A stretch of DNA of 63,966 bases, filler included, from Basidiobolus ranarum (Eukaryota): NCBI GenBank assembly GCA_040143965.1. It is 3 parts of 3 records of this genome, joined end to end, with 100 filler letters (N's around TTAATTAATTAA, not from the genome) between each part and the next. Parts side by side here need not be neighbours in the genome. Positions count along the whole stretch, not along the records: positions 45,398 to 63,966 come from JASJQH010007148.1; 2 more parts are not named here. One strand, 5' to 3'. The position numbers and the translations under genes were made by a program. Shown piece after piece: positions 1 through 63,966 of this stretch. A model generated the notes under the pieces. It did no database searches and had not been told where the DNA came from. It saw only the letters and a program-made list of their open reading frames with translations. Each line of letters opens with the position of its first letter. The stretch's first letter is position 1.

Positions 1-142
1 GCAGGTAGATGAGTAGTAGTGCGATGTCCCGAAAGCGAAGAGTGGGATGTGATCGATTAGTTCTTCTGAACTTCTGAACCTTCTCAGTTGATGATCTTGC
101 CAGTCGATTATTCCAACGACTAGGCGAGGACGGTTTGCACAT
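1..142 (-). CDS. Possible 5' end of a gene running off the window (MCKPSSPSRWNNRLARSSTEKVQKFRRTNRSHPTLRFRDIALLLIYL...)
   Basis: ATG at 142 (minus strand) opens a stop-free frame to the window edge, preceded by AT-rich promoter-like DNA. No family recognised. Confidence 0.3.
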   Translation of the reverse strand, partial: MCKPSSPSRWNNRLARSSTEKVQKFRRTNRSHPTLRFRDIALLLIYL

Positions 143-761
143 TCTGACAGCTTGTCTATTTAATTTTCATTTTATTATAAAATCAAACGTATAAAGCGAA
201 AATAATTACTATATATAACACCACCAACATCTCCATCATGGTGAACTACTCTTGAGTACTCTATATATACATGTGACTGGCCGTAGCCTACTTGTGTTGT
301 ATTATCTGGTATTTGAATAAGTTAAAAAGAATATTTCCTAACTGTGGTCCAGTTTGTAGCATGGAAATTAGTAATACATGGATTAGTGCTTATCTTAAAG
401 AAAGGGATGGTTCTCTTACGTGGGCTGTGAAGGCTGATCAACCGTCGGAGCTTGATCAAATTGAAAAGACACTTGGAAAAAGTGTGCTATTCATGTACAC
501 TTTTTAGTCCATTAATGAAATTTAAGCAACATCAAGCTTTATGTACTCAAAAAGAATTGAACTTCGTACAGGTTGTACAGGGTGCATTTATGTAAAAAAT
601 CAGTAATGAGCTGGGCAGGATGGTGGCTTAGCCACTTCAGTGTAACCTCTTCTCAGTCATCACGAAACGTACCAGAGGCAAATAAATAGTGACGTATGGA
701 CAAATACACTTATTTTAACAACCTTATTTTTCTCATTTCTTTATCTCTCTTTTCATTCATT

Positions 762-1916
762 ATGATATACTCAAAGCTGTGGACGGTGTTGCTTCTTATC
801 TCTGCTGGCCATACACTTAGTGAGCCTACCGAAGTTCTTCCCGATTGCCAAGTAAGGTATCATAACCAAATATATGATTTAAGTAAACTTAGCCGCTCAC
901 CGAGGTATCTTTTTGGGATAGTATTAATCGTAGTAATAACTCCATTAATGTTTCTTTATTTCGATAAATCGAAAGTGAAAGTTGGGAAGTGATAGGAATC
1001 GAAGAAAACCATAAATTTCGATTGAACATATGTGAATCACTTGGAGATACGAAAGATGGATTTGAGCATAGAGATCAAGTTGGTGCAATGTTACAAGGGA
1101 CAGCATTGAATATCTCTCTAGGGTTTGTTGGCTTATGTCCTGACTGTTATATGCAAGGTTCTAATCCTTTATTTCAGAATCGTCAATAAGAAACCCCATA
1201 TCAATAGTAAGTATTAGTTCTGCACAGATATTTGTAACAGATACTAATTTACGTTAAATAGGTGATCGTCTTATGTTACGTTATGAGGGCGGTGATACGT
1301 GCCCAAACAGTATACGTCTACGTTCAACCCTAATGGTTTTCGAGTGTGATCCCTGGCAGCGTTCAAATTCTGTAAATGAGTTTATATGGTATTCTTTGTA
1401 TGTTTGTTTGGCTAATTTCGTTATTATCTATAATTCTAGGCCGTAATAAGTTTCATCGCTGACTGGCACCATTGTGCATTTTGGTTTGAGGTCCGGACGC
1501 CTTTGGTGTGCAGAGGAATATGGAGATGGGATGCCTCTTTTTGGATCCTATTGTAAGTTACTGGTAACTTTATTAACGACGATGTACTTATGTCCGTTTC
1601 ATAGAATTTCTGTTACTCTGGGAGTATATGTAGTCATTGGTGGATTATACAACTTCTTTCGTTTCAAAGCCAGAGGCCTTGACATTTTCCCACATAGCAG
1701 GATTTGGAGAAAAGGGTTGCGTTTCTTTAAGGTAACTTCAAATGGAATTAACAATGGTTCTGTGTCTCAAACATTGACATATGTTATTAGGCTATCCTGG
1801 TTTCATTTGTGGGACTATTTTTATGTAAAAACTGGGGTCGGAGGAAATCAAACAGAGATTATCATGTTTTAGATGATGGTACGAATTTATTGATTGAGGA
1901 TGAATTTGAAGAGTAG
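762..1916 (+). CDS. Mannose-6-phosphate receptor homology (MRH) domain type I membrane protein, Mrl1/ATG27/CD-MPR-like (7 exons)
   Basis: Spliced product has a signal peptide (MIYSKLWTVLLLISAG), IYDLSKL, FRLNICE, LRYEGGDTC, RSTLMVFECDP, CAFWFEVRTPLVC, a TM segment with YVVIGGLYN..RGLDIFPH, and an acidic tail ending YHVLDDGTNLLIEDEFEE-TAG(1914-1916). All introns are GT-AG and keep frame. Confidence 0.8.
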
Positions 1917-2038
1917 TGTCTCCAGACCTAGTATTAATCTTGCTCAAATATTTTTGTAATAAACCCAAGTGTGAGACCACAATTTATATGTTGCAATTAA
2001 ATAAGTTTATTTGAACTACTTGAGAGTAGGTTGGTGAA

Positions 2039-2636
2039 TTAGGCCTTGCATTGACAATAATTCTTTAGAGAATTCTTATAGAATACACAAGATGAATCTG
2101 CTGCTACTACGTCATGATAGACAGTGGCCAAGCGTTGACAAAGGCGGGGATTTTTGGCTCTTTGAGTATCGCATACGGTCTCCATGCACTTGAGAAAAGT
2201 GGTATCGCATTGTCCCTTAGTTCTACCGCAGTCACCTAATTTTTAAACATCTATTAAACACATTACTTCGAGAATACTATTCAAATTTAACTTACTGTAG
2301 CAGAGATCATGCTGGATACAGAGAATAAAGTTTAAGTTAAATGGTTTTCATTGTCATTAATCAACTACTCGGGATTACTTACAGCATTACAGCATTCAGC
2401 AAATAGATATTCGGGAACGAATACGCCAAGCCCTTTAGGACCACATCCTAAGGAGATATATTAGCAAAGTGACCTCCAATTGGATGAAGCGGATACTTAC
2501 CATTAGCTTCAGGAACGGGGGGATTAGGCAAGGGCACGGTGACAGGCTTGTCTGATGGGCAGATAGAACATTCCTTTGCAACTGTCAAAGAAGCAAGAAG
2601 GATTACTATAGTGGATTTAAGGGCAGGCCAGTGCAT
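2039..2636 (-). CDS. Secreted phospholipase A2, group XII-like (4 exons: 2636-2501, 2447-2383, 2311-2296, 2235-2039)
   Basis: Spliced product: MHWPALKSTIVILLASLTVAKECSICPSDKPVTVPLPNPPVPEANGCGPKGLGVFVPEYLFAECCNAHDLCYSDCGRTKGQCDTTFLKCMETVCDTQRAKNPRLCQRLATVYHDVVAADSSCVFYKNSLKNYCQCKA. It has a signal peptide, an NGCG Ca-loop, a CCxxHDxCY active site, a CDxxF motif and a C-terminal CxC. TATAAA at about 2696-2701 (minus). Confidence 0.85.
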
Positions 2637-4406
2637 GTTCCAGTTATTCAATTGAAGCTAGCTTGTTAAAGTTTAGAACATTTAGACCGTAGTATTTATA
2701 CTCATCACAGGGTACTTATTAAGCTCAGTTCTCAGCGTGAGAGTTGTTGTTGAATAATTGAACTACTTTGTTTTATTGTGTCGCCAGAAGTTCCAATACG
2801 AAAGTTTCTCAAAGTAGATGAACTGCCTCTTTCGTTGCTAGTATCCACCCATGTAATTCCAAAACTAGTGTCAACAATACTATTTCTCACACATCTTCCT
2901 TTTTCCATCGGAATCCCGTTGGAAGGTATTGCCTCTTGAAGGGTGGTTTGAGCATGAGCATTGTAAGAATCGATGCTTCCCTCAGCATCGTTACTTACAC
3001 TATTTCTAGTGTAACCTAACTGGTTTCCATACGCCTATTGATCCATACCAGAGCATTCGTTGATAGGTTCAAGCGAATTCCCAATACAACTAATAATGTG
3101 CGCTATAAAATTGCTGATTTAACAAATAAGACCGAGATTCTAGGAACGTGACTATCCTAAATGCGATGAACAAGCAAGTTCCCAACTGTCAAGAAAATCT
3201 ATACGCGTTATGGCTTATATCCCGTGCTGTGAAACCGTTGAGCTACACTACTGCCTTTAAAGATTGCTGATTCTTGCTATAATCAATCACACTAATATGT
3301 TCGAGTACAAGGATTTACACTAGCGCTAATTTATAATGATTTTTTAAAGTAAGCAACTCCAGTATTCTGCTTAACATGAAGAATACCAGCTTTCAAAATC
3401 ACCAAGTTACAGACCGCAAGGCCAGGGTCATTTACCTTATAAAATAAAACCATTTATAGGGTTAGGGTCGTTGCGATAGTATTTTTATATCCACTTGTCT
3501 GAGGGTTTAAACAGGGCATGTTGGCTGGAAGTAAGGGCGTGAGGATTTACTTGGTGCTATAAATATATACTTTTATACAACTTTCTGGGGACATAAATAA
3601 GCTGTTAAGGTTTACATTGGGTTTACTTTACTTATATATGGTATTCTGTTTGTTATAAAGTCTACCTTTTGAAATTCTTTTTACAAATCTTCAGTTGAAA
3701 TGGATGAAGCGGGTAATAGCACATTCCTCAATAGCCATATTTAATCTAAATTTAAACAACGGTGCATTAACGCCTTAATTAGTCACCGTCACTTCATATA
3801 TATTTGCTTAGGTATATAGCTGTTTACCAAACAAAGTCCATCGACTTACAGCTTGAAAATGCGGATGTCAGTGCTTCTTTTTTCTTACAAAGTGAGCAAT
3901 GAGAAATCATCAGTACCGCTGATACCTTTACGTTTTGAATTAACTACTCAACACATTGATGAAGGGTGACTGGATACATATACCTTTTTTAGTAGGAATG
4001 TTATAGCCCACGATAGCCCACTCTTAAGTGATATTTGATCACTTCCCATAGCTACATATGAGATAGAAATTAGTCCAGTTACGTATTGATTTCATGCTAA
4101 CAAATATGGGAATCTTTGCAATCTAATTCAGAGGTAAGGTCCGATAATGAAAGCTTTCCACTACTCGTTGAATGGAGAAAAGCATTTGTCAATGAGTATT
4201 TTAGCTCATAGCTCCAAGTGTAGTGATGATTGTTGTCAAGATGCTTGAATAGAGAATAAACTCGTTGGCAACGTAAAATCAAGAAAGTATTTCCAAGTTT
4301 ACGAAGTATTTTATTACTTGACTTCATAAAGATATAAAATTTATAAGCTTGATTATACTCTATATGAGCAATCTAACTATTCATGAGGGCTTGGGAGATT
4401 AATTAG

Positions 4407-4634
4407 TTATTCTGGTCCAGTTTTTCCATCCTGATGTCCTGATTCCGGGTCGTGACTATGTCCCAGGCCAGCAAATTGCTTGATTGCTTCTAGATGTGGA
4501 TGTTTATGATCTTGTTCCTGCTCATGCTCTTTGGTGGGTTTGTGGGCTTCTTCAGACTGGTGTGTTTTACCGTCGCCGTAATAACCTGCTTGATTGATCA
4601 ATGGCTCTTTTGTTTGGGGATTGTTGTGCTGCAT
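4407..4634 (-). CDS. Small His/Glu/Gln-rich hydrophilic protein (75 aa), unknown function
   Basis: Single-exon ATG..TAA ORF with strongly biased hydrophilic composition and a TATATAAA about 40 nt upstream (about 4671-4678, minus). Confidence 0.55.
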   Translation of the reverse strand: MQHNNPQTKEPLINQAGYYGDGKTHQSEEAHKPTKEHEQEQDHKHPHLEAIKQFAGLGHSHDPESGHQDGKTGPE

Positions 4635-5778
4635 GTTGCTTTGTAACTTGGACTACGGCATTATGGCCAATTTATATATTTCTTGCCTTAAGATAATCTA
4701 ACATCATTGGATAACATAACATGTACAAGCCACCCAAGGTCTCATCCCTTGCGGGGTATACCTTATTTCGTCATCGCTAAAAGGATTTAACATTCATGAT
4801 GACATGGTGGTAAATGACGTGTATTTTGTTTTATATCTATGGGTAACCCTTCGTGACGAAGGGAGAGAAAAATTGCGACAACTCCAGTAATTGTTTGCCC
4901 TCCACGGAAATCTTTAGTAAAAGGCGAAAGATTTATCCGACTAAATGAAGTGCAAACAGGAGTGAATGCTTTACTCACAATCATCATTCAGATATTTATA
5001 GCTAATATTAATGGATGTGGGATTGGAATATATTTTGGGAGAAGGATAATATTTATTCTAAATGATAAATGGGTTAATCGTTGGGTCAACAAGTCCCGGG
5101 TTCAACTCTCGGCTATATCAAATAAGAACATAGCCTAAAGAGTTGAAGTATATCTAATCGTATAAATAGAGTACCCCTCTCGATTTAGTGTACTCTTTCG
5201 GTTACCAATTACAGCTTTTGTGAGTTGTAGAATGCGATAGAATTCGATATTATAGATCCAAAATATCGGATTCAAATGATATCGAGTTGTGGAGACTAGA
5301 TTCGTAGATACGCAGGTTTAGGAAGAGATTGCCTTCTTGTAGCTGACTAAAAGTGAAGGGAATGAGTGTCATCATTGGCCAACTAATCCAAAAAAAGAAA
5401 ATAGATTTGTTTACCTTAGGTGACTGTGCCTAACTCGGGTATATGAAGATTGGGCTTTTTGTTATGATATTCAGAATAAGGCAAGAAAAAAAGGAAGGGG
5501 ATGTCAGGTCCATTCTCCATAGTGATCAAACTCTTGGCTACATCTTGTTTTGCCTTGATTTTGTCATGGTGAGATCTGTTAGTTTATAATTGATTTATAA
5601 TTGTAAATATGTGACTATTCAATCTGCTATGGTTTCGGCTCAATATTTACTATTTTGAGAGATAGAAGTTTTCAACGTCAATCTATTTACATCTTCGATT
5701 CCTAGTGTTCTCTTGCTTTTCTCTCACCCAGCAACAGTCTGAATAGTAATTTGTTTATAGGGTTTAAAGCTTCAAAAT

Positions 5779-8188
5779 ATGTCTCAATTGAAGTTCCAAA
5801 CCGAAACAACCCTCAGTTCAATAGAAGCTAGGTCTGTTGATAAAGAAAAGTGGAGAAATAAGCTTTTCGGGTTCATGAAGAAGTGGAATGTTCCAAACAC
5901 AAAAGAGAGCGCAATATCACCCAACGTGGAAACAACCGTTAACAAACTTACTGAAGACTTCCAGGATGTCAGCATTTCTAATCCTCCACCTAACGATACT
6001 CATTTAGTTTCCTGGTCACCCGAAACCAAGTTACCTAATACCCCCTTGAATGTGATGACTGTAGAGTCGCGTGAGTACGAAGGTAAACTTCGAAAGATCA
6101 TACCTGCCGAAGAATACAGCCCTCCTGAAGAGCTTGTAGTATCCGCGGCAACCAAAAGAAAATGCGTTGCTTGTCAAGTGTGTAAGTTTTGACCTTTTTT
6201 TTACAAGAGTGCAGCTTGACATATCTCTAACGTGTACTTATTCAGATTTCTTGGAATACTATTCTGAAAAACTGTCGTATATGCAAAGACGCCAACTCCG
6301 TTTTCAAGAGTTCAAAAAGTCACAAGAGGATTCTAGAGTAAGACCGACAAAACTAAGAAATCTATTACTATGGAAAATTGGTTTGATTTATAGTTTATGG
6401 AAATTTTTTAGCTGTCAGATGCGGAGCGAGAGGAGCAGTGGAACCAATACAGAATGAAAGAGAGTATCTTCCTACGAAGACGTAGAACACGTACCAATGC
6501 GAACCAATTTCATCTGTTAACCCAAGTGGGCCAAGGTGGCTATGGCCAGGTAATTGTCAATTTTAGAATGATTTTCGTGTAATCATTCGTTCTTATCTGT
6601 TGCCCCACAAGGTCTATCTGGCACGTAAGAAGGATACAGATGAGATTTGCGCTCTTAAAAAAATGAACAAGAAACACTTGGCGAAGAACAACGAAGTATT
6701 TATTTTGTCTTAATTACTACAACCATGAGTCAAAGTATAGTGATGTCCTTTTCTCCAGATTCAACACATCCTTAATGAGCGTGATGTTTTGACTGCTGCC
6801 AATAGTCCATGGCTGGTTCAGCTCTTTTACGCATTTCAAGATTTGGATCATGTGTATCTGGCTATGGTAAGGCAGATTTTCATGCAAATCTCGATATACA
6901 TATGTACATTTCGAAGATCGCTAACGAATTGGTTTTTAATACAAAAGGAATATGTACCTGGTGGGGATCTTAGATCATTACTCAACAATAGTGGATCTAT
7001 TGCGGAGACACACTCTCGTTTCTACATTGCTGAGATGTTGCTCGCAGTCAATGCGCTTCATCGTCTAGGATATATTCATCGCGATCTCAAACCCGAAAAC
7101 TTCTTAATTGATGGTTCGGGTCATCTCAAGCTTACTGATTTCGGACTTTCAACTGGTACTTTGAATCCCACCAAAATCAAACTTTTAAAGAACAAGGTAC
7201 ATCGTGTACTTAACAGTCATCACCACTTCAGAGGTTTAATGTTTTCGAAATATTTATCTAGCTCGATGCTGTCAATAGTAATCAGCTCGTATACAGAACC
7301 TCGATTGAACGACGAAGCATCCATCGTTCAATTCGTCAAAATCATTTAGAATGGGTAATTATCCTTAGTTGAGTGACAATGTAGCGATAATCTTACTGAT
7401 TTGAATCTTAGGCTTATTCTCTCGTTGGGTCTGCTGATTATCTGGCACCCGAGATTTTGGTTAACAAAGGCTATGATTTCTTGGTTGATTTTTGGTCAAT
7501 TGGATGCATTGCCTTTGAATTTTTGGCCGGGTATCCACCATTTGCTGGTTCATCAATGCAGGAAGTCTGGAGCAATGTTTACCATTGGGAGAAAGTATTT
7601 GAACGTCCTGAGCTTGAAGGTGGAGAAGCCATTACGGATGACGCCTGGGACATGATCTGCATGTAAATATCTCCTCATCTGGACACACAGTTGTATTGAA
7701 ATCCGACTAATATTTATGTTCAACACCAGGTTCATTACCGACCGAAAGAACCGAGTTTCTTCAATGACGAAGATTCAAAACCATCCATTCTTCACGGGAT
7801 TAGAGTGGAAAATATTACGAAACACTGCGGTAAGATTGACTGGAGTGATGGTTACTTTCTTGGTAAATTCGTAAATAACCCATCTATTTATCTCTAGGCT
7901 CCTCCTTTTGTGCCCCAACTTGACTCTGAGATTGACGCTTCTTATTTCGATGATTTCAATAGTCCAGAGAATCTTGCTATTTATAAGGAAGTATTTGATA
8001 AACAAGAGGCACTTGATAAAGCCACCGAGTCGAAAGATCCAATCCCACGCTCTGCTTTCGTCGGTTTCACTTTTCAACGCAAAGACCGCCATGCTTGGAC
8101 CGAGCTACAGACGCAGGCACTGACACCAACAGAGCCTCAACTTCCAAAATACTCTAACACGGAGAGGAATCAATTTACCATGATTTAA
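5779..8188 (+). CDS. DBF2: NDR/LATS-family AGC kinase, Dbf2/Sid2-like (multi-exon)
   Basis: Spliced product has YFLEYY, the Mob-binding region FLRRRRTR, QVGQGGYGQVYLARKKDTDEICALKKM, HRDLKPENFLID, DFGLS, YSLVGSADYLAPE and the AGC C-tail FDDF...FVGFTFQ. Confidence 0.9.
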
Positions 8189-8373
8189 TCCGGTGTAAAA
8201 TGTACAAACAAGGCCAAACGCGCGCAGAATTCACCCATGTTTAAGGACATATCATACTGATTGTATTATTAAAGCCCTATCTATATCACCTTATCGACAG
8301 AATAATCCGAAAGATATACTGTTGTATTTTAGCCTGTCCGATCCCACAATAAAGTTGAACTACCACTTCTCTC

Positions 8374-9348
8374 TTATAGCTCTTTAATTAATGCTGCCTT
8401 TTCGGCAAAATTCATCAAGTCTTCACTAGCATCCAGGTCTAAATTTACATGTACATCTTGATAGAAGCTATGGTTCGTCTTTAACTGTTCCTGCCGCTTA
8501 CTTTTCATCGTCTTCCATAAAACATATAAAGCAGGGTCAAATAAAAATACAAAAGAGTTTAGTATCCCCTGAGAACTAACTGCCGATAGTCCAATCACTC
8601 TTAGAGGGAATGGATATTCCATTCTAAAGAACTCGAATGTCAAATAAGCGATTTTGGATGTGTGAGTGAGAATTGGGACAATAGGATACAATACAATTCT
8701 ACGAACGGCCATATTAACCATGCGTTTAACTGTTGGATTATAATCATGTGATTCCTCCGGGAAAAAGCTGGTATGACGAAACAGTTTGATCACTGTCAGA
8801 ATAGAAACGGTAGAAAGATAGAAGCAACCAAGGATAATCCAGATATTTTGAGCTATCCATTCCCAGAGTAATGTTGAGCCACTGTCCAAATCAACAAACC
8901 AACACGAGGAGGGCCTCATAGGATCATACCCTAGCTTTTTGTGAACGGTTGGTCCCAGAGATATCACTGTAGCACTTAGAAATGATCCACACACGAAGAG
9001 ATTCTCAAAATTGTGGATATTGTCAACACCATGCAAAAAAACCACCTGGAGGTTCAGAGCCACTATGATGTTGAGGAATATATAGAGTAGATCTGACCAG
9101 AGAGCGCCCCATGCCACAAAAGTGCAGAGGTTAGTGGGGCCTACTTCAGTGTAGGATAATATTAAGAATATTGCATAGAGGAAATCTACCCATGCTATTA
9201 GAAAGGCAATACGGAAAGACACCCGGTCAGCATATTTGGCATTATAAAAATAGATAGCAGTTATGAGAGCCACGGTCAATAATGATGTTATCGCAGATAG
9301 TGAATTTAATAGTAGTGAAGTGTTTTTCAGAAGAATCTCTTTGTTCAT
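8374..9348 (-). CDS. 7-TM G-protein-coupled receptor, cAMP-receptor-like/Git3-like class; intronless
   Basis: About seven hydrophobic helices, with the motifs DRVSFR, C(TM3), SCW (ECL2), RRIVLYP and SQGILNSFVFLFDP typical of fungal CRL/Git3-type GPCRs. First ATG at 9348 (MNKEILL). Confidence 0.8.
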   Translation of the reverse strand: MNKEILLKNTSLLLNSLSAITSLLTVALITAIYFYNAKYADRVSFRIAFLIAWVDFLYAIFLILSYTEVGPTNLCTFVAWGALWSDLLYIFLNIIVALNLQVVFLHGVDNIHNFENLFVCGSFLSATVISLGPTVHKKLGYDPMRPSSCWFVDLDSGSTLLWEWIAQNIWIILGCFYLSTVSILTVIKLFRHTSFFPEESHDYNPTVKRMVNMAVRRIVLYPIVPILTHTSKIAYLTFEFFRMEYPFPLRVIGLSAVSSQGILNSFVFLFDPALYVLWKTMKSKRQEQLKTNHSFYQDVHVNLDLDASEDLMNFAEKAALIKEL

Positions 9349-10164
9349 GGTAGTTTGGAAAGGGTGGGAGGGATTCAATAAAGGTCTGGATAGTATCACA
9401 TTCCAGCATCATGCAGTGTTAGACATGAATGCTTCTCACCAATGTATTTATAGCCATCTATCGATTGTTTGGAGTTCTCCTTGAAGAGTCATTCAACAAG
9501 TGTTGGTTATCCATTATCTACTACACGTTAGGCACAATTAGTTGGATAGGTAAGCAAAGGTGATCTGTATATTAGTAGTGCATCATTTTCCCAATTCTAC
9601 AACAGATGCACCATTTCTTCAACCCTATTAGTTACAGCAGATGCATATTTCTTTTCAAGAGACTGTTTGGTATACCTTAAATATGTGTGTATACCAGCGA
9701 ATAACAGGAAGATACACGCATGTCGATTCCCTTCACAATAGTATCCTTGCGTATAGAATGGCGTGCAATGCTTAGAAACTGACCAGGTGGTATCGATGCT
9801 TCTGAAACGATGTCGGAGTTTATGAATCTCACTAAATACGAGTATCTACATGCTTTCATATGGTGATTGAAGCCAATAGAGAATAGGTGAATTTCAAGTC
9901 GAACTCTACAGTAAATTATTCATTTTAGATTAAGCTATATGCCAATGCTAGATGTGTTTCAACTTTAAAAGTTAAATATGGTTAAAAGTGTTTATATAAT
10001 AAAACGATATATACATATGAATTATTTATGCGAGGGTAAAATTCACTGCCGAGAAGTAAAAGATGTTACGGAAATTAATGACTGCAAGGTACTTCATTCT
10101 CAAAGAGCAGTAATGGCCCGCACGAACGCTGATTTGGAAAATGTATGAATTTGGGTACTTTTAA

Positions 10165-10797
10165 TCACCATACTTGATAGGAATTTCTAGAATAGCTTTT
10201 CGTATCAGTACTATTTTCTGCACTCAACTTAGCCTCGCTACGTCTCCACTCTCTTTCCTTAAAGTGTGGAAGATTCTCCATCGTTTCTGTTGAAGGTGTA
10301 ATGGTAGTTTCAACATCAGAACTCTGAAGAAGCTGAGTAGTAGAAGGAGTACGTCTAGGACTAAAAGAGTGACTTTCTCTGGACTTGGAGAAAGTGGTAG
10401 CAATTGCTGGTATAAATCTTGATAATCTTTGACCCATGTCTGGAGAAGCATATTCCTCAATTTCCATTTTCCTTTCTTTTTTGTAAGACGAGTAACGGTT
10501 TTTTTCCTCTTTGGATTCGTTTCTTTTATGGAAAAATAAATACCATATTGCCACTACTAAACTTATGAAGACAAGGCCACTAATGGTATATGTGGCTATC
10601 ATAAGAGGAGAAAGATGAGAGCTTTTAGTCTCTGAATAGAGCGGGTCGTTTAATATTGGTACGCTGGTAGGTCTTTCAATAGCGATTGAAGCCTTAGCTG
10701 AATCTGGTATGAGAGACGTACGTTCGTTAGTCTTCTGGCATAGCACACTTTGAGTAAAGGACCAGCCTGCAACGAGAGTCAAGGTAGAAAAATTCAT
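10165..10797 (-). CDS. Single-pass type I membrane protein (signal peptide, TM, S/T-rich cytoplasmic tail), unknown function
   Basis: 210-aa ORF with a hydrophobic N-terminus and a TM helix (ISGLVFISLVVAIWYLFF) followed by basic HKR. Confidence 0.65.
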   Translation of the reverse strand: MNFSTLTLVAGWSFTQSVLCQKTNERTSLIPDSAKASIAIERPTSVPILNDPLYSETKSSHLSPLMIATYTISGLVFISLVVAIWYLFFHKRNESKEEKNRYSSYKKERKMEIEEYASPDMGQRLSRFIPAIATTFSKSRESHSFSPRRTPSTTQLLQSSDVETTITPSTETMENLPHFKEREWRRSEAKLSAENSTDTKSYSRNSYQVW

Positions 10798-11064
10798 ATT
10801 GGAAAGGAATAATCTCTAATGCTTTACTAACTAAAGAGAACTGCTGAGGTCGATATTAGTTTGGGGATGGTTGAATTAGTATACCCAACGAATAAGGTTA
10901 TAACCATTGTGATTTTCCTTAATAATTAGTAAATTTAGGTTTTGAGAGTTTAATTCGAATTCAAAATTTAGATCACAGACAATGAAAATCAATCACATGC
11001 TTAGTGACATGGATAATCTCAAGATACAGTTTAAATGATGTTGAAGTCAAGCGAAGAGGGAAAT

Positions 11065-12338
11065 TTATGAAGAAGGGGTTTGAATGTAGCTCATGAATAA
11101 TGGAATACCGCGGTTAGTGCTAATGATAAAATAAAAGGGTCTGTTACATTCAAAGTGAAATGGAGGTCCCAGAATCATAACGGATCTGGTAAGGATAATT
11201 GCTGTAGCTGCACTTGCTTTAGACCCGGCCTACACAATATTGTTAGAAAAATTAAAGATACGTCAAATAAAGAATGCATAACGAAGACCAACTAGCCTAC
11301 CTCCTCTACTTCGATTCTACATTTATGTAGAACACCGTCGACAGCTAATGGTTCTTCTGTCATTTCACTCAACTTCGCTTGGCCAGCGTCGAACACTTTC
11401 TTGATACCCATATTTTTGAATGCTTTACTAAGCTCCACTTGTCTTTCTACATCAAACTTTGGTAAGATAACAGTTCCAGGAGACTTCATTTTTCTTTCCA
11501 AAAATACACGCTTCCATTCCTCTGGGTTCATTATTTCATTAGCTTTTTCAAAGTCGAGGACTTCTTTGGGTAGCACGATCGTAGCCATGAAGCGATAGTC
11601 TTTATAGGGTATATTCAGAACTTGGTAGTTCTCCCTTTCGCAGTACGCCCATGTTTTGCCTTCAATATGCATCATTGAGGCATCAATTTGCTTGCCCGAA
11701 GGTGTGGAAAATGACGAGATGATGGTATCTTCTGGATTGAAGGGGAAGAGCCAACGACCATGAAAGTAAACGGAGTTAATAAGCATGATAGTATCATTGG
11801 GAAAGGGTTGTTCATCGGAGAAGAAGTTTTTCAAATGTCCTTTAGTTTTCTCTTCAATCCAAGTGTTGACTCTTTTACCATTCTCAGGCGAGGGAAATGC
11901 TTCGGCGGTAAACAGTTCTTTCACTTGTGCGGTATAAGTTTGGCGTATTTTATCTCCCCAAACTGAGTTTGCCACTTCGAAATCAGCTAACCTATCTTTG
12001 GACAAATTAATACTTCCGTCTCTGTTTAATAGCTCGTTCAAGAGGGCTTGTACAGCATTATTCACATCGTCCAGACACTGAGTGGAATTTTTCTCGAGAA
12101 GATCAAATTTGAAGGCATTGAGGATTTCCTTTCTACTTTCAGCCTCTTGTGAGGTACCGTTTACTAATAAAAGTAAGGCGAATAGGACCGATGTTGGAGA
12201 GAACAGAACATTGGCTTCTTTTGAAGGGTCCAAAGAGTTCACTAAGCTTTCGGAAATACTTTGTATAGCTTTGAATAGAATCTCCTCTTGGCTCTCGAGC
12301 TCGATGAAACAGGGACTGTCTTGTTCATTTGCAAACAT
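11065..12338 (-). CDS. Serpin (serine protease inhibitor), no signal peptide; 2 exons (12338-11301, 11229-11065)
   Basis: NVLFSPTSV, ANSVW, VNTWIEEKTKGHL, MLINSVYFHGRW, LPKF. Exon 2 supplies the hinge/RCL EE|AGSKASAATAIILTRSVMILG and the serpin signature FECNRPFYFII...LFM. Confidence 0.92.
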
Positions 12339-13516
12339 TCTATTATAGTGAAGTTTCTGATACGTGCAGTACTTTAAGATCGAATAAAATTGGTGACGTT
12401 GTCAAGAACATTTCGATTGGAAGAGGGAAATCAGTATGAGTTGAGTATATAAGCAGTAGAATTTTTATGTGACTTTTTTTATTGCAGCTCGCATCCAACT
12501 TCACATCTATTTGAGATTAAAATATCCCCCAATGACCCTTGTCTGAACGCTTAACTGAACTGGTTGTTTCTGCCCATACCTGACCAACACCCGACCAATA
12601 CCAGTTAGTTTATTTAATAAATTCACGTCTCTTCATCTCTTCTCCTGACGAGTCTCAAATATACTACTATATATAGCTAAATGCCATAAATCTAACACTA
12701 GTGCGAAACCAAGTTATGATTGTTGTTTAGCGACATAAGGAGTTTTCTTTGCTTACAAGTCACCAATAATGACCATTACTCCATGGCTTAGACCTAACCT
12801 GAGCCAAACTGAAGGGAACGCAAGCAAAAGGCCTCTTTATATCATGCAAGCTGTGACAGTAAGCAGTACTTGTTGAAGATTCCGGAAAGGCGATGAATCG
12901 TCTCCACACTCTACCACATGGTTCTCCTGAATTTAGGAGTCCAATTACGTGGGAAAAAAGGTTTTTTTATCCTTTACATGAGGCAGCCCTAGCATGGATA
13001 ATTTCCTTCTGAAGCAACATCGGCTCTTTCACGAAATAGAGGCGTGATATTTGTTGGGCTGCATTACAGTGTATAATGTACCGACGATCGGGCCATTATT
13101 ACTTGTACTCCTTATCACTCCCCTTTGATCGAAAAAATCCAAAATGTATTATGTTTTGGGCTTAGAGCCAATCGCAAAGCCGTATCCATCCTTAATACTC
13201 TACCCTAGGGTAAATGAGTGAAACCACGCCCGGTTTGCTTTGTATGGTGAAGGTGTGCGTGAACCGGTATTTTCTCTTGCACTGTATTTCATGATCGAAT
13301 CTGGATCTCGTGTTTCCTAGATGTGTGGCTTGCCTATATTAATTATATACTAAAGGATGATTTCGGTAAAAATCTCACTATGCCTCAAGTCGTGCTTTTG
13401 GTATCCCCTTTCCCCATATATTTAACTTAGGGGACCCATTCCTTAAAACTTACCATTTGTTCTCTGCGACAAAAACCAAAGGATTGTCGCCTTCACTTTT
13501 ATCAAACTACAGGTTT

Positions 13517-15648
13517 ATGACCAAGCTTTGCGAAATGAACTCTTCTCATTCTTATCAACCAGCCAACCAAGAACTTGGTCAAACTACTAAAGAGTCCACT
13601 GACGCTTTCAGCAAGAATGACAGTGATAGCGATAGCTCAGCTAGCACAAGTAGCATAAGCACAGTTAACAGTAATGCCGTTTTTGACAATGTAAATGCCT
13701 TTCGTTACAACAACGGTTTCTCTCACGGGAATATGGGCTACAAGCCTAAAAAGTCTTACCAATACACACCCGGTAAACAAGATCACCACAAGTTCCAAAG
13801 ATTCTATAACAAAAGTCCTAGGACTGCAAAACTATCTGTAAAATCCGAGGAATATTTGACGTCGAGCATGATATCTCTATACCAGGTTGGTTTTAAACTT
13901 CTCACTTGATAAGGATACTTGAATAAGCAAAAATGAGAAACACCCGAACTTACTTGTATACTTTTCTAGTCATTACTCCCTACCCCTGAAGACGGTCAAA
14001 GACGAGCTGCTTTGATAGATAAACTTCAAAAAATGCTGGAACAAGAGTGGCCTGAGAAATATATCAAAGTTCATATGTTTGGGTAAGCCTTGAACATCAT
14101 TCTCCCGGCTTTTTCACTCTAGAGTATGCTAATTTACATTGGTTCAAGTTCTTCTGCAAATAGTCTCTCAACTCTAACGAGTGATGTGGATATATGCATC
14201 GTTACCGATCACGAAGAACTGCGCAATGTTTATACTCTTGCTAATTGCATGCGTAAAAGTAAGTTTCTTTTAGTGAAGTATTCTTCTCAATTCCATACTA
14301 ATGTAAAACTGACCAAATAGATGGAATGCAGAATATATATTGCATAGCAGGTGCTAAAGTTCCTATTGTAAGAATGTGGGATCCAGAGCTGTAAGTTTCT
14401 AATTTCTTCATTTCACCGCATGAGGGTCGATAAAGTAACATTTCAAATGAATCTTGAAGGAGACTAGCATGCGATATGAATGTTAACAACCCCATAGCTT
14501 TACGAAACACCGAGTTAGTAAAGGCGTATGTGGCCTTAGATCCTCGAGTCCGGCCACTCATAATGATCATCAAACGTTGGACTAAACGCAGAGTATTGAA
14601 CGATGCTGGTAAGTAAATCGCATTGATATTAGCCATGACATGGGTTACTGATATGTGACTTAGGTGTCGGAGGAACCCTCTCAACCTATACCTGGGTGAA
14701 CATTATCGTAAATTTCCTTCAGATGAGATCACCACCAATCCTTCCTGTCTTACATCGCATGCCAGACAAATCTTCCTCCGAATCCTGCATAATTAATGGT
14801 GTTGATACCACGTTCAACGAGGATGTAGCCTCTTTGAAGGATTTTGGAAGCGCTAACAAAGAGACACTTGGGGAATTGTTGTTTTCCTTTTTCAAATTGT
14901 AAGCCCCATTTGATTCCTACATAGCTTTCTCCAGTCATTAATAGAAGGTTTTTTTAGGTTTGCCCATGAGTTCAATTACGGTCGTCACGTAATTAGCGTG
15001 AGAAATGGATGCTACTTATTTAAAGCAGAGAAAGGATGGCATTTCGGTAGAAATTTTAGAGCCTTTTGTATAGAAGAACCATTCAACCCGGATCGTAACT
15101 TAGGGAACAGTGCTGATGAATGTAGTATAGAAGGAATTCGCCAGGAATTCAAGAGAGCTTTCGATATCCTTCTTGAGAGGAGAGATTTGAATCTTATGTG
15201 TCAGCGATACAGTGTTCCACCGAAAAATCATAGTTTTGATTATTCAAAGTGTAAAAGTGAACAAGCACAAGCAAAGATCATGAATAATCCAGGGAAATGG
15301 TCTTGGTCATACCCTCCCAATTTACAAGTCTCAAATACTCATTCTAGAACTCATGAAACAAATACTCACTCAGAGCGACATAGACATGAGAATCATGACA
15401 AATCACAGCCCCCTCCTCTCAAACCCGCACCTTTTTATCATGGTCAATATAATCTCTCCTGGGATCCCAGCAGAGTGAGCAACGCAGCATCCAGCCACGA
15501 AGAGGTGGTAGGGAGTCAAGTGCTTGTAGTAGAAACACTGCAGACCCCGAACCCAACGAATTTCACTCACAACAACAAACAACCTTTTATCACCCACTCT
15601 ATGATCAAGCCAAGATCTGATCTACCAGCTGTGGGTGCGGCTCATTGA
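13517..15648 (+). CDS. Non-canonical poly(A)/poly(U) polymerase (terminal nucleotidyltransferase), Cid11/Cid13/CutA-like; multi-exon
   Basis: FG|SSANSLSTLTSDVDICI (GS...DxD), AKVPIVR, CDMNVNN, IKRWTKRRVLND, GGTLSTY, FLQMRSPPILP, and the PAP-associated motif CIEEPFNPDRNLGNSAD. Confidence 0.9.
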
Positions 15649-15891
15649 ATGTCTTTGATCAAGATCCAGAGCGGACTTCCAAAAAAATCATAAAATAATC
15701 TATATACACACACACCTATAGAGAGCTAATTGACAATGATGTCATTCTTTACCTAGATTTGTCCGTGGCATCCCCTTTCTTCATGTATTTACTCGTAATC
15801 CGTATTTTGTTCATACATCTATTTTACATACCTGACTTCCCTTCAAACAGATCTGTACCTGAATATACTTTACCTATCTTGATGAGCTATT

Positions 15892-15927
15892 TTTATAGAT
15901 GCTTTATAGATGCTTTATAGATGCTTT
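15892..15927 (+). repeat. Tandem repeat (TTTATAGATGC)x3 plus partial unit
   Basis: Three perfect 11-mers at 15892, 15903 and 15914. Confidence 0.85.
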
Positions 15928-15951
15928 GAAACAAACATAAAACCCATTTGA

Positions 15952-15984
15952 TGAATTAGCCGTGAATCAGCCGTGAATTAGCCG
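15952..15984 (+). repeat. Tandem repeat (TGAAT[T/C]AGCCG)x3
   Basis: 11-mers at 15952, 15963 and 15974, with one mismatch. Confidence 0.85.
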
Positions 15985-16163
15985 GTTTCCTTTCTTGATG
16001 CCCCAGAAATAGTTGGAAAATCCAAGAAAATCATTGATCTCCTGCAGGAGTTGTTCAAGCGAGTCAATTTATCGAAATCATTGATATATGAATGATGTTG
16101 GAGGAAGGGTGAAAAATATGAAAATTCTATGAAGTAGCAAATTCTTATCAATAAATATGTGCC

Positions 16164-18382
16164 TCATTTAAGCTCAAGAAACCCATCTTTAGTAGTAGCC
16201 ACTTTTTTGACTATCGTACTAATTAGTTGTTTGTTTCTGGAATCTGCCTTCAACTTCTTTTTGACCTTTGTAATGAGATCCTTCGTAGAAAGCCTGTTGT
16301 TTCTTATTAATTCGGTGATTTCGGCCTCGGTAATTAAATTGGAATCTGAAATGTAGAAGCCAAAATTACTATTAATATTTCTAAAAAGACTGAGTATGAA
16401 TATACATACCTGAACCACCGTTGTGAGTAACAGCAACTGATTTCTAAGTGAACCCAAGAGTTAGAATTACTGAATAAATTGACTCCAAGAGAGTCATTGA
16501 ATACCTTTTCGCTTTCGTCAGATTCCTCCTTTCTTTTCTTAGCTTCGGCAAGACGAGCAGTCGCGTTTGCCTTGCCAACTGCTGGACGGACCACTTTCGA
16601 AGCCGCCCCGTTTTTTGGTGTGAAAATGCCGCTTGGTTTAGATGGCTTCGGAGGTGGGACTCCCTTCTTTAATAGATTTGCTGGGAGTGGTTTCTTAACC
16701 GGTGGGACCGGAGTGGGTGAATTTTCAGGAGCTTTGCCTTTCTTGTCATCCGAGGACTCTTTGTTCTCCTTGTTTTCTTCAACCTCCTCTTCCTCTTCTT
16801 CCTCCTAAAGTGAACCTATTCGTTATCGTGTCTTCAAAGACATCATACAATCAGAAAATCACTCACACTTAGATATGGATTTTCATTATCATCAGAGTCA
16901 TAGGCAGCATTCTTTTCTAGAGTACGGAGGGCCTTTTTAAGATCCTGAAGGAGTCATGCATCATAAATATTAACCATATGACAGAATCGGGTTAACCTGT
17001 AAATAGCTAAATACCTTGCCAGCAGCTGATAACTCTTCCGCGTCTTCTTCCTCCTCCTCTTCATCCTCACTAGCAACAACAGCTTTTGCCTTTTGTCTGG
17101 ATTGCTGTGAATGAAATAATGGTCAGTATTGCTCCTTACTCATAGTCTATGAAGATGATATACTTCGTTTTCTTTGGTTTCCTCTTGATCACCATCAAGC
17201 TCGGGAGGAGCTTCTTCGTCATCTTGAAACTCTTCATCGAAATCCATTTCGTCGATATCACCATGCTATGAAAATGCAAATTAGAGCCCGCTTCTCTCAT
17301 ACTTGGTCCAAGTGCTGAATAAAAAGAAAAGATAACAACCTTACTAGCTCCACCGCCACCACCACGCTTCTTTTTACCATCATCATCATCTTCCTCGAAG
17401 AATCTAATACCAAATACGATGTCAATATCCATTTAGTGCGTAACGATTCAAGGAAAGCAATGGGTTTACTGGTTGTCATCATGATCTACGAGTTTAAGTT
17501 TTTTCCCACTTTTTGGTTCCTCATCCTCCCCACCCTCACCATCAAGTTTAGATACCAAACGTTTTCTCATCATCCAACGATCACTATCTTTTTTTTGCGC
17601 CCTGATAAGCTAGAAGAAATAAACAAGGATCGACCAACTCAGATGTCAGCGACTTGTACAGCGAATAGGTTAAATTAACTAATTCAATACTTGTTCTTCA
17701 GCTTCTTCAATTGTCAGTGTAGCGTATGTAAGTTTTTGATTAAACTTGTACCATTTATGAGCGGGAACCACCTGGAATCCCTCATCCTATGGATAAACAT
17801 CCCCATATCAATCGAATATTTTACTTTGAAGTAGATATTAACTAGATAACTCACGGTGCAAATGAAAAGATAATAATTAGATTGTTGACCACCTTCTAGT
17901 ACACCACTCCAATGATTCGTATGATCGGTATCTTCTAATACCCAAGGTTTTGCCTCTTGTTCTTTAATTTTTCTACTTAGTTCGTCAGTTGGGAATACTT
18001 GTTTGGTACGTTTCTTGAAAAGCATTTGCTTATTTCTTGAAGCGTTACCATAAGGTGCGATGATGGTTGGGTCAGCACTAGATACACCTGGAGCCCCTGG
18101 AGTAGTATTGGGGTTAGAGTTGGAGGTGGTGTTAGTGTTGGAGTTATAACCACCACCGTTTGGTCCAGATGTTCCTTCACCGGTACCATCTTCCATAGTT
18201 AACGTATGGACTTCTTCTTTGACTTTTTTACGTACTAATTTTATAGGTTGGTTAAATTCCCCTAGTTTAACTGGCTTTGAACCGTGAAACTTGAGAATAT
18301 TATATACACTTTTTCTGGAACCTGAAACCAACCGATGTTCAGTGAAGTCTTTTCTTTGACTTATACCTTGGGTATTGGACAT
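16164..18382 (-). CDS. TFG1: Transcription initiation factor TFIIF large subunit (Tfg1/RAP74); multi-exon
   Basis: IAPYG...FKKRTKQVF, PWVLED, W.G.LEGGQ, GFQVVPAHKWYKF, TLTIEEAE, an acidic middle region, and a C-terminal winged helix (ITEAEITELIR...TKDLI). Confidence 0.88.
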
Positions 18383-18399
18383 AATTATGAGGGGAAGTA

Positions 18400-18429
18400 T
18401 ATGTGCGTGTGTGTATGTGTATGTGTATG
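18400..18429 (+). repeat. Imperfect (GT)n/(GTATGT)n microsatellite just upstream of the TFG1 start
   Basis: atgtgcgtgtgtgtatgtgtatgtgtatg. Confidence 0.6.
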
Positions 18430-19123
18430 GATGAGTAGAGAAATATTGTGCTAATAAATGGTTCTCCTAGTTGTAGTTATCTTCTCCTTTTTGAAAGAAA
18501 AGTCACAAACAGTTTCGAATAAATGAATGGATTATTTATATGGTTCGAATTCCATGACGACGTCTAATTTATATCGTAATCCTCTTCTAATCTCATGATT
18601 ATTGGTGGATTTTAAGTGAGAGGGGAAGAGGGGTGGCTGAAAGTGGGGTATAGAATTTGGGACACGTTCTATAGTATGGATTGTTGGCTTGGATATTACC
18701 TGTATCTCTTTTACAATCGATAATAAAATAATCATAGTAGGTTCATTGATTACAATGATTCATCGTTTGATACAATGGATGGTAGTCAAAGGTAAAAAAA
18801 TCCTAAATTGCTTTATAATGATCGAACAGGGCTTGGATGTATAGTTTACTTAAAGGTCTCCAAGTGTAATATAACATAATTTCTCTGTCAAAGGGAAAGA
18901 ATATAGATGGGGGGAGAGGACATACAAATGTTTCGTAAGTAATATTATATAATAAATGTATAACAGAGATGGTGATGTGAGCGAAATGTGAACCTGTTTC
19001 TAATTAAGATAGTTCACTTTTAGCTTGGAATAATAAAAGTGAATGCTACGAATTATCCGTTGCGTTGTTTGTGAAGGACAAAAAGATTAACTATTGATAA
19101 ATGCACTAAATTACGACTACGGA

Positions 19124-20378
19124 CTATACATCGGGATTTTCTGGGTTTGCACGAGCGACAGTGGAATTAATTCTCCGCAGCCAGGCGAGCATCGATTCTT
19201 GACTCTCCGCCGCAACAAGGTAGTTTCTTTGTGGAGTTATCAGTTGAAAACAAAACCGTTTGCTTTTGAAAGCTGTTGGTGTTTTTTCAAAGGCTCCTTG
19301 AATGGATTCAATGGGAATGATCTTATGTAGAACATATTCCTACAAATCCAGCAAATCGATTAGTAGCTGGAAGTTCAAACCTCTCAAAGAAACAACCTAC
19401 CTTTTCATTTTTGTAATAAGATAGTGTATTACTGCGCAAAACAAACCAGCGCTTGCGCCAGGCCTAATCAGTAAAACGAATCAGTACACAAACCAGATGC
19501 ATTCCGAAACCTGATAGAGATTTACCTTATACATATCACACTGTTTATGCAAATAGCCACTAAATAAAACCTTATTGTCATTACACTCTGGTAATTCGAT
19601 ATCTTCGTCCTCATCAACAATCTCTCCCTGCTCTTCATCATCTTCTGAACTAGTGATTTCAGAGGTACGACTGTAACTAGGCATACGGACTAAGTTACCA
19701 GGAGTTGATTCAGGTTTTCCATAGGTGAGATAGTATTCTTTGAGATTATCTGAATTGCTCCTGCTAAGAATTGACGTCCTAGATCCTGAAGAGCCTTTGC
19801 GAGAATGTGAGTACTCTCCTGAAACTTCGTCTTCAACAATTCCACTTAGTACATAGTCCATTGTGTTGAGCCATTCATCCAATTGAATTCGTGACTCGGC
19901 TTGAAAGTAGTATTTTTTTTTGAACACTACGATTCCGAATACATTTTTTCGAGTTTTCCAAGTAGCTTCAAGAATCTGTTTTGCTTCAGACAAATCAATG
20001 ATTCTCTCTAGTTCATACTCCTTGATGAAACAAAATCCTTTGTGAGCATACTATTTACTTTAGTTCCAAACTCAATAAATACTGACTTTATCGTCCTTGT
20101 AACAAGTAAGGGAGGTTCCACGTAAAACAAACCAACGCTTCTTCCATACCTATATTATCAAATTTAATAAACGATAGAAATGACCAGTCTGATTTTAGAA
20201 CTACCTTTCTTTTAGTACTACGCTTAAGCAAATACCCGCATTTAACTAAAGCTTGGTTATTCAATTCTTCTACTGCACGAAATCCCTCATGAGTCATCTG
20301 GCCAGGAATCTCAGTCGTAGGACTATTACTGAGAGCATTTGCACAGTGAAAATCTTGTTTACATGGAGTAGCCATCAT
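19124..20378 (-). CDS. Tandem PH-domain protein, Opy1-like; multi-exon
   Basis: PH1: KCGYLLKRSTKRK.WKKRWFVLRGTSLTCYK...FGIV...YYFQAES...EW. PH2: SGYLHKQ...WRKRWFVLRSNTLSYYK...FCFQLITPQRNYLVAAES..M.AWLRRI. Stop TAG at 19124-19126. Confidence 0.82.
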
Positions 20379-22616
20379 ACTGGGATCAAGGGAATGATTC
20401 TAAGACAATACGATAAAGATCTTAGAGAGATAGCACAAGGCAAGGAAGATAAAAGCACTAATTACTTGTTCAAAAGAAGTGGCGAAAGTGACTCGTGGTT
20501 TAGCAGGCTCTTCCATTCCTAATTTAAAAGAGCCTTGATGAGTTAGTTGGGTGCCTTGGGCTATTGGAAAGTATCAATGCAAAGTAAAAACCTCGAGAGA
20601 TAGGAAAGCCGAGTTTTGAAGAAACTTCCAACATGTTTAGCTGGTAAATTGAATACAACTAACTACTATCAACGAATTTTTAACAAAGTTGAGAAAGATT
20701 GTGACTTAAACAAAGTAAATGCTTTCAAAAAAGTAACATAAGTAATCGTGATAGGTTTCAGAAGGTTTTTAACGAGTAATCTATTGAGATAGAATAAAGA
20801 CTACTCGAGGGACGGAGAGCACTTTTGAAAATGGATTTATCGGACTAGAGAAATGCTTTAAGTAAAGGTGAGTAGACAGTGGTAAAAGCTAACCAAGTAT
20901 ATGCAATTGAACGGAAATAATAAGAGTTCATGTGGGGAGTTCGGAGCATATATACTAAGCTGCATAACCGGATTACATCACGTGAAATCCCTATAAGTAG
21001 AAGAGGCACAAATGGATAAGCCCCGATTCTACTTGGTGATCTCGAATGTGTGCTGACCCTTAATCATATTAGGGACATGGAAGGAGCATAGTGCGCATGT
21101 AGATTTTCAAATTAGGGTATAATTTGATGATGGCTCATTTTAAAACGGGATGTTTCTCTTTAGTCTGAGTCAGGACAAAGCCCTGTTCTTTACATATCCA
21201 ATGACATAACCTCAATCATCTGCTGATCACCACAAGAAGGTAATGTGGTTGATGTAGTTTTATGTGCACCGATGAGTGAAATTGCATGAATATGCGTTTC
21301 CCTTTGTTTAGTCAACTTCACGCGTACATATACTTTGCGCATTATTAAACACTATTCTAAGATTTAATCAAGCTTTGTATAGAAAATTGTTTAAGTTAGA
21401 ACCTAACACGAAATTGGTGGTTTCTATAGTGTTCAAATCAGACAGGTTTTCTGTTGGCCTGTCTCAAATTCAATATCATCAGGAGTTAGTTGGTCTAGTC
21501 AACTTTGTTACCCTTCTTCGATTAATTTGTACGCTTCCTTTGTTTATTACTTAATTAAAGTAACCCGACTTTGAGGTGGTACCGGATGTAACCTAATAGC
21601 AGTGTGGCCAATCAAGAGATTTTACTTCAGCATGGTGATTTCAACACACAAGGGCTACCTCAGATTAATTTATTTTTAATTAAATTGAAGCGTGAACCGA
21701 GAATTTATACTATATTAAATGGGTTTAGTACACCTATAGTCACATTCTTATGGTGGCCGAGCTTTACGGTATCTCTGCTACTTGTACCCATAATTGAACT
21801 TTAGTTGATAGATTGAGACAGGCCATCCATATTCTATTCTATATATAGTATCTCTTGTATTCTAGTGTTTAACAGCCTTTTGTTCCAGTATACTTAATTG
21901 ATCGGCATAACGTGAAGGTTGAGTATTGGCCGACTGATTTTTCCGCCTCCACTGAGAAAAATACGTAAATCACACATATGGGCTTCACATTCGCATTCAT
22001 TTGAAACTATATATAGCGTACTACTCACTACTAGGAAAGTGGTCATGGATTGCGATGATAAATATGGCAAAAACCTTGATATTAGTAGGAAGCACTGATA
22101 TCCATTCAACTCTTCTTTTGTTATTAGGGATATGGTAGGAGCTGAATGTTTTAAGGATTGTAGTTACAAAGTATCTGTTATTATTGAGTCGAGTTCTTGA
22201 TATACTATAGCAATCACACTTACTGATTATCCATTTAAAAATACTAGTAATTAGCAAGATACACTTTCAAATATCCCACTAGTGTTGAAATTAGCATAGC
22301 CTAAACATATATTGAACTAAGATATTACCCACTATTCTCAACAGGAATTTACTTAGAAGTTTGAAGATACATAGATTTTCAAACTTGTGCTAGAAGCCCC
22401 AAATTTTACACACATGTTCCTGGGACCTTCCTTAGCACATTGTAAACATTAATTCATTTATATCCTGATAAAATTATAAATGTCAACTTTCAACTCAATG
22501 AATCAATAAGTGAAAACCACCAATTTCTCTAATTCTCCAAACCATTTCCAACAGGCTCCCAAATACTTTAACAGTTACAAGACATCGGTTATTACTGAGT
22601 CAAGTTCCTGATATAC

Positions 22617-22716
22617 NNNNNNNNNNNNNNNNNNNNNNNNNNNNNNNNNNNNNNNNNNNNTTAATTAATTAANNNNNNNNNNNNNNNNNNNNNNNNNNNN
22701 NNNNNNNNNNNNNNNN
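22617..22716. other. Assembly gap spacer N44-TTAATTAATTAA-N44 (artificial six-frame stop linker)
   Basis: Exactly 100 nt, identical in structure to 45298-45397. Confidence 0.97.
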
Positions 22717-22734
22717 TTCAACTGCCCACCTCTC

Positions 22735-23208
22735 TTATGCAGACTTGCTTTGAACGGTGGATAAAAAGACTCCGGTTTTTTTTATAGGAAGACAACGACT
22801 ACCCTTTACATTGGAACTAATGAATGGTGATAACGTGATATTCGCAATTCTAGGATTCTCAAGCAACAATCCATAGAAACAACGCCGAGTCTTCAGACTT
22901 CTCACATGGTAGCGAACTTTTGAAGTGGAGAGATCCACTGAGGAGAAGGCGAAACCCACCTGAAATTTCCACTTACCCTCCTGTTCAAACGTAAGAGAAA
23001 CAGAAGTTTCTTCAAGCTTCTTCTTTATATGGGTTTGAGCAAAATCAAACCATTCTTTACAGCAAAAACGAGCGGTTATCAGTGTACTTAAATCTAGAAA
23101 GCTCAAGATATGATCAACTACTTCAGGAGGAAAGTCGGTGATATTAGCTTGCCATAATGGCAGCACTTTGTTCAGTGTGTTGTTAGGGTAAAAGTGAGGG
23201 GTTAACAT
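22735..23208 (-). CDS. F-box domain protein (3' end abuts the gap and may be incomplete)
   Basis: ITDFPPEVVDHILSFLDLSTLITARFCCKEW matches the F-box consensus. Confidence 0.75.
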   Translation of the reverse strand: MLTPHFYPNNTLNKVLPLWQANITDFPPEVVDHILSFLDLSTLITARFCCKEWFDFAQTHIKKKLEETSVSLTFEQEGKWKFQVGFAFSSVDLSTSKVRYHVRSLKTRRCFYGLLLENPRIANITLSPFISSNVKGSRCLPIKKTGVFLSTVQSKSA

Positions 23209-26200
23209 ACGAAGAGAGATGCAAGGTTTTGAGAGTCCTTAGCAATACGCTCTTTTTATAAGAGTTGCTGGTTGTGAATGGGCTTGATCAGAGTCAGACT
23301 CATACACATTCATCAGGGTTTATTTTTGAAGTAGATCCTTACTATAATCATTTTCCTTTTTGAAATGAAACCGGTATGGAGAGTTGTGTGGATTTTCTAT
23401 AAAGAGTATATATAGGACTTTACGGGATATTGCGTGCTTAGACATTGGTATAGGCTCAACATGGACCAAATTCAAAGTACTTCAAAGGGCAGTTTCCTTT
23501 CTGGTGTAGTTTACATCGAATCAAACCATATGGCACCAAAATGTTGTGGTTGCCATATATGGCACCTACGAGTGATTAGATGGGCTGATTGCTTATTTCC
23601 AACCGGATCTAAGAGTACTGCTACAATGTTGTGACTACATTGCAATTACTAATGGGAAATGCTAGCGAACCTTAAACTAAGGGTTGGGTATCAGATCTTA
23701 ATAATATTTGAAGCATCAACAACCTGAATAGACGCACGATTCCAGATTGATACTGGTCAGGATTGACTTCTATTCGAAAGTAGTTGGATGGGAAACGATA
23801 CCGCCATATCTGTGACCAGAAACAAGCCATTGACTCACATCCTGACTTCCACTCTGTCAACCACAATCTGATGTTCGAAAGCACACGGTGGACCTCCTCC
23901 GGTTTATTATGCCATGGAGTGTATATTTGACTTGGATACTCTAATATAAAAACACACCGGCCTGGCCGGTTTCAATCAATGTTAATTTAATATCTTGAGC
24001 TAGGCTTTGGTAACCCCGGTTTTGATGGAACCAGTCTTGTGCGTATTAGCTGATCCTATGCTAACCATCTCACACTTGACCTGACTGCATTTTGCCATCA
24101 GCGAATTGGTGCCGCGGAGGCTTGAGATTTAGTTTCTTTTGCCCCTTAATGTAAACGACAGAGACTCGTGACCTTGCGACTGATTCATCAGTACAGTTTA
24201 GATCCGAGACCTTGCGGAGTGAGCTGTGACCTTAAATGAATCGATTATGGACTTGCTGTTTCTAGACCAACCTCACAGGTTCACCGATGATAATCACGCA
24301 CCTCTGGTCAGAGAATTGATACCTGTTGCAATAACCAATCTGGTTCAGACCGGCTCAGTGGGAACTAATTCGTTAATAAATAAGCCTTATTTTCCCATCA
24401 TAGAAGTTTCCATTGGGATATTTCAAGACTTGGAGGTCTCGTACACAGGCTAACCTTGTGACCCGGTTCTATGTGGTCCTGATCATGCAAAGCCGATTAA
24501 TTGTATTTTATTGGTCTGACATTCGATTAATCATTCCTGCTACGATCACAATATGGGAGTCGTATGAGTATGCTTTGATGTGGTCTGCAGGCTCATTTTG
24601 AACATGAGTGCTTCCGAGTCAATTGACTAGAACCAACTGTAGACCAATTCAATCCGCTTACATGGGTGAAGCCAATAAAGTAAAGTAAGCAGTTTACACA
24701 TTGTATCACTTGCTGAGGAGCTATCCAGAAAGGTACTTTGGGCAAAAAAGGAACAAGAAATATCACCTGACATCGCAAACTGTATCTATCTTATGAAAGA
24801 ATGTTCTGTCCGATTTTCAACATGGCATTGAGTGTATCTGTTAGTAGTATTGCGATCATGTGAGAGCATTGGACCATCAATTGGCCGGAAGCATTAGTAG
24901 AGTTGCTCCATTGAAATTTGTGGCGTTTACAGCTATTATTATGGTTTTTGCATGGAGGATTGCTGTAAAAGAGCAGTCTCGTTAGCTGGATATGTTAAGG
25001 GTGAATACTGACTTTGGCAGAGTGATTGATCACCTAAACTCAGATAATGACATGAAACTACGTCATGGTGTCGATTCAGTCATCAACGCCTATAGTAAGA
25101 AATATGCCTTTGATGAGCTCCTACTAGATTTCTCCATATAAATTTGAATTCTAAAGTTCAACTTTAAAATAACTACACACTTGAAGTTTTATATTATCCC
25201 AACCTCCCTTCATGAATTCTCGGGATAAAAACCCCAACCATTGAAAATCACATGATCTACATTTTAATGTTTAAGGAATCAGTGCGGTTTTTGGGCCACT
25301 ACACACATAGACTTCGGAGTATATTGACAAACCAACAATGTGGACTAGGTTAGATTCCTTATTTCTACGTCCAACATTATTGACTTGGCGCATAGCTCCT
25401 ATATTTATCCTCTTTGTGGAATATTTTACTTCTGTAAAATCCGCTAATTGTGGTCTCCAATTCTAAACACCTTAGTCGCTGCTGAAGGTGTGTCGTCGGT
25501 AGTTACAATGGTAAGGTTTGTATTCACGTATGTTCTGCAAAAGGCGATATGTTTGAAAATTTTCTTGAGTTAAGTTGAATTTCACCTCTTGACAAAGAAG
25601 CGACTAAGAGAGCTGTTGGTATGGAGAAATATAGCCCCCAAAGAATACTTTGAACCAGAAAACAGTCCCAAAATAATTAATGGAAATACCATTGCTCACC
25701 ACTCATTTGTAGAGCTTTGAACTTGACTCGTCAGGAATCCACATGAAATACCATCCCAGCCTAAAATATCAATAAACTCGATACCTTAGTTGCAATTGAT
25801 TCCGTAAAACTTCATTGGCCTAACTGATGATTACATGATTCTTCCAAAATATCTTCTAGTCAGTATTATATTGAGTATTGATACTGTTCAATACACAATA
25901 AATTCAGTCATAAAGCCCTATCTTGTTCACCTCAAGTATATTCTAGCAAGTACTGTAATACTTACCGGAGAGGGGATTCAAACCAATTCCAATTAAAGAA
26001 TTGTCTAGTGTAACTGCTTATGATCCTAGTTTATGTGAAGCTAAGATACAGAGTCTAGCTGTCAACTTGAACAAGAAAAAAGGCAACATAAACCTGAAGA
26101 ACTGCATAAGCAAGTAATCTAGAGTTTGATTTCTAGTTGAAATGTTTTTAAAAATACTAGTGCAATATCACACTACATCCGTTAACTAGGATAGCATCGA

Positions 26201-26705
26201 GGTTTATGATTTCACAGATTCACATTTGAAAGTGTTTTTCAATGCTTGCTTTCTTTTCTCATATAAAATCAATTCTAGTATACCAACTTCAGAGTCTCCT
26301 ACTGTACCAAAGTAAACAGGTATCTCGTTAAATACTAGGAAAGTCAACGTCATAGGATAAACACTACTAAGATAACGCTATTTGATAAGGGCTCAAATTT
26401 TACCATTGCTAAATATCTGGCTACGAACTTGATGTTTCTGCATTCCCCTTAATGTGCAACCCATACGAATAAGTTAACTTATGGATTTTGAAACAGAACA
26501 TAGTTAAATATGTTCATTTATTATTTACAGATCGCTAAGATTCATTAACAATCCATATACATCAGCTGATTAATTAAAGGTTACAGTTATTGGTTAATTT
26601 AGAGGACCAGTGGTTAACGGTTAAAGTTACGGGATATGTTACTCATAGCCTTCATTAAAATATACTACGATTTCAAATAAAATAAAAGTACAACTAGAAC
26701 GGGTA

Positions 26706-28441
26706 TCATTTATCTTCGTGGATATGATGGAAGTGATCATGATGTTCCTCATTATAATCTTCCTGTTCAAAACGAGCAGCCTGTTCTTTACCTTTAACAA
26801 CATTCACAGTAGCAATCATGAGCAACGGGAAGAAAAGCATAGCAAGTAAGGGCCAGAATGAGTAACGGAGTTCTTTGGTTGCATCAGCAATAGCACCAGT
26901 AATCAAGGGGCCAATCCAAGCAGACCCTTTATCGGTGATCTGATAAAGACTGAAGAATTCATTCTACTTTCCCTTTGGAATAAGCTCGGAGAATAAACCA
27001 CGACAATACGATTGAACGGCACCAAGGAGAAGCCCTATCCACACACAAATTATCCATGCCTCGAATTTATACTTAATACCAAATGGCGCTACAAATCCTA
27101 TGAGACCATAGATCGGTAAAAGAATATACAGAGAAATGATGATAACAATCATTCTTTTCGTAGACAAGTGCAATTTACGTTGAATAAACAACCACACCAT
27201 ATTACCAATACCAGCGCAAAGGGGCACGATCACACCGGCAATCAAAAGCTCCACATAACCCAAACCGAGCGTGGTTTTAGCGAATAAGATGGATACTGAG
27301 GTGATAGTATTGATAGCATCAGAGACAAAGAACCAAGACAAAAGAAACAAAAAGATCTGTCCTAATTTGGGGATATGGCACAATGTTCTGAATACTTTCT
27401 TCCACGAATAGAAGATATACCGTTCACCTTCTGGCAATGGTGGACCTGGGCGAGGCTTTAACCATTTTAGAGTGGCATAGCTGAAAACTAACCACCATAC
27501 ACTGCTAAAAGCACAAGCGATTTGCATACTACATATAGATAATGGTGTGTTACTGAATAGGCTCTCAGTATAGATTTAAAGAGAAAGATATATTTGACGT
27601 ACCTGAAAACTGAACTTCCACTGAAGTATACAATCACAGCACCAAGAATCAGGACCAAAACACCCGCGAAGTAACCCCATGCCATGCCCTTTCCTGAAAT
27701 ACTATTAGCTACACTTTCTGAAGTTTCGAGGTATTCAGTTGGAGTGCCGTTTAAACGCATTTGTACAACTTCGGGATGATAACGGGTAAGAGTTGGAATA
27801 TAGGCTGCATAAAATAGATAAGAGGCGCCAAAACAAATAGTAGCCACACTGCTAGTTAAAGCCACCACCCAATAGAGTTGAGGCTTGTAGGCAGCAAGCA
27901 TGGCAATACCCGAAAGGGAGCCCAACACAGCAAAGAAAAGTAATAACACCTTTCTCCAATCTGATAAATTTAGTCAGTAAATCGTCTGGTTTAGATGCAT
28001 CAAGAGTCCACTTACTTCCATGATCTGCAATGGCTCCACAACTGATGAAAACAACCGCTTGAGCTGCTACGGCAAAGGCACGTATATATAGAGAGTAAGT
28101 ATTGGTATCGATGTACCTACTACCAAACTTCACTACACAAACGTAGCCAACTTCAGTAGTATCGCAAGGAGTAACCATGTCTTGCTTGAAACCTGCCTCA
28201 GCAGCAAGAGATTCGAGAATCAAAGGAATAAAGACCGACATAGCGGAAACGGAAAAAGGTTCAATCTAAGAGAAAAGGGAGAATGTTTAGTCAAAAAGAA
28301 TAAGAGTACTTTTCTATATGGCAATAAGGTTCTTACAGCCCATGAGTAGCTATACCAAGCGCGTAACTCAGCTTTGGTGACTAAAGGAGCGATTTGCTCT
28401 GCCTCCAAGTCAAGGCGCTCAGCTTTTTTCTGGTCTTCCAT
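26706..28441 (-). CDS. ATG22: Atg22-family vacuolar MFS efflux transporter; contains an in-frame TAG at 26964-26966 (pseudogene or base error)
   Basis: [86 protein letters not shown]. The frame continues to the normal C-terminus. Confidence 0.88.
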
Positions 28442-29505
28442 AAATTACGGGTTAAGGAGTTAGATTGAGAAGCGTTAAGGTTAGGATTTTAGTAGAGTTA
28501 GTTTCTGTGTAATATGAAGTGGACGTATGGTGTATTTAATCCAAAGAATGGCTGAAAACCGGTATATCCAGTGTATGAAGAAGACAAGTATAACCTTTTC
28601 CTTTACCGAAATTAAAAATATCCAATGAATGCACCTGTGACCTTCAGTTCAATCTTCTCATTGGTGCTGTTCATTGATTTTTATGCCAGCTTGTAATCAT
28701 GGTGCGACATTCCAGTTATGAAAACCCTGTTCGAGATAAATTACTCTTTGTAATGACTATATTTCATAGACATTGGACTCACTTGCCAAAAGAGGAATAT
28801 ACTCTACAACTGTTGATGACAAACAAGCAATTCTACCTAAAACCTGGAGATCAATTTTGTAACTGACACGTAGTATCCATGCCATTTCAGAGCATTTATG
28901 CAGCAATAGCCTAATTTCCTTAGAATAACTCCAACTGTTATGTGACGATTTGCCCCAAGAAGCATAGAGCTAATTGGTGCAACGTTGAGTTGCGAATAAC
29001 AAACCCCTCATTTGTGAGATACCGCTGTTGATGCGATTGATGGGAGGATCCAATCAACGAGGCTTCAACGCAGAGATCCATAGGCTTAGAGAGCCTAATG
29101 ACCACCAATATTGCATGGCTACACTAAATTGATGCGTTTGACAATTTTGAGACACAGTGGCGGTGCCTAAATTGTCAATTTCAAGCTTTAGAATTCTTGA
29201 TTATCTGTACCTAAAATGTTTGTTTCGTGAGGAATCAATCAGCACACTGAGCAGGGACAGGTGGTTACAATTGAAAAATATGGTTTCAGTGACTTGGATA
29301 CTCAAGATGACTGAAGAGCCATCCTACACACGCACATTGAATTAGCAGCCACTTTAATATACGTCAAAGGTGGGATTGAGCAGGCGTGACCAATGAATAT
29401 TCTTGATGGTTAATGGAACGTGTGTATGTTGGAGTATTTATTTACAAATGCAAGGGCTTAGAAGTAAGAAAGATCAACGTACAAGACCCTTCAAGGTGGA
29501 TGATT

Positions 29506-29883
29506 TCATACAATCAACCATATCAAGTACAAACTGATGATAGTCCAAGAAGAGTGGCAGTTGAGCCGAATACTCTGGTTACGAGCTTGGGGATTCACTG
29601 TGGTGGTAGGGATCTGAGTATAAGTAGCCTCTCCTGATTTGGTTGGTGCCACTGTTCTACTAATCAAATTAACAGAGAGTAAGGATAGAGTGGAGGCGAA
29701 TGGTTCTATTCCACTAGGCAAGGATCCAATTTGCGAACTTAAAGATGACAAGATACTGTTCATAGCAGGATTATTGGTAGAGACCGAAGGACTCTCAGTA
29801 CTCACGGAGGTTGTACCTGTTGGTGTACTCTGAGCCATGATAAAAGGAACAAAGCTTGCACAAAACAGAACCGAAAGTTTCAT
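29506..29883 (-). CDS. Small secreted S/T-rich protein, possibly GPI-anchored
   Basis: ATG at 29883. Signal peptide MKLSVLFCASFVPFIMAQ, an S/T/P-rich body, and a hydrophobic C-terminus (SWTIISLYLIWLIV). Confidence 0.65.
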   Translation of the reverse strand: MKLSVLFCASFVPFIMAQSTPTGTTSVSTESPSVSTNNPAMNSILSSLSSQIGSLPSGIEPFASTLSLLSVNLISRTVAPTKSGEATYTQIPTTTVNPQARNQSIRLNCHSSWTIISLYLIWLIV

Positions 29884-31330
29884 TTCCACAACGGATTCTC
29901 TTGAAAGTGTAGTGTCAAAACGAGAATGTAAACAAATCCTTACATAAAGCCCAATTATTGATTTATATTGCAGAAAAGCGTCTATAACATGTCGAGTAGT
30001 AGTCAAATACATCATGATGATGTGAAAAGTAGCTATTTCGAGTAAATGGTTGTCGTCACCATTACTTTACTGATGCTATGTGAGCAAACAGTTAGGATTG
30101 TACCCCAGTTTGACTCATCTCATTCAATGGGTTTTAATGACCCATTTTTCACTATAAGCAATGGTTGAGCTGACCCTATTAGGGATTACGTCCCTGGATT
30201 GTATACACATCCCGGTGAGTTACAAACAAGCGCTGGCGAATTCCACATCTTGAACTAGCAATATCACTGCGCCAAATGTTTCCAAGGGTGGTTAAATGTG
30301 AATGATTCTAGGTGTCTGAACTGGCTTCACCTTCATGTACGAACCACAAGTGAACTGTATTGATAAGACTTCTCTAACATAGTTTGAGCACTTCATGTAT
30401 TTGAACTCAGGCTCATGTTAATTTGTTATTAATCTAGTCTGAGGTTTTAGGGGGAAGATCTCTGGATTAATTAAAGTTAAAAACAAGCCAAATGGGGTTG
30501 CGCCGGTGCTAATATTCAATAAAGCACGAATTATTTCAACATCTAGTAAATTGAAGTCTTAATAAATCTAGATCAAGATAGTGATGCTATGATGTAGTAC
30601 ACACAAATATAATGGCTCGATTGTCATATATATATTGTTGTACTCTCTAGGTTTGTGTTTCGTACTTAGAAACACCCTAACTTAGATGAGTGTAACGTGA
30701 TGTTTTTGGTTATTACTCTTATGACCACCCGATGAAGGTTCGTGGACTTGGTTCCGACACTGAATTATTCCAGGCTATTCTCTTATAGTTTGGACAATCG
30801 ATGCATCAGGGAATGGAATATAGCATACATGGTAGTTACATTAGCAGTCGTCATCTGGACTTTATGAATCCCAAGCGGCTGCATCCAGTTTGAAAGATAT
30901 ACTCGCGATTTTTTTCCATTTAGTATAAATTTTCATTGACAGGTCTCTTGCAAGCGATGAGTATATAGAGAGCTTTACTCCATCCAAATACTAACAAAGT
31001 ACACTTAACAATACGAAGGGCTATGGGAATGGTTGATTTCGTATGTTAATCCACACAAACTCCATTGTGAAGTTGGTTTTTCATCAACTAAATGACAAAT
31101 TGATTTTTAACCCCAAGAAGCATATTTGAATAAAAACAGACCAAGTTTAACTTCAATTCTACCTAAACTCACTTAAAATCTTGAGCCGGGATTGGTGGAT
31201 GCCAGGATATCAAGAATCTTTTTGAATTACTTCTAAAGATCATACTGAACCATGAGCTTCTAGTATACAACTTGAAATACTCCATACTCATCTCACTACC
31301 AAAATATACCAGTCCTCAAACACTAACACT

Positions 31331-32230
31331 ATGGTGGTAAGCTATTTTTTGAGTACAAAGAGGTCACACGATAAATCTGTTGCCATCTGTGACTCTAGTT
31401 GATCTATTTACAATGGATGACGCACTTTTCTTATTTCTTCGGTTCTTACTTCATTGCTATATACAATAGCTAGTTCTTATTTTAGGTGACCTTCACATCC
31501 CCTATCGTGCTCACGATCTTCCTCAAAAGTTTAAGAAATTACTGGTCAGTATGTTTTTGTACCTTACAAGTGAATGTTCTATTAAAGACATTCATTATTA
31601 GTTTCAAGAGACTTACGATTTTAAAACCTTAGGTGCCCGGTAAAATCCAGCAAATCATCTGTACTGGTAACATTTGCGATAGGGAAACCTATGAATACCT
31701 TCGTACAGTATCAAGCGATATAAATGTTGTGAAAGGTGACTATGATGAGGTAAATATATCGCTTTTCATGAAGATTATGTGGCTTAAGCGACCAAAGACT
31801 GAACACTTAATTATAGAACAATGCTTGGCCATTGACCAAAATCGTTAAACACGGCTCTTTGAAGATTGGTGTTTTGCACGGTCATCAAGTGATTCCATGG
31901 GGAGATAGTGAATCTCTGGGCACCGTTGCTCGCCAAATGGATGTCGAATTCTATTGACCGGACATACCCATCGTTTTGAGGCATTCGAGAGCGAGGGTAA
32001 GTTTTTTGTTAATCCTGGGAGTGCAACTGGAGCTTTCAGTGGAATACCTGGGTAAGTTTTAATTCACTTCACCTAAATACAAATTATCATTCTCAACCCT
32101 CAAATTTAGAGAAATTATTCCCTCCTTTGTTCTCATGGATATTCAAGGGACTACTGTTGTTACTTATGTATATCAGCTAATAGATGACGAAGTTAAGGTT
32201 GAAAAGATTGAGTATAGAAAAGATGAATAA
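31331..32230 (+). CDS. VPS29: Retromer subunit Vps29; apparent 1-nt deletion frameshift near 31947
   Basis: [40 protein letters not shown]...VKGDYDE|...[10 protein letters not shown]...RQMDV[frameshift]ILLTGHTH...[10 protein letters not shown]|...[10 protein letters not shown]...[10 protein letters not shown]. The first coding exon is 6 nt. Confidence 0.9.
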
Positions 32231-34218
32231 GACATGTCGTTCTACATTGTATCATCCGCCACTCTGACTTAATTATTTTTCACTTTTTGGTCTTTTACAG
32301 TCAATTGAGTACATCTCGTTTCTTAATATATTTCTCTTTTGATCCAACTTGCATTTAATTTGAAACTATGAAACTTGAGCTAGCAGAAGCAGCATATCAC
32401 CATACCCTATTGAAACATTTTAACAGTAACTCTTGCATAAGTTGAAGGTATGGGAAGCTATAGTATTCGTTAAAAAATACAACATCAGAAATGATTCATT
32501 GGAAATATAACGATTTGTATGATCAAGAGAATGGAGCATACCCATAGATCATTAAAAGTATGATCACAGCTTAAAGGTTAAACAATTTCTGTTGAACACA
32601 AATTGTAGCTTAGTATGACAATTATATATGGCTTGCACAAGAAACACCTAATGAAATAAAGGTTATTTTGCGTACATATGAGTATGGAAAATGTCAAAAG
32701 CGGCGAGAAAACTAGATGGATTAAGATAATGTAACGGCTTGGATCCTTATGAATTAACAGCCACAACCTTGACTCAATATTACCGTAAAACACTGATGAT
32801 ATAACCAAACTTGAAATCATTCTTCATCCGTCACACTCTAGTTTTGACCCTCTTCCCGTATTTTTGTTTTTCCATTTAATCTCTGAGTCAGTAATATTCA
32901 CACAAAACAGATACGAATACATCTATATAGTAACTTGTAATCCTTTGAATGTTGGCACCAACCAGACTTCCAAATAACTCTGATAGGAACATTGTTTCTG
33001 CCGAAATCATTATTGAGCATCAGCTGTGAATCCTTCATATACATCATATATAGAATAGCATCTCTTTATAACATCCAAATATCTGCCTCACCTTACTGGA
33101 TGGCGTGGTTATTTGCCACTTACAACTTAGGAGCAGGATAGCAAAAATTGGAGCCATGAGTTTTGTAAACTATATATCACCCAACTTTATTGCACATACA
33201 GGCGTATCTGAAACTCCGGAAAAAACGTAGCTCTCTATGTTACCTTATCCATATACATGAAGTGGCCACCCTGATATTAGGAGTTATCAATGTCGCACTA
33301 CACACCCATATCTGTCGAATTTCTAAACAGGATTGATGTGACCTGCTCCTGTTCTCTCTCATAAGCAGAGGTAAACAGTATTTGTTGAAGTAGAACAAGA
33401 CATAAACTCCTCATCTCAATATATTTGGCCAACTCAAGCCCTGATATTAATAAAAAAAGCAACATCTAGTGATTGCCAGTATTGGAAAAATATGAAGCTG
33501 TAGTGAATTGGAATATATCTTACATCTCAAGTGAGTTCATATGACACAACCTATCCAAAAATTCATGTGAAAAGTACTCAGTCCCCAGTACATTTCGATA
33601 AAGATTCGCTTTAGTTCCTTGAGGCTTATAAACTCTCACTTTCAAGAGACCTTTACAGGAATTTTTCTGGCACCAAATTGTCAGAGCCTTCAAGGGCACT
33701 CATAATCGTACTTTGTAATGTTGTTTAGGTAAATTACATGACTTAGAGCTCACGTATACATATACGAATTGAAGAAGCTGAACAACAATTCGTCTTACAA
33801 ATATTTCAATCACTTACGTTTTTAGGACATGGCAGAACAAGAAACTCAAACACCTTTCATGTATCTTTTGCAAGATATTAGATTATTTATTTATCGATCA
33901 ATATGGCTTTTGAAAATTTTCTCCAAATCATGAATTCTTGGCTCGCATTCGATATTAATATATAAGTGAACTATAAAAATAATCCAATAATTGTCGCAAA
34001 TATCGATGATTAAGTGATTATCATTATCAATATTCCATAAAATATAGTATAAATAAATCAATTGTTAACAGAAGTTGATTGGCTGAGCCATGAAATGTTT
34101 ACCAAAATATCAGAGATTGTGTTTGTTTTGATTATGAGCTATACACCAAAGAATGGTGTACATAATAAAGAATAGTGTCAGTTTCCGTATTGACTGGAAA
34201 CTTTCACAGTAGTTTAAC

Positions 34219-35904
34219 ATGGCTAAATCCCAAGACCCTTCGTTACTCACAGCAGAGCTGGAAAAAATTGAACAAAACATCACCCTAACACTTCAAGAGA
34301 TCGATAGAAATCTCTCAAGTTGTCATGATACTGTCACAAATAAGCTTCTTCCAAGAATCGATCAATTCAGTGACATTTCGAAGCAAATCATAGATGATGC
34401 CAAGGTACTTTATTTTATTTCAAGGTATTCCTTATTGCTATGATAAGTAAATTAAGCCTACTTTTATATTTTTTAGCCTTGGCTTCAGTTTTTCGAGTTG
34501 GTGAACGAGTTCGAGAATATTAGTGAAAAAGTTAACAGCACGTTTGATACACCTAGTGTAAAAACTAGTCCTGGAAATCATATTTTCGAGTCACCTACTC
34601 CAGAGAATCGACAAACGTTTACTCCCTCTGCTGAGTTTGAAAATTCGCCAGCATACCCAGTATTGCAAAGCCAGCACACTCTTACCCCTGGAAGAAAAGT
34701 TGATATGCCCAGGTTGAACACACCGCTTTTACAACAAGTCTTTTCCAAAACTCCACAGACTCAGAACGTCCCTCGTTCTGTTCGGTCTGTTCGCTTTACA
34801 CATGATACTAAATTTGGAGATGAAAAGTTCAAGGAGTTTGGAACACCATCTTCACTTAAAAGAGGTATTCTGAAGACACCAGCTACTGTGGCTTCTACTG
34901 GACAATCTTCTGCTGGACCTACCCCGCGCAGTATTAAATCTATTTTGTTAGCAAGTAGAGCTAGCTCAGATCGTAAGCCTGCAACTCAATCGGCCACACT
35001 TCCATCTCGCATGCGTGAAATCAAATTCTCCAGCGAATCTCCAAGCGAATCTCCTATAAGTGTTGACACGCCTTTCTCCACCATGAGAAATGAGAAGTTA
35101 ACATTCGGTACCCAATCTCTTCAACCAACGCCTGAAAACAATGATTTCAGTATGCAATCACGTCAAAGTACAGATGTACAAAGTCATCGTAGCTACAACA
35201 GTAACTCTAGTATGGAAGAGCCAAAGTTAAAAACTCCGTTTGCTAAATTCTATAGTGATGCTGGTTCAAGTAGTACAGATATTGATACACCCACACTATT
35301 TACCAAAAACCTTGATAGAATGAGTGTAGATGACTTGCTAGATTCTGATCGATCATCGATTAACCCTCCTAACACAAAGAGATTTGATGATAACTCACCT
35401 TGTCCTCAGCTTCGTCTCTTCCACAAGTATTCGAACGATGATGAAACGGAAGCCACGACCGATGAAGGTATTAGCCCTTTGTTCTATGTTTATAAATGCT
35501 TTATTAAAATAACACCCACTTTTAACTCACCAGAAAAATCTCCTGATTTCCGACTGGAATTATTCCCCAAGGCTTTCCAGGTAACTTCCCTTTATTTATA
35601 ATTAGACATCAATTGCATCCATTGAGCTAATCAATTCTAAAGGAACCTCCTGGTTCGGATCAACTAGTTACACTTTACGATCAATTCCGACAAGCTCCTC
35701 AGCAAATTCTAGTAAGTGAGCATGGATTTTATTTGATATCCATGGATTGATATTAACCAAGTATATTCACAGAATATGCAAGATCTCCAAGAAGCATTAC
35801 CTGGATTCGGTGGTGAACGGATAAATCTACTTATCAACTTACTTGTCCGTCGTAAGTTTGTTAAGCGTTCCAATAAGATCGATGGATGGAGCATGAGAAA
35901 GTAG
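34219..35904 (+). CDS. ASK1: DASH/Dam1 complex subunit Ask1; multi-exon
   Basis: N-terminal ELEKIEQNITLTLQEIDRNLSSCH...LP...|PWLQFFE matches the Ask1 domain. It is followed by a long TP/SP-rich disordered region and a compact C-terminal domain ending at TAG 35902-35904. Confidence 0.85.
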
Positions 35905-36677
35905 GCTGCATTGTAAACCTCGTATCTTTTGTTTAGTACATCATTTTGCCTATTGACTCGGGAGGATGGAGAGCGGGGGATGGAGGGTTAAACAGTCACA
36001 GCCACTCCAACTTCACGTAATCTCTTGCTACCTCACTTAATACCAATCTTTATAATTCTCTCCAATTTTGTACACAATCCTACCAGAATTTAACATATAT
36101 TGTATAATATATTTGTTATCAATATACGTACGCATTTCTCCGGTTTAAATTGGACGAACTATATCACTTGAACTATATTGCGACGTTGATTGATGACAGA
36201 TTTATTAATAAAATATTCTCAAAGATGGGTAATGGTCTGTTTATGTAATCATACGAAGGTAAGCAATCTAGATTGTGTAGGATCCATATTCTCGGGTATG
36301 TTGAAGAACAGCCATCTATTTTACATTTTCCCAAGCTCTGTGAATGATAGGTTTTGAGGGTGGGCATAGATATTACGACTTGCAACGGTCAGGCGCCTGA
36401 AGGAAATTGGGCAAGTTGAATTAATGAACGACACAAATGAATTTGGATATACGGGTTTCAACAATTTAGGAATTCAAATCATGGATTAATATCAGAATAA
36501 GTATTTTCTATGATACAAATAACCTCTTTGGAAAAGCGACGGGACTCATCGTTCTATAGTACAAAGCGTAAGAGTTGTACAAAAGAGACACTGATTCGAG
36601 AAGTAGTAATGAGTAGTGGGTGGATACATGCGGTGAATCTAAACCGCCAGGTATATATATAGAGAGAGAGATAAGGT

Positions 36678-38978
36678 TCACGCGGTAACTGGGTTTCTTT
36701 GAATCAAAGTAACATTGGACCTTTTGCGGTATGTTTTCATACTTTTCAATTGAGGTGACGAGGATTTTAAAGAAAATGGGGGACTGACGTGTTGTGGTGA
36801 TTCCAGTGCTTGTGTCGACATACGCTTCACGGATAACGATTCATCAAGAGTTGCTACTGGAGGCTTGGCTACTTGTTCATATAGGAGCATATATGGGTTG
36901 GCCTCTAGCACATGCTCAATGTGGACAGGCTCAACATAATCATCAGAAACTAAATACCAATCATCAGATGTTGAGGGTAAGGATTCACCTTCACGTGTTG
37001 TTACATCCCTCGAAATAGGCATACGGCGGTAGGCAACGAAGTGTCCATACAGATGATCTCCATAATGAGTAATAACAGCTTGTAGACGATATTTATAAGT
37101 GCTCACAGTCTCCTCATCCGGAAAAGATAAGGGAATATTTGGTCGTGTGTTCAAATGACCTGTTGTGCAGAAAGGTGACAAATCTAGATATTCAGGAAAG
37201 ACGACCTGGCACTCATTTTTGACAATGTACCCGGATGTATTAAAAGCAGAGCGAGAAACGTGGAGATATAAAGAAGGTGGCGGCTAGAGGTGCAAATAAA
37301 ATGAATACTTCATAGCGTAAATAAAACTCCAATTCAAATGAATGAAACCTTGGCTATCATTACTTGCTTTGTAGATATCTTGGGTATAGAACGGATAAGT
37401 TTGATGTCTCCCTGAAAACAGTTGTGAATACCATTATATAACATTTGTATAGACATAAATCTCAACTAGATTACCAACTCCGCTTCAATATTAGAATGAA
37501 GTGAGCTTCGAACAATCTCTCTGCGTTGCTTCAGCTTACTCAACTTGTTCGATTTTGCATTGGAGCCAACTCGATTAATTCTACTATCAAGATTATTTAA
37601 CGTAGCTTTTAATGAACATCTACGACAGGCAGCATCCTGCAACGCTTCTATCTCGATATAAGAATATAAACAATCCTCTAACGAGCAAACTCTCTAAGAT
37701 CAAACTTAGGTTAAACCGGAAGTAATATTGAAATCCATAAAAGTGACATTACCTTATGTGGCAGCGTAAGTGATATATTGTCAAATGTAAAATGACGAAT
37801 TGCTTCCTGAAATGTCATCAGTATCATGAATAGGAGATACATTCTTACTGAGAATAGCAATGGTAACGTACGGTGTAGCCACATTGACCGCACGCTAGTC
37901 TACTTGCTAGTAGCCCGGTGAATGGATTTTTAATCGTGGCTGATGGTGAAGATAGTTTGATAGTGGTATTCTGGAGTTTACCGATAACCTTAATTACAGC
38001 ATTGATACCAAGTGTGACTGATAATTACTACTAACCTTTTGTTTAATTGTATGGCCCTTTAAAAAGCTAACATCAAATAAAGGCTGTACAAAAGATGTTA
38101 TTTGGGCCTCCTCTCCACTCAAAGCTGAAGATATGATTTGGAAAAATTCGTGCGCATCCTAACGAAGAGCTCAGTACGATACTATCATTTCATACTAGGT
38201 GTATTCAAATTTAAATGTACCTGTTGTTCTCGATTTACCACTCGACGATTGTTTTTGAGAGCTTCAACAACGAGAAGAGGCTTAAAAGCTTTCGATTTGG
38301 TAATTTTCTGCTTTAAAACTACTCGATAAAGAAAATGAGGGAAAAGCTTCAACAAATACAGTTGAACTATAATATACCAGTGCAGGTACTTAGTAGAGCG
38401 TCAGAAACAGGCAATTCAATAGGCTCTTTACAGTTGAATTGGCTTTGCCTTTTTTTGATATTGTCCAAGTACTCTTCAAGATAGTAGGAAGTCGCGAGAC
38501 TCTAAAGCAAAGAGTTAACCATTGACACCTGAGACGAATGAAAAATAATAAAACTCAATATACTTGAAGAACTGAGTTTAAAAAACACGAATTCCCTGTG
38601 TTAATAAGACCGTAAATATAGCCTTTATCGTCTGTGTGAAGTTGGTGCAAAAAAGGAAGCAGAGATTAGTCACAAAGCGATTTACTGACTGTTAACTTCA
38701 ACAGGCCTCAGGAAAATCACCAACCAGCACTAACTATGTTCAAATGATTATTGTTTCCAGCAAGAATATCAAGCTCAGTGTCGGCGAAAACACCATTAAA
38801 AAGCCAATTGATGATAAATGTAAAGGGAGAAAATAATGTCCGTAATATACTATTTCTGATGAGGCTAAACAAACCCCTAGCAACATATCTTATTTGTGAG
38901 AGTAAGAGTAAGAATAGGAGTAACCCAGCAGTGGAAGTCAAATATCTGGACACTTATGGGAACAAAAGTTAAGAACAT
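36678..38978 (-). CDS. Ubiquitin-specific protease (peptidase C19) with N-terminal hydrophobic anchor, USP30/Ubp16/Ubp1-like; start codon uncertain
   Basis: Cys box GLINTGNSCFLNSVLQ, QDAHEF, NPFTGLLASRLAC..C, FDNISL, His box YRLQAVITHYGDHLYGHFVAYRR, WYLVSDD, PYMLLYE. Confidence 0.85.
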
Positions 38979-40895
38979 AGAGTTTGCTTAGCACGGGGAA
39001 GTGGACGAGTAGAAAAGTTCAAGTGGAGAGGCTTGTATTCTAAGGATAGCTTGGTTTAACTATGGAGGATGATACGTTCTCAGTAGAGGAACACCTAGGA
39101 GTTGTGAACTTAGAATGCGGTTAGACTATGCAGTAATTGTTGATCATCTACGATTGGTAAACTGTGTTCATTTGGGACAGCTTTTTGTTGATATTCTTTT
39201 CTCTTGGTAATTTTGCCATGATTGGGATGGATATTTTCTGGGATCTCTTAGGAATTCTATTTTTGTACAACCAATTACCGAGTGATGGCATGTCGCTTAA
39301 ATCAGAGCCTCAGTGGCGCATTAGTCCGTTGGCTCTCTTGTTTATGTAGAGTCAGATCTGATGAACTAACTGAACTAATAGAATGTAAAACGAATACACA
39401 TTTTGGCGCAACTTGCCGTAGTCATATGTAGTGAACTCGTGAATCTGCGGGATAAAGCTTTCAACCAATCGAAAGGCTTACTCATAAGCTCCAGATCTCT
39501 ATGCTCAGCTGCCATACCGATCCGAAACAAATGCAATCTCCAATGCTTGAAAATTTCATGTGATAATGAATCCCAACCCTAATCCGATTCAACGAAGTTT
39601 AGACAAGTTAGAGTATTTTCTCATTGACTCCGCACACTCGAAATCACACGTAGCTTAAGAGTTGGTGCGAACTCTGATGATGCATTCATGTTGTGTGAAA
39701 TTAAAAACAGTTGATGGAACTTGGAAAGAAGACTAGTGATAGGTTTAATCTTCGATCCCTCGTTACAAACACTGGCTTTGCTTTGGAATATACAATCTCA
39801 AAGACTTTTTGACAGTAAATGTGATGAGGAAGGTTGCTTGAACATAGGTGTACCGTTTCATGTCGGTATTCTACAATTTGTCAATAAGTTACCAGTGTTA
39901 CTAGCATCAACCAGTTTTTAAAATACTAATTTTGCAGTCAACCGAGGACTTCACTATCTATCACATGGTATGTCAAGACTGGATATATCGTATTTAAAAT
40001 TTTTCTCCGTGTCCTGCTTATAAAACGTACTCTTTACATTGTGTATGCAAGTGGTTTTGGGGTTAGATAGCTTGAGAAACTGGCACTGTATGCACAGGGA
40101 TGTTAGCTCTGATGAGTTTTGTAGCAGATACTAAATGAGGATGTTAAGTACCTATTAATAATAGTGACTTTTGTGACGATGGTACAGGTAGATGGAGCAT
40201 TTCTCTTCTCTAACATCAGAGGTGAACTAATCTTCAGTTCTAGTACTATTTTCTGTGTATCCTCTCCATTAGTCAAAGCAAAGATGAAAATAATAGTAGA
40301 GTTAAACACTTTGGAGCATATGTTCCCAAGCACTTGCGCTCATGCGAAAAATTAGCCCCTGTTATGTCTGAGATATTGCAAGTCTTCGTGAAGTAAGGCT
40401 TTGGGTAGAGGGTCTCCTATTGTATCTTCAAATTGGGATGAAATAGGCGATATAAGACATTTCTTGTCCCCCTTACTCAAGCTTCCTTATGAAGTATGCT
40501 AATTTATTGCAAGCCAATATTTCGATTTACAGAATTTTATTCAAGAAAACTAAATTGATTCAACCGCATCAGATACTCAGGATGATTCACTTTATTCCAT
40601 GGGCCCAAAAAGGATTATGGCGAATAAATTATGGGTATTCTTTTAGCTCGAATGATGAACCCTATTTTACAAGAAGTAATTTACGATAGAATGAATATTA
40701 TTCGTCGAAATTCGTGAATCGATATCATTATTGCAGTAGGAGGGATGACGTTCTTGATGATCCCATTTTTGAGGCCCTTGTTCGTCATAATTTCCCTGTA
40801 TTTATCGCCGGCCTCAATCCTCCTATCTTTTAAAGCTGCCCTTTCTTCTTACAACTCCAAGTGTTGTTGTTTTCTCTTCTTCCTGCCTTTTACAA

Positions 40896-41888
40896 ATGGA
40901 ATCCCCTAGAGCCGATCAAGTTTATATGGCCAAGCTCGCCGAGCAAGCCGAAAGATATGATGGTATGTTCTGTTGCAATTTTTATTTCTAGTTTGTTGTT
41001 TTTATTGGGTAAACATTCATAGCTGTATCATCTCGTACGATGTGAAGTGTATTTCGGTTGAACTTTACCAAAGCCTTTGATACCATACTAAATCTTCTCT
41101 CTTTCTAACAGAGATGGTTGAAAGTATGAAACTAGTTGCTGCTGGAAATGAGGAACTTTCTGTCGAAGAGCGTAACCTTCTATCTGTCGCTTACAAAAAC
41201 GTTATCGGCGCTCGTCGTGCCTCTTGGCGTATTGTCTCTTCTATTGAACAAAAAGAAGAGAGCAAGGGCAACGAAACTCAAGTTGCCAAGATCAAGTCTT
41301 ACAGAAATAAAATTGAAGAAGAGCTCACTGATATTTGCAAAGATATCTTGAAGGTTCTCGATGAATATCTTGTACCCAAGGCCAGTAATGGTGAATCTAA
41401 GGTGTTCTACCTCAAGATGTAAGTTAATAACGGTTGAATTTTGATTGATTTACATTGATTGATGATTTTTTTTATTGAAATACAGGAAGGGTGATTACTA
41501 TCGTTATCTTTCTGAGTTCGCTTCCGAAAACTTGCGTAGCGAAACCGCAGAGAAATCTTTGGAAGCTTATAAGTCTGCCAGTGATGTTGCTGTAACCGAA
41601 CTCGCTCCCACCCATCCTATTCGTCTTGGTCTAGCATTGAACTTCTCTGTATTCTACTATGAAATCCTCAACTCCCCTGATCGTGCTTGCCATCTTGCCA
41701 AGCAAGCATTCGATGATGCCATTGCTGAGCTCGATACTTTAAGCGAAGAATCCTACAAGGATAGCACACTGATCATGCAATTGTTGAGAGATAACCTCAC
41801 CCTTTGGACCTCAGACATCCAGGACTCTGAAACAGCTGAGAACAAGGATGAGATGGAGACTGAGGAGGACAAAAAGGAAGAGAACTAA
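40896..41888 (+). CDS. 14-3-3 protein (Bmh1/Rad24-like); 3 exons
   Basis: [84 protein letters not shown]. Confidence 0.97.
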
Positions 41889-44800
41889 GTCTGATCCACT
41901 AACATTTGTTACATTTAATTAATTTACACAACTGTATTAAAAATTCCTCGATCTCATGACCAACGGTTCACTGGTTCTTACTGTCATTGTTTTTCTGAAT
42001 GATAAGAATCTCAGAGATGGATGTATGTCCACCTTCTCATGACTCGAATGGAAGTTATTTTTGGATGCATTCCAAATATAGACTCCAATAAAGATCTTAA
42101 AGAGTCTCGAATGTCATTGTTGACGTATTCTCATCCATTGCGATAAAGCAAGGAGGGATGGCTATGATGTTTACAATCCCCCCAGCATCATGCTACATCT
42201 TTGTGGTAGGAATGCTGAAGATCCAGACTAGAAAAGGCATCAGTTTCAGTCCCTACCCTTCACATGATTATGTGTTACCAGCATCTAACCTCAACCACAT
42301 TGGTAATGAAGATTTCTGCATGCTCTACATCATTGTCATTGTCCAAGGCTGACTCTGAGCTCTTAAATTCGGAGGGGTTGAAAAAGAGCGGGAAATTTTC
42401 AAGTTATTACCTTTACGATTTGATATTAAAAAGGTACGTAGGAATTGTACAGTAGTGCCCAAACCGGAAGTTTGTTGAAGTGTCATGTTCATTCAGCTCG
42501 ATATGTATAATAATGTCCTAGAGTTGGATTGCCCCATTAGTCCCTTATGCACCCCGTGGAGTATATCAATATACCAAGAAATTTGAAAAATGCATCTACT
42601 GGAACGGTTGCTTAAGTGCTTTGCATTTTGTTTCTTTAGTTACTGCAGTGAGGAACGAGAGGTAGTGTCCTGTCTATTTTCAAGTTAAAATATCCTCATG
42701 TTGAAGGTAAAGTTGAGATGGATCTTTATATAAGTTCATGATCAGAATCACTGGGTCAGATGTGTTAGTGGTCTGTAATAACAAAGTCTGGTACAAAGGT
42801 ATTCTGTAATAATCAATCAATTGGGGGGAAGGCTTAGCACAAATATAACTCCTAGGAAAGTCATTCCATTGTAATCATTGCAAACAGCAATAAGTGATCT
42901 ATATTCCAGTTATTTGGAGAGTGAAGATGCAATCATTGCAAATCCAATTAGTACCTACTGGTTACTTCTCTGATCTTAGGTTTGACTGATTCTCCGCTGG
43001 TTAGATGGGAAGTTATAAAGGGTTGAAGCGATGATCCAACAGAGTTGGGGTCTTTGCGTTAATTGATCTTAAATAAAGCTCGAGAACTAGCTATCACGAG
43101 CTCATGGGATTACTTGTCTGGCAACTGCCCCAAAGGTTATGTTTATTTGCACTGGATCTGTATCATTATTACGAATTGCCATTTAAAAACCTTATCGACG
43201 CGAATCAGTAATTTGGTATTATAGCACAATACACTAGCATCTTGTCTACTATTTGCATGCCATGGCCAACATTGAATTTAATCATCATCACCTCGGTACG
43301 ATTCTGAAATACTACTAACAACTCGAATAGTCTGAATAACCGCCAGCCACTTCCTCAACATTATATGTATTAATGCGAAACGATGGAAGGAGTCAAGTAT
43401 TATGGGATTCGTAGGAAGGAATAGGTCTAGTAAATCATTTATTTATAGGGATCGATTTAATGAGGATTATGAGAGTTAACGTGTTAATTTACATTGTGTG
43501 TTATTACGATCTAGCTCATCTTGATGTCGGTCTTATATCCATCACAATTAAAGCTGGAAGGGGAACAATTTTACATGCCGGTTATAAAAGTAATCATGGT
43601 TTGAATTATAATAAGAAGCATTTTAAGGAATCCAAAATGCCTATATTATTAGCATCCCCGGTGATTGGTTTATAGCGAGTGGATTTTACAAATGCGAATG
43701 GGTTGAACATTTATGGTGAAAGTTTCCATTGTTAAACGTTTTGTTCTATAGAGTTGTAGTAGACCTCGTTTTCATCGATTGGGAGTGAATTGGATGATGT
43801 GAAATGAATCTTTGACTTTGGAATGCGTCGAAGACGTATCCATTCCGATGGTGTTTGTACTGGATCCTGAGTTGTGAATAGCATATAGAAGTTGGCCATT
43901 ATGTAACCCATATTTGAAATTTGTGTCTAAATCGCTCACTCCGGTTTGAGATTGTTGTATCAACCAAGTGTTGAAAGATGATATTTACTGGTCACACAGT
44001 GTATGGGAAAGTACTATGAAGAGATGTAACATGCAGAAGCACACCCGCAAGATTTGTATGTCCGAACTAGATAGATAAGCAGCTAGTGTAGGCTCAACAA
44101 CAATAATGCCAGTAAGAAGGAAGAATAATCAAGAGTGTGCTGACTACTATGAGAGTGAGAATCAGTATCTTAAGACCTGATGTAAAGTACGTAGAAGAAA
44201 GGAGACTGTTCAAAGGTGGGTACGGAGTATCGCACTGTCGAAGATATTTTAATGGTTTACAACTCGCGATGATTTCTTTATATATGAAAATACCAAAGAA
44301 CCAGGATCTCGTTAGCCTAGCGACTAGTGTATGACAAGGGTACTGATCGTACTAACCGGTTGACTCATCATTCTCCAAAAAGCATTGATTCATTGCGAGC
44401 GCATAATGATGAAAAGATTTGGCACACTTGACAATTTCGATCATCATGTGGATGACTTCTTGTACGCCCTCATCAGTTGCGATACATTTTTGGCTGAATT
44501 AATATGTTGGAACAATCTAAGGCTGAGTTCGTCAGTTTTCACCTGAGAGAATAGCACTGAGCTGCATCTTCGTAATGGCGAATAATATATAACATAGTGA
44601 TATATAATTTGGGTGGATCAAGGCATAAACTATGACTTGCCCTTACTACATAACTCCCCTTCCCTTCCGGCCCACCTAACACCACACTGGGATTGTCTTT
44701 GTATTCAATTTAAACCACTTTCTCCCTAGAGACTAAGCGCATGACGGCATTCGATGCTCGTCTACAACGCAACGCAACTTTCACCTAGTCATTGCCTACC

Positions 44801-45297
44801 CCGATTACATAATATATTTAGAGTATATAAAGCAACTCGGTAATGTCGATACACTCACTGAGTGCCAAATTAGGTCTCAGTGCACTCAGATCGAATGAAT
44901 CAACTTATTTAGCCAATATTACCAATCAATATCATGGTAGATCTTGGATTGACGGTATAGATTAATAACCAATGAACTGAGGTGCGTTGAGAAATGGTGA
45001 AAAAATACTGGTTAAATGGCGATAAGCTAAAAATTGGATTCAACTCAAAACCCCCATTATGGTTAGATATTTACTCGCTGGGAAATACGTTCTGGCCCAC
45101 GAACGGGTTAAACTTGACTCAATGTTATCTTTTCTTTGATTGAGGATAAGCATTGACGACAAGAGGGGACCAGCATAAACCAAGAACACAGACACAAGTT
45201 TAGGGTGCCACTTTCATAAACACCCATAGCTCGCCATATCTAAGGAGATCGCTTTACACCAATAACAATTGGCATCACCGCGAGGCTGTCTCCTTTT

Positions 45298-45397
45298 NNN
45301 NNNNNNNNNNNNNNNNNNNNNNNNNNNNNNNNNNNNNNNNNTTAATTAATTAANNNNNNNNNNNNNNNNNNNNNNNNNNNNNNNNNNNNNNNNNNNN
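45298..45397. other. Assembly gap spacer N44-TTAATTAATTAA-N44
   Basis: Same artificial 100-nt linker as at 22617. Confidence 0.97.
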
Positions 45398-46343
45398 TTC
45401 CTATTTAGAATATAGGGGCTATAGATACGTTGCTTTCTGTTTCTGATATATGTATCATAACTAAAGTTAACTATGATGTTGAATAAAGATTAATTATCCA
45501 ACAAAAACAAAAGTAAAACTTGATAGCACCATTTGCTTGCCTTGTATATTCTTTCTCTTTAATGAATCTAGAACAATAATTGTGCTCATCTCTATCACTC
45601 CTTAGAAGAGTCAATATAAGTCCTCTATCACTGTACTTGCAGTATGAATATTTGCTGGATATTGACAAGTGAACTTCATGAATACTTAAACTTCTCAGAT
45701 ACCCATGCTTGACATAGTGAAATTAGTCTCAATAACTTCTAGATTTGTTCCATCAAGCCAGGGGTTATCTGACCTATAAATATATACAACAGATTCAACA
45801 CAATTATACCGCCAATGGAGTAATCACTTAAATTGACATCTTAGCTTTGTTTTGCACTCATAAAATTTTGTAAGCATAGTGCTCGAAACCAATCGCTGAG
45901 TAGGTTGAACGTGTGCTAGGTAATAAGTTGTTTATCGCGTCACGTTATGCTTCTGTTGTGAGAAGCAATAATTCGCTGCTACCATAATAAATCGCTGTTA
46001 CCAAACTATTTTATTCTTTGTATTTGAATGCAGAGGCACTGGCAATATATATATATAGCTATGAATTGGAAAGTGATTCTACTCTTTAATTTCTCTTAAA
46101 CAGATGCAACTTCACATGCTGTGCACAGTAGCTGATGTTATGTTGAGTGAATAGTTGTTACCAGCGAAGTATTTCAAAAATATTGGTCACTTTACTTCAA
46201 ATAAATTACGGAGAAGTGAAGAAATTTACAACAAATAACACACGGTAATAAAGAAACCCTTGACATCCAGAAAGACAAAGATATTGCCACAGGAAGTCGA
46301 ATTAGAGTCCGATCAAAATTGAATGTAGGGAATAAGTGAATAT

Positions 46344-48097
46344 CTACAAAAGAGCTTGCGTCTTAATAAATTCTACCATCTCAAAAATTCCTGAGAATAT
46401 GGTGAATTTGGATTGCTTGGCGTACAGAGAAGTCTCCCGTTTTAAGAAGTTGTCTGCGTCGTTCCATTTTCGCGTGATGGACTCAAAGTCGTCTGTAAAA
46501 AGTTCAACTGATTCAAGGAACTTCTTTTGAGACTGTGAATGCGTTAGTATGCTATGGGGAGAAGCTCAGTGTAAACGAATGCATACCTCAAACGGCTGTG
46601 TACCCATTTCTACGCTGCTACCCGATAGAAGTTTACTTTGAAAGTTGAGTAGACGAAATATAAATATGGACTCGAGCTTCATTCTGTCAAGTACTAACTG
46701 ATTTAGAAAATGATCGAAAAACATGCAAAATCAACCAAACACTACATTAATCCAGCAACCCCCAGCTTTCCACTCGAAACATGTTGCTCAACAGCCTCGG
46801 CAAATAGTTGTTTGGCGGTAGAAGCTAATGCCAATATTTCCTCATAAGAGGGTACTCCAGCCTGAACGTACTAGTTAGATAAAGCAAATATTTCTTCAAA
46901 AAATTACACATCTCACCTCAATCTCATCGTACGTAAGTAGGTGGTTGAGTAACGTATTGATAAGAGTGGCACCTTTCTGTTGATCGCCACCTGGCATTGA
47001 AGCTTCATCGATATTAGAGTCTGAAGGACATAGAGGTTGAATGTTTTGTCCTGCCAAAAGCTCTTCCTCTACATCATTTCCAACTGCTGCCACTTTGTAT
47101 GAAGAAGCACCGCAAATAGCCTCTGCTGAAATGGGTCCAAGTGGAGATTTAGATGATTGGGGCAACTGCAGACGTATAATTAAGCTCCTTTCTTGGGGAT
47201 GAGATATAATTTTCAATCGCACGATAAGTTGCTTCTTGAGTGTCATTTCTCGAATACCCTTAGGCTTGACTACCTCGAGGACTTGCGGCGTCCCAAGCTC
47301 CGGAGTACTAGATCTTGATCGTAGCAACTTTGGAGTAAGTTCGCCAGTATTTCCTTCAATTTCGATATCATCTACAATTATCGTATCATCCTCTTCATTT
47401 TCGATTTGAATCGCTTTCCCTATTTGCTTCCTGTGGAGCGCTCGCTTAATCTCAATAGGAGCTGAACCTAACAGTACCTCGTCCTCGTCCCAGGAATCTA
47501 CAGACATAGTGCTTTCACTTGCCGATTCTGTATCACTATCATCTGAGGTTGAAATCATACGATGTCCATGGTATGGTATTTGCTTTCCTGAACCTGTTGG
47601 ACGTACCACTTTTCCAGAACGGTATAGCTTTCCTCCGGTTCTCCTATTTTTAGTTGGGGATAAAGATTTTCCACTCATCCCTTGTCGTGGCCTTTTGTTA
47701 CTCAAGAAACTACTATTTGAAGCTTTATCAGAGGAAGAACTATTAATTAAGGAATCTCGAGATCTTGGAGTAGGATTTGGGTTGGAATCAGGACTACTAA
47801 GAGACTCCTCCCCACTCCGAGGGGAAATTGAACTTGAAGTATATGATGAGGTCTATGAGAAATTAGTTAAAAAGATAGGCCACATATGTTGAGAAAAAAT
47901 ATCAAATAGCGTGTGCTTACTTTACTCACACAGGAATCGTATCCAGAGTTGCCAACGGAACTCATATGATTTTCTAAAAATTGGTTTGTTATCTGTTGAG
48001 TCTGAACAAATGAGCCATACTCGACTACGTTTCCAGGAGCAAAGTAACTTATGAAATCTTTCAGTTTCGATATACGCGTATCAATTTGAGAAGACAT
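46344..48097 (-). CDS. Hypothetical multi-exon protein: S-rich/acidic disordered region with basic NLS-like patches and a helical C-terminal domain
   Basis: ATG 48097 (MSSQIDTRISKLKDF), a long exon at about 47854-46917, and further GT-AG-bounded exons ending ...FEMVEFIKTQALL-TAG(46344-46346). Repeated LIVRL/LIIRL motifs. No family recognised. Confidence 0.6.
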
Positions 48098-49819
48098 CTA
48101 TTATCTGAGCGTTGGGGTTTATATCATAAGCCTTTCTTCTCAATGAAAACAGAAAAGTGAAATAACGAGGGTATTCCTAACTTGCCTAGTAGTGGAATAA
48201 TTAAAAAAGAAAAGAGTTTTATGGGGAAGTTCTTGGTAAACTCGTATAGCTAAAGGAGTAGTGACTTGGATATGATACTGGAATAAGGATGAATGACTAG
48301 GAGTTGCCGAGAGAGAGTCAAGAGCAGGTTCCACGACATCTGGACAGAATACACTAAATTGGCACTAGTTGGTGCGAAATGATTTTTTTTTACTACTTCA
48401 TTATGAATTCAGTTCGAGTAAACATAATTAGCAATGCATATCACCAGTAAGTTCGTTTAAGCTTGATGTGACCAATTGGTAAGTGGAACTTTTTTTTTCA
48501 TCGTAGATCTAGCTTTAATTAGTAATAGTTATCTCTGCAATCTAAGCCAGTTGCCAATAGGATACGAGGCTTGGCAAAGTTATTAATAAATAGATTTTCT
48601 CAACTCGAAAGCTGGGGATCTGAAGGCAAAATCTCAAGCCATAGTGAAGTTGTATCTTTTAGGGCACTAGGAGCTCTCCACCATAACTTGTATCACTCCA
48701 TTTGATCGGATTGAAGAGGGCGTATACAGTGAACGGTGGGGTGGTCCTTCACGTGTGATTTTCCATGGAATATCTAGATTGATAGGATGGCTTGGACCAC
48801 AATTTGTCTCTAGCCAACGCCTTGAAAGGTAGGAAGCGGCAATCACGAAAGAAGTCAATATTACTGCATTTCCGAAAAGGGATATTATTTTTGGATATTG
48901 CTGCAATTGTTACAACTTAACGTGCATATTCATAGTTGGCCTTTTAAGATCAACCGCGCATACTTCCCCAGCGATACAAACATTAATAAATCAGGTAATT
49001 CTGATGCATAGTCGTATCGCATGATGATTTCTATTCTTTCTAGATAAGATCATGCAGTAGGAACTTTATCACCCTAGACCCACTTCGTGACTGTACTTTA
49101 TAGAATGTGGGTGTATGATAAAATCACAGAAGCAAGGTTTTAATAAACCCATTGTATCTTTCAAAGATGTCTCATTGCAGTAGAATATTCAATTACACTT
49201 CGACAAGTAGATTCGTGGGTCGACCAAGGTTCTATCGCTACTGTTCAACAACTGTCGTCACTAAAATCTCATGACGCTTAAGTAAGCACTATTTCAATAT
49301 ATTGCCAAAGATCACTGTTGAATTCCTATATATGGCTTCAAGCTATACTGGTTTCCCGAAGATCATTAAAGATGTAAGTCACAAACTCCGCATCTCTCTA
49401 GGCTTTTTAGTTAACTTTCAAGGTTTTGACATCTACTTTAATTGTAATCAAGCCCAAAAGGATGGGTGTGAGGTACGGTGAAGCAAAATACGTCCTGCTA
49501 AATAAACATGGTTCACTAACCGACGGGGTCACAGGTAACTCATAGCTTTACACTACACTGTTGCGTCAAGTTTAACAAGGTTGATACACAGTGAAATTAT
49601 GCTTGACGATCTAAAATGTGTTTCTCTCTAAAATAACCGTAGATAAATTTAACTGACCAAGGGTGATAGTATTTGCAGTAAACACCCTTCATTGGAATAA
49701 CTGAAAACATTCATAAATTCGGTTTGAAACTGCCATTCAAATTCGGTGCTTTTTGCATTTTATAAAGTACACGTAGGGTGAGACAGAGGGTAAAGAAACA
49801 TTGAAATTAGTTTTGCCAT

Positions 49820-51441
49820 TCACTTTTTGAAGTCATAAACACATGAAAGATCCACTGCTTTGGTTCTACTGTGGGGATTGTAGTTTTCGTCTTTGATTGG
49901 ATAGAGAAGTACATTGAATCGAGGAGTGATTATAACAAGAGTATTTGTGGGAATTGTGATCCAGTCTGCTTGCTCAAAGGTAAGAGGTTCTAGGAGATTA
50001 ACGAGAGGTGGTGGCGATATTAATGACTATCGTTAGGGAGGAGAATCAGAAATACAATAGAGGCCTACCTGATGCTACCACCACTATATCCTCTCTTTTA
50101 TCGGCCTTGATCTGCAAATGACATTGCTTTAGTTTAGCTATCGAATGTCGTATAGAGGGGATGTACAACTTACCATGCGATAGTGGCCTGGTTTGTAAGA
50201 TTCAAAACGTGTTCCTATAGAATCAAGGTGATAAATTAATAAGACAGCAAAATCTTCGAGAAATATTGGCTTTACCTGAAGAGAAATACAACGACGCTGC
50301 TTCCTGAGTGGATGAACTAATATATCGAGTACAAATCACTGTTTTCCCATCTGTCACTGCAAAGTTCATCAAAGAGGGCTACCAGAATCACAAAATGTAA
50401 GGCGAAATATCATAATACGAACTGTATATTAAATAAAGACTACACACCTCGGTTATTCCAATTTCGCGCGTCCATTCATTAAGCAGGGAAATTGTTTGAA
50501 GCAAGGCTTCTTTCAATTCTTCCGGGGTATGACGCGGGCCTTTTGGATCTTCCAACTTTAAAAAATATTGAATGTGAATTCATCCTTTAGAACATTACTT
50601 TCCTACTGGTGCTAGTACCTGATTCAAAAACAGAGCAAACGCACATTCTGAGTCCGTAGTTCCTTGGACAAAAGTGAACAACTCATCCGAAAGAGTGGCC
50701 AGTAATTTCCTCCTTATCTGATATCAAAAGGTGAAATATATAAACTCGAGTAAGAAATTTGAATATCTTTAAAGATAATTATAAGACAAACATTATCAAA
50801 GCCTGACACGTTCCCATTATGCATCCACATCAAATTGCCATACTGCCAAGGATGGCCTACAAAAATATAAATAAACAAAATCTTTTGTATTGAAAAATTT
50901 CAAAAAAATTACAATTTGCTTCTGATGCTAAACCAGCAGTGGAGGCTCTAACGTGAGCAAATACCAAAGGACTTTTGATTTTCTCAGCTAAACGAGTCAA
51001 ATTAACATTGTTCCAAGCAGGCAGAGTCGAGGTGAATATACATGGACTTTCGTCACGTTCTGATTCATACCATCCTGTAATGAGGTGCAGGATGTTAACG
51101 GGATTTCACTTTTCGTAAAAATATCTCGGTTATAAAAGCACAAACCGACACCAAATCCGTCACCTAGATAAAATACAAGCACGTTAAGAGAGGGTGAATT
51201 ACTGGGTAACTATCTGTCCATATTTATACCGTTCAAAGGCCTTCTTGTATCCAGTCTTAACCGGGAATCATAAGATTGGTTAATTATTGAATGAGCTGGG
51301 CGAGTCAATAGCTTTAAAAGAATTAGCAAAAGACGTCTTGAAAGAATTGATATCGCCGTCAGTATTGTTATTTCATAGGATTTTACTCACATCAGCTATT
51401 AAGACTGGCGATTTCCCTTTGTAAAGCAAAAAGCGACACAT
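49820..51441 (-). CDS. DUG3: Class II (Ntn) glutamine amidotransferase, Dug3-like (glutathione degradation); many short exons, absent from the ORF track
   Basis: MCRFLLYKG (N-terminal nucleophile Cys), HSIINQSYDSRLRLD.RRPLNGDGFGVGWY, PAWNN.NL.RLAEKIKSPLVFAHVRAST, HPWQYG...MHNG, QGTTDSECAFALF, SLMNFAVTDG, ASEPL, NVLLYPI. Confidence 0.92.
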
Positions 51442-52091
51442 AATGCGTAATAGCTAACTAGCATTCACTTTGACTTCGTTTGAAGTATTCATCACAATTC
51501 CTCAAGTGTAATGGTAGAACTATTCGGTTCAAAAAAAAAATTACCATTTTTGGCAATTTCAAGGGGAATTGGGAGGGGTACAATTCAGTGTATATCAATA
51601 TGCATTCAGATTTTCTCCATGAAGTTATTGCTCGTTTTAAATGGATCTAGTTTAATACGGATAAACCCACTCTAATGATTACAGGAAATTTTCCAGATGC
51701 TTAGAGCATCAGTCCGTATGTTGACATGATCATTCCCTTGTGCGAATATGTACAAATCTCAAGATACAATTGTGTCATATTCTAGAGGGCTTTGACGCTA
51801 GACTCCAAAAAAGTAGTATGTATATTCCGGTTTTGTATGGCGCAGATATATTTTTGAATGTTTAATTAAAAATATAACCAATAATGAGTGTAAGAGTGAA
51901 TGCTATTGTATTCGTGCTCGGAGCTATAGGCAGCATTGAAAAATGGTTTATCATAAATATGATTCTTCAAAGGGAGCGAATGATATATCAAAAGGAGCGT
52001 AACATAAATGTGATGTATGTATCAGCTGTATATATACATCGAAAAGACACAGTATACACTCGAGCGTTGAAAAGGTGAAGGAATGAAGACG

Positions 52092-55000
52092 TTACTTTTG
52101 GAATGCTAATCCGTTGGCCGCTTCTATCTGTTTGAAAGGATTTGAAAATCCTTCCTCGGGAATAGTCACTAAGCCGGCTGATGTGTTTGTTGAGGAGGCT
52201 CCTAGACTGGGTAATGATGGCATACCCGCAAGAGAGCTAGTCGGTGAGCTATTGACCAACCCGGTAGCCAAGGCGGCAGACCATCGCTGGTCCATATTTA
52301 CATCTTTAATATCCTTTACCCAAGGGTGTTGTAATAGCTCCTGAGCAGTAGGACGACTTGAGGGAGATCTAGTGAAGCATTTCTTTAAGAAATCCATTCC
52401 CATCTCACTCAATTGTGATTGATCAGGGAGTGGGGGATGTCCAGTCACTACATGGTACATGACTGCCCATTCGTTGTCTAAATTAGACCACGGACGGCGA
52501 CCCGTTGTCATTTCAAGAATACAACACCCTAGTGACCAAATATCTTGTGAGCCTTGACGGCCGCGGTCACCGCCAGTAATAACTTCAGGGGCCATATACA
52601 TTGGTGTGCCGGTCAAGCTGTTTACCTTCATTTGCTGGTTATTTGTGGCACGACCCATGGTCTTCTGGTTTCTGGCGATAACTTTAGCGGCACCAAAGTC
52701 AACGAACTTAATTAGGCCATTGTGATCCAACAGTATATCTAGATAGACAAAGTGGTTAATCTTTTGAACAAAAATATTTGATCTAAACCTTAAATTAAGA
52801 CTTACTATCAGGTTTTACATCTCTATGGACAATACTGTTCTCATGAAGATATTCTAATCCGTGCAACATTTGTAATGTATAGACTTTCGCAACGTTCTCA
52901 TCTTCAATACGGCCGTGTTCAAGTAAGTCAGCAAGTGAACCGCCTTGACAATATTCCATGAAAATATAAACTTTATCACGATGCACTTCAAGACCAAAGT
53001 ATTTGACGATATTGGGATGATCAAGTCTCTCCATAATAGACATTTCCTCTTTGATAGATTTGTGTAGAGCTGTTAATGAAGAAGAGTCTGTGAATCGTAC
53101 TTCTTTGACTGCCATAAGATCACCACTATCTAAATTAATTGCAAGATAGACAGAACCAAATGTACCACCACCGATGAATTTTCCCTGTTGCCAACGTAAT
53201 GAGATATTACTTGAAGAGGAAGCAAGAAATACCAGACTAAGGTCTTCTGGTCGATTATCACTTAACACTTTTCCAATAAGTCTACCATCTTGTTCTTTCG
53301 TGGTGCGATGCTCATCTAGCTCGTTCAATTTACGCATCCATTCGTCGCGGACAGCAATCAAGGAGCTATCACTGGCAAAAGTGCTAAATACTGTCATTTG
53401 TAGGCGTTTGGTGAGATCGTCCATGGCAGCATTCATATTACTTTGCTTCTCTTGCTCAGCTTGGTGTACTGCCTCATGCGCACTCCTAGCACCCGCGATA
53501 TCTACATGGGAAACCAGCAAGGTCATACATATCGCTACTTTACTTTGAAGGAGCTCGAACTCTTCCTCACTAAGCAATAAAATATTGTTGGCTCTTGTCA
53601 TCTGCATGACGAATTCTAGAGCAATTACCGCCCAGCGAAAGGTTTTTTTTTCTGTAGGTACACAATCCAGGACGACAAAATTCACCCAGTCGATTGCTAA
53701 ACGAATCATTGGTAAATTTAGTTGCGATCTAGCGCCAGTCTCCACAAATTTCAGTGCACGTTGTCCGAAATCAGAGGCAAAGGAGAAGCAATTTTCAATT
53801 AAATCTACTGAAGGTGCATGCTTAGTGGATTCGCGAATAACGTTGACATTAAAAAGTATCGTCTCCGCTAGTTTGAAGACGGTTTTCTTAATTTTGTTTT
53901 GCTCTTTGTGTACTTTGGGGATATGTGATTTTTGATTATGGATAATGTTGATACCAATTCCTTTCGTTCTATTCGAAAATACTCTTTTGCTATCAGCAAG
54001 ACTGCTAGAGCTTTCTGAAATAAGCCGAATACGGTTTACGCCGAGGTTGATGTTCATATGATCAATATCAATTTGAATAATCTGGCCATGCCACACAAGC
54101 TCCCGTTTTCCAGGGTTGATCACTAGCAAGTAGTTCTCTTTCCCAATAATATTTTCATTGTCTCTGGCAATAGAGGTCCCCATCAGTCTTCGCACCGAAT
54201 CTGGCTTGTGGCATAGGCTTGAGTCGATCAAAATATAAAGTCCATCTCTCTCAAAAGATCCAGTATAGGCTAACACGTGACCAGAGGCACTAAGAGTTCC
54301 AAGCACGAGATCAAGACTACTAGGCTCAAAGATGTATTCTGATGCACTTTCATACTGATTGCTGAGTAGTTTGGAAAAGCGTAATAACTTTCTAACACCC
54401 ATGCGTACATTTTCCAGTACTCGGTTATACCATTTAATCAGACCGGCTACTGGCATTTCTGGTGGCACTCGCATTTGAGATTCAAAATAGAGTAGAACAC
54501 GACATAGTAATCGATTGGTAAGCGAACAAAACTGTTCAGCAGTTTCCCACTCTCCACCATCAATATACAACGAAATTTCACTTAAGAAATTCCACTCACT
54601 CTCCAGAATCTCAGCTTCTTTGAAATAAACAGCTTTACTGCCACCCTTCAGCCTCCAATGTAGCAATTTAAAATAATACTTCAAACTATCGAAAAGAGCT
54701 GAATCATACCGTTCGTCGATACAATTAGGTACCTCCCAACCGGGGGCCGCTTTAGTCAATTCTTGATATTCATGCTTGATTCGGCACGCCAATGATAAAG
54801 AAACCCTAAAATCTTCTGTCATTTGATCCAGCATCAGGGTGGTTGGATCAGTGATACGTTCTGCATATTCTAGACGTAACCTCAAACATTCTTCCATTAA
54901 GCTGGTAGGGAATCTCACCAATTGTTGAAGTTCATTTGTATATGAAGGCAAGCTCATCTGGGAGTAGGCTGACGCATTTTCAATCATGTTCACTTTAGCC

Positions 55001-56431
55001 TTGGATAAAAGAGAATTAAGAGTGGAGAGTGTACGTTTCTCAAAAGTTCGCTGCAGACCGTTTTCTTTTAAAATACGTTCAATAAAAGACGGCTCATCAG
55101 GATTCGCCGGCGTATCCTTGGGTCCGGCAACTTGCAAACTATCGCTACCAGTCCAATTCTTAAGAATCTTTAATTGCATTTGAATACTCATAGTAACGGT
55201 GCACCACGAAGTTAATGCATCTAGATTAAATTGAAATTCCTGAGATGCATACAAAGGTTTATCATCCATGATAGCTTTACGAGTTGGATAAAGACTTTCA
55301 ATTTGATCCACTTTTTGTAGAATTTCTGCCACTTGTTCAATGACTGGAACTGATTCGTTTTCTATATGGAAACTTATCACTTCCTGTAACACCCCGTCAA
55401 TTTGAGAGCGAGCCTCTTCCAAGAATCTTTTCTCGTGGGAGACACTTGTTTGCCTCAGCAAAGCTCGTATTCCCAGCCAATTCTGGTAACTTAGTACAGC
55501 CTTTTGTTGTTTAGATTTCAAGGAATCTGATATACGCATTTTCTCGGATTTGATTACTTCTCCAGTTAATACCGAAGCCAGCATACCACGCCATTCCAAC
55601 CTTTCTCTGTGGATTTCCTGCGCTTCCGTATCATGAATCAATTCGGAACTTTCGAATTCCAGACTGGGAGTAGCCATAAACGATTTTTCTTCATAGTCGT
55701 CAATCTCTGCGTCATCGGAATCAGAGTCTACAGAGTTAATACGATCGAACTTCTGTGATCCAAAGTAAGGTCCATTTGGGTCTTCGCCATGGCTTTTGAT
55801 GTGGCCATTGGGTCCATGTCCATCACCTCTTGGTATCTCGTATTCATATGTATGACGACCCTGTAAATCGCTAGCAGTCGTAGACCAACTACTATTTGAG
55901 TTAAGATTAGGGCGAACAGGCTCTTCAGGTCCGGTAGTAGCAGATATCTCGCTAGCGTTGATATGTACAATGTTAAGTGATCACAGTAGTATCAGGATTT
56001 GTTCACCAGATAAATTACATACCGAGTTAAATCAAACATATCAGGATTGACTAGAAACCCCTGTTGTACAGAACTCCATACGAAACCCTCATCTACGATT
56101 GGTATATTGAACGTCAACAGTTCTGCCAGAATATCTCTCATTGCTTCCAAAACATGAGGTGTGGTTAAAACGTATGATGTCTAAAAACCAATAAAATTTA
56201 AGTCACAGGAACTTTGACATTAACTGAATGTTGTTTAACCCTATGTAAGAAATCATATCTCATTGGGTTACTTGAAAAATTGGCTTCAAACGTTACCTTC
56301 GTTGGCATGAAAGCATCTAGAATAACAGAGCCACCATGACTCACAATGGTATCGTGGAGTTGTTGGTATCGAACATCGTCAAATCCAGCGATGTAAAAGC
56401 TCTTACCAAGAAAGAGTTTTTCATACGTCAT
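52092..56431 (-). CDS. SSK2: Stress MAPKKK, Ssk2/Wis4/Win1-like, with predicted N-terminal BRCT-like domain (exons 56431-56297, 56180-56023, 55951-52805, 52739-52092)
   Basis: RERLEWRGMLASVLTGEVIKSEK (Ssk2-family regulatory region) and the kinase motifs WQQGKFIGGGTFGSVY, HRDVKPDN, DFGAAK, GTPMYMAPE, NEWAVMY. The upstream exons splice in frame through GT-AG introns. Confidence 0.9.
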
Positions 56432-58218
56432 ATTGATATCCACTCAAGGATGTGTACGATGAAAAATAGCTCTAAAACAATATGAGAAAGTTGGGATCGG
56501 AAATATACTGCCAACGCAGACTAGGGTAGCCTCAATTTAATGTAAATGTACAGAAATATTAAAGAGCAAATGCCGTCAGAATAGATGGAAAAAGAACAGA
56601 ATTGTGCACCAAGCTTTCAACTGACAGAGGGTTGAGAACAAATGGACACGTTGTTGCTTTATCGGTAGATATGTATTTGCTGTGGAAAGCAATGTCACTA
56701 TGTTGATCAACAATATATAGATATGAATAAAAACCAATAATAATAGTAACTGTAATGGGGGAAAGATGCAAGATTGGTTAGTACAACGATGAAACTGGAT
56801 ATCCATTTTATAATAGTACCTATATTACAAGCGTAGTGCGATAAGTCAGCTGAGAACAACCTAGTGACGTTGATCATAGTTGAAGTAGAGATCACATACT
56901 GAGTCAACTGAATCATAAAAGCTATTGAGCATACACGGATGGCTCCTGTTTGAACTGCGAGCCATATGAATCTCCAAAGACTTAACTAATGCCTGAAAGG
57001 GAACCCGATATTGCATGAATTAGTCATCAATTGCTTTCTTCATAAATCACCTACTGCTTTGCATGAAGACTTCACCAATTACTTCCAGTGCCTAAGATCA
57101 TGTGATTCTACCAACTGGTGATTGATTGGCTGATCTAATTTTAGGGCGTACTCCAAATTGGCTAGTAGCTTTAGACGACACTTATGCTAACCTTCCGATC
57201 TCATGATTAAATAACTATATCTGCGAAAGCGAACAAGGATATGGAGTTTGAATTTTCTTTCCAAGTGACATCATCGCCTCCACCACTGTCGGGACTATCA
57301 TTAATTACCTAGTGGATCGGAATATCAAGATTTTGGCAAGGGATCGATGCATGACGATGATCTTGTGATATCATGTAAGCTAGAGTTCATTTCTGCGTAT
57401 AGCATATGAACCTGGCTTTTATTGACCTACTCATTATTTTCAGACACATACATCCAATATGTGTCGCAAATTTAATGACATCAGGAAACGTTGCGGCGTA
57501 TTCAACAACTACCAGAATGATGCTATTTCATAGTCAATCGTCATGTTCGTTTAGTTGTATATTCCTCTATCACAGGCAACGGTCAGCTCGAAATCAGTTG
57601 TTCTTCTACATGTTATAGATTAGAAATGGATTCTAGACCTTTTTCTTTAACTTCAGCCGTCATGTGTATTATCCCTCGGTTTACAACATCGATATCTTTC
57701 ATGTTGTAAATTAGTTTTCAATTTAATGTGTGCTCCTGGTCTCTGGGCCATATTTATACCAAAAAATGGCATGCCACTATTGATGGTTTTTTTGGTTAAT
57801 AGCGCAAGCGACATGACATCAATTTACTAGTATACTTAGCTGTGTATCTGTACATTCCTAACACCAGCAACTGGCAATCAACCTGATGATTGCAGATCCT
57901 ACAAAATGTTGGATGGCTGGTTTGTTTACTGGGTGATTCACAAACTTCATCTGATCTTGAATGCCTTGCTCATATAAAAGGAAAGTTGAATTGTGACAGT
58001 GTACTACTTTATATGAATTAGTGGGCAACAAGGTCAAACCACAAATATCTCGAAAGGTATATGAATAGTTCCGGAAATTCAGGTTTACAACTTAACACTA
58101 ACAGTAGTTTATATGTTGGGATGGAGTATTGAGCTATATATCATGACTTATACCTAGCCTGCTTTAGGCGTAGCAATATATGGATTGGCTTTGAGCATTG
58201 TATATTTATGAATAGTTT

Positions 58219-59322
58219 TTACCTATCTCTTCCACCTCTCCCCTTACCTCTGATGTATTTCGGTTTACCATTTTGTGTAGCTTGTTTTAGACCATAAGGA
58301 TCAAATCTACTGCGTTGCTTACAACGTTTCCCCATTCTATCTCTGCGCAAACTTTCCCCCGGAAACGAGTCCACTTTAGAGGTGTTAACATGCCATTCAA
58401 TTTCTTCGCTATCTGAGGATTCTTCAACCACTTGCTCGACAGAACTATTTATCATGTCGACATCTGATGTAAATTCTTCGTCCGACATATTACTCAGTAT
58501 CTCTCCAAGTATATCCTCATTTTCAAAGGACTCATTTAGTATGTCTTCTTTCGTGAACGGACAATCAATCTCGTGCATAATTGTGTCGTTCAATAGTTGT
58601 AAATGGGGTGAAATGGAACCAGAACTAGATTCATGCGAAATTTTATCGAAAATGTGTAATGCAGGACTTAATGAAATATAGGAAGATAGAGGTGAAGGTG
58701 AAGGTGAACCATTGCTTGATAGATGGTCTGAGGGCAAATCAAATATAGAGTTCACTGATGGAACTACTTCTGAGCCATCTGCAAGTAGTTGAACCTCTTG
58801 AGGACCTTTGTTTTCACTTAATAAAGTAGTAACATGAGAATAAGTACTTATTTCTTGCAACTCCTCTTCGTACAACTCACTAGGTGATAAAGGTAGAATC
58901 TTTGAAAAATGTTCATATTTAATACCAAAATTTTCATCAAACCCCTCTTCCTCGGTTTCTTCTTCAGTCTCTTCTTTCACATTTTCGTGAAAGTTGATTT
59001 TTTCTCTTAGACTTAAGATATTTTTCAGGCTTTTTCCAGAGTGTTTTCCAGGTATCTCTAACTCACTCTCCTCCAATTCCGAACTAAAAGGAGACATAGA
59101 AGGGGAAATTCTCCGTCCGTTGCAAGGTAAGCCTTTTCCACTCTGGCGAAATCTGTCAAGAGAACTTTCTGGAATTGTAACTTCGAGATCAGTATCCTCA
59201 CCAAGTGGTGAAATTTCACTCTCTGAACTGGAATCGAAGTATGTATATGAGCTAGGGTTCAGTCCCGGTAAAGGAAGGCGCTTTCCGGCTGTTGCCATAT
59301 GAATTGAGGTTTCGTGTGGCAT
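58219..59322 (-). CDS. Hypothetical intronless acidic S/E-rich protein with a basic C-terminal tail
   Basis: 367-aa ORF, low complexity, ending KRCKQRSRFDPY...RGKGRGGRDR. Confidence 0.6.
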   Translation of the reverse strand: MPHETSIHMATAGKRLPLPGLNPSSYTYFDSSSESEISPLGEDTDLEVTIPESSLDRFRQSGKGLPCNGRRISPSMSPFSSELEESELEIPGKHSGKSLKNILSLREKINFHENVKEETEEETEEEGFDENFGIKYEHFSKILPLSPSELYEEELQEISTYSHVTTLLSENKGPQEVQLLADGSEVVPSVNSIFDLPSDHLSSNGSPSPSPLSSYISLSPALHIFDKISHESSSGSISPHLQLLNDTIMHEIDCPFTKEDILNESFENEDILGEILSNMSDEEFTSDVDMINSSVEQVVEESSDSEEIEWHVNTSKVDSFPGESLRRDRMGKRCKQRSRFDPYGLKQATQNGKPKYIRGKGRGGRDR

Positions 59323-61049
59323 GTTGAAGAGGCTTATTACACCAATACAGTACCCAGACTAGTAGAGTGAAGTATTCAATAGGTTTCTCACAAATAACTG
59401 GGTTATTACTATTATGAGTCTTGCTGTTTTTTAGGGAACCTCAATGAAGTCGCACTGAGGCTTAATGGTCAATAAAGTTGATGGAGTTGGATGTATTCAG
59501 TAACCAATACTCTATGACCAAGGTGTCATAAAATCTCAAGTTAGATCTACAGTGGGTAAGAGATGTTACCATATGCTTAATGGGTTTATTAACGTGACGT
59601 GCTGTAGACTGTTGAACATCTAGTCAGATCTAAGAAACGAGCGTAAAACAAGGCCAATCAATGCGCTATCTGATTGACAGAAATAGCATATTAAAAAGAT
59701 ACCTTCACATTCCGAGGGCTGCCTCTTCACCCATTGGTGATAAGTCTAGCCTATACTCCCAAATAGGCAGGTTCACAAAAGAAGCACAAAGACCATACTT
59801 AGTTGATCAAAATGATCAGCCCTGCAATTGCGGTATTTGGAAGGGGAAAGACATGTGAATGAAGATAATCATATAAAACCATTCCACACCCTTGCATTAG
59901 GACATTGACAAGATACAATACCTGGACGGAATTTTACAGTAGCTTTCATGATGGAGAGCAGATCATGCAAATGTTTTGCTACTACGATTTGGTCTAACTT
60001 CGAGATCATTCTTTTCCAGTGATTTCAAGGGAAATTAACTGTCTCAAGTATAGATGGTTTGATCGACTCTACATTCCTAATCTAACTTAGCTTGAACTCG
60101 CGAATGGACGAGGATTTCTGTAGATCTGATACGACAACAACTCTGCTGAACATCCACTCCTGGTTCTTCGACACACATGCTCCAGAATCCCTCAATGAAC
60201 ATATGATTATCGGTAATGGCACAAAGAAACCTCAGGTCGACAAATTCCCTGCATATTATCTACCAACCGAGACACATTCTTTTATGTATTTTCACCAATA
60301 ACAAAGTATCCAAACTAGAACATACACAAAGGGTAGTAGATATTGGTTTCAGTATTTACTCTAGATGCTCATTGTATCCGCTATGATGTCATACATTCTT
60401 CCATAGTGTGCCTACGAAAGAATGGGTTATAGCTCAGACACAGTAAGCCTTAATACTTAACTAAACAAGAACTGAAGTACGGGTAAGCTCGAGCTAATGG
60501 ATAAGATACATATATTTTTCAACAGACCCACTGAAACAGAAGCTATAACAAACTGTATTACTAGTTTGATAGGTACATTGCACTTACTGGTTTACCACCT
60601 CATACGTAGGCTTGATTTAGATAATACCTTATGAAATGGGAAAATCACAGGAGTAATACAGTTTCCATCTCAAGGAATTGGTACCGTACAAAGTAGACAA
60701 TCTTATGGACTTTGTACTAAACACCTACCAAAGAAGCCGATATTTACGCAGCGGCATCCAGAAACTTTTAGTAGTTAATGCCGGATAAAAGACATCTTCA
60801 AATATATTCCTTTCATTTGTAAGGAGAATATTGAAATTCCTAGCTCTACTATCTCGATCTCCATCGAATGGATAGAAGTGCAAAAACAACCTACCGCAAT
60901 CATAACATTACTAGGATATAGGGCTCAAGGTTGCTGTGCAAGGAACTGATAAAACATCATTGCATTGGCTATGCTAGGCCATAGTAATTCCGATATTTGA
61001 CCTAAATGCAATGGCTGCTTTGTTATTGACAATGCTTCAGAGCACCAGT

Positions 61050-62100
61050 ACATGGGCATTAACCAAATACATTTATGGCTTATTGTCCAGCCATGAGTGG
61101 TTGCTCACGATTAAGAATCAACATCGCTTATGTTTGTACTGAAAGCTGGGTCTATTGCACTAATTTGACTAGAACCTATTGTTTTGCTGGAAGGAGCCAC
61201 GTGTATAGATGAGCCAGTTGACAAAACTGCCATGGCTTGAGTTTCTATGGTAATTAACATTGAACATGTACGTCCTATTGTATCTGCGTCTCGTGCCCTT
61301 ATGGTCAATGAGGTGGATTAATATAGATTGAATTGGGCTCAAAATAGAAATATTAGATGTAGGAAGTAGGACCGAGTGTCTAAATAAGTCTTTGAGATAG
61401 TGACAACTGGGAGTGCACAATGTCTGTCCTAATCAAACAGCGCCCTGTTGTACTTCACGGTTCACCACGTTTTTGGTGATTACTATTACATTGATCCGTA
61501 CCTTTACAAAGAGCCTTGTATTGAGCGTATATTCAAGCTCACATTGCATACTAAGCTCATCGTTGTGTACAAGAGCAATATATATGATCACTGTGATTTC
61601 TTATTGCTTAGCAACACTTCAGTTTGAGTTGACAGAGATGTGTTGACATGTGAAGTACAAGTATATTTGTGGCATACCATCACATAGTGAACAGGACGTA
61701 GTGAATCAAATCACCAACTGAGCGTCTACGTGTCAAGATTTGAACCGATCGATGAGGAATTGCTAATGAAGTTTTGTTGATTTTGCTGACAGGCATGGTG
61801 CAGATATATCTGGAATATCTTAGAGCTAGGTTGATACATAGCCATTACAGAATGGCTATACTGCATTTTAGCATGCTCATTGCATGTCAGATATTGGCTT
61901 GCCATCATTTAGATGTATAGATCACATCATCTCTGTTGCTCCTGCATTGTCTATTACCACCAGGTATTTAGGAAAGTCTAGACTTTGTGAATTCAAATCA
62001 GTGCTTGGATCCATTAATTTTCTGATAGCATCATCAAGACCATTCAAGCTGCAAACTACGGTAATTACCACTTGTAAGATATTCGGAATATTCTAACATC
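61050..62100 (+). mobile_element. Possible highly degenerate Ty1/copia reverse-transcriptase relic
   Basis: Ordered faint motifs: IKQRPVV.HG (~KARLVAxG, 61432), LATLQFELTEMC*HVK (~LELHQMDVK, ~61610), EFKSVLGSINFLIASSRP (~YxSxVGSLxYLxxxTRPD, 61989). Many stops and frameshifts. Confidence 0.3.
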
Positions 62101-62299
62101 AGCATCTAAATTAAGATGGATAATTTTCGACAAATGGGGTGCGGGAATGTCTGCTGGTATCTAGTCTGGTCAAGATGCCTACTTCCATAGACTCTTCTGT
62201 ACTGCGCCGATCCCCCTAATCATAGTTTAAAGACTGAGCATTGCGGAAATGAGAGGTGAACGGATCCTTAACCTACAGACAACATACGAAGTATACGTA

Positions 62300-62830
62300 T
62301 CAACTTGTGTTTCGGCAGATCTCCAAGGTTCTCAGTTTCCAGAACACCTGCCTACAGACTGGGCATCGGGCACCTGATCCCCAATCTTGCGACAAGTGGC
62401 AAGCATCTAAGAATCGTCGCTGAAAACCTGCCATACAGTGAATGGATCAAAGATCGGGTGGGCTGCGACACTAAATTGGTTTCACTTTATGCAATACCGA
62501 TTGGATCCTTGGCACGTGATTCGTCTGTCCTTGAATACTTGGTACGAAAAAGGAACAGAATCATTACTGCTTATGGGATCAACGTCGGAGGGACATTCTT
62601 GAATCATCAATGAGCATTTAACAATTGTTTAAACAGAAATCCAGGGTTACAATCCCACAGTACTGCAAGCAATTGGTTCTCTTCAGTATGCGAAGTCATC
62701 TGATGGTCAGTGGTGTGGCAGATCAGCTCCCTTTCATCAATGTGATATATTAAACATAATTCCCATATTATTGTCCAATAATGCCAAGAATTAGTTGGGT
62801 AACCATGGTAGCTTGTACCGTGCAACGCTT
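62300..62830 (-). mobile_element. Possible degenerate Ty3/gypsy integrase relic
   Basis: HTTDHQMTSHTEENQLL resembles the integrase motif TAYHPQTDGQTERxNQ. Weak chromo-like WQVFSDDS downstream. Confidence 0.2.
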
Positions 62831-63381
62831 GAGGTATGCCAATATGTAGAGTGTGGTAGAAGAAGGCTCTTAATCTGAGCGCAGTGTGTGCGAAGGTTGT
62901 AAAAGATTTTACGTCTGACGGACATGCTTCAACCTCTGTGAATACACTTGGATGGCATTCGAGTTATTTGGGTTCTACAACTCTGGTGCAAGTGTTGCGT
63001 TGAGTGGGTAATGAGCACAAGCTCAACACTTATTGTTTAATTACAAGATTAATAGAATCTGTTTGAGAGTTGAACAATGGGGGTTGGGGAGGGGCTATGA
63101 TATTAGTACTGCAAGTAAGTTTTGTTTAGCCGGGTATCATCCTTTATTTGGCTCATTGATTTCTTACTAATATTTCTATAGGTGGATCAGTCTGATAACG
63201 AATACTTGACGCCACGATCTGGGTAACAAAAGACTATTTAAATTAAGCCCAGGTTCAAAATTCAGTTGCTTGATCTATCATACCATAGCTATTAGACCTT
63301 TGGTCCTTCTTTTCACCTGGTTTAAATATTCTTTCCCTTACATCATAGAAAGACATACGAAGTTGGGTTAGTTGATAGATA

Positions 63382-63966
63382 ATGTCTTCCAATACTCCGG
63401 AAAACCAAGAAAGTGAAGATCTTATTCTTTCATTTTTAAACCAAGATTGTTTCGCTGATACAGACGCCTCTTTATCAGATCCCAAACTTTTGGCAAACGA
63501 GGATAATCTTTGGGACTTTCTAAGCAATGTCCCCACCCTGGACAAAGAGAGTCTTTCTGGTGGAGTGTCCCCACCTTGGTCTAGTTCCTCCTCTGACGAT
63601 AACAGTGGTGTACACGAACCTCCAAGCTCACCTCATAGTTCTAAGGGAAATTCACCTGAATTTACCACTCCAAAACGCGAAGAACCAGACGCTGATTATT
63701 GGCAATATGTTAATGAAGAGTGTCTCATGGAAACGGCTGCAAATGATGCCGTTTCTTCACCCAAGGGCCTCTTAGAAACTACTTCTTTATCTATTGATGA
63801 TATACCATTGAATTTTTCTACTGTACAAACCGCCAACCTTTTCCCTCAAGGTATACCCCTTTCAAATCCACAAGTTCCACTCTTTTATCCACACGGGCTA
63901 GGTGGTTTAGCGGCTTTCAATGGACTTCCTTTATTCGCTGCTTTGACAGTTGCACCTCCAATCCAA
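63382..63966 (+). CDS. 5' part of a gene running off the window; acidic S/P-rich N-terminus (activation-domain-like)
   Basis: ATG 63382 opens a stop-free frame to the end (195 codons): MSSNTPENQESEDLILSFLNQDCF...LWDFLS...PKREEPDADYWQYVNEECL... It is absent from the ORF track because it has no stop. Confidence 0.7.
   Translation, partial: MSSNTPENQESEDLILSFLNQDCFADTDASLSDPKLLANEDNLWDFLSNVPTLDKESLSGGVSPPWSSSSSDDNSGVHEPPSSPHSSKGNSPEFTTPKREEPDADYWQYVNEECLMETAANDAVSSPKGLLETTSLSIDDIPLNFSTVQTANLFPQGIPLSNPQVPLFYPHGLGGLAAFNGLPLFAALTVAPPIQ

What the first reader, a model, noticed from the sequence alone, without database searches (positions are those of the whole stretch)
55951..56431. BRCT-like domain fused to the N-terminus of the Ssk2/Wis4 stress MAPKKK
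Seen: exon 1 (MTYEKLFLGKSFYIAGFDDVRYQQLHDTIVSHGGSVILDAFMPTK, donor gtaacg) joins exon 2 (TSYVLTTPHVLEAMRDILAELLTFNIPIVDEGFVWSSVQQGFLVNPDMFDLTR, donor gtatgt). Exon 2 joins in phase (CG|C) to a stop-free exon continuous with the 960-aa kinase ORF. Known: LF.G..F.I.G / I...GG.V / T.hV / IPIV...[WF]V..S is the BRCT consensus, and I do not know of a BRCT domain in yeast Ssk2/Ssk22, S. pombe Wis4/Win1 or animal MEKK4. Inference: a lineage-specific input module that could couple phospho-protein or DNA-damage signals to the HOG/p38 pathway. This is the most novel-looking architecture in the window.
Basis: partly seen in the sequence, partly recalled or inferred. Interest (0 to 1): 0.7.

Follow-up and report, generated by a model that had tools for sequence, protein, structure and literature searches.

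The report
BRCT domain on a fungal stress MAPKKK
The stress-pathway kinase gene (Ssk2/MEKK4 type) of the fungus Basidiobolus ranarum really does begin with a BRCT protein-interaction domain, and the same fusion is found in several other early-branching fungi, so it is probably an old feature that yeasts and moulds lost rather than a local invention.

Summary
On the minus strand, exons 56431-56297 and 56180-56023 splice in phase into the long kinase ORF. The four-exon model translates letter for letter into an annotated NCBI protein of Basidiobolus ranarum (1361 aa). Residues 3-82 match Pfam BRCT above its curated cut-off. A profile of the domain finds only BRCT domains among the best solved structures, and an AlphaFold2 model has the BRCT fold.

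The fusion is not lineage-specific. BRCT + MEKK4_N + kinase occurs in glomeromycetes, Calcarisporiella, entomophthoralean fungi, a second B. ranarum paralog and the chytrid Spizellomyces. It is absent from the Mucorales, Umbelopsis, Mortierella-group and Dikarya orthologs examined. A glomeromycete-like metagenome contig has a phase-0 intron at the same BRCT position as B. ranarum. The likeliest history is an ancestral fusion with several losses.

The domain lacks the canonical phosphoserine pocket (0 of 16 sequences have Ser/Thr before the loop Gly) and is acidic. A phospho- or DNA-damage reader is therefore the less likely function. I favour a phospho-independent docking or regulatory module, which is inferred and not shown. 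I obtained no RNA evidence. The architecture is already in databases, and six searches found no paper describing it.

The parts
56297..56431 (-). Coding exon 1 (aa 1-45): first half of the BRCT domain (beta1, alpha1, GG turn, beta2). Start codon at 56431, donor GTAACG.
   Evidence: (BRCT 23.2 bits on this exon alone)
56181..56296 (-). Intron 1: 116 nt, GT..AG, phase 0, 30% G+C. It lies between K45 and T46, the same BRCT position as an intron in glomeromycete-like contig L001.
56023..56180 (-). Coding exon 2 (aa 46-97 plus 2 nt of codon 98): second half of the BRCT domain (beta3, alpha2, beta4 'IPIV', alpha3 with W80) and its C-terminal tail. Donor GTATGT.
55952..56022 (-). Intron 2: 71 nt, GT..AG, phase 2 (CG|C), 34% G+C. 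It separates the BRCT from the linker.
52806..55951 (-). Coding exon 3: acidic Ser/Asp-rich linker (aa 99-212), conserved ERLEW...VLTGEVIKSEK motif (from aa 214), MEKK4_N-type regulatory region, and the N-lobe of the kinase domain.
52739..52805 (-). Intron 3: 67 nt, GTAAGT..AG, inside the kinase domain. Its removal restores HRDVKPDNILLD.
52092..52738 (-). Coding exon 4: kinase C-lobe and C-terminal tail, with the stop codon ending at 52092.

Best explanation
SHOWN. The region holds the first two coding exons of the Ssk2/Ssk22/Wis4/MEKK4-family MAPKKK gene of Basidiobolus ranarum. These exons encode one complete BRCT domain (aa 3 to about 94). The protein order is BRCT, then an acidic and probably disordered linker of about 115 aa, then the conserved ERLEW motif and MEKK4_N-type regulatory region, then a C-terminal Ser/Thr kinase domain. 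The fusion is shared by orthologs in glomeromycetes, Calcarisporiella, entomophthoralean fungi and Spizellomyces chytrids. It is missing from the Mucorales, Umbelopsis, Mortierella-group and Dikarya orthologs examined.

INFERRED, history. The fusion is old and was lost several times. It dates at least to the common ancestor of Basidiobolus, Entomophthorales, glomeromycetes and Calcarisporiella, and possibly to the chytrid split.

INFERRED, mechanism (about 0.4 on its own). The domain lacks the canonical phosphoserine pocket and is net acidic. It therefore most likely acts as a phospho-independent protein-docking or cis-regulatory module on a flexible tether. It would either recruit a partner to the kinase's N-terminal autoinhibitory region or contact that region itself. 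That N-terminal region is where, from established knowledge, Ssk1 acts on yeast Ssk2 and GADD45 acts on MEKK4. A BRCT-less isoform starting at Met93 may also be made, as is annotated for the paralog.
For: Gene model: the four exons joined in a script equal P0001 exactly, and all three introns are GT..AG with lower G+C than the exons.

BRCT identity:
- Pfam BRCT scores 27.9 bits against a cut-off of 21.3, over profile positions 2-77 of 78.
- A profile of 11 orthologous domains hits ECT2, Rad4, RFC1, PARP1, PARP4 and REV1 BRCT chains down to E 5e-9.
- The AlphaFold2 model has mean pLDDT 74.7 and a beta-alpha-beta-beta-alpha-alpha-alpha order of elements.
- All 48 Foldseek PDB hits listed contain a BRCT domain; the best are REV1, Rad4 BRCT3,4 and PARP4, with TM 0.55-0.72.

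Kinase family: MEKK4_N 85.9 bits and Pkinase 240.9 bits. The best hits are named Ssk2/Wis4/'Suppressor of Sensor Kinase'.

Distribution:
- A local HMM finds this BRCT in 26 of the 167 Ssk2-family proteins fetched.
- Pfam BRCT is above cut-off in Rhizophagus, Funneliformis, Acaulospora, Ambispora, Gigaspora, Cetraspora, Calcarisporiella, the B. ranarum paralog P0316, and Spizellomyces P0273 and P0315. P0315 carries BRCT + MEKK4_N + Pkinase in one 2022-aa model.

Orthology: a tree of 40 proteins, with the BRCT and linker cut off in 36 rows (4 rows without the motif went in whole), recovers the major fungal groups. BRCT-bearing rows are interleaved with BRCT-less ones; for example, Calcarisporiella is sister to Umbelopsis plus Mucorales with 99% support.

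Shared intron: glomeromycete-like contig L001 has a phase-0 intron at ...SDQ|TNYLVTT, the position of B. ranarum ...PTK|TSYVLTT.

Constraint: the two B. ranarum paralogs are 82.7% identical in the BRCT and 61.4% in the adjacent linker.

Non-canonical pocket: 0 of 16 sequences covering the site have Ser/Thr before the loop Gly (they have A, V, F, H, Y, L, R or K). The net charge of the core is -10 to 0.
Against:
- A stand-alone product is possible: retaining intron 2 would end a BRCT-only protein after 12 more codons (ORF 55992-56180).
- The paralog's annotated 'variant 2' lacks the BRCT, so the domain may be dispensable for part of the protein pool.
- The chytrid BRCT matches the profile of the other Ssk2 BRCTs only weakly (13.9 bits, against 24.7 bits to generic Pfam BRCT). 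An independent gain in chytrids is therefore not excluded.
- Entrophospora models and one partial Ambispora model lack the domain within glomeromycetes. These could be losses or bad gene models.
- The pocket motif is recalled rather than taken from a tool, and some BRCTs bind phospho-ligands in other ways.
- No partner is known, and nothing here shows docking or regulation.
- The B. ranarum models lack the N-terminal MKxSVRF-type motif that most other fungal orthologs carry.
Confidence: 0.7

Rival explanations
1. One reading: the BRCT is a canonical phosphopeptide reader, or a reader of DNA ends or poly(ADP-ribose), that feeds DNA-damage or phospho-protein signals into the HOG/p38-type cascade.
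For: The best sequence and fold matches are DNA-damage and replication BRCTs: Rad4/TopBP1, REV1, PARP1, PARP4, RFC1 and XRCC1. From established knowledge (recalled), animal MEKK4 is activated by the damage-inducible GADD45 proteins, so a damage input to this kinase family has precedent.
Against: 0 of 16 sequences have Ser/Thr at the pocket position before the loop Gly. The alignment shows no conserved Lys in the alpha2 region. The domain core is net acidic (-10 to 0), which is unlike the basic DNA- or PAR-binding surfaces as I recall them. It is a single BRCT and not a tandem pair.
Confidence: 0.15
2. Gene-model artefact: the BRCT exons belong to a separate small upstream gene, or are not expressed, and the kinase protein really starts downstream, for example at Met93.
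For: There is no RNA evidence here. The paralog has an annotated BRCT-less 'variant 2' that starts exactly at Met93. B. meristosporus models start inside or after the BRCT. Reading on from exon 2 into intron 2 reaches a stop after 12 codons.
Against: The splice is in phase, with consensus GT..AG introns of the same style as the kinase-domain intron, and removing that intron restores a conserved kinase motif. The same N-terminal BRCT sits in one model with the kinase in many independently annotated species. The truncated models begin in the middle of the BRCT, which points to truncation and not to absence. An intron position is conserved with L001, where the BRCT exons lie about 0.5 kb upstream of the ERMEW motif on the same strand.
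Confidence: 0.05
3. Recent, lineage-specific domain gain in Basidiobolus, or several independent gains in different early-diverging lineages.
For: The distribution is patchy. Counting by eye on the tree, a few gains or a few losses fit about equally well. The chytrid BRCT is only weakly similar to the others.
Against: The Basidiobolus BRCT scores 94 bits against a profile dominated by glomeromycete sequences, though that profile also contains the Basidiobolus sequence itself. The domain always occupies the same place, N-terminal to the acidic linker and the ERLEW motif. The phase-0 intron is at the identical position in Basidiobolus and L001.
Confidence: 0.05
4. A decaying relic: a BRCT fold kept by inertia with no remaining function in Basidiobolus.
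For: The pocket residues are lost. A BRCT-less isoform is annotated. The domain has been lost repeatedly in other fungi.
Against: The reading frame is intact in two paralogs. Paralog identity is 82.7% in the BRCT and 61.4% in the linker. Core residues are conserved across distant lineages: L25, I29, G33 and T46 are invariant in 11 sequences. The AlphaFold2 model is folded.
Confidence: 0.05

Closest known systems
S. cerevisiae Ssk2/Ssk22 and S. pombe Wis4/Win1 (HOG / stress-activated MAPKKKs)
   Same: Same family. It has an MEKK4_N-type regulatory region, the ERLEW...VLTGEVIKSEK motif and a C-terminal kinase domain. It groups with fungal orthologs in the tree, and database hits carry these names.
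   Different: None of the ascomycete and basidiomycete orthologs examined has a BRCT, including S. japonicus, Saitoella and Taphrina. S. cerevisiae Ssk2 itself was not among the proteins fetched, so its lack of a BRCT is recalled. The B. ranarum protein also lacks the N-terminal (R/K)xVRF/W motif seen in many of them.
Animal MAP3K4 (MEKK4/MTK1)
   Same: It shares the Pfam MEKK4_N region and the kinase domain. From established knowledge, it has an N-terminal autoinhibitory region that is relieved when an activator (GADD45) binds.
   Different: No BRCT is known in MEKK4. This is recalled and was not tested here; the Atlas cluster listing shows at most three families. Fungi use the Ssk1 response regulator instead of GADD45 (recalled).
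BRCT-bearing Ssk2 orthologs already in public databases (e.g. Rhizophagus, Gigaspora 'MAP kinase kinase kinase wis4', Calcarisporiella, Spizellomyces 'BRCT domain-containing protein')
   Same: Identical domain order: BRCT, acidic linker, MEKK4_N, kinase. One glomeromycete-like contig shares the BRCT intron position.
   Different: Most carry about 45-100 further residues before the BRCT; in glomeromycetes and Calcarisporiella this includes an MKxSVRF motif. The Basidiobolus and Massospora models start at or just before the BRCT.
ECT2 (Rho GEF with N-terminal BRCT domains)
   Same: ECT2 is the best sequence match among solved structures, at E 5e-9. It is a precedent for BRCT domains at the N-terminus of a cytoplasmic signalling enzyme, where (recalled) they autoinhibit the catalytic domain.
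   Different: ECT2 has three BRCTs and, as I recall, binds a phosphorylated partner. Here there is one BRCT, without the pocket residues, on a kinase.
Single BRCT domains of REV1, PARP1, PARP4 and the XRCC1/Lig3 pair
   Same: These are the best fold matches, with TM up to 0.73. They are single BRCTs used for protein-protein docking rather than tandem phospho-readers (recalled).
   Different: They are nuclear DNA-repair proteins. Sequence identity to them is only 14-26%.

Membership tests
BRCT domain (Pfam PF00533) | Match to the family profile above its curated cut-off | tested here: met
   P0001, which equals the window's spliced product, scores 27.9 bits against a cut-off of 21.3, over residues 3-82 and profile positions 2-77 of 78. 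Exon 1 alone scores 23.2 bits. BRCT_2 scores 25.8 bits, just under its cut-off of 27.3.
BRCT domain (Pfam PF00533) | BRCT fold (four-stranded parallel sheet flanked by helices) | tested here: met
   The AlphaFold2 model has pLDDT 74.7, strands at 11-15, 35-37 and 48-51, and helices at 19-31, 53-69 and 76-85. The short fourth strand (residues 73-74) falls below the listing length. All 48 Foldseek PDB hits listed contain a BRCT domain, with E from 2.8e-4.
BRCT domain (Pfam PF00533) | Hallmark core residues: the Gly-Gly turn after alpha1 and the aromatic Trp in alpha3 (motif recalled) | tested here: met
   G33-G34 and W80 are present. G33 is invariant and G34 at least 90% conserved among 11 orthologs.
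Phosphopeptide-binding BRCT subclass | Ser/Thr-Gly in the beta1-alpha1 loop and Lys in alpha2 forming the phosphate pocket (motif recalled, as in BRCA1 S1655/G1656/K1702) | tested here: not met
   The residue before the loop Gly is A, V, F, H, Y, L, R or K in 16 of 16 sequences, and never S or T. The alignment shows no conserved Lys in the alpha2 region. The alignment to a reference phospho-binding BRCT was not made residue by residue.
Ssk2/Ssk22/Wis4/MEKK4 MAPKKK family | C-terminal Ser/Thr protein kinase domain of the STE11-like group | tested here: met
   Pkinase scores 240.9 bits over residues 1019-1287. The HRDVKPDN and GTPMYMAPE motifs are visible in P0001.
Ssk2/Ssk22/Wis4/MEKK4 MAPKKK family | Long N-terminal regulatory region of MEKK4_N type (PF19431) | tested here: met
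   MEKK4_N scores 85.9 bits against a cut-off of 24.9.
Ssk2/Ssk22/Wis4/MEKK4 MAPKKK family | Orthology with characterised fungal members | tested here: met
   It is 40-53% identical over 88-100% of the query to fungal proteins named Ssk2-type, Wis4 or STE11/SSK. It sits inside the fungal Ssk2 tree.
Ssk2/Ssk22/Wis4/MEKK4 MAPKKK family | Activated by an Ssk1/Mcs4-type response regulator and phosphorylates a Pbs2/Wis1-type MAPKK | not testable with these tools
   This is a biochemical property. No whole genome is held for the window, so the partners could not be looked for.

The most novel reading that the evidence does not exclude
The fungal HOG-pathway MAPKKK was ancestrally a BRCT-kinase. The BRCT would be a second input port, independent of the two-component Ssk1 input, that docks a still unknown partner: for instance another BRCT protein, or a checkpoint or cell-cycle factor, functionally parallel to the GADD45 input of animal MEKK4. 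Dikarya, Mucorales and the Mortierella group would each have discarded this port. If so, the textbook yeast wiring is a reduced version of the original pathway.
Probability: 0.15. Interest if true: 0.75.

Novelty: new variant of a known kind. Interest (0 to 1): 0.45.

Why it matters
Ssk2/Ssk22, Wis4/Win1 and MEKK4 are the entry kinases of the HOG/p38 stress cascade. Their regulation has been worked out almost only in Dikarya yeasts and mammals. A conserved extra domain at the N-terminus in chytrids, Basidiobolus, Entomophthorales, arbuscular-mycorrhizal fungi and Calcarisporiella implies an input or control step that the model organisms cannot show. It gives a concrete handle (the BRCT) for finding that step by pull-down or deletion. 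It is also a clean case of repeated domain loss, supported by a shared intron position. It bears on stress signalling in mycorrhizal symbionts and in an opportunistic pathogen. It is not a new kind of system: both parts are well-known families, and the fusion is already visible in database annotations.

Tried and rejected
- Own genome: none is held, so paralog DNA, dN/dS and pathway partners could not be examined.
- Word-index search with the BRCT alignment among longer proteins: it returned only 8 proteins, all already known, and missed 4 of its own 11 input proteins. It is uninformative about distribution.
- Exhaustive profile search of 1.84 billion representatives with the BRCT alignment: 1342 hits at E up to 0.001. 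The 150 listed were dominated by multi-BRCT proteins, and none matched the rest of P0001 in a local phmmer run. The likely cause is that clusters at 50% identity are represented by BRCT-less Ssk2 proteins. It gave no information on other lineages.
- ESM Atlas: residues 1-330 gave no usable hit. The whole protein gave only generic Ssk2/MAP3K4 clusters with at most three families shown.
- Earlier findings of this scan: nothing found.
- Homodimer test of the BRCT domain with complex prediction: no verdict (score 0.10, mark 0.32). This is neither support nor evidence against.
- Upstream exon carrying the MKxSVRF motif of other orthologs: a regex scan of the minus strand over 56432-58218 found no candidate.
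- Logan members of the Rhizophagus cluster as possible transcript evidence: the fragments that could be placed on the Rhizophagus protein all lie downstream of the BRCT, and one 46-aa ENA fragment did not match it.
- Papers, six searches: BRCT+Ssk2 (2 papers), BRCT+MAPKKK+fungi (4), Basidiobolus+HOG pathway (1), BRCT+MEKK4 (8, all about BRCA1 by title), Ssk2+Rhizophagus (4 held, 3 listed), and BRCT domain+protein kinase+early-diverging fungi (5 held, 4 listed). I read passages in PMC4177888, PMC7181643, PMC10037146 and PMC12111849. None mentions a BRCT on this kinase family, and the other listed papers are unrelated by title or abstract. The Rhizophagus paper studied Ste11, Pbs2 and Hog1, not the Ssk2 ortholog.
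Full report
WHAT IS THERE

- The ATG is at 56431 and is preceded by an in-frame TGA.
- Exon 1 is 56431-56297 (45 codons), with donor GTAACG.
- Intron 1 is 116 nt.
- Exon 2 is 56180-56023, with donor GTATGT.
- Intron 2 is 71 nt.
- Exon 3 begins at 55951, so CG|C makes an Arg codon and the frame runs on into the long ORF.

That ORF is 1061 aa from stop to stop (52795-55980), not 960 aa. The kinase domain is cut by a third intron (52805-52739). The last exon ends with the stop at 52092.

A script joined the four exons into 4086 nt and 1361 aa. This is identical to a protein in the public collection, P0001, NCBI 'Suppressor of Sensor Kinase (SLN1) [Basidiobolus ranarum]'. Introns are 30-34% G+C and exons 39-41%. 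NCBI taxonomy places the species in the phylum Basidiobolomycota.

IS IT A BRCT DOMAIN?

Yes, on several independent grounds.
- Exon 1 alone reaches 23.2 bits against Pfam BRCT, whose cut-off is 21.3. Exon 2 alone matches no family.
- The spliced protein reaches 27.9 bits over profile positions 2-77 of 78.
- A profile of eleven orthologous domains (alignment A1) matches 53 distinct solved sequences at E up to 1. Fifteen of the sixteen best are BRCT domains of ECT2, Rad4, RFC1, PARP1, PARP4 and TopBP1, down to E 5e-9; the exception is a designed TIM barrel.
- An AlphaFold2 model of residues 1-100 has mean pLDDT 74.7 and the expected order of strands and helices.
- All 48 Foldseek PDB matches listed contain a BRCT domain, with TM 0.55-0.72 normalised to the query.

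The rest of the protein is an ordinary Ssk2/MEKK4-type MAPKKK, with MEKK4_N at 85.9 bits and Pkinase at 240.9 bits.

IS THE FUSION PECULIAR TO THIS LINEAGE?

No. Among the 120 best relatives of the long ORF, the precomputed Pfam column lists BRCT for orthologs from Rhizophagus, Funneliformis, Acaulospora, Ambispora, Gigaspora, Cetraspora and Calcarisporiella. My own scans confirm scores of 27.7 to 52.5 bits at residues of about 40-130.

Further cases came from other searches.
- Geosiphon (17.9 bits) and Massospora (18.7 bits) are just under the cut-off.
- A search with an alignment running from the BRCT to the conserved ERLEW motif added Entomophthora and the chytrid Spizellomyces punctatus. 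UniRef already names that chytrid protein 'BRCT domain-containing protein'. Its model stops at the glycine loop of the kinase.
- Its cluster mate from Spizellomyces sp. 'palustris' (2022 aa) carries BRCT (23.8 bits), MEKK4_N and Pkinase together.
- A second B. ranarum paralog (P0316) has the domain at 28.6 bits.
- The B. meristosporus, Entomophthora and Neoconidiobolus models start in the middle of the BRCT. They are truncated models, not BRCT-less genes.

A local HMM finds the domain in 26 of the 167 family members fetched. Several of the 26 were used to build that HMM, so the informative result is the 141 misses. The misses include every Mucorales, Umbelopsis, Mortierella-group, ascomycete and basidiomycete protein in hand. 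Many of these have an intact N-terminal (R/K)xVR(F/W) motif, so their N-termini are probably complete.

ONE ORIGIN OR SEVERAL?

I built a maximum-likelihood tree of 40 proteins. The BRCT and linker were cut off in 36 rows. Four rows without the motif were used whole, and columns filled in under half of the rows were dropped.

The tree recovers the chytrids (used as the root), two entomophthoralean/Basidiobolus groups, the Mortierella group, Calcarisporiella as sister to Umbelopsis plus Mucorales (99%), the glomeromycetes (100%) and Dikarya (96%). BRCT-bearing and BRCT-less proteins are therefore orthologs.

Counting by eye on that tree, the pattern needs about three or four changes whichever way it is read. 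Two further facts favour losses.
- The Basidiobolus domain scores 94 bits against a profile made mostly of glomeromycete sequences, although that profile also contains the Basidiobolus sequence itself.
- Of 78 metagenome loci encoding the ERLEW motif, 64 have at least 1 kb upstream of it, and only one has the BRCT there. That locus, L001 (31% G+C, glomeromycete-like N-terminus MKNTVRFNT), has a phase-0 intron at ...SDQ|TNYLVTT. This is exactly the position of the B. ranarum intron at ...PTK|TSYVLTT. A phase-2 intron follows the domain in both.

There is a caveat for the chytrids. Their BRCT is only weakly similar to the others (13.9 bits), so their membership in the same event rests on position alone.

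IS IT UNDER CONSTRAINT?

Between the two B. ranarum paralogs, identity by region is as follows.
- BRCT: 82.7%
- Adjacent linker: 61.4%
- Regulatory region: 89.3%
- Kinase domain: 96.7%

L25, I29, G33 and T46 are invariant in the eleven-sequence alignment. This argues against a decaying relic.

WHAT DOES IT DO?

Nothing here shows function. The following is inference.

As I recall it, the phosphoserine pocket of phospho-binding BRCTs uses a Ser/Thr-Gly in the beta1-alpha1 loop and a Lys in alpha2. In all 16 sequences that cover the site, the residue before the Gly is A, V, F, H, Y, L, R or K. No conserved Lys is seen in the alpha2 region. The domain core carries a net charge of -10 to 0. It is a single domain, joined to the rest of the protein by a Ser/Asp/Glu-rich linker of about 115 aa.

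This profile fits a phospho-independent docking or cis-regulatory module better than a reader of phosphopeptides, DNA ends or poly(ADP-ribose). In this kinase family the N-terminal part is autoinhibitory and is the site where activators bind: Ssk1 on Ssk2, and GADD45 on MEKK4 (established knowledge, not tested here). ECT2, the best sequence match among solved structures, is a precedent for N-terminal BRCTs controlling a cytoplasmic signalling enzyme.

A test of homodimerisation gave no verdict and is listed only under Tried and rejected.

The paralog has an annotated 'variant 2' that is an exact suffix from Met93. A BRCT-less isoform may therefore exist, which would make the domain a switchable feature.

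WHAT REMAINS OPEN

- No transcript data could be reached and no genome is held for the window.
- The B. ranarum and Massospora models lack the N-terminal MKxSVRF-type motif of other orthologs, and I found no upstream exon for it.

NOVELTY

Both parts are textbook families, and the fusion is visible in public annotation. Six literature searches, with passages read in four papers, found no description of a BRCT on Ssk2, Wis4 or MEKK4.

I rate it a new variant of a known kind. It is of moderate interest as evidence that the yeast HOG MAPKKK is a reduced form of an ancestral BRCT-kinase, and as a handle for finding an input that model fungi lack.

Noticed in passing
P0316/P0317 (B. ranarum paralog, not in the window); equivalent Met93 in the window at about 56040-56038 (-): The paralog has an annotated 'variant 2' protein that is an exact suffix starting at Met93. 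This is a BRCT-less isoform. The window's gene has the same MFDLTR start context.
   Followed up: partly
window 56432-58218 (-), upstream of the start codon: Most fungal orthologs begin with a conserved (R/K)xVR(F/W) motif: MKxSVRFxTP in glomeromycetes and Calcarisporiella, RKVRW in Mucorales, RGVRF in ascomycetes. The Basidiobolus and Massospora models lack it, and no candidate upstream exon was found by regex.
   Followed up: partly
L001:147-1271 (+), metagenome contig: This is a glomeromycete-like Ssk2 locus. Its BRCT is split by a phase-0 intron at the same position as in B. ranarum, and a phase-2 intron follows directly after the domain.
   Followed up: yes
P0247 (1464 aa, from the representative search): This protein has an N-terminal BRCT of similar type followed by DUF4062, a NACHT NTPase and TPR repeats. 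It is a STAND-type architecture with a BRCT head and is unrelated to the kinase.
   Followed up: partly
P0121 (850 aa, from the representative search): This was the best hit of the BRCT profile (229.8 bits). It consists of five tandem BRCT copies separated by acidic spacers. Its organism and function were not looked up.
   Followed up: no
window 58219-59358 (-): A 379-aa open frame rich in Ser and Glu lies upstream of the kinase gene on the same strand. It has no Pfam match at E up to 0.01.
   Followed up: partly
window 50595-51105 (-): Short open frames downstream of the kinase gene give a weak class-II glutamine amidotransferase (GATase_4) match of 16.8 bits, below the cut-off. This is probably a multi-exon neighbouring gene.
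   Followed up: partly
P0012 (Entrophospora sp., 1307 aa): This Ssk2 model begins with a ubiquitin sequence (MQIFVKTLTGK...; precomputed Pfam lists PF00240 and PF01020). It is probably a merged gene model. Entrophospora models in general lack the BRCT.
   Followed up: no
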